A stretch of DNA of 56,815 nt from Candidatus Micrarchaeota archaeon (lineage in GTDB: Archaea > Micrarchaeota > Micrarchaeia > Micrarchaeales > CABMGC01): contig JAGWGX010000004.1 in NCBI GenBank assembly GCA_028867145.1, positions 1-56,815 on the forward strand. The letters run 5' to 3'. Each line of letters opens with the position of its first letter. The stretch's first letter is position 1. Below, piece by piece: positions 1 through 56,815 of the stretch. Under the pieces are notes generated by a model. That model ran no database searches. It saw nothing but the letters and a program-made list of their open reading frames with translations, and was not told where the DNA came from. The position numbers were made by a program, and so were the translations under genes.

Positions 1-85
1 CGTCAAGGACGGAAAGCTAAAGCTCGGATACACCTCAGTTGTCGCTGTGAACGACTTCATCGTTGTGGATAGGAAGGCCCTCTAA
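1..85 (+). CDS. 3' end of a CDS running in from the left edge, possibly a PRC-barrel protein
   Basis: Frame from nt 2 reads VKDGKLKLGYTSVVAVNDFIVVDRKAL*, resembling the PRC-barrel C-terminal strand pattern (V.A..D.IVV). Confidence 0.45.
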   Translation, partial: VKDGKLKLGYTSVVAVNDFIVVDRKAL

Positions 86-95
86 GGGTGATTCT

Positions 96-765
96 ATCAT
101 CATAGCTGGCGGAGACGAAGCTGGCCGTGGAGCCGTTCTGGGACCACTAGTAATTGGAGTTGTTAGCATGAGCTCCGCAAAGGCGGCAAAGCTCTCGAAG
201 ATTGGCGTTCGCGACTCGAAGCTGCTAACGCCTAGGAAGCGAGAGTTCCTCTTTGAGGAGATCCACGCTATGGCAAGCGAGGATAAACAACGCGAGGCGA
301 AGCAACATCTCATTAAACGAGCTTGAGGCAATCTGCGTCTCAAGGCTAATCGACTCCCTTGAGGAGGTGGACGCAGTTTATCTTGACTCCCCTGATGTTA
401 TCCAGGAGAGGTTTGGCGCAAGGATTTCAATCCTCTCGAAAAAGCCAATGAAGGGTCTTGGAATCAAGAAGAGCGCAAAGAAGGAGGGGACAATTAAGAT
501 GATTTCAGAGCACAAGGCGGACCTAAAGTACCCTGTGGTCTCTGCAGCAAGCATAATCGCAAAGGTCACAAGGGACAGGGAGATAGAGAACATCTCCCAG
601 GCACTGGGCTTTGACATCGGATCTGGATATGCCTCGGATGACCAGACAATTGAGGTCATCAAGGACAATCTAAACAACCCAAGCTTCATGCCATATGTCC
701 GCGAGTACTGGAAGACGATGACTGACATCCGCCAGCTGAAGATGACCGAATTTTTGAAGAAGTAG
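96..765 (+). pseudogene. rnhB: Ribonuclease HII, frameshifted near nt 280 (pseudogene or assembly error)
   Basis: GGDEAGRG..LGPLV and DSKLL are in one frame; LNELEA, YLDS, EHKAD..YPVVSAASIIAKV.RD, GSGY and a C-terminal PIP-like QLKMTEFL are in another. Confidence 0.85.
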
Positions 766-872
766 CGACGACAAAATTGATAGTTTTGGAATTTGTGGAA
801 CTGCCTTTGTTCCGGTAATGTTTACCTAAGTATACACTTGCACTATTCACGTTAAATTGCAGGTCAAAATGA

Positions 873-953
873 TTTAAATAACTAATTGTTTAAGTAGTTC
901 CGGCTGTACTATATCTTGTATGTTCTACGAGAGTGGTATACCATATGTTGTGG
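873..953 (+). promoter_or_regulatory. Archaeal TATA box followed by two tandem NrdR boxes
   Basis: TTTAAATA at 873-880; gtaCtAtATcTtGtat (906-921) and ataCcAtATgTtGtgg (938-953) match the NrdR-box consensus acaCwAtATaTwGtgt and are 32 bp apart. Confidence 0.8.
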
Positions 954-958
954 TTTTG

Positions 959-1429
959 ATGCGTTGTCCGTACTGTCTTTCGACTGACATTCGTGTTCTT
1001 GATTCAAGAGACGTCGAGGAGGAAAACAGCGTGCGTCGAAGGAGGCTGTGCAACGCCTGCACCAAGCGATTTACCACCTATGAGAAGGCTGAGCTAATCG
1101 ACCTTGTGGTCATCAAGAAGGACGGCACCCACCAGCCATACGACGCCGCAAAGATACTAAACGGTATCACAAGGTCCTGCGAGAAGCGCCCTGTCAACCA
1201 AGATGCAATAATTGAGGTAGCAAACAAGATTGACCGAAAGATTAGGGCAAAGGGAGTCAAGGAAATCACCACCAAGAAGATCGGGGAGATGGTGATTAGG
1301 GAGCTGGTCAAGCTAGATCCAGTAGCATACGTGCGATTTGCGAGCGTTTACAACCAGTTCAACTCAACAAAGGAGTTCACAAGGATCATCTCGATGTTCA
1401 ACAAGAAGCGAGAGCAGCTCGAGAAATGA
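959..1429 (+). CDS. nrdR: Transcriptional repressor NrdR (Zn ribbon + ATP-cone)
   Basis: MRCPYC...VLDSR...RRRR.C..C.KRFTTYE, VIKKDG, LDPVAYVRFASVY; likely start is ATG at 959 rather than 920. Confidence 0.95.
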   Translation: MRCPYCLSTDIRVLDSRDVEEENSVRRRRLCNACTKRFTTYEKAELIDLVVIKKDGTHQPYDAAKILNGITRSCEKRPVNQDAIIEVANKIDRKIRAKGVKEITTKKIGEMVIRELVKLDPVAYVRFASVYNQFNSTKEFTRIISMFNKKREQLEK

Positions 1430-1452
1430 GATTATACTAATTTGGGGATAAA

Positions 1453-3774
1453 ATGGAAGAGCAAAAAACGGAACAAGTTCAGATTCCAAGTGAAACATTA
1501 GATTTCTTTGACCGAGACGAGCTTAGGGCAAGGGTATTTTACGAAAAGTACACCCTAAGGGACGTGAACGGCATAAAGATGGAGAAGACCCCTCCAGAAA
1601 TGTGGAGAAGGGTCGCAAACGCAATGGCAAGCGCGGAGGAGACGGATGAGACAAGGAAGGAGTGGGAGGCAAAGTTCTACTGGCTGCTTGAGAACTTCAA
1701 GTTCGTTCCAGGAGGAAGGATCATGTTCGGCGCAGGGCAGGCAAAGAAGACCACCCTGCTTAACTGCTATGTAATTCCAGTTAAGGAGGACTCGATAGAG
1801 GCCATCTTTGATTGGTGTAAGGAGGCAGCAAGGACTTACAGCTTCGGCGGAGGAGTGGGGGGCGACATCAGCGCGCTAAGGCCAAGGGGCGCAAGGGTGA
1901 ACAACTCAGCATTATACTCAACCGGATCGGTCTCGTTCATGAACATAATGAGCGAAACGACCGGAACAATTGGTCAGGCAGGAAGAAGGGGAGCGCTAAT
2001 GATAACAATCAGGGTGGACCATCCTGACGTGCTTGACTTCATTAGGGTAAAGAGAAACCTAAGGAACGTCAGGTTCGCAAACATCTCGCTTAGAATAACC
2101 GATGCATTCATGCACGCAGTTGAGAAGGACACAGACTTCACGCTCTGGTATGACACGCCAAAATCAGGAAGGATAGAGAGGACAGTTAGGGCAAGGGAGC
2201 TCTGGAATGAGATAATTGACAGCGCAAGAAACTGGGCAGAGCCTGGACTCATCTTTTGGGACAACGTTGTGCGCGGATCACCAAGCGAGTACAACGGGAT
2301 GAATGTGATCACGACAAACCCATGCGCAGAGCAGCCGCTTCAGGCATACGGAGCATGCGACCTTGGTCACGTAAACCTGCCAATGTTTGTAACAAACAGC
2401 TTCAATGACAACGCCACAATTGACTGGGCAACTCTTGAGACCGCAATTAGGTACGGAGTGCGTTTCCTAGACAACGTCCTGACATACAACATGGACAAGC
2501 ACCCGCTAAAGGAGCAGGCACAGGCGAGCAGGGAGTCAAGAAGAATCGGGCTTGGATTCACTGGCCTAGCTGACATGCTAATTAGACTCAAGATAAAGTA
2601 CGACTCGCAGGAGGCTCTGGAATTTGTCGACAACCTGATGAACAGGATGAAGACAATCGCCTACGATGAGAGCACGATGCTTGCAAAGGAGAAGGGCTCA
2701 TTTGGCCTCTTCGATGCGGAAAAGCACCTCACAATGCCATTCGTTGAGGGTCTCGCCCCAGAGATAAGGGAGAAGATAAAGAGCAATGGCCTTAGGAACG
2801 TCGCAATACTCACAATCGCGCCTGTCGGAAGCGGATCAGCATTACTGGGCACCTCTAGCGGCATCGAGCCAATCTTCGCGTTCAGCTACACAAGAAGGTC
2901 GGAGTCACTTTCACAGGAGTTCTTCAAGGTTTACCACCCTCTTGTCGCACAGTACATGGCGCAGTACAGACTTGAGAGCGAGGCTGATTTGCCAGAGTTC
3001 TTCGTGCCGGCGCACAAGATCAAGGCAGACTTCAGGGTAACGATGCAATCAGTTGTGCAAAAGCACATTGACTCATCAATCTCATCAACTGTCAACCTTC
3101 CGGAGAACGTAACCTCAGAGGAAGTGGCAAAGATTTACATGCAGGGATGGAAGTCGGGCTGCAAGGGAATAACCGTCTACAGGGAAGGATCAAGAGAGGG
3201 AATTCTAATCACCGATGAGAAGCAAAAGGAGAACAATAAGGCAAAGGGAATTGTTGAGGAGACAAAGGAGTGGTCAAGGCCAAAGGTAATGGTCGGCGAC
3301 ACGGTCACCTTCAGGCTTCCAAACGGCGCAATCTATGTTACAATTAACAGCGATGATAGGGGACCAAAGGAGGTCTTTGCTAACATGGGAAGGAGCGGAA
3401 GCGATGACAAGAGCTACACGGAGGCGATTGGAAGGCTCGCCAGCATGTACCTTCAGTCTGGAGGGGATGTGAAGGAGGTGATCAAGAGCCTCAAGGGAAT
3501 CCAGGGAAGAAATGCAACGTGGGACCACGGGGTGCAGCTGCTCAGCGTCCCTGATGCGATTGCAAAGGCGCTTGAGCTGGTCGTAAACAAGTCACATCAG
3601 GCGGTCATCGACCAGAATGTGGTCAAGGTGGCGGAGGTCACAAAGCTTCAAACCACCGCGAAGGTGGAAAAGCAGGTTGGGGTAATGGATTGCCCTAAGT
3701 GCTCCGAACGCGCGCTCGTGAGCGAGAACGGATGCGACCACTGCCAGAGCTGCGGCTACAGCAGGTGCGGTTAA
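1453..3774 (+). CDS. nrdJ: Class II (adenosylcobalamin-dependent) ribonucleotide reductase
   Basis: PGGRI, LLNCYV, TNPCAEQPL, ACDLG, TIAPVGS, KGITVYREGSR, C-terminal CPKC..CQSCGYSRC; no small-subunit gene nearby. Confidence 0.92.
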   Translation: MEEQKTEQVQIPSETLDFFDRDELRARVFYEKYTLRDVNGIKMEKTPPEMWRRVANAMASAEETDETRKEWEAKFYWLLENFKFVPGGRIMFGAGQAKKTTLLNCYVIPVKEDSIEAIFDWCKEAARTYSFGGGVGGDISALRPRGARVNNSALYSTGSVSFMNIMSETTGTIGQAGRRGALMITIRVDHPDVLDFIRVKRNLRNVRFANISLRITDAFMHAVEKDTDFTLWYDTPKSGRIERTVRARELWNEIIDSARNWAEPGLIFWDNVVRGSPSEYNGMNVITTNPCAEQPLQAYGACDLGHVNLPMFVTNSFNDNATIDWATLETAIRYGVRFLDNVLTYNMDKHPLKEQAQASRESRRIGLGFTGLADMLIRLKIKYDSQEALEFVDNLMNRMKTIAYDESTMLAKEKGSFGLFDAEKHLTMPFVEGLAPEIREKIKSNGLRNVAILTIAPVGSGSALLGTSSGIEPIFAFSYTRRSESLSQEFFKVYHPLVAQYMAQYRLESEADLPEFFVPAHKIKADFRVTMQSVVQKHIDSSISSTVNLPENVTSEEVAKIYMQGWKSGCKGITVYREGSREGILITDEKQKENNKAKGIVEETKEWSRPKVMVGDTVTFRLPNGAIYVTINSDDRGPKEVFANMGRSGSDDKSYTEAIGRLASMYLQSGGDVKEVIKSLKGIQGRNATWDHGVQLLSVPDAIAKALELVVNKSHQAVIDQNVVKVAEVTKLQTTAKVEKQVGVMDCPKCSERALVSENGCDHCQSCGYSRCG

Positions 3775-3784
3775 TTGGTGAAAA

Positions 3785-4036
3785 ATGGAAACCTATCGTT
3801 TTAGGGTCGTTGCTCGTACTGAGACTGGTCTTCTGAAGTTAACCGAGAGCATAAAGTCTCGAGATGGTTTCAGCGGTGTAATAAGACCAAGTGAAGAAAA
3901 TCTAGCCTTATGGTTAAAACTACGCGGAAAAAATTACGAGCAGGTTACCCAGCAATTTACAGAGTTTCATCATTCGAATTTGCGAGATATCGATAAAGTA
4001 ATGGTCTTCGACGAACCCATTCCTAATTCAAAGTAA
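3785..4036 (+). CDS. Hypothetical protein (83 aa)
   Basis: ORF with GGTGA SD motif immediately after nrdJ; no recognisable motif. Confidence 0.6.
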   Translation: METYRFRVVARTETGLLKLTESIKSRDGFSGVIRPSEENLALWLKLRGKNYEQVTQQFTEFHHSNLRDIDKVMVFDEPIPNSK

Positions 4037-4039
4037 ATA

Positions 4040-4933
4040 TCATTTTGTAATTATTTTGCATCCGTCTTTTTCCACAACCACACTCTTTTCAAATTGTGTA
4101 ACCGTGCCCTTCTTTCTTTCGACAAGTGCAGGGAATGACTCAAGGGCATCCTGCCTTGATAGCTCATTTAGCGCCGCCCTAACTTTGAACTCTGATTTGA
4201 AATTCTCGACTAGCCACCTGAGCGCAAAAGGATAGGTGCTGTAGCTTGTGTCAATATAGTCTGCTATTGCCCTCATCTCGTTTGACCTTGTGAAGACTCC
4301 CGGGAACTTCCTGAATATCTGGTTGTAATCGCCATTCACAACTCTACCCTCTCCATCGGTGAAGAAAACCTCAACAGCAATCAGATCTCCCTCTTGCAAC
4401 TCTGTTTCGTCTCCGTTGTCATAGTTTGGAATGTAATAATTTGCGTGAAGCTCCCCCTCTCCTATTCCGTGCCCTCCCAGATTCTTTATTGGCTGCACTC
4501 CATACTTCTTTGCAACTTCCCCTACTGCCCTACCTATCTCCCCCACTTTTCTTCCATCCCTTACTGTTGCTATTGCTGCATCAAGCGCCTCCTGTGTTGC
4601 CTGATTTAGCTTAGAATAATTTCCAGAGAGGTCTACAGTTACTGCCGAATCAGTTAGCACATCGCCACTTCTAAGGCCAACATCTACCTTGACCACATCT
4701 TTCTCACCGAACACAGCATCGTCATTAAATGAGGGGGTGCAGTGAGCAGCATTCTCGTTTATTGAAAGATTCATTGGGAATGCAAACTGCAGGTCCTTCT
4801 TTCTTACAAGCTCCTCAACCTTCTTTGCAACATCAAGCATCCTAACTCCTGGCTTTACCATCTCCTTCGCTTGATGTAGTATTGTGAAAGTCTCTTTTCC
4901 AAGATCTTCTAGAATTTTTTGATCATCAACCAT
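4040..4933 (-). CDS. map: Methionine aminopeptidase type II
   Basis: AFPMNLSINENAAH, VKVDVG, DSAVTV, NLGGHG, AVEVF. Confidence 0.93.
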   Translation of the reverse strand: MVDDQKILEDLGKETFTILHQAKEMVKPGVRMLDVAKKVEELVRKKDLQFAFPMNLSINENAAHCTPSFNDDAVFGEKDVVKVDVGLRSGDVLTDSAVTVDLSGNYSKLNQATQEALDAAIATVRDGRKVGEIGRAVGEVAKKYGVQPIKNLGGHGIGEGELHANYYIPNYDNGDETELQEGDLIAVEVFFTDGEGRVVNGDYNQIFRKFPGVFTRSNEMRAIADYIDTSYSTYPFALRWLVENFKSEFKVRAALNELSRQDALESFPALVERKKGTVTQFEKSVVVEKDGCKIITK

Positions 4934-4942
4934 CTTATCATC

Positions 4943-7366
4943 TCATAGCTTCTTTTGGGAGCCCTTGTTCCTTAGCTCCTCCGCATTGTAACCTAGCTCC
5001 TTTAGTATTTTAAGCGTTGCAGGAATTATCTGGTGCTCAATGTAATAGTCCGCATCGTAGTCCTGCGCAAGCTCCCAGACCTCTGCCTTCTCCGAGATGC
5101 TGCTCCCGTGCTTTGTTATTACGTATCCAATCGAGGCCCCCACAAGGTCCTCCTTCTTTCTCACTCCCTTCTCCACCGCCTTCTTTGCCGCGGCAAGCTC
5201 CGGAGACTTGATGTCATAGCTGCCAATTCCCTTCCTTAGCTGCGTGTTCATCACAAGCTCCTTAATGTCAACCGTTCCGGACCTTAGCCTCTCAACCACC
5301 TCCTTTACGATGTTTACCGCCTTCTCCTTGCTGCCCTCCTTTAGTATCGCCTCAAGCACGGCTAGCTGCGTGTCCCTTGAAATCTTTGCCCAGTCCCTTC
5401 GCACCAGCTCGAATCCCTTAATCTTTATTCGTCCCGACTCGGACATGAGCGCATACTTCTTCTTGGCCCCTGCGGTTCCCTCCCCTCCTCTCTTTCCCAC
5501 AAAGACTCCCCTTGTGTAGAAGTCCTCGAGCTCTAGCTCCATCGTGTTTGGCAGCGAGGCGTTCACCTTCTTTAGGAAGCCATTCACGTCCTCCTTTGTC
5601 TTGTCCGCGATTATTATGAAAATCGAATCGGTGTCGCTGTATAGGACCTTGAACCCTGTCTGCTCAGCCTCCTCGATTGTCTTTGTGATGAAAAGCCTTG
5701 CGTATGCAGTGACGCTAGATGCGCACTCCCTTGAGTACCACCTTGACCTTGCGTACCCAAGATATCCGTAAAATGCATTTGCAATAATCTTAAGTGAGGT
5801 TGACCTTGCACCAAGCGACTTGTTGTCAGGGTCCTTCTTGTAGAGCTTCTTGACCTCAGACCTCTCATCAATGAGCAGCTTGAGCAGCATCGGCATTATG
5901 CCCGTCCTGTCCTTCCTGAACTTTATACCATCAGGAGATTCAAAGTAGTCAGTGCAATCTGTGCAGAGAGTTGCAGGGTCAATGTTGTGCGCAATGATTA
6001 TCGAAGGGTAAAGCCCCTTGAAGTCAAACACCACGATGTTCTCGTAGATTCCAGCCTCGGGGGTCTTGACATACGCCCCCTCATAGGGATTTGCCATTCT
6101 CTCCTGGATCATTCCATCGCTTGGCTTGTTTGGAATCATCTCGCGGAATTTCTGAGCATATCTCATCAGCATGAACTCAACAAGCTGGCTTGTGGTCGAG
6201 ACGCACGCCTCCCCGAGAACTGTTCCTGCAACCGTTGCAACTTCAACCTCAAGGGGCAAGAAGAACTCGTAGAGTTCCCTGAGCGATTGCGAGTCCCCAA
6301 GCGAGTACTCTGCAAGATTGTCAAGATCCTCGCCTCCCCTGTCCCATTGCTGCCAGATTTCTCCCTTCTCGACCATCTTCTTTTCCTTCCCAGTGATTGC
6401 CTTGTAGACCTCGTATAGCTTGAAGTTGTTAACTTTGATCACTTTTTCCGACGCGCCGACCACCGAGACGAACTTTGCCACATTGTATGCGTCAAAATTT
6501 ATCCTTCCCGGAATTCTAACCGCATCCACCAGGCCATGGTGTTCCTTCTTTACTTCCTCACCCTCATACCTTGCGATTTCAAAGGCAATTTTATTCACAG
6601 CCGCCCTCTCCATAAGATACGGAAGGTCGAAGTTGGAGGAGTTGTACCCGACTACTATGTCTGGGTCAAGCCTCTTTATCACTTTAATGAATTCGCTGAT
6701 CATCTCCTTTTCAGTTTCGAAGTATTTTATGAAGGGTCTCTCTATCTTCTTGGTTGTGAGCACATGCTCTTCTCCCTTGCAGGAGTAGCTGATCATTATC
6801 ACCGGGTCCTTGTCAAGCCTTGGGGCGCCTAGCGGATTGTAAGTCTCGATATCAAAGCAGATTCCAGTGAGCTCCTCTGTCGCATTTCCTGCTACGTTCT
6901 CTATTGAATCCACAACAAACTTGCCCTCCTCCTCATGGAACTGGACCTTGATGGGCGCGAGAGGTGAAATCTGCTTGTCGATTAGGTATCTCTTCCAAAA
7001 TAGTATGTCGTTTTCAAAGCAGGTCCCGAACTCCCCAAACGCCTTGCTCATCTTTGGCACAAAGCCGGGCTTGTCAAGGAAGATCTTGAATACCTTTCTC
7101 TCCTTTCCCCTAACAAGCCGCGTCTCCGTTTCAATTGAGGTTGCCTTTATCTCCTCTTGGTACTCTGACATTATCTTTAGCTCCAAAAGGGAGCTTGCCT
7201 CCAGCTTCTCGTTGCTTGGCAAGAGGTAGAAATAGGGCCTGAAGTTTGGGTCGGTTAGGAAGTAAATCTTCCCGCTAGACTTGAAGGTGAGCCTAATCAT
7301 TCCCTTGTTTGCGACGTTCGAGTAATCTGCATCGAGGATAATCCCCGTGAGCTGCGTTCCCCCCAT
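4943..7366 (-). CDS. polB: Family B DNA polymerase
   Basis: FDIET (Exo I), YNSSNFDLPYL, DFKGLYPSII, KIIANAFYGY, YSDTDS, KKKYA; no intein. Confidence 0.97.
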   Translation of the reverse strand: MGGTQLTGIILDADYSNVANKGMIRLTFKSSGKIYFLTDPNFRPYFYLLPSNEKLEASSLLELKIMSEYQEEIKATSIETETRLVRGKERKVFKIFLDKPGFVPKMSKAFGEFGTCFENDILFWKRYLIDKQISPLAPIKVQFHEEEGKFVVDSIENVAGNATEELTGICFDIETYNPLGAPRLDKDPVIMISYSCKGEEHVLTTKKIERPFIKYFETEKEMISEFIKVIKRLDPDIVVGYNSSNFDLPYLMERAAVNKIAFEIARYEGEEVKKEHHGLVDAVRIPGRINFDAYNVAKFVSVVGASEKVIKVNNFKLYEVYKAITGKEKKMVEKGEIWQQWDRGGEDLDNLAEYSLGDSQSLRELYEFFLPLEVEVATVAGTVLGEACVSTTSQLVEFMLMRYAQKFREMIPNKPSDGMIQERMANPYEGAYVKTPEAGIYENIVVFDFKGLYPSIIIAHNIDPATLCTDCTDYFESPDGIKFRKDRTGIMPMLLKLLIDERSEVKKLYKKDPDNKSLGARSTSLKIIANAFYGYLGYARSRWYSRECASSVTAYARLFITKTIEEAEQTGFKVLYSDTDSIFIIIADKTKEDVNGFLKKVNASLPNTMELELEDFYTRGVFVGKRGGEGTAGAKKKYALMSESGRIKIKGFELVRRDWAKISRDTQLAVLEAILKEGSKEKAVNIVKEVVERLRSGTVDIKELVMNTQLRKGIGSYDIKSPELAAAKKAVEKGVRKKEDLVGASIGYVITKHGSSISEKAEVWELAQDYDADYYIEHQIIPATLKILKELGYNAEELRNKGSQKKL

Positions 7367-7419
7367 TTGACCAGTAAGTTACACTAAGGATTGGATTGAA
7401 AATAAATAAAAGAGCGGTT

Positions 7420-7839
7420 TTACGCGCTCTTTCCTGGCTGCTCCGAAAGCTTTGCCCTTGAAAGTGGCAGTGGAGCGAGCAGTCCGATTGAGGATGCAAG
7501 AAGCGTTCCCCTTGCGCCGCACTCGAAGTTTAGCAGGTTGATTACGTCCTCTGCGAACTTGAGAGGAAGGGTCTTCTTTGTCTTCCAGACATTCATAATC
7601 TCATCAGCGTCCTTTCTTGTCTCCTTTGACATAACCACTCCGACAATCTTAAGCATTCCAACATCCTTTCCCTTTCCTGGCTCTCCATCGTAGTTTGCGA
7701 CGAATGTGAAGGTCACGTGAACCGCCTCTCCGCCCTCTACCTTTAGGTCATCGAAGTTAATATTGAACTTCATGTTGGAGATCATGTCCTCTGTTTCCCT
7801 TGTTGCCTCTACGTGGTTTATTTTGAGTCCTGTTATCAT
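7420..7839 (-). CDS. Conserved archaeal hypothetical protein (possible SecB-like fold)
   Basis: Four predicted beta strands followed by two helices and a C-terminal LLAPLP motif; directly upstream of polB. Confidence 0.7.
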   Translation of the reverse strand: MITGLKINHVEATRETEDMISNMKFNINFDDLKVEGGEAVHVTFTFVANYDGEPGKGKDVGMLKIVGVVMSKETRKDADEIMNVWKTKKTLPLKFAEDVINLLNFECGARGTLLASSIGLLAPLPLSRAKLSEQPGKSA

Positions 7840-8188
7840 ACTATCACTTCAAAAAGTTAAGATTATATTGTCGGGTTTATTTTATATACCTTCCTTTGGC
7901 TCCATCAATCTCCATAATTCTGGAACTTCACGAGGGAAAAACTGGCCAAAACCCTCTTCGCAAAACAGGGTTAAGTGATATTTAAGCCTAACTGTGCGCT
8001 TCGTATTTAGCGCAGTTCCATAATTCCTTTTTATATGAAGTACGCACTTAAGAGATAGGGGAGTGGGGTTTAGGACTAGAGGGGCTAGAGCAGGCGCTCT
8101 ATCCCATCTGGCTAACGTCTCATCCTCTAAGAATGCCTAAATACGCATACGTTTTATGGTAATTGGGCTTGCGCTTCAGGGAGATTGT

Positions 8189-8995
8189 ATGGTGGATTAC
8201 AAAATAGAAAGGGCTGCAACTGGGATTGAGGGCTTTGACGCCTTGGTGGAGGGAGGGCTGCCAAGAGGGACAAACGTACTGCTGACCGGCGCCCCGGGTA
8301 CCGGAAAATCGATCTTCGTGCTGGAGTACCTCTATCAGGGAGCCCTAAATGGGGAGAACGGCCTTTACATCTCGGTTGACTCATCCCTTCCGATGATAAG
8401 GCAGCAGGCAAAGCTCTTTGGATGGGATATCGAGAAGCTAGAGCAGGAGGGCAAGCTCTTCTTCCTCCAGGTTCCGCTAGACAAGATGAAGTTCAACCTC
8501 TTTGAGATGATCGAGAGCGTAAAAAAGCAGATTGGCGCAAAGAGGGTGGTGTTCGACAGCCTTGCGACGTTTGCGATCAACCTTGATCTTTTCACAATAC
8601 CTCTGGGTTATGCGGGCAGCATAGCATCTAGCGTCTCGGTCGACAGCGCAAGGGACAACTCGACAATAACCGACAAGGGAGACAAGATCTTCTACACCGG
8701 AAACTCCGAGAAGAGGATGATCTTCCTCATTCTTGCGGAGCTAAGGAATCTCGGGACAACTAACTTGGTGATAACTTACGGGGATTTAAGCGGAAATCAG
8801 CTAACTGTTGACGGGGTAAGCGAATTCGAGTGCGACGGGATCATACAGATGCACAATGAGCTAATCGGCGCAAAGCGCATGAGGTCAATGGAAATCGTCA
8901 AGATGAGGGACACGAATAACAGCCCGTACATCCACGATGTGCAGCTCTCAAGCGCCGGCTTTGTGATAAAGCCTGCGGAGGAGCTGAAGCTCTGA
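8189..8995 (+). CDS. KaiC/RAD55-like RecA-superfamily ATPase (single domain)
   Basis: TGIEGFDALVEGGLPRG, Walker A GAPGTGKS, RVVFDS, DGII, RSMEIVKMR; start at ATG 8189 (or 8156). Confidence 0.9.
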   Translation: MVDYKIERAATGIEGFDALVEGGLPRGTNVLLTGAPGTGKSIFVLEYLYQGALNGENGLYISVDSSLPMIRQQAKLFGWDIEKLEQEGKLFFLQVPLDKMKFNLFEMIESVKKQIGAKRVVFDSLATFAINLDLFTIPLGYAGSIASSVSVDSARDNSTITDKGDKIFYTGNSEKRMIFLILAELRNLGTTNLVITYGDLSGNQLTVDGVSEFECDGIIQMHNELIGAKRMRSMEIVKMRDTNNSPYIHDVQLSSAGFVIKPAEELKL

Positions 8996-9000
8996 AATCA

Positions 9001-9549
9001 TTGGTGAATCAAGTGAGTTTGCTAGAAACTTTTATGATGGCCCGTTCGATTAGCTTTAAGGATGGAAGCATCTCTCTTTTTAGCAACAGGATAGTCATGG
9101 CCCCGGCGCCCTTCTTCTTTGAGTTCACCAAGGCGATAGAGAACAGCCCTGAGGAGACGCACAGCCTTTATGAATCCGCAAAGACCAGCTTCAAGGACGT
9201 GGTTGCCAAGGATGTTAGGACATACAAGTTCAGCGTTAACGATTACATAAAATGGCTCTTTGACATTGCAATCTTCTCCGGATGGGGGCTTTTGAAGCTT
9301 GAATCGCTAGACAAGGAGAAAATGCAGGGAATAATCACCATGACTAATTCCCCAGTCTCTGAGGGCCTGGTCGGGAAGGTGAAAATGCCCGTGGACCACA
9401 TAGTCAGGGGATTCATAGCCGGTGCGCTCTCCATTGCGTTTAAGAAGGACCTTGACGTGGCTGAAACAGAATGCGTGGCGCTCGGGGCGCAAAGCTGCAA
9501 GTTTATTTTCAAGCTCGCCCAGGAGTTTAAGGAAGGGGAGGTAAAGTAA
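9001..9549 (+). CDS. V4R (4-vinyl reductase) domain protein
   Basis: GWG, DHIVRGFIAG and ETECVALGAQSCKF motifs; start may be GTG 9013 after GGTGA. Confidence 0.85.
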   Translation: MVNQVSLLETFMMARSISFKDGSISLFSNRIVMAPAPFFFEFTKAIENSPEETHSLYESAKTSFKDVVAKDVRTYKFSVNDYIKWLFDIAIFSGWGLLKLESLDKEKMQGIITMTNSPVSEGLVGKVKMPVDHIVRGFIAGALSIAFKKDLDVAETECVALGAQSCKFIFKLAQEFKEGEVK

Positions 9550-9552
9550 TTT

Positions 9553-10413
9553 CTAGACAAGGAAATAGAGCGCCAGGATCACCATCACCAATAGCGCGTT
9601 TGTCCTAATTATGTTACTCGCATTTGAGTATGCGGACCTACTCTTCGGCGAAATCACGAGCCTCATTGCGTACATTGCTATCAAATAGGGAATTATCAGC
9701 AGCAGGGAAAGCTTCCAGTTTAGCTTCACCAAAGCAAAATAAAGCATCGCTCCAAACACAGCCGTTATGACCACAAACTGGTACACTAACGTGTTCTCCT
9801 TTCCGATCACCACCGGCAGCGTCATCTTGCGCTCTGCCTTGTCTCCCTCGATGTCCCCGTAATCCTTAATCACCGCAAATCCCATGTTGAAGCAGAATAT
9901 GAATATAGGCATCCAAAGCAGCGATTCAAAAAGGGCCAAGTTTGACGACGAAAAGAAAAACCCGATTGCGAAAGCCACCGGCCCGTAGAAAAGCGCGATG
10001 AACGCATAATTTAGGAATAGGACATCCTTTGCCTTAATTAAGAAGTTGTAATTTATCAGCATAAAGTAAGCGATTATTATTGCAGCCTTGAGGTAAACGT
10101 TCCCATACACAAAGAAAGGAATCGTTCCCAATATTAGCACGCCCGCGATAAGAGGAAGGGCCTCCCTTTTGTAATGCTTGTGCATCATCTCGCGCTTTTT
10201 GTTTATGCGATCTATCTCCCAGTCAGCGTAATTGTTGAGCACATTTGGGGTAACCTGAAGTATTCCGATCAAAAACATGCTTCCAAGAAGCGTCAATGCA
10301 CTGATTTCACCAGAGGCAACCACGCCCAAAAGCGCCGTGGGTATGACCACTACAAGTATCATGCCTATGAAAACCTCGCTGAATAGCAGAGATATTTTTT
10401 GGGACAGCTCCAT
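9553..10413 (-). CDS. UbiA-family prenyltransferase
   Basis: NNYADWEIDRINK and KDYGDIEGDK..KMTLP aspartate-rich motifs, multiple TM helices; start ATG 10413. Confidence 0.85.
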   Translation of the reverse strand: MELSQKISLLFSEVFIGMILVVVIPTALLGVVASGEISALTLLGSMFLIGILQVTPNVLNNYADWEIDRINKKREMMHKHYKREALPLIAGVLILGTIPFFVYGNVYLKAAIIIAYFMLINYNFLIKAKDVLFLNYAFIALFYGPVAFAIGFFFSSSNLALFESLLWMPIFIFCFNMGFAVIKDYGDIEGDKAERKMTLPVVIGKENTLVYQFVVITAVFGAMLYFALVKLNWKLSLLLIIPYLIAMYAMRLVISPKSRSAYSNASNIIRTNALLVMVILALYFLV

Positions 10414-10551
10414 TTTTACGCCATTTATCGGTGCCCAAAAGAAGGCACCCCTACAACCACTTATACCCCTTAGCAAGCTTTTAAAAGCTTCGTTTTTCTC
10501 TCTGTAAATGTATATATATGAGAAAATGCAAATTAAAATACAGGGGGGAGT

Positions 10552-11424
10552 GTGGGGAAAATTAATACACGTGAGCGAAGCTTCGGCAAGTCGGGCGACG
10601 TACCGGAGCTCATTAAATTGAAGAATAAGATAGAGCGCGAGGGCCTGGGCAAGGTGCCGCACTTTAAGCATTTTCCAGGGGGCCTTGTCATACCACCTGA
10701 AATTTCCGCAAGGAGGCTCCAGGAAATCCATAAAATAGAGGTTCCTGGGCAGGCGGACGCGGTTTTGAAGCGGCTTGAGAGGCTGAATTCTTCATGGGCG
10801 ATAAAGGAGAAGGATCTAAGCTATGACGAGCGGAAGGTATGGATGCCAAACAAGGAGATGAGACTTTGGCAGATTCCAAGGAGGACCGGCCTTTTTCTGT
10901 ACTGGATTACAAACCAGACCAAGTCCACTGAGATACTTGAGTTGGGCACCTCCGCAGGCTACTCAGCGATGTGGCAGGCGCTTGGCGCAAAGCCAAACAA
11001 CGGCGTGGTCTACACCGCGGATATGTCGATGCTAAAAATCGGGATGGCAAGCAAGAATTTCAGGGCCGCTGGGGTTGACAACATAGTGCAGCTGCATGGC
11101 ACCATAGCGGAGGTCTTGTCCTCTTGGCACAGGCCCGTCGATCTAATATTCTTGGACGCAGACAAGAAAAATTACGCAAGCTATCTTGAAATGGCGCTGC
11201 CGAAGCTTAAGGTCGGCGGGTACGTTGTGGCCGACAACGCCGTAGATTTCATGGAGCTCATGTCAAGCCTGATAGGGGCCCTAAGGGACGGCGCAATAAA
11301 CGGCTTCAAGCTGCATAGCTATGTGCTTGGCCTTGATAATGGGATTTATATCATAAGGAAAGGGGAGCCAATAGATAATAAAATGATTACTTCCTTCTTC
11401 AATGCGCAGATGGACTCCTTCTAA
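10552..11424 (+). CDS. SAM-dependent O-methyltransferase (caffeoyl-CoA/TrmR-like) with N-terminal extension
   Basis: ILELGTSAGYS, DLIFLDADKKNY, GGYVVADN. Confidence 0.85.
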   Translation: MGKINTRERSFGKSGDVPELIKLKNKIEREGLGKVPHFKHFPGGLVIPPEISARRLQEIHKIEVPGQADAVLKRLERLNSSWAIKEKDLSYDERKVWMPNKEMRLWQIPRRTGLFLYWITNQTKSTEILELGTSAGYSAMWQALGAKPNNGVVYTADMSMLKIGMASKNFRAAGVDNIVQLHGTIAEVLSSWHRPVDLIFLDADKKNYASYLEMALPKLKVGGYVVADNAVDFMELMSSLIGALRDGAINGFKLHSYVLGLDNGIYIIRKGEPIDNKMITSFFNAQMDSF

Positions 11425-11504
11425 CTCAATTATTAATTCCAAAGCGACTTTGTCTAGCAATACCCTTAAAAATAGTAGTTGAGGAATAGACTACTGGGGT
11501 TGTT

Positions 11505-12278
11505 ATGGTAAGGTTTGGGTTTCCTATTCTCTTGCTGCTCGCCTTTGCGACGCTCAGCGTGAACGCCAACTTCAACGTGACCTCCCTCAACACGACCCTC
11601 ATACTAAACACGAACGGGAGCGCGCACGTGGTCGAGGCGCTGACGCTCTACATCTCCAACAGCTCAATCGCCCAGTACCAGCAGGACAGGCAGGCGATAA
11701 ACTTCACCCTCACCAACTGGCAGGCGGCGCTAAACACCAACCTGCTGGTTGAGCACATACTAAACTCCAAGTCTTCTGTCTATGGCTTCACCTTCCTCCC
11801 GGGGCCTGTTGCCTACTCCGGAACAAGCGGTAACGCTCAGCTCACGCTCAGCTACTTTGTGAACAATGTGACCTCGGTCAAGACAATCGCCCCAAGAAAG
11901 TTCCTATACACATTCAATGATGCGGTCTTCAACTTCGTGCACACCGCAAGCGGGCAGAGCCTGCCGCAGATAGGCAAGATGAACATCATCGTGCCAAAGG
12001 GCTCGCAGATAGTATCCATCTACCCGGTCCCTGACTTCCCTGCCCTCTCGTTCATCTCAAACTACACTGGCTCAACCACATTCACCTGGATCAGCCAGAC
12101 GCCGCTCTCCGCATTTAGCTTCTCATACATCATAACCGAGTCTCCGGGCCAGGAGGTCGCCGCCTTCTTTGGCACCCTGTACACCAACTACAGCGCGCTC
12201 CTCTTTTTGCTTGTCGCGATAGTCCTGCTTGCGCTCGTGGCGTACCTTTACCTGCGAGTCTCCAACACCCAGGTGTAA
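11505..12278 (+). CDS. Secreted protein with a C-terminal membrane anchor
   Basis: Signal peptide, several N-x-S/T sequons, C-terminal TM helix. Confidence 0.8.
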   Translation: MVRFGFPILLLLAFATLSVNANFNVTSLNTTLILNTNGSAHVVEALTLYISNSSIAQYQQDRQAINFTLTNWQAALNTNLLVEHILNSKSSVYGFTFLPGPVAYSGTSGNAQLTLSYFVNNVTSVKTIAPRKFLYTFNDAVFNFVHTASGQSLPQIGKMNIIVPKGSQIVSIYPVPDFPALSFISNYTGSTTFTWISQTPLSAFSFSYIITESPGQEVAAFFGTLYTNYSALLFLLVAIVLLALVAYLYLRVSNTQV

Positions 12279-12280
12279 AT

Positions 12281-13756
12281 TTGCTAAGTCCTCTCGAGTT
12301 TAGGATAATCTCCCAGCTGCAAAAGGCGAAGGGAGGAATCAGCGCGGAGCAACTTGCTTCAGAGCTGCAAATCAGCAAGGACACCCTCTATTCCACCGCG
12401 GAAAACCTCTCCGTGCTTGGATACGTTGAGCTCAAAAAATCCAGTTCAAAGGAGGCGCAAATAACCGATGAGGGCAAAAGCTACGCAAATGCGGGACTTC
12501 CCGAAACGCAGCTCCTAAGGAAGATCTCAAGGAAATCAATGAAGGTCCAGGAACTCTCGGATCCCGTCTCTAGAATTGGCCTGCAGTGGGGAAAGAGCAA
12601 CGGACTTCTCACAATAGACGGGGGTATGCTAAACATAACCGCAAAGGGCAAAGAGGCGCTCTCAGGCGGAATCGCGGAGGAAAAAGTGCTCACAGAGCTT
12701 GGCTCAAGCCCGCAAATTTCCGGCCAATTTGAGTCAAAGCACAAGAGGGAGCTTGAGAATCTGCTAAAAAGAAAACTGATCACAATAAAGGAGAGGAGCT
12801 CTCTTGAGATCTCCCTCACTGCGACGGGAAGCGAGGCGGCGAGCAAGGGACACCTCCCATCAAGCCAGATAAACTCGCTGAATAGGAGCATAATTGCGAG
12901 CAAGGGATGGAAGGGAAAAGAGTTCGAGAAGTACAATGTCAACCTTGAGGTTGCAAAGGAGATTCCTGCAAAGGCGCACCCGCTCAGGAGAATGATCAAC
13001 CAGATCAAGGGCTCGTATGTGAGCATGGGCTTCAAGGAGATCTCGGGCCCGATTGTTATTCCAGCATTCTGGAACTTCGACACCCTTTTCACTCCGCAGG
13101 ACCACCCAGCAAGGGAAACCCAGGACACATTTTACCTCTCAAATCCGCAGCTCCTTGAGATAACAAACAAGGGAGTGGTCGCAAAGGTGAAGGCCGCGCA
13201 CGAGGAGGCTTGGCACAGTGAGTGGGTCGAGAACATCGCAAAGCAAGGTGTGCTAAGGACCCAGATGACAAGCGTCTCGATCCAGGAGCTCTACAACATC
13301 GCAAAGTACAAGGAGTACAAGCTTCCGCTCAAGCTCTTCTCCACGGGGAGGGTGTTTAGGAACGAGAACATCGACTACAAGCACCTAACCGACTTCTACC
13401 AAAGCGACGGGATAATAATCGGCGAGAACCTCACGATGGCAAACCTGTTCGACACGCTCACAAAGATCTACGGCGCCATCGGGATAAAGATAAAGTTCAA
13501 GCCCGCTTACTTCCCGTTCGTGGAGCCAGGCGCCGAGGTGTACGGCTACCACGAGCAGAGAAAGGAGTGGCTTGAGATCGCAGGATGCGGAATACTTAGG
13601 AGGGAGATAACCGGAATTGCGAGAAAGAGCGTTACGGTGCTCGCGTGGGGCTCGAGCGTCGAGAGGCTGCTGCTGATAAAGGACCCCGAGATAGAGAGGC
13701 TCTCGGATCTTTACAACAACGGGGTAGGGTGGCTTAGGTCAAAGAGGCTGGTGTAG
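12281..13756 (+). CDS. pheS: Phenylalanine-tRNA ligase alpha subunit
   Basis: FWNFDTLFTPQDHPARETQDTFY, GRVFRNE, YFPFVEP. Confidence 0.97.
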   Translation: MLSPLEFRIISQLQKAKGGISAEQLASELQISKDTLYSTAENLSVLGYVELKKSSSKEAQITDEGKSYANAGLPETQLLRKISRKSMKVQELSDPVSRIGLQWGKSNGLLTIDGGMLNITAKGKEALSGGIAEEKVLTELGSSPQISGQFESKHKRELENLLKRKLITIKERSSLEISLTATGSEAASKGHLPSSQINSLNRSIIASKGWKGKEFEKYNVNLEVAKEIPAKAHPLRRMINQIKGSYVSMGFKEISGPIVIPAFWNFDTLFTPQDHPARETQDTFYLSNPQLLEITNKGVVAKVKAAHEEAWHSEWVENIAKQGVLRTQMTSVSIQELYNIAKYKEYKLPLKLFSTGRVFRNENIDYKHLTDFYQSDGIIIGENLTMANLFDTLTKIYGAIGIKIKFKPAYFPFVEPGAEVYGYHEQRKEWLEIAGCGILRREITGIARKSVTVLAWGSSVERLLLIKDPEIERLSDLYNNGVGWLRSKRLV

Positions 13757-13759
13757 TTT

Positions 13760-15385
13760 ATGGTAAACGTTCTATTCAACAAAAAATACCTCTTCAGCCT
13801 GCTTGGCTTCAAGCTAGATGACAAGAAGCTCGAGTCATACATCGCCAAGATGGGCTTTGAGATGGAGAGCGCCTCCGCAACCGAGATTGGGATAGAGCTT
13901 CCCGCAAACAGGCCTGACATTGTGGACATTGTCGGATTTGCAAGGGCGCTTAGGAACTTCTTGCACAAAGGAAAGAAGACCAAATACGAGATTAAAAATT
14001 CCAAGCCGCTCCTTCAGATAGATGTGAGCAAGGAGGTTTCGCAGTTAAGGCCTTTCATTGCCGCTCTTGCAGTTGAGGAGATGAAGTTCAGCGAGGAGAG
14101 CCTAAAGCACCTGCTCAATTTCACCGAGAAGTTCACATCAAACTACGGCAGGCAAAGAAAGAAGCTCGCCATTGGCCTTCACGACCTTGACAAGATAATC
14201 CCGCCCCTTGAATACGGCGCGATAAAGGACCAAGAGTTTGCAGCGCTTGGGACATCAAAGAAGATGAAGTTCAGCGAGATACTCAAAAAGCACGAGAAGG
14301 GAATATCATACGCTCACACAATCTCACACCCCTCCCTTTATCCAGTTGTCAAGGACTCGGATGGGGTGATATCCCTTGTGCCTATAATAAATTCAGCGCG
14401 CACAAAGGTGACTGCGGCAACGAGGAACCTTCTCATAGAGATAACGGGCATCTCAAAGTACGATGTTGAGAGATCCGCGGACCTTTTCGCTGCGATGTTC
14501 ATCGACCTCGGCGCGACCATAAAGAAGGTCAAGATAAATTATTCTGGCAGCAGCGTGATCCTTCCAAAGATGGAGTCGCAAAAAATAGAGATTCCGCTCC
14601 TAAAAATAGAAGGGCAAATCGGAGTGATCATCGGATTCAACAATGTGATCTCGCTTGCAAACAAGATGGGCTATTTGGCAGCGCTTGTTGGAAGGAACAT
14701 CAGGTTCTGGATCCCAACCTACAGGCTTGACGTCCTAAACGAGCAGGACATAATCGAGGACATTGCAATAGCGTACGGCTACGACTACATCCAGCCTGTT
14801 CCGCTCTTCTCCGAGCAGATAGGGGAGCTTGGGGAGTCAACAAAGAATTCAATGAAGGTCTCCGAAATTATGGTCGGGATGGGCTTTTCTGAGATGATGA
14901 ACTCATTCCTCACAAGTGATGATATTAACTTCAAGAAGATGCGCCAGGAGGTCGACAAGGAGGGCTCAATTAGGGTTAAGGCCGCGAAGGTGCAGCAGCT
15001 AACAATGCTGAGGACCTCCCTCCTCCCATCCCTTCTTAGGAACTTAGGCATGTCGGTTCATGAGAAGATGCCACAGAAGATTTTCGAGCTCGACTATGCA
15101 TTTGGCCTTGACAAGCAGGTGAATGAGAGGCGCTGCGTTGCGGCCCTGTTTGCAGATCCAAAGGCGAACTTCAACCAGGCAAAGGCAATAGTTGAAGGGA
15201 TGCTGCAGAGCATGGGGATTGAGTACAAAATCAGGGAAACCTTGCACAATAGTTTTATAGAGGGAAGGTCGGCAAACATTATTCTTGACGGGAAAGTGGC
15301 GGGTGTATTTGGCGAGATCCACCCCGAGGTGCTAAGCAACTTCGGGATTGAGGAGCCGACTGTCGCCTTCGAAATTTCCCTTTGA
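13760..15385 (+). CDS. pheT: Phenylalanine-tRNA ligase beta subunit
   Basis: NRPD, R.K.AIGLHD, RLDVL...DIIEDIAIAYGY, LRTSLLP, GEIHPEVL. Confidence 0.96.
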   Translation: MVNVLFNKKYLFSLLGFKLDDKKLESYIAKMGFEMESASATEIGIELPANRPDIVDIVGFARALRNFLHKGKKTKYEIKNSKPLLQIDVSKEVSQLRPFIAALAVEEMKFSEESLKHLLNFTEKFTSNYGRQRKKLAIGLHDLDKIIPPLEYGAIKDQEFAALGTSKKMKFSEILKKHEKGISYAHTISHPSLYPVVKDSDGVISLVPIINSARTKVTAATRNLLIEITGISKYDVERSADLFAAMFIDLGATIKKVKINYSGSSVILPKMESQKIEIPLLKIEGQIGVIIGFNNVISLANKMGYLAALVGRNIRFWIPTYRLDVLNEQDIIEDIAIAYGYDYIQPVPLFSEQIGELGESTKNSMKVSEIMVGMGFSEMMNSFLTSDDINFKKMRQEVDKEGSIRVKAAKVQQLTMLRTSLLPSLLRNLGMSVHEKMPQKIFELDYAFGLDKQVNERRCVAALFADPKANFNQAKAIVEGMLQSMGIEYKIRETLHNSFIEGRSANIILDGKVAGVFGEIHPEVLSNFGIEEPTVAFEISL

Positions 15386-15394
15386 GAAAATGTT

Positions 15395-15841
15395 GTGATA
15401 ATCTTTCGCGATGCGGCAATCCTCCAGGCCCCAATTGAAAGTGGCGCCAAGGTAGTCTACTCCTCTGAGGCGACCCTTATCAACAAATCCTTTGACATCC
15501 GGGTGAGCAACGATTCCCCAAAGAGGAAGGGTTCTGATAAGCGCTTCATGGAGATGGGATTCTTTGAGATAAAATCTATCTCCTCCCTAAAGCGCGGCGA
15601 CAAGATGGAGATAAACAAGGAGCTCTACAAGAGGCAGGCTCAAAGAAACATACTCAACATGAGCGTCTGGAACGGCCCAAACCTGCTAGATCAGGTGATT
15701 GCATTTCCAAAGCTAATTGCGCAGCTCTACGAGATTGATCACAACACAACTGTTGCGCTCCTATCCGAACCTTTCAAGAACGCCTGGGCTTTGAAGGATT
15801 TGCTTAAGTCGCCTAGGCGTGATCCGCAGTTCTACGCGTAG
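15395..15841 (+). CDS. Hypothetical protein
   Basis: 148-aa ORF filling the gap between pheT and rfcL; no recognisable motif. Confidence 0.6.
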   Translation: MIIFRDAAILQAPIESGAKVVYSSEATLINKSFDIRVSNDSPKRKGSDKRFMEMGFFEIKSISSLKRGDKMEINKELYKRQAQRNILNMSVWNGPNLLDQVIAFPKLIAQLYEIDHNTTVALLSEPFKNAWALKDLLKSPRRDPQFYA

Positions 15842-17049
15842 TTTAGTATAGCATCAACGTCCGCCTTGTCCAGGTTGTAGCTCCTTTGGAAGAAGGCGTA
15901 GGTCTTCTCCTCGCCCTCCTGCTCGGTTCCCTCCTTTATCATCAGCTTTAGCATCTGGAGGTAGCTGTTGAAGATGTCCTTCTTGTGCACGTGAAGAACG
16001 TAGATCAGCTTGACCAGCGCGGTCGAGAGCGCATTCCTCCCAGCCTTGCTCTTGCTTAGCTGCCTTATGTTGTTTGGGAACTGGTAGCTCTTCATGAAGA
16101 CCACATCCCCGTTCACGGCAAGCGAGACGCCGCTTGACATGAGGATGCTAGAGTAGCGCATGTATCCGTAGTAGCTCTTGCGGCTTGCCTGGCCATGGAA
16201 GAAGCTCGCCCGCGCAAGCTGCGAGTATGCGCTCACAAGGTCCGACTTCCACGAGTACCTGTTCGGTATGTTCTCATCGATCCAGTTTAGGAGCATGTCC
16301 CCGTCAAGGTCGGTGTTCATGTACGCCATCCTTGCCATGTCAAAGTTCTTTGTTGTGAAGATCTTGTCAAGCACCCCGTAGACCTCAAGCTTTCGATCCC
16401 TTGTCCCGATGTTGTCCATGAGCTCCGGGAGCGCTCCAAGCATTAACTCAAGGTCGTTTAGCCCGCCTCGTATGTCCCCGTTGGATCGCATCGCAAGCTC
16501 CTCAATTACCCCCTCGTCTAGCTCCATCCTCTCCTTGGAGAGCACAGATTTCATCAGCTTCTTCATCTCCTCCTTCGGGACTCGCTTGAACTCGATTTTG
16601 TCCACCGATTCCCTGAGGAAGGTTATCTTGCGGTCCCAGAAATCGTTTGCGATAAAAATCACAGGGTGCCTAGATTCCCTGACGAGCTGCCCGATTATCT
16701 TCTCCGATCCAGAGTCGAACTTGTCGGAGCGCTCGTCTATCTCGTCCATTATTATCAAAAGCTTCCTTGAGAAGAGCCCTGATGAGGTGCTTGCGGGAAG
16801 AAGCGTCTTGTTTAGCGTATCCGCGTCCCTGTAGTCGCTTGCGTTGAACTCCAATATCTCAAATCCGTTTGAGTAGGCAAGCGCATGCGCCGCCGCTGTC
16901 TTCCCAGTTCCAGAAGGGCCATAAAGAAGGATCGGCCTGTGCCTTCCTTTGTGCGCCTCCTCCCCAAATTTCATGAGCTTGCCGATGGCATCATCGTTCC
17001 CGCTCACCTGGTTTAGGGTGGTTGGCGCGTACTTTTCGGCTAGGGGCAT
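15832..17049 (-). CDS. rfcL: Replication factor C large subunit
   Basis: EKYAP, LLYGPSGTGKT, EFNASD, DEID, GDIRG, WIDENIP. Confidence 0.92.
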   Translation of the reverse strand: MPLAEKYAPTTLNQVSGNDDAIGKLMKFGEEAHKGRHRPILLYGPSGTGKTAAAHALAYSNGFEILEFNASDYRDADTLNKTLLPASTSSGLFSRKLLIIMDEIDERSDKFDSGSEKIIGQLVRESRHPVIFIANDFWDRKITFLRESVDKIEFKRVPKEEMKKLMKSVLSKERMELDEGVIEELAMRSNGDIRGGLNDLELMLGALPELMDNIGTRDRKLEVYGVLDKIFTTKNFDMARMAYMNTDLDGDMLLNWIDENIPNRYSWKSDLVSAYSQLARASFFHGQASRKSYYGYMRYSSILMSSGVSLAVNGDVVFMKSYQFPNNIRQLSKSKAGRNALSTALVKLIYVLHVHKKDIFNSYLQMLKLMIKEGTEQEGEEKTYAFFQRSYNLDKADVDAILNYA

Positions 17050-17114
17050 TGCATCACAAAAAGGTATAATAAATAGCTAAACTAATATTATCTCCAAAGC
17101 AATAAAGCACTTAT

Positions 17115-17189
17115 GCTCCTGTCGTCTAGTCCGGTCAAGGACGCTAGCCTCTCACGCTAGCGACCCGGGTTCAAATCCCGGCGGGAGCA
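17115..17189 (+). tRNA. tRNA-Glu(CUC)
   Basis: Acceptor GCTCCTG/CGGGAGC, anticodon arm CTAGC-ctCTCac-GCTAG, T arm CCGGG-TTCAAAT-CCCGG; CCA not encoded. Confidence 0.96.
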
Positions 17190-17214
17190 TATAATATAAT
17201 AAAATAGGCCTTTG

Positions 17215-17886
17215 ATGAAAAGACTCCTTTTGACATCGCACGCGCTGGGAAACAGACATTCTCGCAAGCTATTCTCAAAATTCTTAGAAGAGTTTCCACC
17301 TAGACCAATTGTGGGTTATATACCAAACGCACAACCCAACCCAAATGGTGCAAGGTTAAGGCAAAAATTCTCAACGCTAAAACGCATGGGCTGCAACCCA
17401 GTTCTCATAGACCTAAGATTCTTGAAAGGTGCCAAGCTCAAGAAGAAATTGGACGAAGTTGACATATTATTTGTGGGGGGCGGCAACACATTTTATCTTT
17501 TGGACATGCTAAGGAAAAGCGGTTTCACCAAGATTTTACCCAAGCTTATTAAGCAGGGCAAGGGTTACATAGGCTCGAGCGCGGGTAGCTATGTTGCCTG
17601 TCCAACAATCGAGGCTGGTACATGGAAGCCGAATCACAGCGACAGGAATTTTGTGGGATTAAAAAACCTCAAAGCTCTAAACCTAGTTCCATTCCTAATA
17701 ACTGCCCATTTTCAAGAAAAATATCGTCCCATTATAACTGATGCATCTTCAAGAACAAAATATCCGATTGCAGCCCTTTATGACACACAGGCAGTTTACG
17801 TAAGAGGCAACAAATACAAGGTTCTTGGAGTTGGAAGGAAGGAATACTTTAATAAGTTTAAATCCCCAGGAAGCACTCAAAGATAA
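17215..17886 (+). CDS. Peptidase E (S51) / class I glutamine amidotransferase-like
   Basis: FVGGGNTFYLL, YIGSSAGS, His in TAHF. Confidence 0.88.
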   Translation: MKRLLLTSHALGNRHSRKLFSKFLEEFPPRPIVGYIPNAQPNPNGARLRQKFSTLKRMGCNPVLIDLRFLKGAKLKKKLDEVDILFVGGGNTFYLLDMLRKSGFTKILPKLIKQGKGYIGSSAGSYVACPTIEAGTWKPNHSDRNFVGLKNLKALNLVPFLITAHFQEKYRPIITDASSRTKYPIAALYDTQAVYVRGNKYKVLGVGRKEYFNKFKSPGSTQR

Positions 17887-17901
17887 GAATAGGTTGTTGA
17901 A

Positions 17902-18315
17902 ATGACAATGCAAATACCAAAGGTTCCTGTAAAGATTCCTGGAGCGCTCCAGGACTTCAAGGATTTCGTCTCAAAGGGCAATGTGGCAGGCCTTGCGGCC
18001 GCTGTAGTGTTCGGAGTCGCATTCAACGCAATAATAACCTCATTCATAACCAACATCATAACCCCAATCCTTGGAATCCCCGGACATGCGGATGTATCCA
18101 GCCTTGCGTTCACGATAAACGGGAGTACGATAACCTACGGACTCTTCATCAACGCAATAATAAACTTTCTTGTGATTGCAGCGGTGCTATTCTTCTTCAT
18201 AATTAGGCCCCTCTCCAAAGGCGCGCCTGCAACCACAAAGGCATGTCCTTACTGCTACTCCACAATTCCTATCAAGGCAACAAGGTGCCCTAACTGCACC
18301 TCTGCTGTAAAGTGA
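17902..18315 (+). CDS. mscL: Large-conductance mechanosensitive channel with C-terminal Zn ribbon
   Basis: FKDFVSKGNV..LA..VV.G, YGLFINAIINFL, CPYC...CPNC. Confidence 0.9.
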   Translation: MTMQIPKVPVKIPGALQDFKDFVSKGNVAGLAAAVVFGVAFNAIITSFITNIITPILGIPGHADVSSLAFTINGSTITYGLFINAIINFLVIAAVLFFFIIRPLSKGAPATTKACPYCYSTIPIKATRCPNCTSAVK

Positions 18316-18317
18316 AA

Positions 18318-18980
18318 TCAGTCCCTTGAGAGTTTCTCAAGTATCTTCTGCAGCTCGGCCCTGCCGTACTGCCCTGGCGCAACCGGCGCTCCAAGCGAAG
18401 AGTAGGCAAAAGGCGCCCCGTAAATATCAGTGACGCTTAGCACCCTTGAGATTTTTCCAATCTCCCCCATCGCAAAGGCAATTAGCCTCCCCTTTTCTGC
18501 GCGCGAATAAAGCTTCATGACATTTACTATGTCAATTGCGTTTTTTGCTGTGGTTGCAATCTTAACAATGTCCCCCAGCTTTTCCATCTCCTTGTATTTT
18601 TTGAGCAACTCCTCAAATGGAGGGGTGCTGTTAAAGTCATGCCAGGAGACTATCTTCCTAAAGCTGCTCTCCTTGAATTTGTGCGCTACCTTATGCTCAA
18701 CGTCCACAAACCTAGGCTCAATCTCCTCCCCTATGCTCTTTAGCATCCCAACCCTCAAGTTTTCATCTCCCCTGAAATTGCCTCCCTCCCACTGTGGCCT
18801 GATTGTCAGTATTGACCTGTGAGCAATTTTGCTAAGCAGCTTTGTAGTCTGCTCGCTAAGTTCACGCCTTCCCGCAAAGTCCGCCCTGACCTCCACAATT
18901 TCCCTCTTTACCCTAGCCACGTCCCTTGCAAACTGCAACTCATTTTTGAGCGGCACTACGACCGCGATGCTGCCCACCAT
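18318..18980 (-). CDS. aroD: 3-dehydroquinate dehydratase type I
   Basis: VEVRAD, ILTIR...EGG, IVSWHDFNSTP, DIVKIA, AMGEIGKISR, APGQ. Confidence 0.92.
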   Translation of the reverse strand: MVGSIAVVVPLKNELQFARDVARVKREIVEVRADFAGRRELSEQTTKLLSKIAHRSILTIRPQWEGGNFRGDENLRVGMLKSIGEEIEPRFVDVEHKVAHKFKESSFRKIVSWHDFNSTPPFEELLKKYKEMEKLGDIVKIATTAKNAIDIVNVMKLYSRAEKGRLIAFAMGEIGKISRVLSVTDIYGAPFAYSSLGAPVAPGQYGRAELQKILEKLSRD

Positions 18981-19056
18981 TAAACCATACCTAGATTGCT
19001 CTTTGCTTATTTAGAGATTTTCTACAACCCAAAAGCGGGACTCCCAAGAAAGTGTT

Positions 19057-19389
19057 TTAGACATGCTCTGAGTACCTCTTGCGTGCGTATATGATTGCCC
19101 GATTTTTGCCCGCTCTTGCAATCTCACTTCTGCTACTCTCTTTACCACTCATCGCTGCAGGCAGCGATATAATCTCCACCTTTTTCCCTACAAAAACTCT
19201 CTTCCCCTTTCCAACCTCAAGCTCGCAAATCACCACAATATCCTCCTCGCTCTCCCAGTTCCTTTCGCAGTACCCAATTGTCGCCAAATTCCTAGGATCT
19301 TCCTTTAACCCAAGGGCGATCGGATCAGCCTCAGAATCAAAGAGCACCGTGATCTTGCCCTCTTCATCTGGACAAAGAGCAAACGGCAC
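19057..19389 (-). CDS. Hypothetical protein (strand uncertain)
   Basis: Fully overlapping ORFs on both strands; the + ORF (19079-19426) has the Ser/Leu/Phe-rich look of antisense shadows elsewhere in this window. Confidence 0.4.
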   Translation of the reverse strand: MPFALCPDEEGKITVLFDSEADPIALGLKEDPRNLATIGYCERNWESEEDIVVICELEVGKGKRVFVGKKVEIISLPAAMSGKESSRSEIARAGKNRAIIYARKRYSEHV

Positions 19390-19474
19390 AACTCCTGCCC
19401 CCTCAAGCTCTGTTAATCCAAAGTAGCATTTCCACCCTGGGAACCTCTAAATACCTTTTATTCGAAGTAAAACC

Positions 19475-22063
19475 ATGCCAAGCGGCAAGCTCATTGGAAG
19501 CGCAATCGCGGTAGTGCTGCTAACCGCAATCTACTTCGTGTTTCTCTATCCTCAATCAAACGCCTCCCTTAGTTCGAATTTAACCAGCAAGCTCCAGCAA
19601 AGCCAGCTGGCGATACAGCTGACTGACCCGCCGCAGGTTCCCGCGGGGACGCAGGCGCTCATCATCACCTATTCCGGAGTGCAGGTGCACGCGCCTAGCG
19701 TTACCGGGTCGGGGTGGCTCTCGGGCTCAGGAAGCGGCAGCCTAGATTTGCTCTCCCTTGTAAACCTCACCCAGACAATAGCCTCCGCAAACGTTCCCGC
19801 AAATGTGAGCGTGGACATGGTCAGGTTCAATGTCACCTCTGCCGTCATAAAGATAAACAACACAATCTCAAACGTGACCCTTAGTGCAAAAATGCTAACC
19901 GCCAAGGTTTACGGCTCCAAATCAGTCAACGGCTCCACATCAAGCGTGGTGATACAGCTCTCCCCAACGGTTGCGACCATCTTCACTAACACCTCCACGG
20001 TATTTGTGATGGTGCCTTCCCTAAAGGCAGTGGTGGTCCCTCGCGCGAACTCCACCTCGCTGCGCGTTGGGGTGAACGTAAAGCTTGACTCCGTCGTGAA
20101 GCAGCAGTTTATACAGATCGTGCCAAACATCTCCATCACCTCCGCATCCCTGAAGGTGGCCCCTTCTGGCGTTACCCACCTCTCCCTTACCGTCCAAAAT
20201 AACTACAACAAGAGCGTCTTCTTGCAGCGCATCGGGGTCTTTGGAAACGAGAGCGTACAGCTCAACTCTACCGCGGTCCAAAACCAGGTGCAGCTTTTGC
20301 TAAACAACATCACCTCCCACATCCAGAGCAGCGGCTACTGCACGCAGGCTGCATCTACCCAGAGCGTGAACGTCTGCCCTGGAGGGAGCTCCTTTAATTC
20401 CACCACAAACGGATGCTCCTGCCCAAGTGGCCAGCAGTTCAACTCTCACCACGTCTGCCAGCAACTTCAGATCACTACGGGAACCTGCCCTGGAGGAAGC
20501 GTTTTCAATCCCCAGACAAACAGCTGCTCATGCCCAGTGGGCTTCCTCTTTGACTCAAGGAATGTCTGCGTGTACTCCGGAATTCCCTCCCTTAACTCAA
20601 GCTCGCAAAGGTCTGTGAATCCGCCAAACACGATTGTCACAACAACCATCCCCAAGACCAGCTCTACAACAACCGTGCCGCAAAATGCAATAACAACAAC
20701 CATTCCGTCAAATACAATCACAACCACAATTCCGACAAACTCTTCAGCCATCCTCTACATCTCGGCAAACCCCTCAAACGGGTTCGCTGCAATTTCCCCA
20801 GCCCCAGGCCCTCACTATTTCCCCTCAAACACCCAGGTCACTTTGTCTGAGAGCGCATCTAGTGGGTACGTCTTTACCGGGTGGATCGGAAGCGGCAGCG
20901 GCAGCTACACTGGAAACCTGCCTTCGGTGACCATAACCGTCTCCGGCCAAGTGGGAGAGGCTGCAAACTATGCCCCTGCAAACAGCCCGTCCACAGCTGG
21001 CGGCTCGCAAAACACCTCCACCACTTCAATCATACAGTATCCTGTCTCGATTTCAGTAAGCCCTGCAGGTTCAGGTGCAACCTCGCCTTCAGGAACGCAC
21101 TACTACAGCTCCGGACTCTCGCTCACAATGGGAGAGGCGGCGATAGGCAACTACGTATTTGTCGGATGGATAGGATCAGGAAGCGGGAGCTACACCGGGA
21201 ACACTCCAACCCCAACCATAACCGTCTCAAACGCAATAAGTGAGGTAGCGTACTTTGCGCTTCCATCCTCCGCGGGCACGCATGTGCCGCCAATACAGCA
21301 GCAGGCGGCAACCGGAACGCAGTTCCAGTGCACCTCCTCATCCGACTCGCTTTCATGCACGACACAGTTTAGCGGCGGGCAGGGGAAGTGCGTATACTCA
21401 TTTGCGAGCGGGATATTCTCATGCACCTCCTCCTTTGGCCAGAGCATACAGTCTAAGTGCACGTTTAGCAACAATCTTCTGAGCTGCCAGGACAGCGGGT
21501 TCAACTGCAACTACCAGCAGAGCACCGGCACGCTATCGTGCCTCTCCGCATACGCCTCAGCCTCAGGTGTCACCTCCACTGCTTCGGGTTCAACATCCAC
21601 ACCAAGTGCAGGAACATCAACTACCCAGTTTGGCTCTGACCTTGCATCAGCAGTCAAGTCCGCTGCCTCTTCAGGCAGATTCTCCACTGGGACCACAATC
21701 CAGATTAACAGCACGCTTTGCACCCCTGCTGGAATCTCCGCTTTCAGGCAGCAGCTTACAAACCAGATGCAGTCCGCGGCAGCGCGCACAAGGGACGAGC
21801 AGGGGCACCAGGGCCTTCTCATGTTCTCCATAAATGCTGATCAGACGCTTTCAATACCAAGGAGCCAGGCGCAGTTTACAAGCTCCGGAATTACCCTGCA
21901 GCCTGGCCAGTCAATCACGCTTTCATACGATGGGCTTTTCTCAATCTCGCAGGCGGGCTTCACATTCAGCCCGATTGCAGGGACAATCTACAAGGTGGGA
22001 GCAGAGAGCCAGGAGGGTGCAAGGGGATTCTTGAATGTGACCGCAGCCTCCTCTTCCAGCTAA
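19475..22063 (+). CDS. Large modular cell-surface protein (DUF4382-like N-domain, Cys-rich repeats, Thr linker, two B-repeat/Flg_new-like domains)
   Basis: N-terminal TM, LTDPPQVP motif, 2x CPGGS.FN..TN.CSCP.G..F.S..VC, TTTIP repeats, 2x YVF.GWIGSGSGSYTGN. Confidence 0.85.
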   Translation: MPSGKLIGSAIAVVLLTAIYFVFLYPQSNASLSSNLTSKLQQSQLAIQLTDPPQVPAGTQALIITYSGVQVHAPSVTGSGWLSGSGSGSLDLLSLVNLTQTIASANVPANVSVDMVRFNVTSAVIKINNTISNVTLSAKMLTAKVYGSKSVNGSTSSVVIQLSPTVATIFTNTSTVFVMVPSLKAVVVPRANSTSLRVGVNVKLDSVVKQQFIQIVPNISITSASLKVAPSGVTHLSLTVQNNYNKSVFLQRIGVFGNESVQLNSTAVQNQVQLLLNNITSHIQSSGYCTQAASTQSVNVCPGGSSFNSTTNGCSCPSGQQFNSHHVCQQLQITTGTCPGGSVFNPQTNSCSCPVGFLFDSRNVCVYSGIPSLNSSSQRSVNPPNTIVTTTIPKTSSTTTVPQNAITTTIPSNTITTTIPTNSSAILYISANPSNGFAAISPAPGPHYFPSNTQVTLSESASSGYVFTGWIGSGSGSYTGNLPSVTITVSGQVGEAANYAPANSPSTAGGSQNTSTTSIIQYPVSISVSPAGSGATSPSGTHYYSSGLSLTMGEAAIGNYVFVGWIGSGSGSYTGNTPTPTITVSNAISEVAYFALPSSAGTHVPPIQQQAATGTQFQCTSSSDSLSCTTQFSGGQGKCVYSFASGIFSCTSSFGQSIQSKCTFSNNLLSCQDSGFNCNYQQSTGTLSCLSAYASASGVTSTASGSTSTPSAGTSTTQFGSDLASAVKSAASSGRFSTGTTIQINSTLCTPAGISAFRQQLTNQMQSAAARTRDEQGHQGLLMFSINADQTLSIPRSQAQFTSSGITLQPGQSITLSYDGLFSISQAGFTFSPIAGTIYKVGAESQEGARGFLNVTAASSSS

Positions 22064-22135
22064 TTTGAGGGCTCTCGCAACCTAGGGCTTCACCAATAAT
22101 CAATATAAATATAAACAAACACAAGTAGTAGGCAT

Positions 22136-22261
22136 GCCAGGGTGGCAGAATCCGGTAACGCGCCGGTCTTGAGATAATTTTCAAGAGCTGATCTTCGGAG
22201 ATGATGCGACAAGCAAACCGGTGCCCTCACGGGCTTTAGGGTTCAAATCCCTACCCTGGCG
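22136..22261 (+). tRNA. tRNA-Ser(UGA) with a 42-nt intron at canonical position 37/38 (22174-22215)
   Basis: Acceptor GCCAGGG/CCCTGGC with G73, long variable arm, anticodon stem CCGGT/ACCGG; BHB with central helix CTTG/CAAG and bulges AGA and CAA. Confidence 0.93.
22174..22215 (+). ncRNA. Putative intron-encoded minimal box C/D guide RNA (K-turn) targeting U34 of the host tRNA
   Basis: Guide TTTTCAAGA (22178-22186), D box CTGA (22188-22191), TC-TTCG-GA hairpin, GAT bulge, C-like box ATGATGC (22201-22207). Confidence 0.7.
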
Positions 22262-22334
22262 AACCTACTGAAAAAAGAGACGTTCACTGATGAGCGTATA
22301 AATAACCCGAGCCGCGAAGCGCATAGTGGATTAT

Positions 22335-23090
22335 ATGATTTACAAGGAGCAGTTCGTCTTAATTGCCAAGGAGGCAGGAATAAATCTGCGCGAGATGTTT
22401 CGAAACGGTGAGGACACCGCGGCTGTAAAGAAAAAGGAGGGAATGAGCCCTGCGATCGCAGCAGACATCAAGACCGAGAGGTTCATACTAGACGCCATAA
22501 GGAAAACAGGATTCTCCGGCACCGTGCTAAGCGAGGAGGCGGGCTTGGTGAGGTTTGGAAACGGGACGATGGTGATTCACCTAGATCCTGTGGACGGCAG
22601 CCGCAACTACATGCACGGGATACCACACTACTGCATCTCAATTGGAGTTACAGAAGAGGGTAAACTCGTTTTAGGTGTGGTCTACAATCCAAACACTGAT
22701 GAGCTCTTCGTTGCAGATGGCGAGACAAGCTTCACAATAAACGGCAAAAGGGCTCCAATTTATCCAAATAAGGAGGTGCTGATCGTATCAGCGACCGACA
22801 AGGAAGAGCTCCACAAGCTGACATCAAATGCGGCAAATCGCGACATAAAGGTGAGGTTCGGCGGCTCCGCAGCCCTGGACCTGTGCTACGTCGCTGCAAG
22901 AAGATTCGACGCCGCAGTAATCACAAAGATATCGCCCCACGATATAGCAGCAGGGCTACTAATTGCAAAAAGGTCCGGAGCCATAATAAGAGATATTGAC
23001 TCTAGAGAGGAGGCGACAATAAACAGCAGGAACCTGATAGCAGCGTCGAGCGAAAAGCTGCTTCAAAGAATTATTGAAATAATAAGGTAA
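22335..23090 (+). CDS. Inositol monophosphatase / FBPase family protein
   Basis: LSEE, LDPVDGSRNY, GSAALDLCYVA, HDIAAG. Confidence 0.9.
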   Translation: MIYKEQFVLIAKEAGINLREMFRNGEDTAAVKKKEGMSPAIAADIKTERFILDAIRKTGFSGTVLSEEAGLVRFGNGTMVIHLDPVDGSRNYMHGIPHYCISIGVTEEGKLVLGVVYNPNTDELFVADGETSFTINGKRAPIYPNKEVLIVSATDKEELHKLTSNAANRDIKVRFGGSAALDLCYVAARRFDAAVITKISPHDIAAGLLIAKRSGAIIRDIDSREEATINSRNLIAASSEKLLQRIIEIIR

Positions 23091-23140
23091 GCTTGCGGTG
23101 GTATTAAATCCCTTAGCTGGGAATATTCTCTGGGGGCATC

Positions 23141-24856
23141 ATGGGGGCAGATTACATCCTTCCCTTTCACGAAGGTGACAAGGGATCGGTTGTGGAGCAG
23201 TTTAGCGATGAAGAGGTAGCGCTGCTTGGAAACAACGTCACGAATTTTGACAGCAATATTTTTGCATGGCGAATATCGGATGAGTTCACCCCTGAACAGG
23301 CGGGAGCGCTTCTCTCAAGGTACAGCAGGACGGCGCTCACAAGCAGGAGGCTCTACCTAAAGGAGTTCTATCCCAACAAGAGCAGGGGCAGGGAGTTCTT
23401 TGACGCATGGCTCGTCGACTACGGGGACGACTCAATACAGGAGATGGTGGGCGGCCTTCCGGTCTCGTGCGAGTACGTCTCAAATCTTGCTGTGAAGGAG
23501 ATTGAGGACTGCAGGCTTGGATCCTACATAGAAAAATCAACAAGGTACGTTGCATTTGACAGGAAGCTCCCAAATAATGAGTTCATGTTCTACAAGGACC
23601 CTGACATTTTGGGATCAAAGCACGCAGATAGGTATCTTGCTCTAATGAACGGACTCTTCGGCTCTTACTCGGGCCACATGGAGAAGATGATGAAGTACAT
23701 CAGCGACACAAACAGGATTGATGAGATTGGATTTAGGATCGGAAGCAAGGTCGTAAGGATTACCGAGTTCAACAAGGCGCTTGAGGACGAGTCAGGAATA
23801 ACCGAGCAGGACCTTCGAAACTCCTACAACAATGCAATCAAGGCAAACGCGCTTGACTTCTTGCGAGATTACCTTCCGATGTCAACGCTCACCCATGTTG
23901 GGTGCAGCATGGACGCAAGGTCGTACGAGAACATGCTAAACAAGATGATGGCCTCGCCGCTTAGCGAGTCGAGATTCATCGCATCAAGGCTCTCAGGGGA
24001 ATTAAAGAAAGTGGTTCCATCACTTGTGAAAAGAGTTCACGACCAAAATGGCGCGGCTCTCCAATCACTTTACAAAGAAAGGATGGGAAATGCGCTCCAC
24101 CTTGTCTCGCAGCTCTCAAAGGGGCTTGTCTCAAACGAGGAGAGTGTCTCCCTTATCGAGTACACAGGCGAAAATGCAAAGAATTCTGAGGAGGCGCTTC
24201 AAATCAAGCTCGCCTCAATTATCATCTACAAGTTTGCGCGCGGAACAAGCATGAGGCAGGCGATAGAAAAGGCGACTACGATGAGTGAGACGGACAGGAA
24301 GGTGCTAATCAGCGCATATGTGGGGAAGAGAACAAACAGGAGGCACAAGCCAGGGCGCGCATTTGAGAATATCGATTACACATTTGACCTAAACGGAAGG
24401 ATTGGAATCTACAGGGACATACAAAGGCACAGAATCGGTACGCAGGAGAGGCAGAACTTCGGCGTTGAGCTTGGCTATGACATAAGGCAGGCGTACAAGG
24501 ATGTCGGGATAGACGATGATTACAAGGCGAAGATGGGCGAGGTTATTGACCTTTACAATGCACTCCTACCTACCCATCCGTACCAGGCGCAGTACTGCGT
24601 CACCTTCGGATTCAACATCCGCTGGTACTACAAGCTAAATGCAAGGCAGCTCTATCACCTATGCGAATTGAGGTCGACGCACCAGGGGCACCCCGACTAT
24701 CGCAAGCTCGTGCAGGACATGGCTATGAAGGTAAAGGCAGTCCACCCTACGATAATCGAGCACATGAACTACCTTGACATGAGCGAGAAGACGCTTGGCA
24801 GGCTCGACTCGGAAATCAGGATGGCGGTGAAGAAAAGCCAGCTGCCCAAACTATAA
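23141..24856 (+). CDS. thyX: FAD-dependent thymidylate synthase, long tandem-domain form
   Basis: SRYSR, YGDDSI, EKSTRY, RDIQRHR, N.RQLYHLCELRS..QGHPDYR. Confidence 0.88.
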   Translation: MGADYILPFHEGDKGSVVEQFSDEEVALLGNNVTNFDSNIFAWRISDEFTPEQAGALLSRYSRTALTSRRLYLKEFYPNKSRGREFFDAWLVDYGDDSIQEMVGGLPVSCEYVSNLAVKEIEDCRLGSYIEKSTRYVAFDRKLPNNEFMFYKDPDILGSKHADRYLALMNGLFGSYSGHMEKMMKYISDTNRIDEIGFRIGSKVVRITEFNKALEDESGITEQDLRNSYNNAIKANALDFLRDYLPMSTLTHVGCSMDARSYENMLNKMMASPLSESRFIASRLSGELKKVVPSLVKRVHDQNGAALQSLYKERMGNALHLVSQLSKGLVSNEESVSLIEYTGENAKNSEEALQIKLASIIIYKFARGTSMRQAIEKATTMSETDRKVLISAYVGKRTNRRHKPGRAFENIDYTFDLNGRIGIYRDIQRHRIGTQERQNFGVELGYDIRQAYKDVGIDDDYKAKMGEVIDLYNALLPTHPYQAQYCVTFGFNIRWYYKLNARQLYHLCELRSTHQGHPDYRKLVQDMAMKVKAVHPTIIEHMNYLDMSEKTLGRLDSEIRMAVKKSQLPKL

Positions 24857-26200
24857 AGACATCTCGGGATAAAGTGGAAATCTTGAGCAAAGATCAAGCA
24901 CCTTAAGATTTATTTCCTTTATCCTAAGATTATTTTTCATCTCCTCCCTGAACTCTGCAACTGCCTCCGCGCGCTTTTCCTTTTCTACCGGTAGTTCTCT
25001 ATCTACTATTAAGTTAATTGCCTCGAATATATACTGTGCGATAAGTCTCATCTCATCCTGTTTCATTCCCCTTGAGGTTATTGCAGGCGTTCCTATCCTA
25101 ATCCCGCTTGGATAGAACGGGCTCGCTGGCTCCGCCGGCACTGTGTTCTTGTTGCAAACTATCCCTGCAAGGTCAAGTGCGTCCTGCGCAAACGCGCCCT
25201 TGCCCGGCCCGTATTTTTTGGAGAGGTCGATTAGTATCAGATGGTTGTCAGTTCCACCTGTGACGATGCTAAGTCCCCTCTTTACGAGCTCATCGCTAAG
25301 CGTCTTTGCGTTCTTCACGACCTGCGCTGCGTACTCCTTGAACTCAGGCTGGGATGCCTCAAGGAGAGCGACTGCAAGCGCAGCCGTTGTGTTATCATGA
25401 GGTCCACCCTGGAGCCCTGGGAAGACCGTCTTATCAATCATGTTTCCAAGATCCGGATTTTTCCTTAGCCCCTTCTCTGTGACCATTATCATCGCGCCCC
25501 GCGGACCCCTTAGCGTCTTGTGAGTTGTTGTAGTCACAATGTGGACATAATTTACCGGACTCTCATGCGCTCCGCCTGCAACAAGCCCTGCAATATGCGC
25601 GATGTCAGAGACGAGATATGCTCCTACTTCATCTGCGATCTGCGCGAATTCGGCAAAAGGAAGTGCTCTTGCATATGCGGTTGCGCCAATCCAGATAAGT
25701 TTTGGCTTGTGCTCATGCGCAAGTCTCCTTACCTCCTCAATATCGATGTATCCGTCAGGCTTTACATGGTACGCAACGCTGTTGAAGAATTGGCCCGTCA
25801 CGCTCGCCTTGAATCCATGTGTAAGATGCCCTCCATCTTGTAGATTCAGCCCCATTATCGTATCGCCAGGGCTGCAGATGGTTGCGTAAACAGCAAAATT
25901 GGCGGGAGAGCCCGAGTATGGCTGGACGTTTGCATGCGGAACCTTGAAGAGTGCCTTTGCCCTCTCTATTGCAAGATTCTCAACAACATCGATGAACTGG
26001 TTGCCACCATAGTATCTCTTTCCAGGATAGCCCTCTGAATACTTGTTTGTGAGGACTGAGCCAAGCGCCCTTATCACATTTATGCTCGCAAAATTCTCCG
26101 AGGGAATCATCTCAAGCGTGTCCCTTTGCCTCTTTAGCTCATTTTTCATTGCTTCCGCAAGCGCAGGATCTACTCTCTCTAAGAAATCAAACTCCCGCAT
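24851..26200 (-). CDS. glyA: Serine hydroxymethyltransferase (bacterial-type)
   Basis: SENF, NKYSEGYPGKRYYGG, GGHLTHG, TTTTHKTLRGPRG, VFPGLQGGP. Confidence 0.97.
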   Translation of the reverse strand: MREFDFLERVDPALAEAMKNELKRQRDTLEMIPSENFASINVIRALGSVLTNKYSEGYPGKRYYGGNQFIDVVENLAIERAKALFKVPHANVQPYSGSPANFAVYATICSPGDTIMGLNLQDGGHLTHGFKASVTGQFFNSVAYHVKPDGYIDIEEVRRLAHEHKPKLIWIGATAYARALPFAEFAQIADEVGAYLVSDIAHIAGLVAGGAHESPVNYVHIVTTTTHKTLRGPRGAMIMVTEKGLRKNPDLGNMIDKTVFPGLQGGPHDNTTAALAVALLEASQPEFKEYAAQVVKNAKTLSDELVKRGLSIVTGGTDNHLILIDLSKKYGPGKGAFAQDALDLAGIVCNKNTVPAEPASPFYPSGIRIGTPAITSRGMKQDEMRLIAQYIFEAINLIVDRELPVEKEKRAEAVAEFREEMKNNLRIKEINLKVLDLCSRFPLYPEMSL

Positions 26201-26299
26201 TTCTTCCCCCTACTAGATGTGCACGTCAAAGAATAAATTGGTTTCCAAAGTGGCAAAACCTTTATATTTTGCAAAAGGAATACTACGCTAGGGGGTTAG

Positions 26300-26932
26300 T
26301 TGTCATCGCAGAAAGTTAAGTCTGGCAAGTACGTGGTAGTTGAGGGGCTTGAAGGCTCGGGAAAGAGCACGCAGATAAAGCTGCTTCAAGATGAGCTAAG
26401 AAAGAAGGGCGAAGATTGCATTTTCATAAAGGAGCCAGACTATGAGAACCGGATAGGGAGCTTCATCAAGCAGGAGCTAACAAACAAGCAGAACCCGCTT
26501 GACATCATTGCACTTCAGTTCACCTTTGTGGCGGCAAGGTTCGAGCAGTTTGCAAAGGTGACCGCACCTGCGCTAAGCGACGGAAAAAGCGTCATAAGCG
26601 ATAGGAACTGGTTCTCGACCGCGACGCACGTGGCGGCATTTGCCCCAAAGCCCTACTCCGATCTTATCTGGATTGCAAATGTGCACAGCAAGCTCCCGCT
26701 TCCCGATGCCGTTTTCTACATAGGTGTTCCACCGGAGGTGGCAAGCCAGAGAATAAACTCAAGGGGTGACCAGAAGAGGAGATTCGACAGCCTAGATGGC
26801 TTAATTGCCCTTGAAAATGCCTACATTGAGCTCTCAAAGCTCTATCCGAAAATCTGGCACAGGCTAAATGGCAATCAGAGTGCGGAGAAGGTTCACGCTG
26901 AGCTCCTTGCAGGCTGGGAGAGGATAAGATAA
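26300..26932 (+). CDS. tmk: Thymidylate kinase
   Basis: VVEGLEGSGKSTQ, KEP, VISDR; TTG start. Confidence 0.92.
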   Translation: MSSQKVKSGKYVVVEGLEGSGKSTQIKLLQDELRKKGEDCIFIKEPDYENRIGSFIKQELTNKQNPLDIIALQFTFVAARFEQFAKVTAPALSDGKSVISDRNWFSTATHVAAFAPKPYSDLIWIANVHSKLPLPDAVFYIGVPPEVASQRINSRGDQKRRFDSLDGLIALENAYIELSKLYPKIWHRLNGNQSAEKVHAELLAGWERIR

Positions 26933-26944
26933 AATAGGGATTAA

Positions 26945-27259
26945 ATGAACTTTGAAGAATACCAAAACGAGGCAAAGAAGACGGCGATATACAAGCAGGA
27001 GTACAAGGTCACATATCCAGTTCTTGGGCTGTGCGGGGAGGCCGGCGAGCTTGCAAACAAGCACAAGAAGACGATAAGGGATGGCAAGGAGATAAACATC
27101 GAGGACGCAGAAGGGGAGCTTGGCGACATTCTCTGGTACGTTTCGCAAGTCGCAACAGACATGGGCATCTCTCTTGATAAGGTGGCGCAAAAGAACATCG
27201 CAAAGCTAAGGAGCAGGCAGGAGAGGGGAGTTTTGCAGGGAAGCGGCGACAACAGGTAA
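26945..27259 (+). CDS. MazG-like NTP pyrophosphohydrolase
   Basis: LGLCGEAGE, ELGDILWY, NIAKLRSRQERGVLQGSGDNR. Confidence 0.9.
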   Translation: MNFEEYQNEAKKTAIYKQEYKVTYPVLGLCGEAGELANKHKKTIRDGKEINIEDAEGELGDILWYVSQVATDMGISLDKVAQKNIAKLRSRQERGVLQGSGDNR

Positions 27260-27281
27260 TAAGGGAAACTCGGCTGATCGG

Positions 27282-28151
27282 ATGCTAGGTTACGGCATAA
27301 TTGCTGCGCTGCTCAGCCTATTCTTCTTCTCAATTGGGGACACGCTCTCCAAGCATGTCTCGGAAAAGCTTGGCAACAAGGCATCTGCTACGATAATAGT
27401 GGGGGCCGGAATAATCCCTCTGGGCCTCTCTATTTTTCTAATCCAGCCAAATGTTCTTGACCTAAATGTCCTGCTCCTCTCCACGCTTGCAGGGGCATTT
27501 ACCGCAATCGGATTCCTCTTGGTCTTTAAGTCCCTTGAGACCCAGCAGGTAACAAACACCCTTGCGCTTGTCAATTTGCAGTACGCGGTCATAATACTCT
27601 TCGGGATTCTCGCGCTTTCCGAGTCAGTTAGCGCCTCGCAGTATCTGGGACTCATCCTGATCTTCCTGGGCGCCCTTCTTGTCACGCTGACCAGGGGCTT
27701 TAGGCTAAACCTGATGCTGGTTCCTGCAATTCTTGGGATGATCTTCTGGGGTCTTGACATAATAGTCGTGGTCTACGGGCTCACCATTTATCACAACTCA
27801 ACAACGATCCTCTTTTTCTTTGCAAGGGCAACAGGCGCCGCCTTCCTTCTTGCATATCTGCTGTATTCCTTAAGGGGAGCAGGCACAAGCGGAGTAGCTC
27901 AGAGGCCCAAAGTTTCCACCAGGTATTTTTTCATAGGGCTTGCGGCGGGCATAGCTGACGGTATTGCGATACTGCTAATCACCTTTGTTACCCTCTACAA
28001 TACAGTGGCGCTGGGCGGGGCAATACTAGCACTTGAGCCGATACTGATCACCATCTACGGATACCTCTTTTACAAGGACAGGCTCCTCCCTCTTCAGCTT
28101 GTCGGCGTTGCAATAGCGGTTGTGGGGGGAATACTGCTAAATCTCGCCTAA
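27282..28151 (+). CDS. EamA/DMT family transporter
   Basis: About 10 TM helices in two repeats with L.E/KD.L motifs. Confidence 0.85.
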   Translation: MLGYGIIAALLSLFFFSIGDTLSKHVSEKLGNKASATIIVGAGIIPLGLSIFLIQPNVLDLNVLLLSTLAGAFTAIGFLLVFKSLETQQVTNTLALVNLQYAVIILFGILALSESVSASQYLGLILIFLGALLVTLTRGFRLNLMLVPAILGMIFWGLDIIVVVYGLTIYHNSTTILFFFARATGAAFLLAYLLYSLRGAGTSGVAQRPKVSTRYFFIGLAAGIADGIAILLITFVTLYNTVALGGAILALEPILITIYGYLFYKDRLLPLQLVGVAIAVVGGILLNLA

Positions 28152-28202
28152 GGGTGCGAAAGGCTTTAATTGTAGAATGTGCAATAACACTATAGTGGTA
28201 TT

Positions 28203-28820
28203 ATGGACATCGTCTGGACAATCGGGGGCATTATAGTAATAGTAATTTTGGCGGTAATCGCAATCTTCAACGGCTTCATCTCAAAGAGGAACCGCGTCCA
28301 GGACGCATGGGCCCAAATTGATGTCCAGCTAAAGAGGAGATACGACCTGATTCCAAACCTTGTCGCAACAGTCAAGGGCTACAAGAAGTACGAGGCGAGC
28401 GTGCTAACGCAGGTCACAAAGCTAAGGAGCTCGATAGTCTCAGGCTCGGTCGAGGACAAGGCAGCGGCGAACAACAAGCTCAGCCAGGCGCTAAAGAGCA
28501 TCTTCGCGGTTGCGGAGAACTATCCAGACCTAAAAGCCTCGGAGAACTTCAAGGCGCTTCAGGACCAGCTTGAGACAACAGAGGACAAGATCTCATTTGT
28601 CAGGACCTCATACAACGACTATGTGCTTGACTACAACAACGCGCTTCAGCAGTTCCCGGGAAACTTCCTTGCAGGAATCTTCAACTTCACCAAGGCAGCA
28701 TTCTTCCAAACTCCGGATGAGGAGAGAAAGCCAGTTAAGGTAGATTTTGACGATGAAGAGACTCCAAAACCTTCAAGGGCCTCAAAGACTGCAAAGAACA
28801 CCAAGAAGGGAAGAAAGTAA
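28203..28820 (+). CDS. lemA: LemA family protein
   Basis: AWAQIDVQLKRRYDLIPNLV, AVAENYPDLKAS. Confidence 0.95.
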   Translation: MDIVWTIGGIIVIVILAVIAIFNGFISKRNRVQDAWAQIDVQLKRRYDLIPNLVATVKGYKKYEASVLTQVTKLRSSIVSGSVEDKAAANNKLSQALKSIFAVAENYPDLKASENFKALQDQLETTEDKISFVRTSYNDYVLDYNNALQQFPGNFLAGIFNFTKAAFFQTPDEERKPVKVDFDDEETPKPSRASKTAKNTKKGRK

Positions 28821-28830
28821 GTTGAGTTAA

Positions 28831-29727
28831 ATGGCAAGCTTCTTTGACGAAATAGCTAGGAACAGCCTAAAGTCAGTGCTGCTAATGGCGCTCTTTTCCG
28901 CGTTCTTCGTTGCAGTAATCTACCTATTCGTGGTTTTCCTTGGTGGCGGGGTTTTCTCATTCACATTCGCGATTGCGCTTGTCGCAATCTACGGGCTGAT
29001 AACCTACTACACTGGCGATAAGCTCGTGCTTGCGGTATCAGGTGCAAAGGAGGCAGACCCCAAGAAATACAGGCAGCTATATGGGATAATTGAGGGGCTT
29101 GCAGCGGCGACTCAGATCAGGATGCCAAAAGTTTACATAATTGAGGATCCGACCCCGAACGCATTCGCAACGGGCAGGAGCAAGAACCTCTCCTCGGTTG
29201 CGGTCACCACTGGAATACTCTCGATAATGGGCAAGAATGAGCTCACTGGGGTTCTCGCGCACGAGATGTCGCACGTCGCCGATAACGACGTTCAATTCAT
29301 GACAATAGCAATTGTGTTCGCAGGCGCAATAGGGATAATATCCGCCTTCATGAGGAACATGCTTTTCTTCGGCGGAGCAAACGGGGAGCGAAACAACGGA
29401 GGCGCCCTGCTGCTGATTGCATTAGTCCTTGGTCTTTTAGCCCCGTTCTTTGCGCTGCTAATTAGGCTTGCAATCTCAAGGAAGCGGGAGTACATGGCTG
29501 ATGCCAACGGCGCAAGGCTCACAAGGGACCCTCACTCTCTTGCGGACGCACTAAAGAAGATCCAGGCATTTGAGAAGAACCCTGATACTCCTCAGATGCA
29601 AAACGTGAACGAGGTCACAGCAAACCTTTACTTCTCAAGCCCATTCAAGGCAGGGAGCTTCGCTAACCTGTTTTCAACGCACCCCCCCATTGCGGAGAGG
29701 ATAAAGAAACTGGAGGCAATGTACTAA
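28831..29727 (+). CDS. htpX: Zinc metalloprotease HtpX (M48)
   Basis: PNAFATG, HEMSH, SRKREYMADA, STHPP. Confidence 0.95.
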   Translation: MASFFDEIARNSLKSVLLMALFSAFFVAVIYLFVVFLGGGVFSFTFAIALVAIYGLITYYTGDKLVLAVSGAKEADPKKYRQLYGIIEGLAAATQIRMPKVYIIEDPTPNAFATGRSKNLSSVAVTTGILSIMGKNELTGVLAHEMSHVADNDVQFMTIAIVFAGAIGIISAFMRNMLFFGGANGERNNGGALLLIALVLGLLAPFFALLIRLAISRKREYMADANGARLTRDPHSLADALKKIQAFEKNPDTPQMQNVNEVTANLYFSSPFKAGSFANLFSTHPPIAERIKKLEAMY

Positions 29728-29728
29728 T

Positions 29729-30490
29729 CTAGCCCTTTATCTTTTTTTTAGCCTCAATCACATTTGTGACTTTTCCCGATTCAACCAAAAAGACCTGCAG
29801 TTGGCCGAGCCCAAGTTTTGCCTTAAACTCGGTTATCGCATTCAGCATCTTCTTTTGCTCTACGGAATTTGTCTCGGTAATGTAAATTTTGGCCAGCTTC
29901 AGCCCATTTGCCGCCGTTGCGAGCTTTACCGATGCCATCGAATCCTCTATGTCTGCCTGTATGCAGTAAGAGTGATTCATCTCAGTCAAGAAAGTGTTTG
30001 AGTATTTAGCGGTTGACGGCGACATCAGCACTATCACATTATCTGTGCTGCTTTGATGAGCAGTAGGCTGTAGCTCAACTAGTTTTACGCTTATTCCTAC
30101 AACCTTTTCATCATACTTTGGGAGCTCATTTCCTATGCTCTTCATCTCCTCTAAGCACTGTCTTGGATTCTCCTCAAATTCAAGTTGCTTCCTTGTATGC
30201 AAGAATTTTCCCTCAAAGTTCTTTACCAACTTTTCAGTCACTTCAGCATCAAACTTCTCCCCTTCCTTCATACACTTGAAAACCGCCCCCATTGCGCCGC
30301 AATCGGTGTGCGGAAGTATGACTATCTCCTTTACCTCATTCTCCTCCATGAGTCTCTTCAGCGTATTCTTTGCGCCTGAAGGACATCCTCCCGCGTTCCT
30401 CACAAAAATCGTATTTCCGTCATTGTACTCTTGTTCAAGCTTCTGATTCAGCCTTCTATCCATGCAACTTATTACTATTCTATCAGACAT
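29729..30490 (-). CDS. Beta-class carbonic anhydrase-like protein with C-terminal extension
   Basis: CMDRR, RNAGG and HTDCGA zinc-binding motifs. Confidence 0.75.
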   Translation of the reverse strand: MSDRIVISCMDRRLNQKLEQEYNDGNTIFVRNAGGCPSGAKNTLKRLMEENEVKEIVILPHTDCGAMGAVFKCMKEGEKFDAEVTEKLVKNFEGKFLHTRKQLEFEENPRQCLEEMKSIGNELPKYDEKVVGISVKLVELQPTAHQSSTDNVIVLMSPSTAKYSNTFLTEMNHSYCIQADIEDSMASVKLATAANGLKLAKIYITETNSVEQKKMLNAITEFKAKLGLGQLQVFLVESGKVTNVIEAKKKIKG

Positions 30491-30609
30491 ACTCACATCT
30501 CAATTTTTCAAACGTAGATTGTCGTTAGAAGAAATAATCTCTTATCCCTTTCTAGACCATACTTGTTAAATGAGAGGCAATATTTAAATCTAACTCATTG
30601 GTTGTTTTC

Positions 30610-31188
30610 ATGGAAGGAGATGAACTGCAAAGAAAGTACAACCAGATTTATCTAGAGATCATTCTGCGATACAAGGATTACATTGAGCAAAATGAGAACC
30701 TAAATGTCGCAGAGCTCCCAAAGCTGATAACCCCCACAAATGAGAACGTCATCACTGCGACAAACAAGGTCAAGTCTACTTTTGACAACTACTCCTACAA
30801 CTCAAACTTTCTTTCCGCGGCAAAATTGGCGTATGAATTTGTAACCGTGCATATTTCGCACGTAAGTTTGCCTATTGAGTTCTGGCTCTATCCCTCAGAC
30901 ACGATAAAGTGTGAGGCTGGCGACATATTTGACAAGGCGACGCTGCTTTGCAGCATGATGATTGCTCTGGGCAATCCATCAACTAGAGTCATCAGCTCTG
31001 TAAAGCCAAATGATAGGCGATTCATCGTATACTGCGAGTTTGACGATGCGGTCTTCGCATTTGATTTGGACCGCGGGCTAATAAGATTTGATACTAAGGA
31101 GAAGCTGATCGGAAGCCTGGTCCTAAAAGAGAATGATGACACAACGGCTTACGAGTTCAATGACAAGATGTACGAGAGCCTAGTCTGA
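30610..31188 (+). CDS. Transglutaminase-like fold protein, catalytic Cys absent
   Basis: FWLYPSDTI...GDIFDKATLLCSM matches the W..P.ET....GDC.D.A.LL.S pattern, with Ile in place of Cys. Confidence 0.65.
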   Translation: MEGDELQRKYNQIYLEIILRYKDYIEQNENLNVAELPKLITPTNENVITATNKVKSTFDNYSYNSNFLSAAKLAYEFVTVHISHVSLPIEFWLYPSDTIKCEAGDIFDKATLLCSMMIALGNPSTRVISSVKPNDRRFIVYCEFDDAVFAFDLDRGLIRFDTKEKLIGSLVLKENDDTTAYEFNDKMYESLV

Positions 31189-31308
31189 CTACTTTCTCTT
31201 TCTATTCGCCTTCATCTTCTTTCTTGCTTCCTTCTTTAGCCTAACGAGCTTCTTGTGCCTGTAGCTCTTCCCGACCTTTCTGTGTTTCTTTTTTACGTTT
31301 ATCTGCAT
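31189..31308 (-). CDS. Small, highly basic protein (39 aa)
   Basis: MQINVKKKHRKVGKSYRHKKLVRLKKEARKKMKANRKRK*; starts 9 nt after the hsp20 stop and fills the gap to the convergent gene. Confidence 0.7.
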   Translation of the reverse strand: MQINVKKKHRKVGKSYRHKKLVRLKKEARKKMKANRKRK

Positions 31309-31317
31309 AGAAAAACC

Positions 31318-31821
31318 TTACTCTATTCTTATGTCATTATCCTTATTTATCTTCTTCCCTTTGGTGAGTATCACCTCAAGAATGCCGTTTGTGTACTTTG
31401 CCTTTATGTTTCTTGAGCCAAGATGCTGGGGCAGCGCAATTTGCCTGAAGTATTTCTTTTCAGCGCCCTCGCCTGATGAAATCTCAAGCGCGGCGGGCGT
31501 ATAGCTTAGCTTTATGTCCACCTTTTTGACTCCAGGAACCTCCGCTATCACCGCAATCTGCTTCTCATTTGAGATCACCTCAACAAGCGGCTCAATCTCA
31601 ATTTCTTTGTCTGGCGTTTGGGCGACCTTGTGCGCCATTTCCTCGTTTCCGTTTTTTATCGTTACTTCCCTGAATACAAACTCTGCTGGCGTTCCATCCC
31701 TTTCCATCTTGTTTGCAAGCTCTCTTACTAGCACGTTGAAGAGGTTGATCATGTTAGGGTCTGAGGTGAAGAAATTTTCAAGGTAGGAAAAAGGATCTTC
31801 GATTCTTTTTTTCTTCGCCAT
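31318..31821 (-). CDS. Small heat shock protein (Hsp20)
   Basis: EPLVEV, VIAEVPGV.K.DI, AKYTNGILEV. Confidence 0.9.
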   Translation of the reverse strand: MAKKKRIEDPFSYLENFFTSDPNMINLFNVLVRELANKMERDGTPAEFVFREVTIKNGNEEMAHKVAQTPDKEIEIEPLVEVISNEKQIAVIAEVPGVKKVDIKLSYTPAALEISSGEGAEKKYFRQIALPQHLGSRNIKAKYTNGILEVILTKGKKINKDNDIRIE

Positions 31822-31832
31822 GAGCTTCCTTG

Positions 31833-32891
31833 TTATAGCCAGCTATTTATGCCTTTTTGTCCGCTGCTTTGCCTAAGCGCAACAAGCCTCTCAGCTCCCT
31901 TTGTGATTCTGTCGACTGAGAATTCGTGCTCGTCGCACATGAACTTTAGTATTGCCTCCTTGCTTGGCACAAACTTTGCGATCTTTTCGTTTAGTGCATC
32001 CGCGCCGATCTCAAGCGCCTCGGGCTTCATGAAGATTGCCTCAACCTCCTCTGGGTCCACCTCAAACTCCTTGTTGTACTTTTCCTTGACGTACTTCTCA
32101 ATTGCGCCAAGGCTCTTGTGCTCATTTACGATCTTGAGTGCAGTCTTTGGCCCAACCTTCTCTATCCCCTCGTTGAAGTCGGTGCCGATCAGCATCCCCA
32201 TCCAGATTAGCTGCTCCCTTGTGAGCTTTAGGCTCTCAAGAAGTTTCTTTAGGTAGATACGCTCTGGCTCTACGTTGATGTAAATTCCTTTTCCGGGAAG
32301 CTTCCTCTTCCCAGTTATTGTGAGATTCCTAACTATCACGTCTGCCCCAAACAAGAAAAGGTCGTAGTCCTGGCTTGCCGCGGCGTAGACTATCTTCTCC
32401 CTCACCATCATCGCAGCCTGCGCCTCACCCTCGCTTGGCGCCTGGATGTAGGGGACTCCCATGTGGGTTAGAAGCTCCTTTGAGCTGTCTATCATCCACT
32501 TGTTTATCTTGCTGCTAGCTACTGCAAACGCCCTCGCCTCCTCGAGCTGCCCCTTCGCCCTTGCCTTCTCCCACTCCGCTTGCGCCTCAACCCTCTTGTT
32601 TGCCCTTGCCTCAAGGGTCCTCTGCTTTAGGACCGGCGGGGCTCCGTCAAAGACATAAATCGGGATCACTCCCTGCTCAAGCAGGCTCGTGGTCCTATAA
32701 AATAGTCCGGAGAGGTGGCTTGTCACCCTTCCCTTTGAGTCAGTGAGGGGCGTGCCGTCAGGCCCCCTAATTATGGAGATGAACTGGTAAATCGTGTTGA
32801 ACGCGTCTATCGCGACCCTTCTCCTGTCAAGCTCGCCGATCGAGATGTTCTCCTTCACCTCCGCAACAAGCTTCCCCAGATCTACTGCCAT
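31833..32891 (-). CDS. fen: Flap endonuclease 1
   Basis: IDAFNTIYQF, TSHLSGLFYR, APSEGEAQAA, SQDYD, GTDFN, PIP-like QKGINSWL. Confidence 0.97.
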   Translation of the reverse strand: MAVDLGKLVAEVKENISIGELDRRRVAIDAFNTIYQFISIIRGPDGTPLTDSKGRVTSHLSGLFYRTTSLLEQGVIPIYVFDGAPPVLKQRTLEARANKRVEAQAEWEKARAKGQLEEARAFAVASSKINKWMIDSSKELLTHMGVPYIQAPSEGEAQAAMMVREKIVYAAASQDYDLFLFGADVIVRNLTITGKRKLPGKGIYINVEPERIYLKKLLESLKLTREQLIWMGMLIGTDFNEGIEKVGPKTALKIVNEHKSLGAIEKYVKEKYNKEFEVDPEEVEAIFMKPEALEIGADALNEKIAKFVPSKEAILKFMCDEHEFSVDRITKGAERLVALRQSSGQKGINSWL

Positions 32892-33364
32892 TACTCCTCC
32901 TCCCTGTCAGTATCTTCTTTCTTGAATGCAACGTCCCCAAGCGTGAATGCCTGCTTCCTGCCAAATTTTTCCATAGACTCATTGCCGATCCTCTTCTCGG
33001 CAAGCTTTATCCCAAGCTCCTTCTCAAGCTTTTTCCTCAGCACATCGGTAGGAAGGCCCCTTCCCTGCTCGACCCTTCTAAGCGTGCTCTCCTGCTCTGA
33101 GATTCTCTCCGCGAGGACCTTTAATGGGAACCCCAGCTTCTCCCTTGCCTTGCGTATCTGCTCCCCGAAGTGGTCGACTATCTCGTCTTCCTCCTCCATC
33201 TTCTTCTTTGAGTAGGCGTTTCCCCTCTCGACCTCCTCAAGGCCCATTCCCTTCAGGATCGTCTTTCCCTTCGAGCAAGAGGTGCAAACCCACATCTGCG
33301 CCTCCTCGATTCTTGCAAGGTATATCCTCTCGGTCGACTTTCCGCAAATTTCGCAAGTTTCCAT
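32891..33364 (-). CDS. Archaeal multiprotein bridging factor aMBF1
   Basis: CEICG..C..C Zn ribbon, Cro-type HTH, FTLGD motif; start ATG 33364. Confidence 0.9.
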   Translation of the reverse strand: METCEICGKSTERIYLARIEEAQMWVCTSCSKGKTILKGMGLEEVERGNAYSKKKMEEEDEIVDHFGEQIRKAREKLGFPLKVLAERISEQESTLRRVEQGRGLPTDVLRKKLEKELGIKLAEKRIGNESMEKFGRKQAFTLGDVAFKKEDTDREEE

Positions 33365-33430
33365 ACTATCCCCAAGAGTATAATCGGGCAAGAAGCTATA
33401 TATTATTTATACGATTATTAGCCGCTAAGC

Positions 33431-34894
33431 ATGCCTAAAATAAAATCGCTCAAGGGCAGGCCCGAGAGCGGCATTGTCACAGTTCTCTCCCTTCTCTTTA
33501 GCGTTGTCGCTCTCTACTACCTAATTGCGGTGAGCTCGCTTGCGCCCCTTGCAAGGGGAGTGCTCGCGATCGCAGCGCTGCTCGTCTCTAGCAGGGCTAT
33601 CATAATCTACAATGGTCTAAGGCAGCTCTTTGGCGCATATTTGCTTGGGGGCAAGGCGGGGGTTAACTTTGTCGACGCCCTCTCAAGGTGGCGCCCGGGC
33701 TTTTGGACCGCGTTTGCGGACTGGGGGCTCGTGCTCTCATTTGGTCTCGCCTCATATTTCCTCTTCAAAAAGCAGCTCTCGAAAATGATGCTCCTCTTTG
33801 GGCTGCTCTCGATCTTTGTGATAGTCTACGCGGTCCTTCCCTCATCCTCGATCGCATTCCAGTTCATCAACCTTCCGCAGATAACCTCGCAGATAAACAG
33901 CGCAGCCCCGCACCAGCCAACGCTCATCTCGACAGTTAGCATGTACCTGCTCAACTTGCTTTTGCTTGTGGGCGGATTCTCCCTTTTCATTCTTGCAACC
34001 CTGGTCTACTCCGCGCTTAGCATAATCTACGGAATACTTGCCTTCTCGCAAAGCGTAATAAACAATGCGCCAAACTACGGCATCATCTCATCGCAGGTGC
34101 CAGGCGTCGCTCCGATACTTCCCGGGATAACAATGCCGCTCTTTGCGGGAATTGTTACGCTTGCAATAATCCTGATTGTGCACGAGTTCTCTCACGGAAT
34201 ACTCGCCCGGGTCGCAAAGGTTAAGCTCAAGGAGATTGGTCTGCTTGTGCTGGGCGTCATTCCAATAGGCGCATACGTGGAGCCAGACGAGCGAGCCGTA
34301 AAGAGGTTAAATAAAGAAAAGCAGAGCAGGATCCTAATAGCCGGAATCTCAGCGAATCTTGGGCTCTCAATACTCACATTCGCACTTCTAGTGCTGGTTG
34401 CGACGTACCTGCTACCTGGCTTTGTCACAACAAAGGTGTTCATCACCGCGACCGCGCCGAACTCTCCAGCCTTCAATGTGATTCCCGCAGGAGCGCAGGT
34501 GCTTGCCTGGAATGGGCACATTGTGACAAACCTGACCAGCCTTGCAGCGGCTGCCTCCTCAATTCCATTCACCGGAGTTTTAGTCCAAACCGACAAGGGA
34601 AACTACTCGCTTATCTCAAACGCAACCGGAAAAATAGGCGTCTCGCTCTCGCAAACGCGAGGCCCAATTGCTACTCTTTCAGGAAGCATCGTCTACTTCA
34701 TCTACACCGTGCTCTCACTCTCATTCCTTCTCAATTTCCTAGTAGGGGTTGTTAACCTCCTCCCGATCCCAAGCTTTGATGGCTGGCAGATCTACCAACT
34801 GCTCACAAAGAACAAGAAGGTGCTCGGCACGCTTGCCTGGCTTGCAGTCCTTTCCATTCTCGCAAACGTGCTCCCGTGGATCTGGGCCCACTAA
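33431..34894 (+). CDS. Site-2 protease (M50) with PDZ-like insert
   Basis: HEFSHG, GAYVEPDE, AGISAN, NLLPIPSFDG. Confidence 0.92.
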   Translation: MPKIKSLKGRPESGIVTVLSLLFSVVALYYLIAVSSLAPLARGVLAIAALLVSSRAIIIYNGLRQLFGAYLLGGKAGVNFVDALSRWRPGFWTAFADWGLVLSFGLASYFLFKKQLSKMMLLFGLLSIFVIVYAVLPSSSIAFQFINLPQITSQINSAAPHQPTLISTVSMYLLNLLLLVGGFSLFILATLVYSALSIIYGILAFSQSVINNAPNYGIISSQVPGVAPILPGITMPLFAGIVTLAIILIVHEFSHGILARVAKVKLKEIGLLVLGVIPIGAYVEPDERAVKRLNKEKQSRILIAGISANLGLSILTFALLVLVATYLLPGFVTTKVFITATAPNSPAFNVIPAGAQVLAWNGHIVTNLTSLAAAASSIPFTGVLVQTDKGNYSLISNATGKIGVSLSQTRGPIATLSGSIVYFIYTVLSLSFLLNFLVGVVNLLPIPSFDGWQIYQLLTKNKKVLGTLAWLAVLSILANVLPWIWAH

Positions 34895-35392
34895 TTACCA
34901 GGGCACCGACTTTAGCTTCCATCGGTGCGCCACGGAGTTTGTGAAAAGATGCAATCCCCCTGTTATCAATAGGATGAAAATTATCCCATAGATGTCAGGC
35001 AGATTTCCAAAGGGCGCCGCGAAGAGAAGCGCAAAAAAGACAAACAGGTACTGGTCCATAAGTCCCCCTCTATGCCCTGGTGATGTGCCTCCCCTCCTTT
35101 TTATCAGGCTGCCAAGAAGGTCCCCGAAGTGAGCGCCAAGCGCCTGCGCCACTCCGACCACAAGCATGTATGGCAAAAAGAAAGACTCCCCAAATCCTAT
35201 CAGGGTTCCCGCAAGCACTCCTGCAATTAGCCCCCTCCAGGTCTTGTTGTCCCCGAAAATCCTGTTTCTCCTTATTCTCCTGCCTCCGTCAATTGGCCTT
35301 CCGCCCCCGAATAAAACAGGCGCCCCGTTTGCAACGTATCCTGGCAGAATGTAGATTATCGGGTAAATGATCAGCGAGTAAAGGTCAACCAT
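34895..35392 (-). CDS. carS: CDP-archaeol synthase (DUF46)
   Basis: LPGYVANGAPVLFGGGRPIDGG, GDNKTWRG, GDLLGSLIKRR, DQ; start ATG 35392. Confidence 0.9.
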   Translation of the reverse strand: MVDLYSLIIYPIIYILPGYVANGAPVLFGGGRPIDGGRRIRRNRIFGDNKTWRGLIAGVLAGTLIGFGESFFLPYMLVVGVAQALGAHFGDLLGSLIKRRGGTSPGHRGGLMDQYLFVFFALLFAAPFGNLPDIYGIIFILLITGGLHLFTNSVAHRWKLKSVPW

Positions 35393-35399
35393 CAAATCC

Positions 35400-38075
35400 C
35401 TAAGCCTGCAACTTCCCTTCTGCCACCTTGTTTGAGCCTCCTCCCTTAAAGCCCCTCTTTGCAAGCTTCTCCTTCGCGAACTCTATTGCGCTTTTTCCAG
35501 AGTGCACTCCGCATGCGCAGACGACATCCCCCGCCGAGTTAGTTAGGAGCACCGCCGCCTTTGCATTCTTCTCAACAATTGCCCCGGAAAGTTTTCTGAG
35601 CAGCTCCCTTGGCGCCTTGCCGAGATCCATCTCGACTAAATTCTGCCCTGAAAGCTGGTCTGCCATTATGGTGCTAATCACCTCGTTTGACTGGGCGAGC
35701 TTCTTGTACATCTCGCTGTAGTCCTCCCTTGCGGATCTGACCGCGCCAAGGCTCTTCATCTTCTCAACATTCATCTCATGCGCAATGCCGGTCAGCTCCC
35801 TGTCCTCCTTTTGGAAGTAGTCGAGCGCCGCAGGTCCCGCAGTGAACTCGACCCTGTCAATTCCGTCAGAGATCCTCGCGGTCTCAATTATCTTCACCAT
35901 TCCCATCCTGCTCTCCCTGTTCACAAGGTGGAGCCCTCCGCACGCCTGGGCGTCAAACACCTTTCCGTGCTTGTCTGCAATCGTTACAATCCTCATCTTC
36001 TTTGCGGGAACTCCATGTCCCTGGTATATCACAAAACCGTACTTTGATTCGGCCTCGCCTCTGTCCAGCCAGTTCACCTCAATCTTCATCCCGTCCGCGA
36101 TGTGCTCGTTTGCAATTCTCTCGATCGCATCTACGTCCTCATCGCTTAGCTTATCGTAGTGCGTCAGGTCGATTCTCGCCTTTGCATAGTCCTTGAGCGT
36201 TCCCTCCTGCCAGATGTGCTTTCCAAGAGCGCTTCTCGCGGATGAGTTCATCAGGTGCGTTGCGCTGTGGTGTATCATAAGCCTGTTTCTCCTGTCCTTG
36301 TCAACCTGTGCGTCAACCACTGATCCAATTGCAAGCCCCTTCTCCTTGCTAACATCCTTTTCCATTGTGTGCACAATCACATCGCCAAGCTTTTGCGCGT
36401 CAGTCACCTTCACATTATTTATCCTTCCGTGGTCCGCAAGCTGCCCTCCCCCCTCTGGATAGAAAGGCGACTTGTCTAGCACCACAAAATTCTTTTGCAC
36501 AAAGAGAACCTTTGACTTTGACTCTGTCGCATAGTCATAGTATAGCTGCTCCGTCCGTGGGAGCTTTGGAAGCTCGACCTCCGCCTTCGCGCCCTTCACC
36601 TTCTTTGCAAAGTCCCCCTGCAAAATGTCCTCGTACCAGTTCTCCGGCATCTCAATCTTCATCCCCTTTTGGTGCGCTACGTCGCTGAGCAGCTCTGGCG
36701 TGACTCCATAGCTCTCGTAGAGGAGCTTGAGCTCTTTTGCCCCGAACTTGTTTGTCTTTGCGACCATCTGCTCGATTATCTTCGCGGAGTTTTGCTTGCT
36801 CTTCTCGTATCTCTCTTTTTCTATCGCGACAATCTTCTCAAGGGTGTCAAGCGATCCCATTAGCTCCGGGTAGAGCTCCTGGAGTGCCTGCGCGTCAGCA
36901 CTTGCAACATCTAGGATTGTAAACTTGAAGTTGTATCTCTCAATGAAGCTAAGCGCCCTTCGCAGGATTATCCTCAGGTTATAGCCTCCGCCAATGTTTG
37001 AGGGGAGCCCTCCGTCCGCTATCGCAAAGAGGAGGCTTCTTGTGTGGTCTAGTATCGCGTAGAACGCATGCAGAGGCTTGAGTTTTTTCTCATAATCTTC
37101 TACCGTAATTCCAACTCCCTTTAGCAGCTGCGCAAGGCGTGTCTTTGCCTCCTTCGCCTCTGTAACATCGAGCTCTCCTGAAATCGCAGCAAACTTCCTA
37201 AACAAAACATCATCAAAGTCAAGGCTAAGCTCCTTGCTCATCTTCTTTATCGTGCCCTCAAATGCGGCCCTGTAAGCGTTGTCGTATCCTGTGTAGAACC
37301 AGAGAAGCCTCTCAAAGCCCCATCCGACATCGATAACCTTATCGTCCAGCTCCCTTATCTTCCCATTGATGCACTCAAACTCTGTAAAGACGCTGTTGAC
37401 AAGCTCGATCCCGTTCGCAAAGCTCTCAAGGCTCGGGCCGAACTCGGAGAAGTCTCCCATCGCCCAAACATCCTCATGGTAAATCAGGTCATCCTTCTTC
37501 ACTCCCAAGACTTCAGTTAGGAATTTGTAGTTTAGCTCAATGCACTTGTCTTTCCAGTAACCCTTCTTTGGATACTCAAAGGAGTGCTGCCCAGCCATCA
37601 TGAATCCTGTGAAGTGCCTTCCGGTCACCCCGACATTTTCTATGTCGCTAAACCTCAGGCACAGCTGCGGGACAACCAGCGGGTTTGCGGGATACTCAAA
37701 CCCCATCGCCCCGTTCTCTACCCTCTGGAAATCCTGGATGCTCGCAATCGTAAAGTAAAGATCAGGCCTCCATCTGCTAACCACAGGGTATCTCTGGATC
37801 TCCTTGTGTCCGTTCTTCTCAAAAAACTCCGCAAACTTCTTCCAGAACTCAACGTACCCAATTTTCACTGGCTTTTCCTTAAAAAATGAATAAGGCTCGT
37901 GCTCTCCGCACGCCTTTCTTTCCTTTGTGCTCCAAAAGTACCTTCCGCACTCCTCGCAGTTATATCTCTTGTATCCCTTTTCATCAAATATCTTGACAAG
38001 GTAGTACTCCTTGTAGTTCTTGCTGAACTCCGCCCCTAGTGTCTTTTTGCTTAGTTCGCTTACTTGCGGTATCAT
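35400..38075 (-). CDS. alaS: Alanine-tRNA ligase (archaeal type)
   Basis: YPVVSRWR.DLYFTIASIQDFQ, VIDVGWGFER, HHSATH, QACGGLH, GGGS; ATG overlaps the upstream stop (ATGA). Confidence 0.97.
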   Translation of the reverse strand: MIPQVSELSKKTLGAEFSKNYKEYYLVKIFDEKGYKRYNCEECGRYFWSTKERKACGEHEPYSFFKEKPVKIGYVEFWKKFAEFFEKNGHKEIQRYPVVSRWRPDLYFTIASIQDFQRVENGAMGFEYPANPLVVPQLCLRFSDIENVGVTGRHFTGFMMAGQHSFEYPKKGYWKDKCIELNYKFLTEVLGVKKDDLIYHEDVWAMGDFSEFGPSLESFANGIELVNSVFTEFECINGKIRELDDKVIDVGWGFERLLWFYTGYDNAYRAAFEGTIKKMSKELSLDFDDVLFRKFAAISGELDVTEAKEAKTRLAQLLKGVGITVEDYEKKLKPLHAFYAILDHTRSLLFAIADGGLPSNIGGGYNLRIILRRALSFIERYNFKFTILDVASADAQALQELYPELMGSLDTLEKIVAIEKERYEKSKQNSAKIIEQMVAKTNKFGAKELKLLYESYGVTPELLSDVAHQKGMKIEMPENWYEDILQGDFAKKVKGAKAEVELPKLPRTEQLYYDYATESKSKVLFVQKNFVVLDKSPFYPEGGGQLADHGRINNVKVTDAQKLGDVIVHTMEKDVSKEKGLAIGSVVDAQVDKDRRNRLMIHHSATHLMNSSARSALGKHIWQEGTLKDYAKARIDLTHYDKLSDEDVDAIERIANEHIADGMKIEVNWLDRGEAESKYGFVIYQGHGVPAKKMRIVTIADKHGKVFDAQACGGLHLVNRESRMGMVKIIETARISDGIDRVEFTAGPAALDYFQKEDRELTGIAHEMNVEKMKSLGAVRSAREDYSEMYKKLAQSNEVISTIMADQLSGQNLVEMDLGKAPRELLRKLSGAIVEKNAKAAVLLTNSAGDVVCACGVHSGKSAIEFAKEKLAKRGFKGGGSNKVAEGKLQA

Positions 38076-38962
38076 GTTGACCAAACCTTGCACTCATTGC
38101 CAAAGAACTTGCACCAGTTGCATTTCCAGTTCTCCTCCCTTGTGACCGGACGCGCGGTGCGTTCTCCTAGCCAGTAACCCATAATGTCCTTTAGTGTCTT
38201 ATCAAAATCATCTTTATTATACTCTACGGCAACCGATGCAAACTCTTCCCCCGTTGCCCTGTCAACGTAAGAGATGATTAGCGTGTCGCTCACTTGAGGT
38301 ATTTTGTAGAGCTGCTCAAACATCAGCCCATAGATTGCATTCAAGTTTCGCATCTCCTCGGGTATGCTCAGCAGCTCAAGCTGCTTTAGGAATTTTTCCG
38401 AAAGAAGCATCTTTCCTATGCCGTAAGATGTGTAGAAGTTTTGGTAAGTATACTCCCTTTTCCAAAGGTCCTCAAGAAGCTTCTTGTAGACCATGATCTG
38501 CACCTTGTGCGTGCGCATCGTTGTCTCCTTTATCTCTTTCACGTTGCTGCCATCGAGCTTTGCGTTGAGCGATTTTGTCTTTGTCTCAACTATCACTACC
38601 TTCCCGTCCTTAACTTTGAGCTCGTCGATTTTTCCCGAGACCTTGAACCCGTTTATCGAGCCGTACACCTTGATCTCCCTGCCTATCCCCTTCTCGTTTA
38701 GGGACTTGTACGCAAGGTAGTTCTCGTACGCCTCCTTGTACAAAAAATCAGCATAGCCCTGCGGCTCAGCCTCGATTGCAACATGCGCCTCCTTCTCCAG
38801 CGCCTTGTGCACCTTCGCGCCGCCCGCCATCGCCTTGGTGTACTCCTTTCCGTGGATGTAGTTTAGCTCCATCTGGAGCTCGCACCAGAACTGGCTTGCT
38901 ATGTCGGTTGCGAGAATGCTGTTTTTTTTGAGCTTCTCAAGCACGCCAATTTTGCCCTCCAC
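38072..38962 (-). CDS. Exonuclease V (EXO5)/Cas4-like PD-(D/E)XK nuclease with four Fe-S cysteines
   Basis: TDIASQFWCELQ, G..VHKALE, GKIDEL, VETKT, Q..VY, YWLG.R....EENWKCNWCKFFGNEC. Confidence 0.85.
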   Translation of the reverse strand: MEGKIGVLEKLKKNSILATDIASQFWCELQMELNYIHGKEYTKAMAGGAKVHKALEKEAHVAIEAEPQGYADFLYKEAYENYLAYKSLNEKGIGREIKVYGSINGFKVSGKIDELKVKDGKVVIVETKTKSLNAKLDGSNVKEIKETTMRTHKVQIMVYKKLLEDLWKREYTYQNFYTSYGIGKMLLSEKFLKQLELLSIPEEMRNLNAIYGLMFEQLYKIPQVSDTLIISYVDRATGEEFASVAVEYNKDDFDKTLKDIMGYWLGERTARPVTREENWKCNWCKFFGNECKVWST

Positions 38963-38972
38963 GAAAAAACCT

Positions 38973-39033
38973 TGTCAGACCGCCTATCAATCGTCACAGC
39001 AAAAAGCTCAGCGATTACCTCTGTCATCACTCG
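38973..39033 (-). ncRNA. Box C/D sRNA (dual guide)
   Basis: Minus strand: C GTGATGA, 12-nt guide CAGAGGTAATCG, D' CTGA, short hairpin, C' GTGACGA, 12-nt guide TTGATAGGCGGT, D CTGA. Confidence 0.85.
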
Positions 39034-39066
39034 TATTTTTATTTGTTGGCAAGGTTAATAGCCCTT

Positions 39067-39708
39067 ATGAACCCGCTCCTTAGAGATTACGATCTCTTCA
39101 TCTTCGACTGGGACGGAACCCTCTCCACCTCCACGATGCTGGTGAGGATCAGCCACTTCTTCAAGAGGCGCTACAACCCGGACTACATTCGGGCGCATGC
39201 TGACAAATACAGCCAACCAAGCAGGGCGAACATGCGCTTTAGGTCAAGCGAGGCGCATGCGGTGGACTTCCTATACGAGATCTATAGCCTCTTCACAAGG
39301 CCAAAGCTGCGCAGCGGCTCAATTGAGCTGCTAGACGCGCTAAGAAAGAGCAACAAGAGGATCGCGCTCTTTTCAGACGGCGCCCAGCACAGGGTGCACA
39401 GTGAGGTAAGGCGCCTTGGGCTCGAGAAGTACTTTGAGGTGATACTCAGCGCTGAGACAATTCACGCATACAAGCCAAACCCGACAGGGATAACTCTGAT
39501 TGCGCACGAACTCGGCACCAAGAAGTCGCGCTGCCTATACGTTGGTGATATGTCGATTGACATTTTCACCGCAAGGTTCGCGGGAATTGATGTCTGCTCG
39601 GTCGGAAACGGGCTGGATCCCTACCCTACCCTGGTCGCAACAAAGCCCGACTATTTGTTTGAGAGCACCGAGGCTCTTGCGCGAAAAATCGAGGGAAAAC
39701 GACGATAA
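39067..39708 (+). CDS. HAD-superfamily phosphatase
   Basis: FDWDGTL, KPNP, YVGDMSID. Confidence 0.9.
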   Translation: MNPLLRDYDLFIFDWDGTLSTSTMLVRISHFFKRRYNPDYIRAHADKYSQPSRANMRFRSSEAHAVDFLYEIYSLFTRPKLRSGSIELLDALRKSNKRIALFSDGAQHRVHSEVRRLGLEKYFEVILSAETIHAYKPNPTGITLIAHELGTKKSRCLYVGDMSIDIFTARFAGIDVCSVGNGLDPYPTLVATKPDYLFESTEALARKIEGKRR

Positions 39709-39790
39709 GCGATACATTTATAAATGACAAATCCCATAACCTACTTACGTAGTAAAGCGCTGTTAAAGGTGCAAATTCTACAGAGAAAAG

Positions 39791-40153
39791 ATGAACATGG
39801 AAAGAGACAGATTTGAAAGAAGGCCAATGGGTGGCGACAGAAATGGAGGAGACAGGAGAGGAGGCGGAATGGGAATGAAACCAAACTACTTCCTACCAAA
39901 GCCTGTGAAGGTCGGTGACGTAGTCGATGTAACAATCGAGGCAGTTGCGTCCAAGGGCGACGGCATCGCAAAGAAGGACGGTTTCGTTATCTTTGTAGCT
40001 GGCGCGAAGCAGGGTGAGACAGTGTCTGTGAAGATAACTGACGTGAAGGCAAGGTTCGCAATTGGCGAAATGGCCGGAGCGGCATCCGCTGCGCCTGCAG
40101 CACCATCGGATGAGTCGGAAGAGTCATCTGAGGAATCAGAAGCGGAGGAGTAA
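39791..40153 (+). CDS. TRAM-domain RNA-binding protein with Arg/Gly-rich N-terminus and acidic tail
   Basis: PVKVGDVVDVTIEAVASKGDGIAKKDGFVIFV. Confidence 0.93.
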   Translation: MNMERDRFERRPMGGDRNGGDRRGGGMGMKPNYFLPKPVKVGDVVDVTIEAVASKGDGIAKKDGFVIFVAGAKQGETVSVKITDVKARFAIGEMAGAASAAPAAPSDESEESSEESEAEE

Positions 40154-40201
40154 TCCTCTCTTCTTTTTATTTTTTTATTTTTATCTTCTATTTCTTGTTT
40201 T
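40154..40201 (+). terminator. Oligo-T archaeal terminator after the TRAM gene
   Basis: Long T-rich tract directly after the stop codon. Confidence 0.6.
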
Positions 40202-40276
40202 CAACTTCGCTTAGCTTAGGCCAAGGCTAAGGCTTAAAGAGATTATCCCCCATATCTAACACGTTTCGTGTTTGAA

Positions 40277-40903
40277 ATGGAGTTCAACAAGACACTGGCA
40301 CTTGTCACAATAGGCCTTCTTGCGGTAGCAGGCATATTGTTTATAACAATACCTATCTTCCTTGCATCATCTTTGGTCTCAATAAACGGGAAAAACACCT
40401 CCGCGAGCCTTGCAACGGTGATAGGGGAGTTCAAGAACACCACCCAGACCGTCCTGGTGCACATAATTCCTGAGAGGAACACGGTCCTATTCAACAGCCA
40501 CACGGCAAATCTGGTCTTTTTGAGTGTTAACGCCAAGCAGGCGCAAAATCTCACCTCGCAAAGCGCTGACGGAAGCCCCGTAACCCTAATCGCGGGGGGC
40601 CTAATCTTCCCAACCGTTGACGTGCAGCGCAACGCCTCTGTCAAGATAATCTTCGTGAACATGGTTCCTGACCAGAGCTGCAACCTTGTGATAACAACAA
40701 TAAACCCGGCTACAGTCGCAAGCTCTGGCGTCCAAATCTCATCCCAGCTTGGTGCGGTCCTCTCGACCCCTTCGCTTTTGCCCGCAAACCTAATCACTGG
40801 GAAGGTTTACCAGTACACCGCCTCACTGCCCACGGTCAGCAGCGATCTTTGGTACTCGAGCAGCTGCACACCCTCCGCCTCGGGGGTCATCACAACTGAG
40901 TGA
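40277..40903 (+). CDS. Membrane-anchored rusticyanin/sulfocyanin-like protein lacking type-1 Cu ligands
   Basis: N-terminal TM; GLIFPTVDVQRNASVKIIFVN...CNLVIT and LWY pattern resemble rusticyanin. Confidence 0.55.
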   Translation: MEFNKTLALVTIGLLAVAGILFITIPIFLASSLVSINGKNTSASLATVIGEFKNTTQTVLVHIIPERNTVLFNSHTANLVFLSVNAKQAQNLTSQSADGSPVTLIAGGLIFPTVDVQRNASVKIIFVNMVPDQSCNLVITTINPATVASSGVQISSQLGAVLSTPSLLPANLITGKVYQYTASLPTVSSDLWYSSSCTPSASGVITTE

Positions 40904-40961
40904 TGATAGTCGTCCCCACAGCAAGAGTTATAAACCCTAAGATTGTTCTCTAATTGATTTC

Positions 40962-41468
40962 ATGGACAATATGCATTATCTCCTAGTGGGATTGGTACTA
41001 GTAGCCATAATCCTGAGCGGGCTTAGCTACATGAAGCTGACCGCAGCGGCGCCAAACACGCAGAACCAGAGCACCTCGCTCTCATCGATCGACACGGTGC
41101 TCTTGCAGGGACAGACGATTCCTGCGGGTAGTTACATCCACCTAATGGACATCTCCCCTGAGCAGGTCGTGATTGGTCACCTTGCATTCAAGCTGCCTTG
41201 CGCGCTCAACGGAACCTCTCCGTTTGTGCTTCTCCTAGGTTCTGCGCCATCATTTAGCGCGCTACACCTAAACCAGAGCGAGGAGCTAACAAAGATCTCG
41301 ACAGGCGGACAGCTTTGCATCTACCACTTCTATGTGGGAAAGGGCTATGCAAACCCAGCCACCTTGGAGCTAACTGACGTTGCTCTGCTCAACCCGACAA
41401 ACCAGTCTATAACCCTGCCAGCAACCACAACAGCGGTCATCTCGCTGAACAAGGTAATTCCAGCGTAA
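40962..41468 (+). CDS. Secreted His/Cys-containing protein resembling a thaumarchaeal extracellular family
   Basis: Signal/TM; IPAGSYIHLMD, GHLAFKLPC, LCIYH, TDVALLNP. Confidence 0.7.
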   Translation: MDNMHYLLVGLVLVAIILSGLSYMKLTAAAPNTQNQSTSLSSIDTVLLQGQTIPAGSYIHLMDISPEQVVIGHLAFKLPCALNGTSPFVLLLGSAPSFSALHLNQSEELTKISTGGQLCIYHFYVGKGYANPATLELTDVALLNPTNQSITLPATTTAVISLNKVIPA

Positions 41469-41475
41469 CTGCTGG

Positions 41476-41510
41476 AATTTTTTTATTTTTCTTTTTCTGT
41501 TTTATTTTTA
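41476..41510 (+). terminator. Oligo-T terminator
   Basis: T-rich tract between convergent genes. Confidence 0.55.
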
Positions 41511-41522
41511 GGATTGGTAGCT

Positions 41523-42215
41523 TCAGCTCTGCCTGAGCATCTCTGAAACCAGTTTGTTGAACGACTCCTGCTTGCTGTTGAACTGGTTCATGAGCTCCCT
41601 TGCATGGTGGTCGTTTTCCGCCTTGAACTCCTCGCCTGTTATCCCGATTGCCGGCATCTCGGTGAGCAGCGTAGGCTCGGTTGCAATGAATGAGTGGAGC
41701 TCTCCCTTCCTGATCAGCTTTCTCTCTCCTGCCTTTTGCTCCTCAATGCTCGCCTTGGCCTCTCCTTCCCTGAAGATTATCCAGATTCCCCTGCCGTAAA
41801 TTATGTGGAACTCTATGTCGTAAGGGTGAGAGTGCGCCCCCCTCATGAAGAAAGGATTGGTCGCATTGAGGTTGTATATCTCCTTTCCCTTGAAGAGCAC
41901 AGGGTGTATGCTGCCCCTTGAATCATTGCTGACCGTTATTATCTTCAGCAACGGGGCCGTGTCGTCAATCTCCTTAAGCGCCCCTATGTGGTAATCGTAG
42001 TTGTAACATGCAACATTCCTCTCTGGCACGCCTTGTGCCTCTGCCCTGATTCCCTTAATCCTGTCTGCAGTTAGTTTGAAGAGCTCTTTGCCCAAAAAGT
42101 TGATCTGTGCCTGCTTTCCATCTGCTTCGAGCGAGATTCCAATCTCTGCCTTCCTGAGCATCTGGGAGTATCCCTGCTTGTCAGTAGGGTAGTTAATTTT
42201 CGCCTGCAAACTCAT
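41523..42215 (-). CDS. Cupin-domain protein
   Basis: RGAHSHP...EFH and GELHSF cupin metal motifs. Confidence 0.7.
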   Translation of the reverse strand: MSLQAKINYPTDKQGYSQMLRKAEIGISLEADGKQAQINFLGKELFKLTADRIKGIRAEAQGVPERNVACYNYDYHIGALKEIDDTAPLLKIITVSNDSRGSIHPVLFKGKEIYNLNATNPFFMRGAHSHPYDIEFHIIYGRGIWIIFREGEAKASIEEQKAGERKLIRKGELHSFIATEPTLLTEMPAIGITGEEFKAENDHHARELMNQFNSKQESFNKLVSEMLRQS

Positions 42216-42279
42216 TTAATCGAATTTACTCTCGCCTGGGCATTTAAATAGTCTGTTCACTTTTTCGTTTAAATCCTCC

Positions 42280-42681
42280 TTAACGCCATCCTTCATTGAT
42301 GTGCTCTGCCTCAACCCTAATTATAACCCGTCTCTCCCCCGGCTGCCTCATCGGGTACTTTTCCTTACCAAGGTACTTTTGCGCGAGCTTGTCAATGTGT
42401 GCATCAGCTCCCTCTTCTGTGATCTCCACAACCTTTCCCCTTATCCAGATTTCGCTGTAGGGATTTGTCGCATCTGCAATGCTTAGCGCAATCCGCTTGT
42501 CCTTCACCAGATTTCTGTATTTAGCTCTTCCAACTGCGGTGTTGAAAACAATCAGATCTACTTCCCTATCTATCCATACCGCGCTCACCTGCGGCGAGCC
42601 ATCTGGCATCAGGGTTGCCACATGCGCAAAGTTCTTGCCATCGAGCATCTTGATCACCTTTTCTGATAGCTTTTTTCCCAT
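42280..42681 (-). CDS. PPOX-class (pyridoxamine 5'-phosphate oxidase-like) flavin/F420-dependent oxidoreductase
   Basis: ATLMPDGSPQVS.VW, K.RNL..D.R, HIDKLAQKYLG..YP. Confidence 0.9.
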   Translation of the reverse strand: MGKKLSEKVIKMLDGKNFAHVATLMPDGSPQVSAVWIDREVDLIVFNTAVGRAKYRNLVKDKRIALSIADATNPYSEIWIRGKVVEITEEGADAHIDKLAQKYLGKEKYPMRQPGERRVIIRVEAEHINEGWR

Positions 42682-42706
42682 TCAATCACAAACTAAGAAG
42701 CGTAAG

Positions 42707-42790
42707 CGCCCAGAGTGAGAGTCGAACTCACGAAGGTATTTCTACCAAACAGCTTAGCGGGCTGCCGCCCTACCACTAGGCGACCTGGGC
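42707..42790 (-). tRNA. tRNA-Ser(GCU)
   Basis: Acceptor GCCCAGG/TCTGGGC with G73, anticodon arm GCAGC-ccGCTaa-GCTGT, long variable arm, T arm GTGAG-TTCGACT-CTCAC. Confidence 0.92.
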
Positions 42791-42817
42791 ACACAACTTA
42801 TATGCCGAATTTAATAC

Positions 42818-43315
42818 TTAAAGCTTACTTCCCGAATGTTTTTTCCTCAGTTTTATAAGATGTTTATACTGCCAGGCCCTCTCCTTAGCTATTGCCCTAT
42901 CCATGTCCTCATGTTTTGTTGCTCTGTAGATTGCCTGAAGTGCATATACCGAGGCTCCGAGTGAGTGGGTTGATACATGAGCTGTCGCAACTGCCTGCCC
43001 CGCAGACCTTGCCGCAGAGCGAGCAGGCCTATCCTCCCCGACTTCGCGCGCAGCCGCATGCGAATCAAGAGATGCCTTGCGTATAACTGCCATGCTGAAG
43101 ATTCCAGTGCGCCTCCATTTTTGGAGCACCTTAAGTGCGGTTTGGGGTCTAGTGTCGTTTGGAAATTCTTTTTGAAAATACGGAAGAACTCTTCTAGCGC
43201 AATCAATTGCCCAAAGCGCCAAGATTTTCTTGTCTGTTTTTGCAACGAGTGCCCTAAGCGATGGATCTATTTGTGCAATGGTAAACTTTGATTTCTTGGT
43301 TGCCACTGTTTTCAT
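42818..43315 (-). CDS. Imm5-like (putative immunity) protein
   Basis: LALWAIDCARRVL, D.RP..AL, AARSAGQAVATAHV..H. Confidence 0.75.
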   Translation of the reverse strand: MKTVATKKSKFTIAQIDPSLRALVAKTDKKILALWAIDCARRVLPYFQKEFPNDTRPQTALKVLQKWRRTGIFSMAVIRKASLDSHAAAREVGEDRPARSAARSAGQAVATAHVSTHSLGASVYALQAIYRATKHEDMDRAIAKERAWQYKHLIKLRKKHSGSKL

Positions 43316-43318
43316 TTG

Positions 43319-44071
43319 CTAACCAACCAAGTAATCGGTCATTGAAGTCAAGTCCTCAAAAATAAGGTCGGGCTTTTCCTCTTCAAGATTCTTTCTCGCC
43401 CCCATTCCTGTCAAAAGTGCAATTGATTTGCACTTTGCGTCCTTCGCGGCAATAATGTCTGTTGGCGCATCCCCAACATAATAGGTGCTTTCAAGCGGCA
43501 ACTTGAGTAAATAGTGGATTTTTATTATTCCCTCTCCTGAAGGCTTTTTCTTAAGCACATCCTCCTCTCCCAGTACTGCAGAGAAATTGTCAAGACCCAA
43601 AGGGCCAATGTCTCTTTTTACTGAGGACTTTGCTGCATTGGTAAAAATAGCAAGCGCATACCCTCCCTCTCTTAGTCTCCTAATAGAGTTCTTTGCATCA
43701 GGAAAAATTCGCATTTTGTCTCCCGCCGCATCTGAGTTGAAGAACTCCCTGTAAATCTTTCCTATCTTCTCTACTTTTGTGAGGTCTTCATAGCCAACAT
43801 TCTCCTCAACTATTTTATCTATCAACTCCTCTGAGTTCTTTGCCTTTAGTATCTCGTCCATCTTCTTTCCCGATTTGGAGATCGCAAAGAGCGCCTTTGC
43901 CCCAAGAACTCCGTTGTTGTACTTGCCAATTCCCCTAAGTTTCCAAACCTGCTTCTCGGTGAAGTTAAATTTTAGCCCAAGAACCTCAAAGCCGCGTTTG
44001 TATCCCTCCCACAAAACAAGCGAGGAGTCCCTTAGCACCCCACCAACATCGAATATCACAAGCCCCTTCAC
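43319..44071 (-). CDS. HAD-superfamily phosphatase
   Basis: FDVGGVLRDS, FTN, KKPSGEG, YVGDAPTDI; likely start GTG 44071, as the upstream ORF extension lies in the SRP RNA. Confidence 0.88.
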   Translation of the reverse strand: MKGLVIFDVGGVLRDSSLVLWEGYKRGFEVLGLKFNFTEKQVWKLRGIGKYNNGVLGAKALFAISKSGKKMDEILKAKNSEELIDKIVEENVGYEDLTKVEKIGKIYREFFNSDAAGDKMRIFPDAKNSIRRLREGGYALAIFTNAAKSSVKRDIGPLGLDNFSAVLGEEDVLKKKPSGEGIIKIHYLLKLPLESTYYVGDAPTDIIAAKDAKCKSIALLTGMGARKNLEEEKPDLIFEDLTSMTDYLVG

Positions 44072-44083
44072 AAAATCACAAGT

Positions 44084-44340
44084 GGCAGCACCGGCCTTGC
44101 TATACAAAGCGATGCAAGGTGATCTAGACATCTGCTCAGCCCCGTATCTCTAGAGCATAGTAAACATAGACTTAGGGTTGCTCCTTCCGGCCTGGCCCGG
44201 TTCGAATATGCAACTACCACTAGAGGCGAAACCTCAACGCTTCCGCCTAGGCCTTGCACAACTTTGTAACACGCAGCCGGTATTGGCCCGCCTGAAGGGG
44301 ATTTGCGGATGGGAGACCCCTAGCCTCCCGCCTTGCTGCC
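44084..44340 (-). ncRNA. ffs: Signal recognition particle (7S) RNA
   Basis: Helix 8 motif GAACCGGGCCAGGCCGGAAGGAGCAACCC, terminal helix GGCAGCA/TGCTGCC, Alu-like domain with AGGGG/CCCCT complementarity. Confidence 0.93.
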
Positions 44341-44389
44341 AATACTACTTGGTGATTAATCCTTTAAGAAGTGTCGGTTTTAGGGGAAT

Positions 44390-46543
44390 TCAGGCCTGCT
44401 TTGCAGCGGCCAGCGCGCCGACCATCTCGGGGCTTTTCACAAGGTCTAGGTAGTAGCCCTCCGTTCTTTTCCTTGTCTCAAATCCCTTCGCAAGTGCCCT
44501 CAGGTTCACGCCCACCTTCATTGTAGGCAGCCCCTTGCTTTCAACATGCTGGGCAAATTCTTTGGCGGTCAGGTTTATTCCAGCCTTGCTAAATATCACC
44601 CTGTCCACTCCCAGCTCCTTTGACCTCTCCACAATGTCATCGTATATTATCGCAAACATCTCCTTCTTCTCGCGCACCACCCTGTGGCCCTCGACAGAAT
44701 CGACAATTAATGTGCGCCCGCTTATGTAGCACAGGGCGCTCCCCACCTTCTCCGCCCCAATCTCGTAGAGAAGCGGCATCACATTCTTGTCCGTGCAGTA
44801 GTTGAAGATCTGCTTTCCGTTCGGCAAATAGACGCAGGCTGTCTGCACCCTTCCGTCGTAGTCAAGTGGATTTCGCGATAGGCTTGCCTTCACAAAATTG
44901 TATCTGCCCGCTTTTATGTCCCTATACTCTGCAGCGTTTAGGACATCCCCCACAAATTCGTCTCCGAGCGCCGCAAGCGTTTGGTATATCTGCTCGTAAT
45001 TAGGCTTTCCGTTTGATGACCTAAAGATTTCGTGCTTTGTCTGCCTATATTTTGTATTCAAGGCAAGCTTTGCCTTGTTTATTGCCCCAATCTCGACAAT
45101 TTGGCCTATGGTCCTCACTGCCCTGAGCTCTTCCTGCCTGTTCCTTGAGCCTAGAATTGAGATTACCGAAAGCCGCACAAGCTCCTCCCTTCCAAGGTTT
45201 AGCGCGGTGAAGTTGCCCTGGCTGAACGGGTAGAACTTGACACTCTCCTGTTTTCCCTCATTCAATAATTTCAGCATTCCCTGCATGCTCAACTTCCCTG
45301 ACTTCTCCCAGTATTTTGAGATGCTGTGGAGCTCCTCCATGCTCATCTCTTTTGTGAAGGAATATTTCTCCCTTAAATGCGAGAAGACCTCTTCCCCATA
45401 GCGTTTGATATTCTCCTTTGTCGGTTTTGGAAGAGCGCCGCCCGAGTTAATGAATATCATAGCGGACCTTAGGTCGTCATGGCTCTTTACGATCAGATCA
45501 AGGTTCAAGTGGAGTATCGTAGCGGCTATTTGCGATGTTATCATCTGCTCTGGGTTTGGCCCTATTACATCGACCAAATCAAGTATCCTGTGCACCCTTC
45601 CTATATCCCTCTTGAAGTCCACCGCAGCATAGCTTGCACACTCCGCGGCGTATTTTGCCTGCATCCCGACATAGCCCTCAAGCCTATTCCTTATTGTCTG
45701 GTCGTAAAATAGCCTCATCGTATCCTCGAATTCGAGCTCGTTGAAGTCTTTCTCCTTCACGAATGTGGAGGCAATCGAAAAGGAGATGGCAAACTCAAAG
45801 AGCAGGTGCGGATTTTTGGTGTACTCTTTGAGGAAGGAAAGCATCTGTCCTCCAAGTTTAGGATGGTCCTGTGTGTTATTTTTAATTATCATGATGTTCC
45901 TAAGGAAAAGAAACGCATCCTCGCTTTGTACAAGCGCATTCAGCGAGTCCTTGAACCACTCCTCGCGCAAAAATGCAAATTTTTCAGCAACTGCCACCGC
46001 ATTTTTGGAAGCAAAAATGCCATCCATCATGTACATGACAAGATGTTGCCTAGCGCCCTCGACATATCCCTCCGTGAGCGATCTGAGCTCCGGCGACCTG
46101 AAAATTTCAAGCAGCTCTGCAATTGTTTCGGCTTCCCTGCCTAGCTCTATGTTTAGAGACAAGTTCTGCCCAAACCTGTCCATGGCCGTTGAGGTCACCG
46201 TATCCATTATACGCTGTGCAGTTTCCTCTCCCCAAAAATGCACTGCATCAACGCACTCCTTTGACAAAACGCACTTTGCCACAATCTCAAAGTCCTCGGG
46301 CCTGTAGAGCGCTGTGGTGAGAAGCTCCTTGAACGCAGCCGCCTTCACCTCTTTGCTGCACTCCCTCAAAAACTCAAATGCCCCTGCCTCCCTCAGCTTT
46401 TTGATCGCTGAGAGCCTCAACGATCTGTTAAAAAGCTCCGGGGCGCTCTCGACTATCTCTTTCCTCAGCTCTCTGAGCGGGGTTTTACCATGTGCAGGGC
46501 GAGGGCTAGAGCCATCAGAAACAAGCTTCACCGCCTCCGCCAT
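44390..46543 (-). CDS. Large hypothetical protein (717 aa)
   Basis: Long ORF with typical codon usage; helical N-terminal part and alpha/beta C-terminal domain. Confidence 0.8.
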   Translation of the reverse strand: MAEAVKLVSDGSSPRPAHGKTPLRELRKEIVESAPELFNRSLRLSAIKKLREAGAFEFLRECSKEVKAAAFKELLTTALYRPEDFEIVAKCVLSKECVDAVHFWGEETAQRIMDTVTSTAMDRFGQNLSLNIELGREAETIAELLEIFRSPELRSLTEGYVEGARQHLVMYMMDGIFASKNAVAVAEKFAFLREEWFKDSLNALVQSEDAFLFLRNIMIIKNNTQDHPKLGGQMLSFLKEYTKNPHLLFEFAISFSIASTFVKEKDFNELEFEDTMRLFYDQTIRNRLEGYVGMQAKYAAECASYAAVDFKRDIGRVHRILDLVDVIGPNPEQMITSQIAATILHLNLDLIVKSHDDLRSAMIFINSGGALPKPTKENIKRYGEEVFSHLREKYSFTKEMSMEELHSISKYWEKSGKLSMQGMLKLLNEGKQESVKFYPFSQGNFTALNLGREELVRLSVISILGSRNRQEELRAVRTIGQIVEIGAINKAKLALNTKYRQTKHEIFRSSNGKPNYEQIYQTLAALGDEFVGDVLNAAEYRDIKAGRYNFVKASLSRNPLDYDGRVQTACVYLPNGKQIFNYCTDKNVMPLLYEIGAEKVGSALCYISGRTLIVDSVEGHRVVREKKEMFAIIYDDIVERSKELGVDRVIFSKAGINLTAKEFAQHVESKGLPTMKVGVNLRALAKGFETRKRTEGYYLDLVKSPEMVGALAAAKQA

Positions 46544-46646
46544 TTTATCTAGTCTACTTTTGCTGGGGCATTTATAGGTCTTATCCAGTTTTTGTTTTGG
46601 CCGCTTACGAATGGTTTATTAAGGTTGAAAGCGATATTATTATCAG

Positions 46647-47069
46647 GTGTTTTTGCTGGATACCAATTATGAGAAGCTACTGGACAGGGCGTTCGAGAAG
46701 TTGCCTAGCTTGTCCGCTGAAAACGTGGACTTCAAGATTCCAGCTCCAGATTCAATGATCCAGGGTGCAAAGACGATACTCAAGAACTTCGGGCAGATCG
46801 TGGATGTGGCAAGGCGAGACAAGGCTGAGGTCGCAAAATACATGACCAAGGAGCTTGCGGCCCCGGTTAGCATCGAGGACCAGAGGCTGCTGATTTCAGC
46901 AAAGGTCCACTCTGACGTGATAAACCAGAAGATCAAGAAGTACTTTGACACTTATGTGATTTGCAGGGAGTGCCACAAGCCAGACACGCACGTGGAGTCT
47001 GCAGCACGGGGCTTCATCACGATTGTGTGCGAGGCATGCGGAGCAAGGTACTCAATCAAGCACTATTAG
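46647..47069 (+). CDS. eif2b: Translation initiation factor aIF-2 beta subunit
   Basis: YEKLLDRA, KTILKNF, YVICRECHKPDT..CEACGA; exact start uncertain (GTG/TTG/CTG). Confidence 0.93.
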   Translation: MFLLDTNYEKLLDRAFEKLPSLSAENVDFKIPAPDSMIQGAKTILKNFGQIVDVARRDKAEVAKYMTKELAAPVSIEDQRLLISAKVHSDVINQKIKKYFDTYVICRECHKPDTHVESAARGFITIVCEACGARYSIKHY

Positions 47070-47076
47070 GGTTTAA

Positions 47077-47373
47077 ATGAAATACCAAAAGCAAAATGTT
47101 GTCCAGAGCACGCCTATGCCAAGGCCAGATGAGGTCGTGGGCACCGTTAGGAGGGCTCTTGGAGCATCAAAGTTTGAGGTTCAATGCTCAGACCAAAATG
47201 TGAGGGTCTGCTCAATTCCAGGAAGGCTAAAGAGAAGGTTCTGGGTCAAGGAGGGTGACGTCGTTCTCGTAAAGCCTTGGGTGGTCCAGTCAAACGAAAG
47301 AGGCGACATAACATGGAGGTACAGCATAATGGACAAGGACAAGCTCAAGGCTAAGGGCGTGATGATACCTTAA
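47077..47373 (+). CDS. eif1a: Translation initiation factor aIF-1A
   Basis: LG....V.C.D...R.C.IPGRLKRRFWVKEGDVVLV.PW...GDI.WRY. Confidence 0.95.
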   Translation: MKYQKQNVVQSTPMPRPDEVVGTVRRALGASKFEVQCSDQNVRVCSIPGRLKRRFWVKEGDVVLVKPWVVQSNERGDITWRYSIMDKDKLKAKGVMIP

Positions 47374-48094
47374 AGACTGTGGTGTGGAGCTCTTTTTTCA
47401 TGCTTTCTATAAGCCTCATTTTCTCTAGTTCCTTTTCAACCAATTTTGCAAGATCCCCGTTCCAGATTTTCTGATTTCGCTCAATTCTAACATCTTCCCT
47501 TTTCAATAAACCGTTAAAGATTTTTACAAATTCATCAGTTCCTTGAGAAAGTACATCCACAAAACGGTAATCGTCGGATATGTTGGATATTTTGGTTTTA
47601 AAAGTCGCCTCAAGTACTTGTGGTTTAATATTAGAAATGAACATGAAAAAAACTTCTGGATACATCGCTTTTATCCTCTCCACCTTTGTTATGTACCTCT
47701 CAGTGTCATTAATCACCCTTTGATCTTTCGCATTCTGAATCCACTCAAGCCCGTGTACCTCTATTGCCAGCATCCTGCCATTGATGTAGACGTTTGTGAA
47801 GAAATCCGGTTTGAATGCACTCCTTATTTCTGGGACAAAGAAGCAAACCTTCTCATACGCAACCCTTATGTCAAGCTTCTTGAGGAGTGTTGTCGCAAGG
47901 CCTCTTTCTGAATCATGTAGCCTCACTCTTACATTGTCAACATAGAACTTATCATCGGGTCTTAGCTCCAACTCCCCTCTCCTTGCAATCTTCGCAGCCG
48001 CTAACTCACTATCCTTGGACGAAAAAACGAGACCAGAAAATGTATTTGGGTTCTGGGGACCCTTATATACCTCCACAAGACTGCGGACGAGCAT
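47351..48094 (-). CDS. Hypothetical protein with a PD-(D/E)XK-like nuclease motif
   Basis: HDSE, YEK, FKPDF...LAIEVHG (Vsr/DUF559-like signature). Confidence 0.6.
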   Translation of the reverse strand: MLVRSLVEVYKGPQNPNTFSGLVFSSKDSELAAAKIARRGELELRPDDKFYVDNVRVRLHDSERGLATTLLKKLDIRVAYEKVCFFVPEIRSAFKPDFFTNVYINGRMLAIEVHGLEWIQNAKDQRVINDTERYITKVERIKAMYPEVFFMFISNIKPQVLEATFKTKISNISDDYRFVDVLSQGTDEFVKIFNGLLKREDVRIERNQKIWNGDLAKLVEKELEKMRLIESMKKELHTTVFKVSSRP

Positions 48095-48117
48095 AGGTTA
48101 TATCCTGTGTAAAGTAT

Positions 48118-48915
48118 TTATACTTTGTAGTTTTTTTCTTTACCCATTACGTAACCAAAAACCTCTTCGCTATCTACTTCTAGCCTGTATTTTCTGTTGA
48201 AGTACCTTGTTATGTTGTAGATGTCCCTTTGCAAGAACATCATTGCGTTGGGATGCTTGTTGATGACTCCCTGGCCGAAGTCGATAATGTAGGGCATTCC
48301 GTCATGCATCAGTATGTTGTACTCACTTATGTCCGCATGGATTAGCTCATTGTCATAGAGTTTTTTAAGGTCGGCAATTATTGTTTTATAAACTTTTTTC
48401 GGATCTTCAAGTACCACATCCTTTAGCTGCGGTGCGACGTTGTTCCCATCACCGATGAACTCCATTCCTATCACATTTCCCGAGAAATAGTAGGGCTTTG
48501 GGCAGTGCACCTTGGCGGAGGTAGCAATCTTCAGGTTTCCAAACTCCTTCTTGCACCACTCGTTTACTATCCAAGAAATCTCCCTCCTGATTTTTGGGAA
48601 TCTCGGGTCTCCTATCATATAGTCCGTCCTCGCGTAGAAGCTTGAGGTCTCAATTCGAAAGATCTTCACCGCGGCGAGCTGCTCCTTTATCGCCTCGCCG
48701 CTCTCTGCTACATAGACGTTCGCCTCCTTTCCCTTTGAAATAAGGAAGAGCAGCCTTGAGATGATGCCGTGGCTAAAGAACTTCTCGAGCCTCATCATTG
48801 TCCTGTTGTCAAAGACGCCCTCCTCGATCTTTAGCTGCTCGTGGAGCATGTGCTTGTCCCGCTCTGGCCTCTTCTTTTTGCTAACTAACGCCACTTGCTC
48901 ACTTATGATAGGCAT
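48118..48915 (-). CDS. rio1: RIO1 serine/threonine kinase
   Basis: ISKGKEANVY, AVKIFR, GDPRF, W..KEFGNL, HADISEYNIL, IDFGQ; start may be GTG 48894. Confidence 0.95.
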   Translation of the reverse strand: MPIISEQVALVSKKKRPERDKHMLHEQLKIEEGVFDNRTMMRLEKFFSHGIISRLLFLISKGKEANVYVAESGEAIKEQLAAVKIFRIETSSFYARTDYMIGDPRFPKIRREISWIVNEWCKKEFGNLKIATSAKVHCPKPYYFSGNVIGMEFIGDGNNVAPQLKDVVLEDPKKVYKTIIADLKKLYDNELIHADISEYNILMHDGMPYIIDFGQGVINKHPNAMMFLQRDIYNITRYFNRKYRLEVDSEEVFGYVMGKEKNYKV

Positions 48916-48936
48916 TTATCTTTTAGGATAATAAAT

Positions 48937-49578
48937 ATGCGTATGGACTCCCCAAAGGTTATAGTGGACAACAGGGAGCGAAACCTCGAGATCATCGAGG
49001 GCCTTGAGAACAACGGAATGGCTCTGAGCTTCGCGCAACTTCCCGTGGGCGACTACATCTTGTCCGATCGCATCTGCGTGGAGCGAAAGACCTCCTCAGA
49101 CCTCGAGGGCTCTGTGATGAGCGGAAGGCTCTTTGAGCAGCTAGATAGGCTCAGGTCAAGCTTTGAGAAGCCGATGCTAGTGATAGAAGGCAACGGGTTT
49201 AGGCTTGGAAGCAGTGTGATCCTTGGAACGGCGCTTAAGATATACATAGAATATGGGATCCCAATACTCTGGTCTGAGTCTGCAATGGAGACGGCAGACA
49301 TCCTTTCCGCTATTTCAAAACGAGAGCAGGAGCACAAATCTCATGAGCCAAGGATGCAAGGTCTAAAGAAGGCGTATACTGAAGATCAGTGGCAGCTGTT
49401 GATACTTAGCTCAATTCCCGGAGTTGGGACGAAGCTTGCAAAGAATCTGCTAGAGCATTTCAAGAGCATAAAGAACATAGTGATGGCAGACACAGAGGAG
49501 CTGACAAAAATTGAAAAAATAGGAAAGAAAAAAGCCCAGAGAATTTATGAAATTTTAAATTCTGAGTACAAGCAGTGA
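48937..49578 (+). CDS. xpf: Short XPF/ERCC4 endonuclease (nuclease + HhH2, no helicase)
   Basis: VDNRE, GDY, VERKT..D, IPGVG, IEKIG. Confidence 0.92.
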   Translation: MRMDSPKVIVDNRERNLEIIEGLENNGMALSFAQLPVGDYILSDRICVERKTSSDLEGSVMSGRLFEQLDRLRSSFEKPMLVIEGNGFRLGSSVILGTALKIYIEYGIPILWSESAMETADILSAISKREQEHKSHEPRMQGLKKAYTEDQWQLLILSSIPGVGTKLAKNLLEHFKSIKNIVMADTEELTKIEKIGKKKAQRIYEILNSEYKQ

Positions 49579-50034
49579 TTACTGCTTAAAACCATTCTTT
49601 TTCTTCAAATTTGCAATCCAAGAATTTGCCAGACTCTCCCTTTGTTTCGAATCAAAAAAGCGATCCAAGCCCTTAAGCTGAACCTTGCTAAGCCTATCAA
49701 GTAATGTTTTTGATCTGAAATCCTTCTCTTCAAAAGATTCAATTTGGAGTTCCGTTCTTTTTAGGTTTGTAAAAACTGCGACTATCCCGCCGTCCTTTAG
49801 TCTTAGCCTTTCCGCGAGTTCAGGTTTTATCGGTATGCTGCCAAAATCTGGATAGATTGTAAAAACCTCTGGGGGTCTTACTAGTCCAATCTCGTTTCCA
49901 TCAAAGTGCATAATCGCCTTATGGTCGAATCCACCTTTGTCAACACTCAAAAATGCCAAAAATCTAGAGCCCTTTGTGGGAGTATCCTCTATCATTCTAT
50001 TCTCAAGCAGGTAAGATTTTGTAAACTTCTCCAT
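49579..50034 (-). CDS. Hypothetical protein
   Basis: 151-aa ORF with GTGA SD-like motif; no recognisable motif. Confidence 0.65.
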   Translation of the reverse strand: MEKFTKSYLLENRMIEDTPTKGSRFLAFLSVDKGGFDHKAIMHFDGNEIGLVRPPEVFTIYPDFGSIPIKPELAERLRLKDGGIVAVFTNLKRTELQIESFEEKDFRSKTLLDRLSKVQLKGLDRFFDSKQRESLANSWIANLKKKNGFKQ

Positions 50035-50088
50035 GCTTCACTTCAGGCATAATGGAATTTAAGTATGATTGTATGAGCGTTTTCAAGG

Positions 50089-50523
50089 CTATCTTTCACT
50101 TATTGGGGTTATTGAAACATCTCCAGATTCTCCCAAATCCATCTTAAGTGATATCCTCTCCATTTTGTCAATCATCAACTTTAGCCTTGCATCTTTTGCA
50201 ATTTTCTCCTCACTTACAAAAAGAATGAACTTCTCTGCTGACTTTATCCCTGATTTTCCTATCGCCTTGCCCACATTCATCTCCCCTGAAACAAGGCAGA
50301 GCATCTCATTTCCAACCTCATTGCTTTTCATAAGGCCGTCCTCCTGCCTGAGTAGTGCATTGAAGTAGGCCGGCAAAATCCTTGCTAATATTTCAGGGCC
50401 GTGATCAAAAAGCTGCAAAAACCCACTTTTTGGCTTAAATTCCACCTTTTTTCCAAGCAATTCAGCCACGCTAAGCGAAGATGAGCACAGATACGCCACA
50501 GGAGCAAGCCCCTCAAGATCCAT
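50089..50523 (-). CDS. KEOPS subunit Cgi121-like protein
   Basis: LQLFD, AYFNA, EMLCLVSG..NV.KAI..SG pattern; start ATG 50523. Confidence 0.6.
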   Translation of the reverse strand: MDLEGLAPVAYLCSSSLSVAELLGKKVEFKPKSGFLQLFDHGPEILARILPAYFNALLRQEDGLMKSNEVGNEMLCLVSGEMNVGKAIGKSGIKSAEKFILFVSEEKIAKDARLKLMIDKMERISLKMDLGESGDVSITPISER

Positions 50524-50621
50524 CAAATAACGCCTCTTTTTCGCCACAAGCAAATGGTTAAATTCCTTTCCCGACATATAATAAGTGGCTTGTTATTTAA
50601 AGCCTATTTTTAAGTGATTAG

Positions 50622-51014
50622 ATGAGTCAGTTTGGAGTACAAATGCACAAGAAGTCCGCAAGGAAGCAGTCGGGCAGCGGAAAGCAGAAGATAAAGGGCA
50701 GGGACAAGAAGAGATTCGAGGTCGGGGGATACTTCATCGCAACTAAGCTTGGCGACAAGAACGTGGTCAAGAAGGTAAGGATCAGGGGCGGGGCAATGAA
50801 GGCAAAGCTCCAGCACGCCGCATTTGCGAACATACTCACCAAATCAGGCTACAAGAAGGTTGCAATCAAGGGAATCTCTGAGTCGAAGGATAACAGGAAC
50901 TTCGCGAGGCTCACAATCATAACAAAGGGGACGATAATCGACACCGAGCTTGGAAAGGCAATCGTCACAAACAGGGCAGGCAGGGAAGGGAGCGTCAACG
51001 CGAAGCTAGTTTAA
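50622..51014 (+). CDS. rps8e: 30S ribosomal protein S8e
   Basis: KKRFEVG, R.RGG..K, IITKGTIIDTELGKAIVTNR.G..G.VNA. Confidence 0.96.
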   Translation: MSQFGVQMHKKSARKQSGSGKQKIKGRDKKRFEVGGYFIATKLGDKNVVKKVRIRGGAMKAKLQHAAFANILTKSGYKKVAIKGISESKDNRNFARLTIITKGTIIDTELGKAIVTNRAGREGSVNAKLV

Positions 51015-51022
51015 GTGAGAAA

Positions 51023-51397
51023 ATGCCTGCAAGAGTGTACGTCGCAAGCATCTCAAAGCTCCAGGACCTAAAGAAGCTAATCAACTACGATCCGTACCTT
51101 GACAATGCAATCAAGGAGGAGGACCTTGCAAAGGTGCGCGCGGATGAGATGGCAAACATAATCTTTGCAAGGCAGGACTGCCAGGTGAAGGAAGGAGCAG
51201 CGCTAAATCTCGACAGGGAAAAGGCCTATTTATACATTAACGCAAGCGAGGAGTTCCTCGAGAAGGCGGACAAGAAGATAAAGCTGCAGATCGAGGGCGC
51301 GCAGCGCGCAGATTCTGAGACGGAGCAGAACATTATCTCACAGATAAACGAGGAGCTCTCAAAGGCGGAGACCGGATTCGGATCATTGTTTGGTTAA
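51023..51397 (+). CDS. Conserved hypothetical protein
   Basis: FARQ...KEG..L, YLYI.A..EFL, C-terminal GFGSLFG; co-directional with rps8e. Confidence 0.8.
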   Translation: MPARVYVASISKLQDLKKLINYDPYLDNAIKEEDLAKVRADEMANIIFARQDCQVKEGAALNLDREKAYLYINASEEFLEKADKKIKLQIEGAQRADSETEQNIISQINEELSKAETGFGSLFG

Positions 51398-51401
51398 TTC
51401 T

Positions 51402-52307
51402 ATGATGCACTTCCTTAGCGTTGAGGATTTTTCCAAGGCGCAGATAGAGGAAATCTTCGACATTGCAGACGATTTGAAGAAAAACAAGGCCCCGATCTCG
51501 CTAAAACAAGGCTCTATTGCAGTACTGCTTTTTGAAAAGCCCTCCACCAGAACAAGAATATCATTCGAGGTTGCCATGGCGCAGCTTGGTGGGCACTATA
51601 TCTATGTGGATCCAAGAACCACTCAACTCTCGCGTGGGGAGAACTGGGCGGATACGGCAAAGGTGCTAAGCAGCTACGTAGATTTCATAATCGCAAGGCT
51701 CTACAGCCACAAGGACCTAAACGAGATGGCAAAGAACTCTTCGGTCCCTGTGATCAATGCGCTAACTGAGGACGAGCATCCGACCCAGGCGCTAGCTGAC
51801 CTGTACACCATACGCGAGAAAAAGGGAAAGCTAAAGGGGCTCAAGATCGCGATGTTTGGCGACACCGCAAACAACACGTTTAACTCGCTGATGATTGCAT
51901 GCACGATGATGGGAATGGAGGTCGCGCTCATCGGACCGAAGGGCTATCTTCCCAGCACAAGGTTTGTGGCAAAGGCAAAGGAGTACGGGATAGTGAAAGT
52001 TTACGATGACATTGAGGAAGGTGTGGAGGGCGCAGATGTCATATACACGGACACGTTTGTTAGCATGGGCGAGGAGCACGACAGCGAGCTTAGGAAAAAG
52101 CTCTTCATGCCATACCAGGTGAACGGGACGGTCCTAAAGATGGCAAGCCCAAGGGCAATAGTGATGCATCCTCTTCCAGCGCACAGGGGCGAGGAGATAA
52201 CAGGTGAGGTGCTAGATGGAAAGCAGAGTGTCGCGTTCGATCAGGCAAAGCTTAAGCTTCTAATAGAAAAGGCGATCATCCTCTACATCGCCGGAAAGGA
52301 AATCTAA
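51402..52307 (+). CDS. argF: Ornithine carbamoyltransferase
   Basis: FEKPSTRTR, HPTQALAD, YTD.FVSMG, HPLPAHRGEE. Confidence 0.95.
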   Translation: MMHFLSVEDFSKAQIEEIFDIADDLKKNKAPISLKQGSIAVLLFEKPSTRTRISFEVAMAQLGGHYIYVDPRTTQLSRGENWADTAKVLSSYVDFIIARLYSHKDLNEMAKNSSVPVINALTEDEHPTQALADLYTIREKKGKLKGLKIAMFGDTANNTFNSLMIACTMMGMEVALIGPKGYLPSTRFVAKAKEYGIVKVYDDIEEGVEGADVIYTDTFVSMGEEHDSELRKKLFMPYQVNGTVLKMASPRAIVMHPLPAHRGEEITGEVLDGKQSVAFDQAKLKLLIEKAIILYIAGKEI

Positions 52308-52365
52308 TCCTATACAAAAACTGAGTTTCTTATTTAAAACGTCAAACAAGAGTTTCTTTGTTTAA

Positions 52366-53058
52366 ATGTCAGAAGCAAAAGTGGACCAAGTGTGGAAGAG
52401 AAACCGCATGGTTATATTAAACAGGCTTTGGAAAAAAGAGCCCGAAATGGTTAGAACAGCGTCCATTGCAGACTTTTTAGATGGAAAGCCGCCAAGATCA
52501 ATGACTCTTGACATGGGGTGTGGAGACACAGGCAAGATAAATATAAAACTAAATCATCTCTACCACGGTATTGATGTCTCTTTAGTTGCAATAAGAGCCG
52601 CCAAGAGAAAGAGTCCTAATGCAAATTTCTTAGTTGCAGATGCCTCATATTTGCCCTTCAGGGATAACTCCTTTGATAGGGTCGCATCATACTCGGTGAT
52701 AGAGTCGCTGGGGGTCGAGTTTCGCGAAGCATTCAGAGAGCTCGTTAGGGTAACAAACAATGAGATAAGCTTCACCACAATGCATGTCGATGCAATATAC
52801 AAGCCAAACACTTCGGCAGAGAATCAATACCTTAAATTGAGTTATGCTACCATTCATATAGAAACTGGTCTTGTTGGTACTACTCCCGAGCAGATGATGG
52901 GAATGCTAAGGGACTCTGAAATAGAGATAGACTTCAGGGTTATCGATAATACAGGAAAAGAGACCGGAATCAATGCAGTTGATTATCTAAACGGCCTTGA
53001 CGACCAGTCAAAGAAGCACATAGTGCTCAATGCAAAGAAAACAATTGAGCAAAAATAA
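52366..53058 (+). CDS. Class I SAM-dependent methyltransferase
   Basis: LDMGCG, GIDVS, ADASYLPFRDNSFD. Confidence 0.85.
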   Translation: MSEAKVDQVWKRNRMVILNRLWKKEPEMVRTASIADFLDGKPPRSMTLDMGCGDTGKINIKLNHLYHGIDVSLVAIRAAKRKSPNANFLVADASYLPFRDNSFDRVASYSVIESLGVEFREAFRELVRVTNNEISFTTMHVDAIYKPNTSAENQYLKLSYATIHIETGLVGTTPEQMMGMLRDSEIEIDFRVIDNTGKETGINAVDYLNGLDDQSKKHIVLNAKKTIEQK

Positions 53059-53775
53059 CTACTCTCCCCATACGTCCGCCTTTATGTTTGCCTTGTCAAC
53101 TCCAAGAGAGATTAGCGCCGCCTCTATTGCCTTCGTGAACTTTAGCGGGCCGCACACATAGCAGGTCCTCTCCTTTGGATCTACCACATGCCTTGAGATC
53201 ATGGCGGCATCGATGTGGCCGTACTCACCGTCCCATCCAGGAACGTTTTGCTCCCTTGTTACGCTCCTTGTCATCTCAAACTTGAGGCTCTTCTTGTAGC
53301 CCTCAAGCTCGTCCTTGCATATCGTCTCTGCCGAAAATCGCATGCTGTAGATCAGCTTTATGTCCGTGTCAAGCTTCTTCTCCTCAATTAGCCTGAGCAT
53401 TGAGAGGAATGGCGCAAGACCCGTGCCCCCGGCCACAAACAGGACCTTCTTGTTCTGGTTTGGGTCGTACTTGAACTGCCCGTGCGGGCCAGAAACATAG
53501 TAAACGTCGCCCACCTGCGCGGTGTCGAGCTTTGAGGTGAACCTTCCGTGTATCATGCTGATCGCAAAGTCGAGCGTCTCATCATCGGGCTTTGAGGCAA
53601 GCGAGAACGCCCTTGCTATCTCCTCCCCGGTCTGGGGGTTCTTGTACGCAAGCATGATGAACATTCCCGCATCAAAGCTCAGCCTTGATCCGTCCTGCGC
53701 CTTGAACTTGAAGATGTTCACCTCAGGGGTCTCCTTTATGATCTCCGATATGACGTAAGGCTTTTTTATAATCAT
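53059..53775 (-). CDS. Ferredoxin-NADP reductase-family FAD/NAD oxidoreductase
   Basis: RAFSLAS, GRFTS, GPHG.F, AGGTGLAPF, YVCGP; start ATG 53775. Confidence 0.92.
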   Translation of the reverse strand: MIIKKPYVISEIIKETPEVNIFKFKAQDGSRLSFDAGMFIMLAYKNPQTGEEIARAFSLASKPDDETLDFAISMIHGRFTSKLDTAQVGDVYYVSGPHGQFKYDPNQNKKVLFVAGGTGLAPFLSMLRLIEEKKLDTDIKLIYSMRFSAETICKDELEGYKKSLKFEMTRSVTREQNVPGWDGEYGHIDAAMISRHVVDPKERTCYVCGPLKFTKAIEAALISLGVDKANIKADVWGE

Positions 53776-53892
53776 AAAAACCAAATCATTTGAGCGGGTA
53801 AAATATAATACCCTATCCCTCAATCCTTCTTGCCCAATTCCATAATTTTATATAGCGGAATGTACCAATAGGATCATCCGACTTTAGCGTAG

Positions 53893-53964
53893 GGGCTCTT
53901 GGCTCAGTAGTAGAGCGTTCCGTTCGCAACGGAAAGGTCGCGGGTGCGATTCCCGCAGAGTCCA
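53893..53964 (+). tRNA. tRNA-Ala(CGC)
   Basis: Acceptor GGGCTCT/AGAGTCC with G3:U70, anticodon arm TTCCG-ttCGCaa-CGGAA. Confidence 0.93.
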
Positions 53965-53998
53965 TAAACCTACAAAATCTGATCAAAAAGGTGGATGC

Positions 53999-54919
53999 AT
54001 GGTTGAAATAGAGGGCAAGCAGATAATTGTGACGGGCGGGGCAGGGTTCATAGGAAGCAACTTAGTTGAAAGACTCGCCAAGGCAAATAAGGTAGTGGTC
54101 ATCGACAATCTCCATACAGGCTCTGCAGTTAACCTTGCAAAGGCCATAGAGAGCGGGAACGTGACCGTGATTGAGGACAACGCCAAAAGTATTGGGGATC
54201 ACAATCTCAAGGCAGACATCGTATTTCATCTTGGTTTTCCTTCCTCAACTCCGATGTATAGGGAAAATCCCCATCTGGTTGACGAAGTCGTCGCAGGAAT
54301 GATAAGCGTTCTTGAGTACGCTAAGAAAAATTCCTCAAAGCTTGTCTGGAGTTCCTCTTCCTCCATCTACAACGGGATAAAGCCCCCCCATCGAGAGGAT
54401 GCGATCCCGCTTGTCACCGATTACTACACAGAGGCAAGAATAGCCTGCGAGCGCCTTGCCGAGCTTTACTCAAAGTTCTACAGCGTCAACTCCGTTGCGC
54501 TTAGGTTCTTTGCTGTGTACGGAAGGCATGAAGAGTTCAAGAAAACTTATGCGAATTTGGTGACTCAGTTTTTGTGGGCGATGAAAAATGGCGAGCAGCC
54601 TGTTGTGTATGGTGACGGGACGCAAAGGCGCGACTTCACGAGCGTTGACGACCTTGTTGAGGCACTGATAAGATCCACGGGACTTGACTCATTTGAGATA
54701 ATAAACGTGGGGACCCAGAAAAACTACACGATCAACGAGCTAATTGAAAAGCTAAATGCGGCGCTGAAGACAAATATCAAGCCAAAGTACGTTCCAATCC
54801 CGTTCAAGGGCTATGTGATGGAAACGCTTGCGGACACGAGCAAATGCGAGCGCCTTCTCAAATTCCATGCGAACATAACGCTTGACGAGGGAATAAGGCG
54901 CCTGATCGGAGATGAATGA
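53999..54919 (+). CDS. NAD-dependent epimerase/dehydratase (extended SDR)
   Basis: TGGAGFIGS, SSSSIY, YTEAR, YGDGTQRRDF. Confidence 0.92.
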   Translation: MVEIEGKQIIVTGGAGFIGSNLVERLAKANKVVVIDNLHTGSAVNLAKAIESGNVTVIEDNAKSIGDHNLKADIVFHLGFPSSTPMYRENPHLVDEVVAGMISVLEYAKKNSSKLVWSSSSSIYNGIKPPHREDAIPLVTDYYTEARIACERLAELYSKFYSVNSVALRFFAVYGRHEEFKKTYANLVTQFLWAMKNGEQPVVYGDGTQRRDFTSVDDLVEALIRSTGLDSFEIINVGTQKNYTINELIEKLNAALKTNIKPKYVPIPFKGYVMETLADTSKCERLLKFHANITLDEGIRRLIGDE

Positions 54920-54921
54920 CC

Positions 54922-55620
54922 CTAGAACATCCCGAACTTCCTTTTCTTCGAGTCTGGACTCTCCCTCTTTAGGTTCTCAACCTTTACCCTGAACTTTTCA
55001 GTGACAAGGTTCTTGCCTGCACCCCTGCAGATTTTGCAGAGCTGCTCGAACGTCTTTCCCCTCCCCCCGCACCTGTTGCACATAACTGCCATCTGGATCC
55101 TTCCAAGAATGGTGTTTTGCTGCACCATCCTCCTTCCCGTTCCATCGCAAGTTGAGCACTTCACCTGCTTTGATCCGGGTTCGCCCCCGCTTCCCTTGCA
55201 GTGCTCGCATCTCTTATTGTGCTGAACCGTGAACTCCTTGTCCATTCCGCCTTCGATCTCCTCAAATGAGAGGGTGAGATTGACGCTCTGCGGCTCCCCC
55301 TGGGAAAACATCTCCTCAAACGAGCCGAAGTTGTTGAAGATGCTCCTAAACATCTCATCCTGCGTGAAGCCCGCTCCCTCTTGCCCAGAGAAACCGCCCT
55401 GGCCAAAGTCCGCCGAGCCGTAGGAGTCGTACTGCCTTCTCTTCTCCGGCTCCCCAAGCACAGAGTACGCCTCGTTTATCCCCTTGAATTTCTCCTCAGC
55501 GCCCTTCTCCTTGTTCCTGTCAGGGTGGTACTTGAGCGCAAGCTCCCTGTACGCCTTCTTGATCTGCTCTTCGCTAGCGTTTTTTGGCACTCCGAGAATT
55601 TCGTAGTAATCCTTTGCCAT
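54922..55620 (-). CDS. dnaJ: DnaJ chaperone, short form (J domain + G/F + Zn finger)
   Basis: [12 protein letters not shown], four CxxCxGxG repeats. Confidence 0.9.
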
Positions 55621-56815
55621 TATTTCTCTACCTTTGAATCAGGATTCTCCGGGCCTCCCTTGTTTTCCGGATTTTCATCGGCGCCGCCTTTTGCATCCTC
55701 TGGGCCTTCTTTGGCTTCTCCTTCTGCTGAGCCCTGCGCATACATGTCGCTTCCCATCTTCTGCATAACTTCCTTCAGGATCTCATACTTTTGGGAGATT
55801 AGCTGCGCGTCCTCCTTTTGTATCGCCTCCTTGGTCTCTGCGATCGCCTTCTCGACCTTCTCCTTGTTTTCCGCGGAGATCTTTGCAGCATTTTCCTTGA
55901 GGAGCTTCTCGCCTGTGTATATCATTCCCTCCGCGTTGTTCTTTGTCTCGATGTACTCCCTTATCTTCTTGTCCTCCTCGGAGTACTGCTCAGCCTCCTT
56001 CATCCTCTTATCAATCTCGTCCTTGCTCATCTTGTGCGGGGCCACGACCTGCATGCTCTGCTCCTTGTTTGTCGCCTTGTCCTTTGCGGAGACATGGAGG
56101 ATTCCGTTTGCGTCAATGTCGAATGTGACCTCGATCTGCGGCATTCCCCTTGGCGCCGGTGGGATCCCAGTAAGCATGAATCTTCCAAGCTCGATGTTGT
56201 CCTTTGACATCGCCCTCTCTCCCTGCAGTATGTGGATGTCAACGCTTGTCTGCGAGTCATCTGCCGTTGAGAAAACCTGCGTCTTCTTGATTGGGATTGT
56301 GGTGTTCTTCTCAATGAGCTTTGTCATGACTCCTCCATACGTCTCAAGCCCGAGTGAGAGCGGTGTAACGTCCAGCAGCACAATGTCCTTCACCTCTCCA
56401 GTTAGGACTCCTGCCTGGATTGCTGCTCCAAATGCGACGGCTTCCATTGGGTCAACTCCCCTCTCGATCTTCTTTCCAAGAAGTTGCTCAACATATCTTT
56501 GAACAATCGGCATCCTTGTAGGCCCTCCCACAAGAATCACCTTGTCAATGTTGACTGGCTCTAGCTTTGCGTCCTTTAGCGCGTTGATAACCGGCTTTGT
56601 TGTTCTCTCCACAATTGGGACAATAATCTCCTCAAGCTTTGCCCTTGTTAGCTGGTATGTGAAGTGCACTGGCGCATTTCCAGGGCCCATTCCAAGGAAC
56701 GGAAGGTTAATGTCGCTTGTTAGTGTTGTTGAAAGCTCAATTTTTGCCTTCTCTCCCGCTTCCCTGATTCTCTGGAGCGCCTGCCTGTCATTTGCGACAT
56801 CTATTCCCGCACTCT
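55620..56815 (-). CDS. dnaK: DnaK/Hsp70, 3' part (5' end lies beyond the window)
   Basis: [46 protein letters not shown]. Confidence 0.97.

Follow-up and report, generated by a model that had tools for sequence, protein, structure and literature searches.

A probable cis-acting, single-K-turn box C/D-like guide for the wobble nucleotide in the intron of a micrarchaeal pre-tRNA-Ser(UGA)

In archaea, the closest described case of a tRNA intron that directs a modification of its own host is that of the euryarchaeal pre-tRNA-Trp (in Haloferax volcanii, and as sR50 in Pyrococcus), where an intron at the 37/38 site guides methylation of position 34 of the tRNA that carries it. This intron of about 65 nt or more combines a C/D with a C'/D' motif, holds two guides, for positions 34 and 39, which form duplexes of about 10 nt, and depends on L7Ae, Nop5 and fibrillarin; because its guide and splicing folds compete, methylation must precede splicing. 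The reviews consulted call it the unique intron-encoded guide of tRNA methylation. Position 34 is also the target of stand-alone C/D sRNAs, in tRNA-Met, Leu(CAA), Leu(UAA) and Trp of Pyrococcus and in elongator tRNA-Met of Haloferax. These are separate genes acting in trans, and the accounts of them at hand make no mention of a tRNA-Ser target. The guide pairing in haloarchaeal tRNA-Met involves the intron, so that methylation precedes splicing there as well, and the Met guide was described as "always exonic" in the genomes examined in PMC2584109. For tRNA-Met and tRNA-Trp of other archaea, methylation to Cm34 by C/D RNA guides is established.

The archaeal C-type box has the consensus RUGAUGA and the D-type box the consensus CUGA, the two being able to form a K-turn or a K-loop, and natural guides of this class usually form duplexes of about 10 nt or longer. 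The identity of stem II matters for Nop5-type proteins, not for L7Ae alone. Archaeal box C/D sRNAs have an internal D'/C' motif, reportedly described as a K-loop by Nolivos and colleagues in 2005 (cited in PMC7994747 and PMC1635284). In this motif the order is guide, CUGA, a few nucleotides and RUGAUG(A), and the methylated nucleotide obeys a D'+5 rule; within sRNAs it never stands alone, being flanked by a terminal C/D K-turn at a fixed spacing of 12 nt. Work on a Pyrococcus model system showed that complexes with a single motif retain activity but are no longer site-specific, both motifs being needed for that (PMC1635284). The engineered hemi box C/D RNPs, built on one K-turn platform with one guide, are artificial, were active only under special conditions and were non-specific in the position that they methylated (Hardin and Batey 2006, PMC1635284).

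Here we describe an intron of a pre-tRNA-Ser(UGA) gene that, in our reading of its sequence and of its relatives (probability of roughly 0.6), acts in cis as a single-K-turn box C/D-like guide for 2'-O-methylation of nucleotide 34 (Nm34). It would probably be a much smaller version of the system described so far only for tRNA-Trp: its host is tRNA-Ser(UGA), or Ser(CGA) in some relatives, its length is 31-48 nt among orthologues, and it has one predicted K-turn or K-loop and a single putative guide, for position 34, with 6-7 conserved pairs. Whereas the stand-alone sRNAs are encoded apart from their targets, this guide, like that of the elongator tRNA-Met considered below, sits inside the intron. 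A literature search found no description of a tRNA-Ser intron guide, in agreement with the preliminary description of this locus, which knew of none.

The DNA analysed, hereafter the window, is a stretch of 56,815 nt of contig JAGWGX010000004.1, from the 681-kb genome of a Candidatus Micrarchaeota archaeon (GCA_028867145.1). The pre-tRNA-Ser gene occupies the gap between the open reading frames 19475-22063 and 22326-23090, and its features are listed in Table 1. A tRNA match with an insert in the anticodon loop was found in Rfam at 22136-22261 on the forward strand (39.9 bits, cut-off 29), and the Ser identity fits the long variable arm and G73. At E values up to 10, the region 22100-22300 matched no C/D or snoRNA family of Rfam. 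A default run of ARAGORN, with no intron mode, missed the gene; the Ala(tgc) call given by ARAGORN -i placed the 42-nt intron 2 nt early and was rejected, the Ser parse being preferred because it yields a regular anticodon loop, the bulges and the central helix in 69 of 69 orthologues.

The letters of the intron are those first read in the preliminary description, and they are arranged as guide, CUGA, mini stem-loop, RUGAUG and tail. Its boundaries follow from a 4-bp helix between tRNA positions 32-35 and nucleotides 22210-22213, flanked by 3-nt bulges (A36 G37/A on one side and CA/A38 on the other). From the K-turn consensus, the GA at 22203-22204 would form tandem sheared pairs with the GA of CUGA.

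Table 1. Features of the pre-tRNA-Ser(UGA) gene, in window coordinates.
Feature	Position	Strand	Remarks
TATA-like A+T-rich box	22102-22115	+	About 21-34 nt 5' of the tRNA start; probable archaeal promoter, inferred from sequence
5' exon, positions 1-37	22136-22173	+	Rfam match and manual parse; parse fits 69/69 orthologues
Anticodon stem, 5' strand	22163-22167	+	
C32 U33	22168-22169	+	
Anticodon U34 G35 A36	22170-22172	+	
G37	22173	+	
Intron	22174-22215	+	42 nt; canonical 37/38 site
Guide in full (window)	22178-22186	+	UUUUCAAGA
Conserved guide, D+8 to D+2	22180-22186	+	UUCAAGA; pairs G37 back to U31
D+1 G	22187	+	
D'-type box	22188-22191	+	CUGA
Predicted K-turn C-stem	22192-22199	+	UC/GA closed by UUCG loop
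GAU bulge	22200-22202	+	
C'-type box	22201-22207	+	A-UGAUG-C
3' tail	22208-22215	+	GACAAGCA
Second anti-anticodon copy	22210-22213	+	CAAG; pairs with C32-G35
3' bulge of splicing motif	22214-22215	+	CA, together with A38
3' exon	22216-22261	+	A38, anticodon stem 3' strand (22217-22221), variable arm, T arm, acceptor 3' strand, discriminator G

Orthologous pre-tRNAs, 69 in number, were collected from 58 of 61 related genomes belonging to two families of the order. CUGA and R-UGAUG were invariant in all of them, with a purine always preceding UGAUG; the nine box positions were thus fixed in 69/69 against a mean column identity of 66% for the alignment. The 5' spacer, the loop, the spacer and the tail varied in sequence and in length, with 12-18 nt between the start of the intron and CUGA and a tail of 6-16 nt. 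Beyond the two GA dinucleotides, stem II was likewise fixed at its U/U and C-G positions, and the pair between D+1 and C'+1 was G-C in 62 orthologues and G-U in seven; the last C-box position, C or U and not A, is the one that pairs with the G at D+1. The spacer between CUGA and UGAUG measured 4 nt in 43 orthologues, 5 nt in nine and 6-12 nt in 17, and the longer ones kept complementary ends even where the letters differed in some relatives. A K-turn with a UC/GA stem, which the preliminary description took as canonical, is predicted in the genus of the window and a few others, while the 4-nt spacer of most relatives is predicted to make a K-loop like that of the internal D'/C' motif. The D'/C' unit of a canonical dual-guide sRNA in the same genome consists of CUGA, 4 nt and UGAUGA.

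Unlike the D'/C' motif of sRNAs, the element of the Ser intron stands by itself: no second K-turn, C box or GA/GA pair was found at a fixed distance such as 12 nt across the 69 orthologues. One motif is all that the intron has, in place of the bipartite C/D and C'/D' architecture of archaeal sRNAs.

The bare pattern CTGA-N2-12-TGATG is common, with 63 occurrences counted over the two strands of the 681-kb genome and about 57 calculated by chance, so that the evidence against chance is comparative and lies in boxes that stay invariant while their surroundings vary. In a wider survey, the module was present in 76 of 82 genomes of family f1 and in 88 of 94 of family f3, and in 4/223 genomes from other families of the class; the reversed pattern, used as a control, gave four matches in 401 genomes. 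These counts restrict the module to a single clade. In family f2 and in other orders there are tRNA-Ser(UGA) or (CGA) genes without an intron, which implies that the Nm34 mark, if made, is not indispensable.

The register of the guide was fixed. The nucleotide at D+5, the fifth 5' of CUGA, lies opposite position 34 in 69/69 orthologues (in the window, A at 22183 opposite U34 at 22170, as the preliminary description had it). Standard pairs join D+2 to D+7 with positions 31-36 in 67-69 of the 69, and D+8 with position 37 in 49, while D+9, D+10, D+11 and D+12 pair with positions 38-41 in 28, 10, 9 and 14. The conserved duplex accordingly spans 6-7 pairs (positions 31-37). The duplex of nine pairs between U31 and A39, originally drawn with the spliced tRNA, exists in the window only, and the partner of the conserved part is the anticodon loop of the precursor. 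On alignment A1 the guide helix was 94% paired, a value that fell to 24-45% when the partner columns were slid.

Guide and anticodon also changed together in part. An A occupied D+5 in all 59 UGA genes; in the ten CGA duplicates it was replaced by G in eight, and the other two retained an A opposite C34, so that the guide follows the change from U34 to C34 in most of these copies but not in all. On the best tree, the covariation of position 34 with D+5 comprised eight changes, with only two independent contrasts on supported branches; a sign test on the tree, underpowered with these two contrasts, was not significant. Covariation of this kind proves pairing, not methylation.

Other introns of this order were parsed in the same manner. 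In the elongator tRNA-Met introns, D+5 faced C34 in 30/30, and the order guide, 2 nt, NNGA, GC stem-loop, NNU and GA was found in every one; an alternative parse as a C-then-D hairpin, in which the first GA was poorly conserved, was dropped in favour of the D'-then-C' order that fits 30/30. This intron has the same topology and register as that of tRNA-Ser, in line with the earlier suggestion that short introns of the lineage can be guides. The tRNA-Trp intron of the order is a separate, longer element, with D+5 opposite C34 in 25/28. On the other hand, the boxes were absent from the introns of tRNA-Ile(UAU), Ser(GGA), Phe and Tyr of the same genome, and from those of Tyr, Leu(GAG), Gly(CCC), initiator Met and Ser(CGA) of a second genome (G023), indicating that the K-turn is no general requirement for splicing in these organisms. 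A loose T-loop scan of the genome for tRNAs missed by ARAGORN returned almost only false positives, and a stricter scan of G023 added tRNA-Leu(UAA) alone, which has no intron in its anticodon loop. A GCAAAGC hairpin is common to Met and Ser introns and hints at intron spread.

Fibrillarin, Nop5 and L7Ae, the proteins on which the euryarchaeal Trp intron depends, are all encoded in the genome; a lack of the first two would, in the preliminary description, have spoken against a guide. The Nop5 protein is 267 aa long; in alignments it covers residues 132-371 of its P. furiosus counterpart and positions 125-375 of the NCBIfam model, which has 417 positions. It is without the N-terminal fibrillarin-binding domain, as in 61/61 genomes of the class, and no separate N-terminal piece was found in the genome; the machinery is in this respect not fully canonical. 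The family PF08156 (NOP5NT) was uninformative as a test, since it scored below cut-off even in archaeal controls. No rRNA genes are assembled in this genome, and the single 12-nt target match of two canonical sRNAs, in a coding region on the non-mRNA strand, was set aside as probably due to chance.

Ordinary archaeal introns of the bulge-helix-bulge type share with the Ser intron the 37/38 site, a 4-bp central helix and two 3-nt bulges that contain the splice sites; they typically measure 12-25 nt and have one anti-anticodon strand, whereas the Ser intron has a second copy and a predicted K-turn. The central helix, between positions 32-35 and intron nucleotides n-5 to n-2, could form 4/4 pairs in 45 orthologues, 3/4 in 23 and 2/4 in one (92.7% paired on alignment A1). 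In the window an outer helix h' could not be discerned, so that the splicing motif is a relaxed bulge-helix-bulge. The splicing endonuclease EndA is encoded in a 379-aa frame with two catalytic-type domains.

The splicing helix and the guide helix draw on identical exon bases and, as the former is made by the second anti-anticodon copy, which the preliminary description had overlooked, the fold for methylation and the fold for splicing are mutually exclusive. The idea that the guide is merely the splicing strand was rejected: splicing uses the other copy, located in the tail, and splicing alone therefore fails to explain the guide. In protein-free folding, the minimum-energy structure contained the guide helix in 43/69 orthologues and the splicing helix in 8/69.

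These two conserved, competing helices also suit a different explanation, in which the K-turn or K-loop binds L7Ae only and, with the guide-like helix, serves as a folding or timing device or protects the precursor, with no methyl transfer; in the timing version, the element would keep the anticodon loop, along with the 5' splice site, sequestered until 5' or 3' end processing or another modification had taken place. The folding preference for the guide helix is consistent with this explanation, since the element would block splicing until remodelled, as are a Nop5 without its fibrillarin-binding domain and the combination of a single K-turn with a short duplex, which is unorthodox for a guide. 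However, binding of L7Ae alone leaves unexplained why the C/D boxes are kept in full in 69/69 orthologues, and not just in their GA pairs, and why D+5 is fixed opposite nucleotide 34 in Ser (69/69), Met (30/30) and Trp (25/28) introns; moreover, other introns in these genomes are spliced with no element of this kind. We consider this explanation unlikely, although it is the most probable of the alternatives to the guide.

A much less credible proposal is that the intron persists after excision as a stable small RNA, linear or circular, which acts in trans, for instance on rRNA or on another tRNA, and that its match to the anticodon loop merely follows from intron structure. Stable circular forms are known for both tRNA introns and C/D sRNAs of archaea, and the RNP of the tRNA-Trp intron has been reported to be active in trans; nevertheless, the Ser guide follows the anticodon of its host, changing from A to G with the change from U34 to C34 in eight of ten copies, the guide is retargeted in the Met intron, and 6-7 conserved nucleotides would be weak for pairing in trans. 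Still more improbable is a relic origin, in which a mobile intron or a fragment of a C/D sRNA was fixed in an ancestor of two families and persists only through being harmless, its boxes now functionless: the restriction of the module to a clade, with its absence from family f2 and other orders, and the hairpin found in both Met and Ser introns would agree with such an origin, but a neutral relic would neither hold nine box positions in 69/69 amid freely varying neighbours nor compensate the base at D+5.

We thus favour the cis-acting guide for Nm34. A conserved kink motif that adjoins a stretch complementary to the anticodon loop of its own tRNA probably directs a methyl mark to the wobble base, and the process could be envisaged as follows. 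In the precursor, D+3 to D+8, together with D+2, would pair with C32-G37 and U31. Directly 3' of this helix, CUGA and RUGAUG would fold into a K-turn, in the genus of the window, or a K-loop, in most relatives, forming what may be the very unit that archaeal C/D sRNAs have as their internal D'/C' motif. L7Ae would bind this K-turn or K-loop, Nop5 and fibrillarin would join, and fibrillarin would methylate the 2'-OH of whichever base pairs with D+5, namely U34, or C34 in the CGA duplicates. The anticodon loop would then change partner and pair with the CAAG of the 3' tail, giving the relaxed bulge-helix-bulge, upon which the endonuclease would cut at 37/38 and at the 3' end of the intron and the exons would be ligated. 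Weighing against a guide are the presence of one K-turn only, the 6-7 pairs of the conserved duplex, the Nop5 without a fibrillarin-binding domain, the mismatch in two of ten CGA copies, the small number of supported contrasts on the tree, the intronless genes of family f2 and other orders, and the lack of any C/D family match in Rfam up to E = 10. In comparison with the engineered hemi RNPs, the target of the Ser intron would be tethered in cis by the tRNA body, which might perhaps replace the second platform.

A broader view, which we put forward tentatively and hold to be rather less probable than its negation, is that this order of Micrarchaeota runs minimal cis guides. In such a scheme a portable module of about 25 nt, made up of a guide of 6-7 nt and one D'/C' K-loop, would reside in introns, the tRNA body would fix the geometry in place of a second K-turn, a short Nop5 would suffice, and the module would have spread among Ser-UGA/CGA and elongator Met, whose introns have a 5' hairpin in common, being retargeted by a few guide bases. 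If this were true, the two-K-turn rule for site-specific methylation would fail in nature and fibrillarin would have to be recruited in a new way; the class-wide truncation of Nop5 raises the separate question of how fibrillarin is held.

The possible Um34 or Cm34 in tRNA-Ser, which the literature consulted describes for no archaeon, would bear on the reading of UCA and UCG codons, and a natural guide with a single K-turn would offer a case in which to examine why every other box C/D RNP is bipartite. Furthermore, a second and a third host, tRNA-Ser and elongator tRNA-Met, both from a reduced DPANN lineage, would make the intron-guide arrangement a recurrent one, and would give a concrete selective reason for the retention of some short tRNA introns.

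An interrupted anticodon loop was identified in a tRNA gene that occupies the gap between genes. Its anticodon stem reads CCGGU/ACCGG and its loop C U U G A G, followed by the intron and A; the long variable arm and the discriminator G led us to assign it, from sequence, to tRNA-Ser(UGA). ARAGORN missed the gene without its intron mode and, with it, returned Ala(tgc) because the intron was placed 2 nt off, while the Ser(UGA) parse suits 69 of 69 orthologues. The intron runs AUAA, UUUUCAAGA, G, CUGA, UC, UUCG, GA, GAU, GA, U, G, C, GACAAGCA, the same letters as in the preliminary description, which had also rightly placed the fifth base upstream of CUGA (D+5; D+n being the nth base upstream of that box) opposite the wobble base U34.

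Positions of the tRNA-Ser(UGA) features and of related loci (window coordinates unless a contig, C, is given; G000, genome of the window; L, extracted locus)
Feature	Position	Strand	Remarks
TATA-like box, A+T-rich	22102-22115		upstream of the tRNA gene
Interrupted tRNA gene	22136-22261	+	Rfam 39.9 bits (cut-off 29)
Anticodon U34 G35 A36	22170-22172	+	read from letters
Intron	22174-22215	+	42 nt, canonical 37/38 site
D+5 base	22183		opposite U34
Second anti-anticodon copy, CAAG	22210-22213		intron tail; pairs with C32-G35
Canonical dual-guide box C/D sRNA	38975-39030	minus	GUGAUGA, 12 nt, CUGA, 10 nt, GUGACGA, 12 nt, CUGA
SRP RNA	44084-44340	minus	Rfam bacterial large SRP model, 77.1 bits
Elongator tRNA-Met gene	G000:C36:13506-13628 (L206)		29 orthologues; putative guide to C32-U36
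tRNA-Trp gene	G000:C12:7066-7210 (L236)		intron about 70 nt; 27 orthologues
tRNA-Ile(UAU)	G000:C22:34823-34910	minus	13-nt canonical intron
tRNA-Ser(GGA)	G000:C22:79243-79355		introns of about 12 nt (anticodon loop, no boxes) and about 16 nt (T loop)
tRNA-Leu(UAA)	G023:C1 ~480440-480541 (L302)		no anticodon-loop intron
Nop5 homologue	G000:C40:6376-7128 (L002 1381-2184)		267 aa

The genome of the window (681 kb, 40 contigs, 48.6% G+C, 83% complete) and 60 relatives were searched at the DNA level with the whole pre-tRNA. Full-length matches including the intron were present in 58 of the 61 genomes, namely 35/37 of family f1, 23/23 of f3 and 0/1 of f2; the single f2 genome carries intronless tRNA-Ser(UGA) and (CGA) genes, and this search did not detect the UGA gene in two genomes of f1, which are 84% and 94% complete. 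Each of the 69 full-length copies extracted has a spacer, Y-R-AGAG, CUGA, 4-12 nt, R-UGAUG and a tail of 6-16 nt, confirming the box-bearing intron first noticed in the window and its conservation in related genes. As 67 of these 69 introns are distinct and the mean column identity of their alignment is 66%, the invariance of the boxes does not result from low divergence. This conservation is what lends weight to the motif, since in the window's own genome the bare boxes occur near chance frequency (63 hits vs an estimated ~57). In a phylum sample of 401 genomes, CAAGAGCUGA-N2-12-UGAUG was detected in 76/82 f1, 88/94 f3 and 4/223 other-family genomes, and the backward-read control motif gave 4 hits across all 401. 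The three outgroup genes read were intronless or had a different 35-nt intron without boxes. An intron-derived pattern matched at least 120 public genome contigs; among the 80 matches listed, 72 were titled Candidatus Micrarchaeota, Micrarchaeia, Micrarchaeales or Micrarchaeaceae, and the 8 otherwise labelled may be mis-binned.

Pairing between the intron and the anticodon loop was strongly conserved over a short stretch. Each of D+2 to D+7 forms a standard pair with its partner among tRNA positions 31-36 in 67-69 of the 69 copies; D+8 pairs with position 37 in 49. For D+9, D+10, D+11 and D+12, set against the spliced tRNA (positions 38-41), the counts fall to 28, 10, 9 and 14, which leaves, as read from the alignment, a conserved duplex of 6-7 bp with the anticodon loop. 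The 9-bp duplex with the spliced tRNA proposed in the preliminary description is present in the window and specific to it, and there was no sign among these copies of a duplex spanning the splice junction in the mature tRNA. In an alignment of distinct pre-tRNA-Ser copies (67 rows) the six-pair helix was 94% paired, compared with 24-45% when the partners were slid by 1-3 columns.

The base at D+5 follows the wobble base in most copies: it is A in 59/59 UGA genes, and in the ten copies with a CGA anticodon it is G in eight and A in two. These ten share the anticodon stem of the UGA gene and seem to be duplicates of it; by nearest-neighbour identity five of them group together and the other five stand singly, one of these being nearest to its own genome's UGA gene. 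The maximum-likelihood tree of the 125-nt sequences was poorly resolved, with 8 changes on the best tree. As supported branches of this tree provided 2 independent contrasts only, and the sign test on changes at 34 and D+5 was not significant, the covariation is consistent and statistically not secured. Of the 69 Ser rows, 3 (L007, L026, L065) come from two unpublished genomes (G002 and G050), as do one tRNA-Met row (L210) and one tRNA-Trp row (L242); both genomes are included in the 401-genome tallies, and without them the boxes were found in 66/66 copies, A at D+5 in 57/57 UGA genes and G in 7/9 CGA genes.

The window has UC-UUCG-GA after CUGA, then the 3-nt GAU and GA-U-G-C, letters that fit a K-turn in which a 2-bp C-stem is followed by tandem G.A pairs, U/U, C-G and finally a G-C pair of D+1 with the nucleotide just 3' of UGAUG. 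This last pair is G-C in 62/69 copies and G-U in 7/69, and some long-spacer relatives keep complementary ends with different letters. The canonical K-turn of the preliminary description thus suits the window and not most relatives: the spacer between CUGA and UGAUG is 4 nt in 43/69 copies and 5 nt in 9/69, which would correspond to the K-loop form. The internal D'/C' motif of archaeal sRNAs adopts this form (PMC1635284, in its relevant part). With a strict pattern, two canonical dual-guide sRNAs were identified in the window's own genome, one of which contains CUGA, 4 nt and UGAUGA, the same K-loop unit as in the 4-nt-spacer Ser introns, while the second is the minus-strand sRNA at 38975-39030 of the window; their existence suggests that the C/D system is presumably in use. 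The assembly of this genome contains no rRNA genes. Rfam assigned the SRP RNA in the window to a bacterial rather than an archaeal model.

The CAAG of the intron tail leaves 3-nt bulges (A36 G37 / A and C A / A38), and helix and bulges together appear to make up the core of a bulge-helix-bulge motif, in which the splice sites fall where expected. It can form 4/4 pairs in 45, 3/4 in 23 and 2/4 in 1 of the 69 copies (92.7% paired on the alignment of distinct copies). Because the guide and splicing helices use the same exon bases, the two predicted folds exclude each other. Protein-free minimum-energy predictions gave the guide helix in 43/69 and the splicing helix in 8/69 copies. Haloarchaeal pre-tRNA-Trp and pre-tRNA-Met must leave the guide fold before splicing, according to the part of a 2008 paper that treats them (PMC2584109), and the Ser precursor would likewise do so.

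Two other tRNAs of the order carry comparable introns. Elongator tRNA-Met has a conserved ~45-nt intron, with full-length matches in 55/61 genomes; all 30 aligned copies contain a 5' hairpin, (A/U)UGAG, 2 nt, NNGA, GC, loop, GC, NNU, GA and a tail, the same single-K-turn build as the window's Ser intron, and since the G of UGAG lies opposite C32, D+5 faces C34 in 30/30. In the 28 tRNA-Trp introns a conserved NNGAGC-loop-GC-GAU-GA K-turn of the same build precedes the guide, AUUUGGAG / AU(U/C)UGGA(G/A), which is followed by 2 nt and a degenerate D box NNGA; the GA stands at the expected offset, with D+5 opposite C34, in 25/28, and no clear guide for position 39 was found in these copies. The putative guides of these two tRNAs fit their hosts, a comparison of the kind that the preliminary description had suggested. 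It is established that other archaea make Cm34 with C/D guides in tRNA-Trp and elongator tRNA-Met, as stated in parts of three reports (PMC7994747, PMC7668247, PMC2584109). As a GCAAAGC hairpin occurs both in the Met introns and in Ser introns of the 18-nt-spacer class, the registers may go back to one shared intron and not have arisen independently; despite this possible origin, the guide letters are altered to suit each host tRNA.

Introns without boxes interrupt Ile(UAU), Ser(GGA), Phe and Tyr in the window's own genome, and Tyr, Leu(GAG), Gly(CCC), initiator Met and Ser(CGA) in G023, a single-contig genome where, among 39 tRNA genes plus one from a custom scan, the K-turn occurs in Trp, elongator Met and Ser(UGA) only. 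In the window's own genome, a gene that ARAGORN called tRNA-Ser(tga) with an intron has the loop C-U-U-A-U-A of tRNA-Ile(UAU). The two-intron tRNA-Ser(GGA) is common to several relatives. The tRNA-Ser(CGA) genes L197 (G031) and L204 (G010) have a non-canonical intron in the 5' strand of the anticodon stem, without K-turn boxes, and one of them a T-loop intron in addition. ARAGORN missed the tRNA-Leu(UAA) of G023, which seems to have an insertion in the D-loop region.

Fibrillarin (261 bits) and a Nop5 homologue (162 bits), whose absence had been held to count against a guide, are both encoded in the window's own genome, together with two members of the L7Ae family and an endonuclease frame of 379 aa that has two catalytic-type domains. 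The N-terminal domain of Nop5 is the part holding fibrillarin. The homologue aligned with residues 132-371 in the P. furiosus Nop5, with 140-371 in the S. solfataricus protein and with positions 125-375 of the 417-position NCBIfam model, which implies that the coiled coil and the RNA-binding domain are kept and the N-terminal domain is absent. No separate N-terminal piece was found in this genome at E up to 10, nor a candidate ORF adjoining the nop5 or fibrillarin gene. In none of 61 genomes sampled from the class did a match begin before profile position 91, and the short form was found in 61/61.

This shortened Nop5 argues against a working guide, as do the shortness of the conserved duplex and the single K-turn of the Ser intron, the 69 copies of which have no C box at a fixed distance. 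A Pyrococcus model system needed both motifs, and its single-motif complexes were able to methylate but not site-specific (PMC1635284, same part). The main rival, that the intron is an L7Ae-only folding or timing element, seems unlikely to us; the comparative evidence upholds the core of the guide interpretation and corrects its details, and a guide is the most likely mechanism.

The Trp intron was termed "a unique example" in a 2014 review (PMC4090602) and is the sole intron-embedded guide named in a 2024 review (PMC11408192), in the sections concerned; the Met guide was "always exonic" in the genomes of the 2008 study (PMC2584109). The literature covered (cf. parts of PMC3239211, PMC12397907, PMC3218864) describes no guide for Micrarchaeota and none inside an intron of tRNA-Ser; most subscription journals and supplements fall outside this scope, and an earlier description may exist. 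In summary, our analysis suggests, with a probability of about 0.6, that the tRNA-Ser(UGA) intron is a cis-acting, single-K-turn (D'/C'-type) box C/D-like guide, which would direct 2'-O-methylation of position 34 in its own precursor; after methylation, the precursor would exchange this guide fold for the splicing fold.
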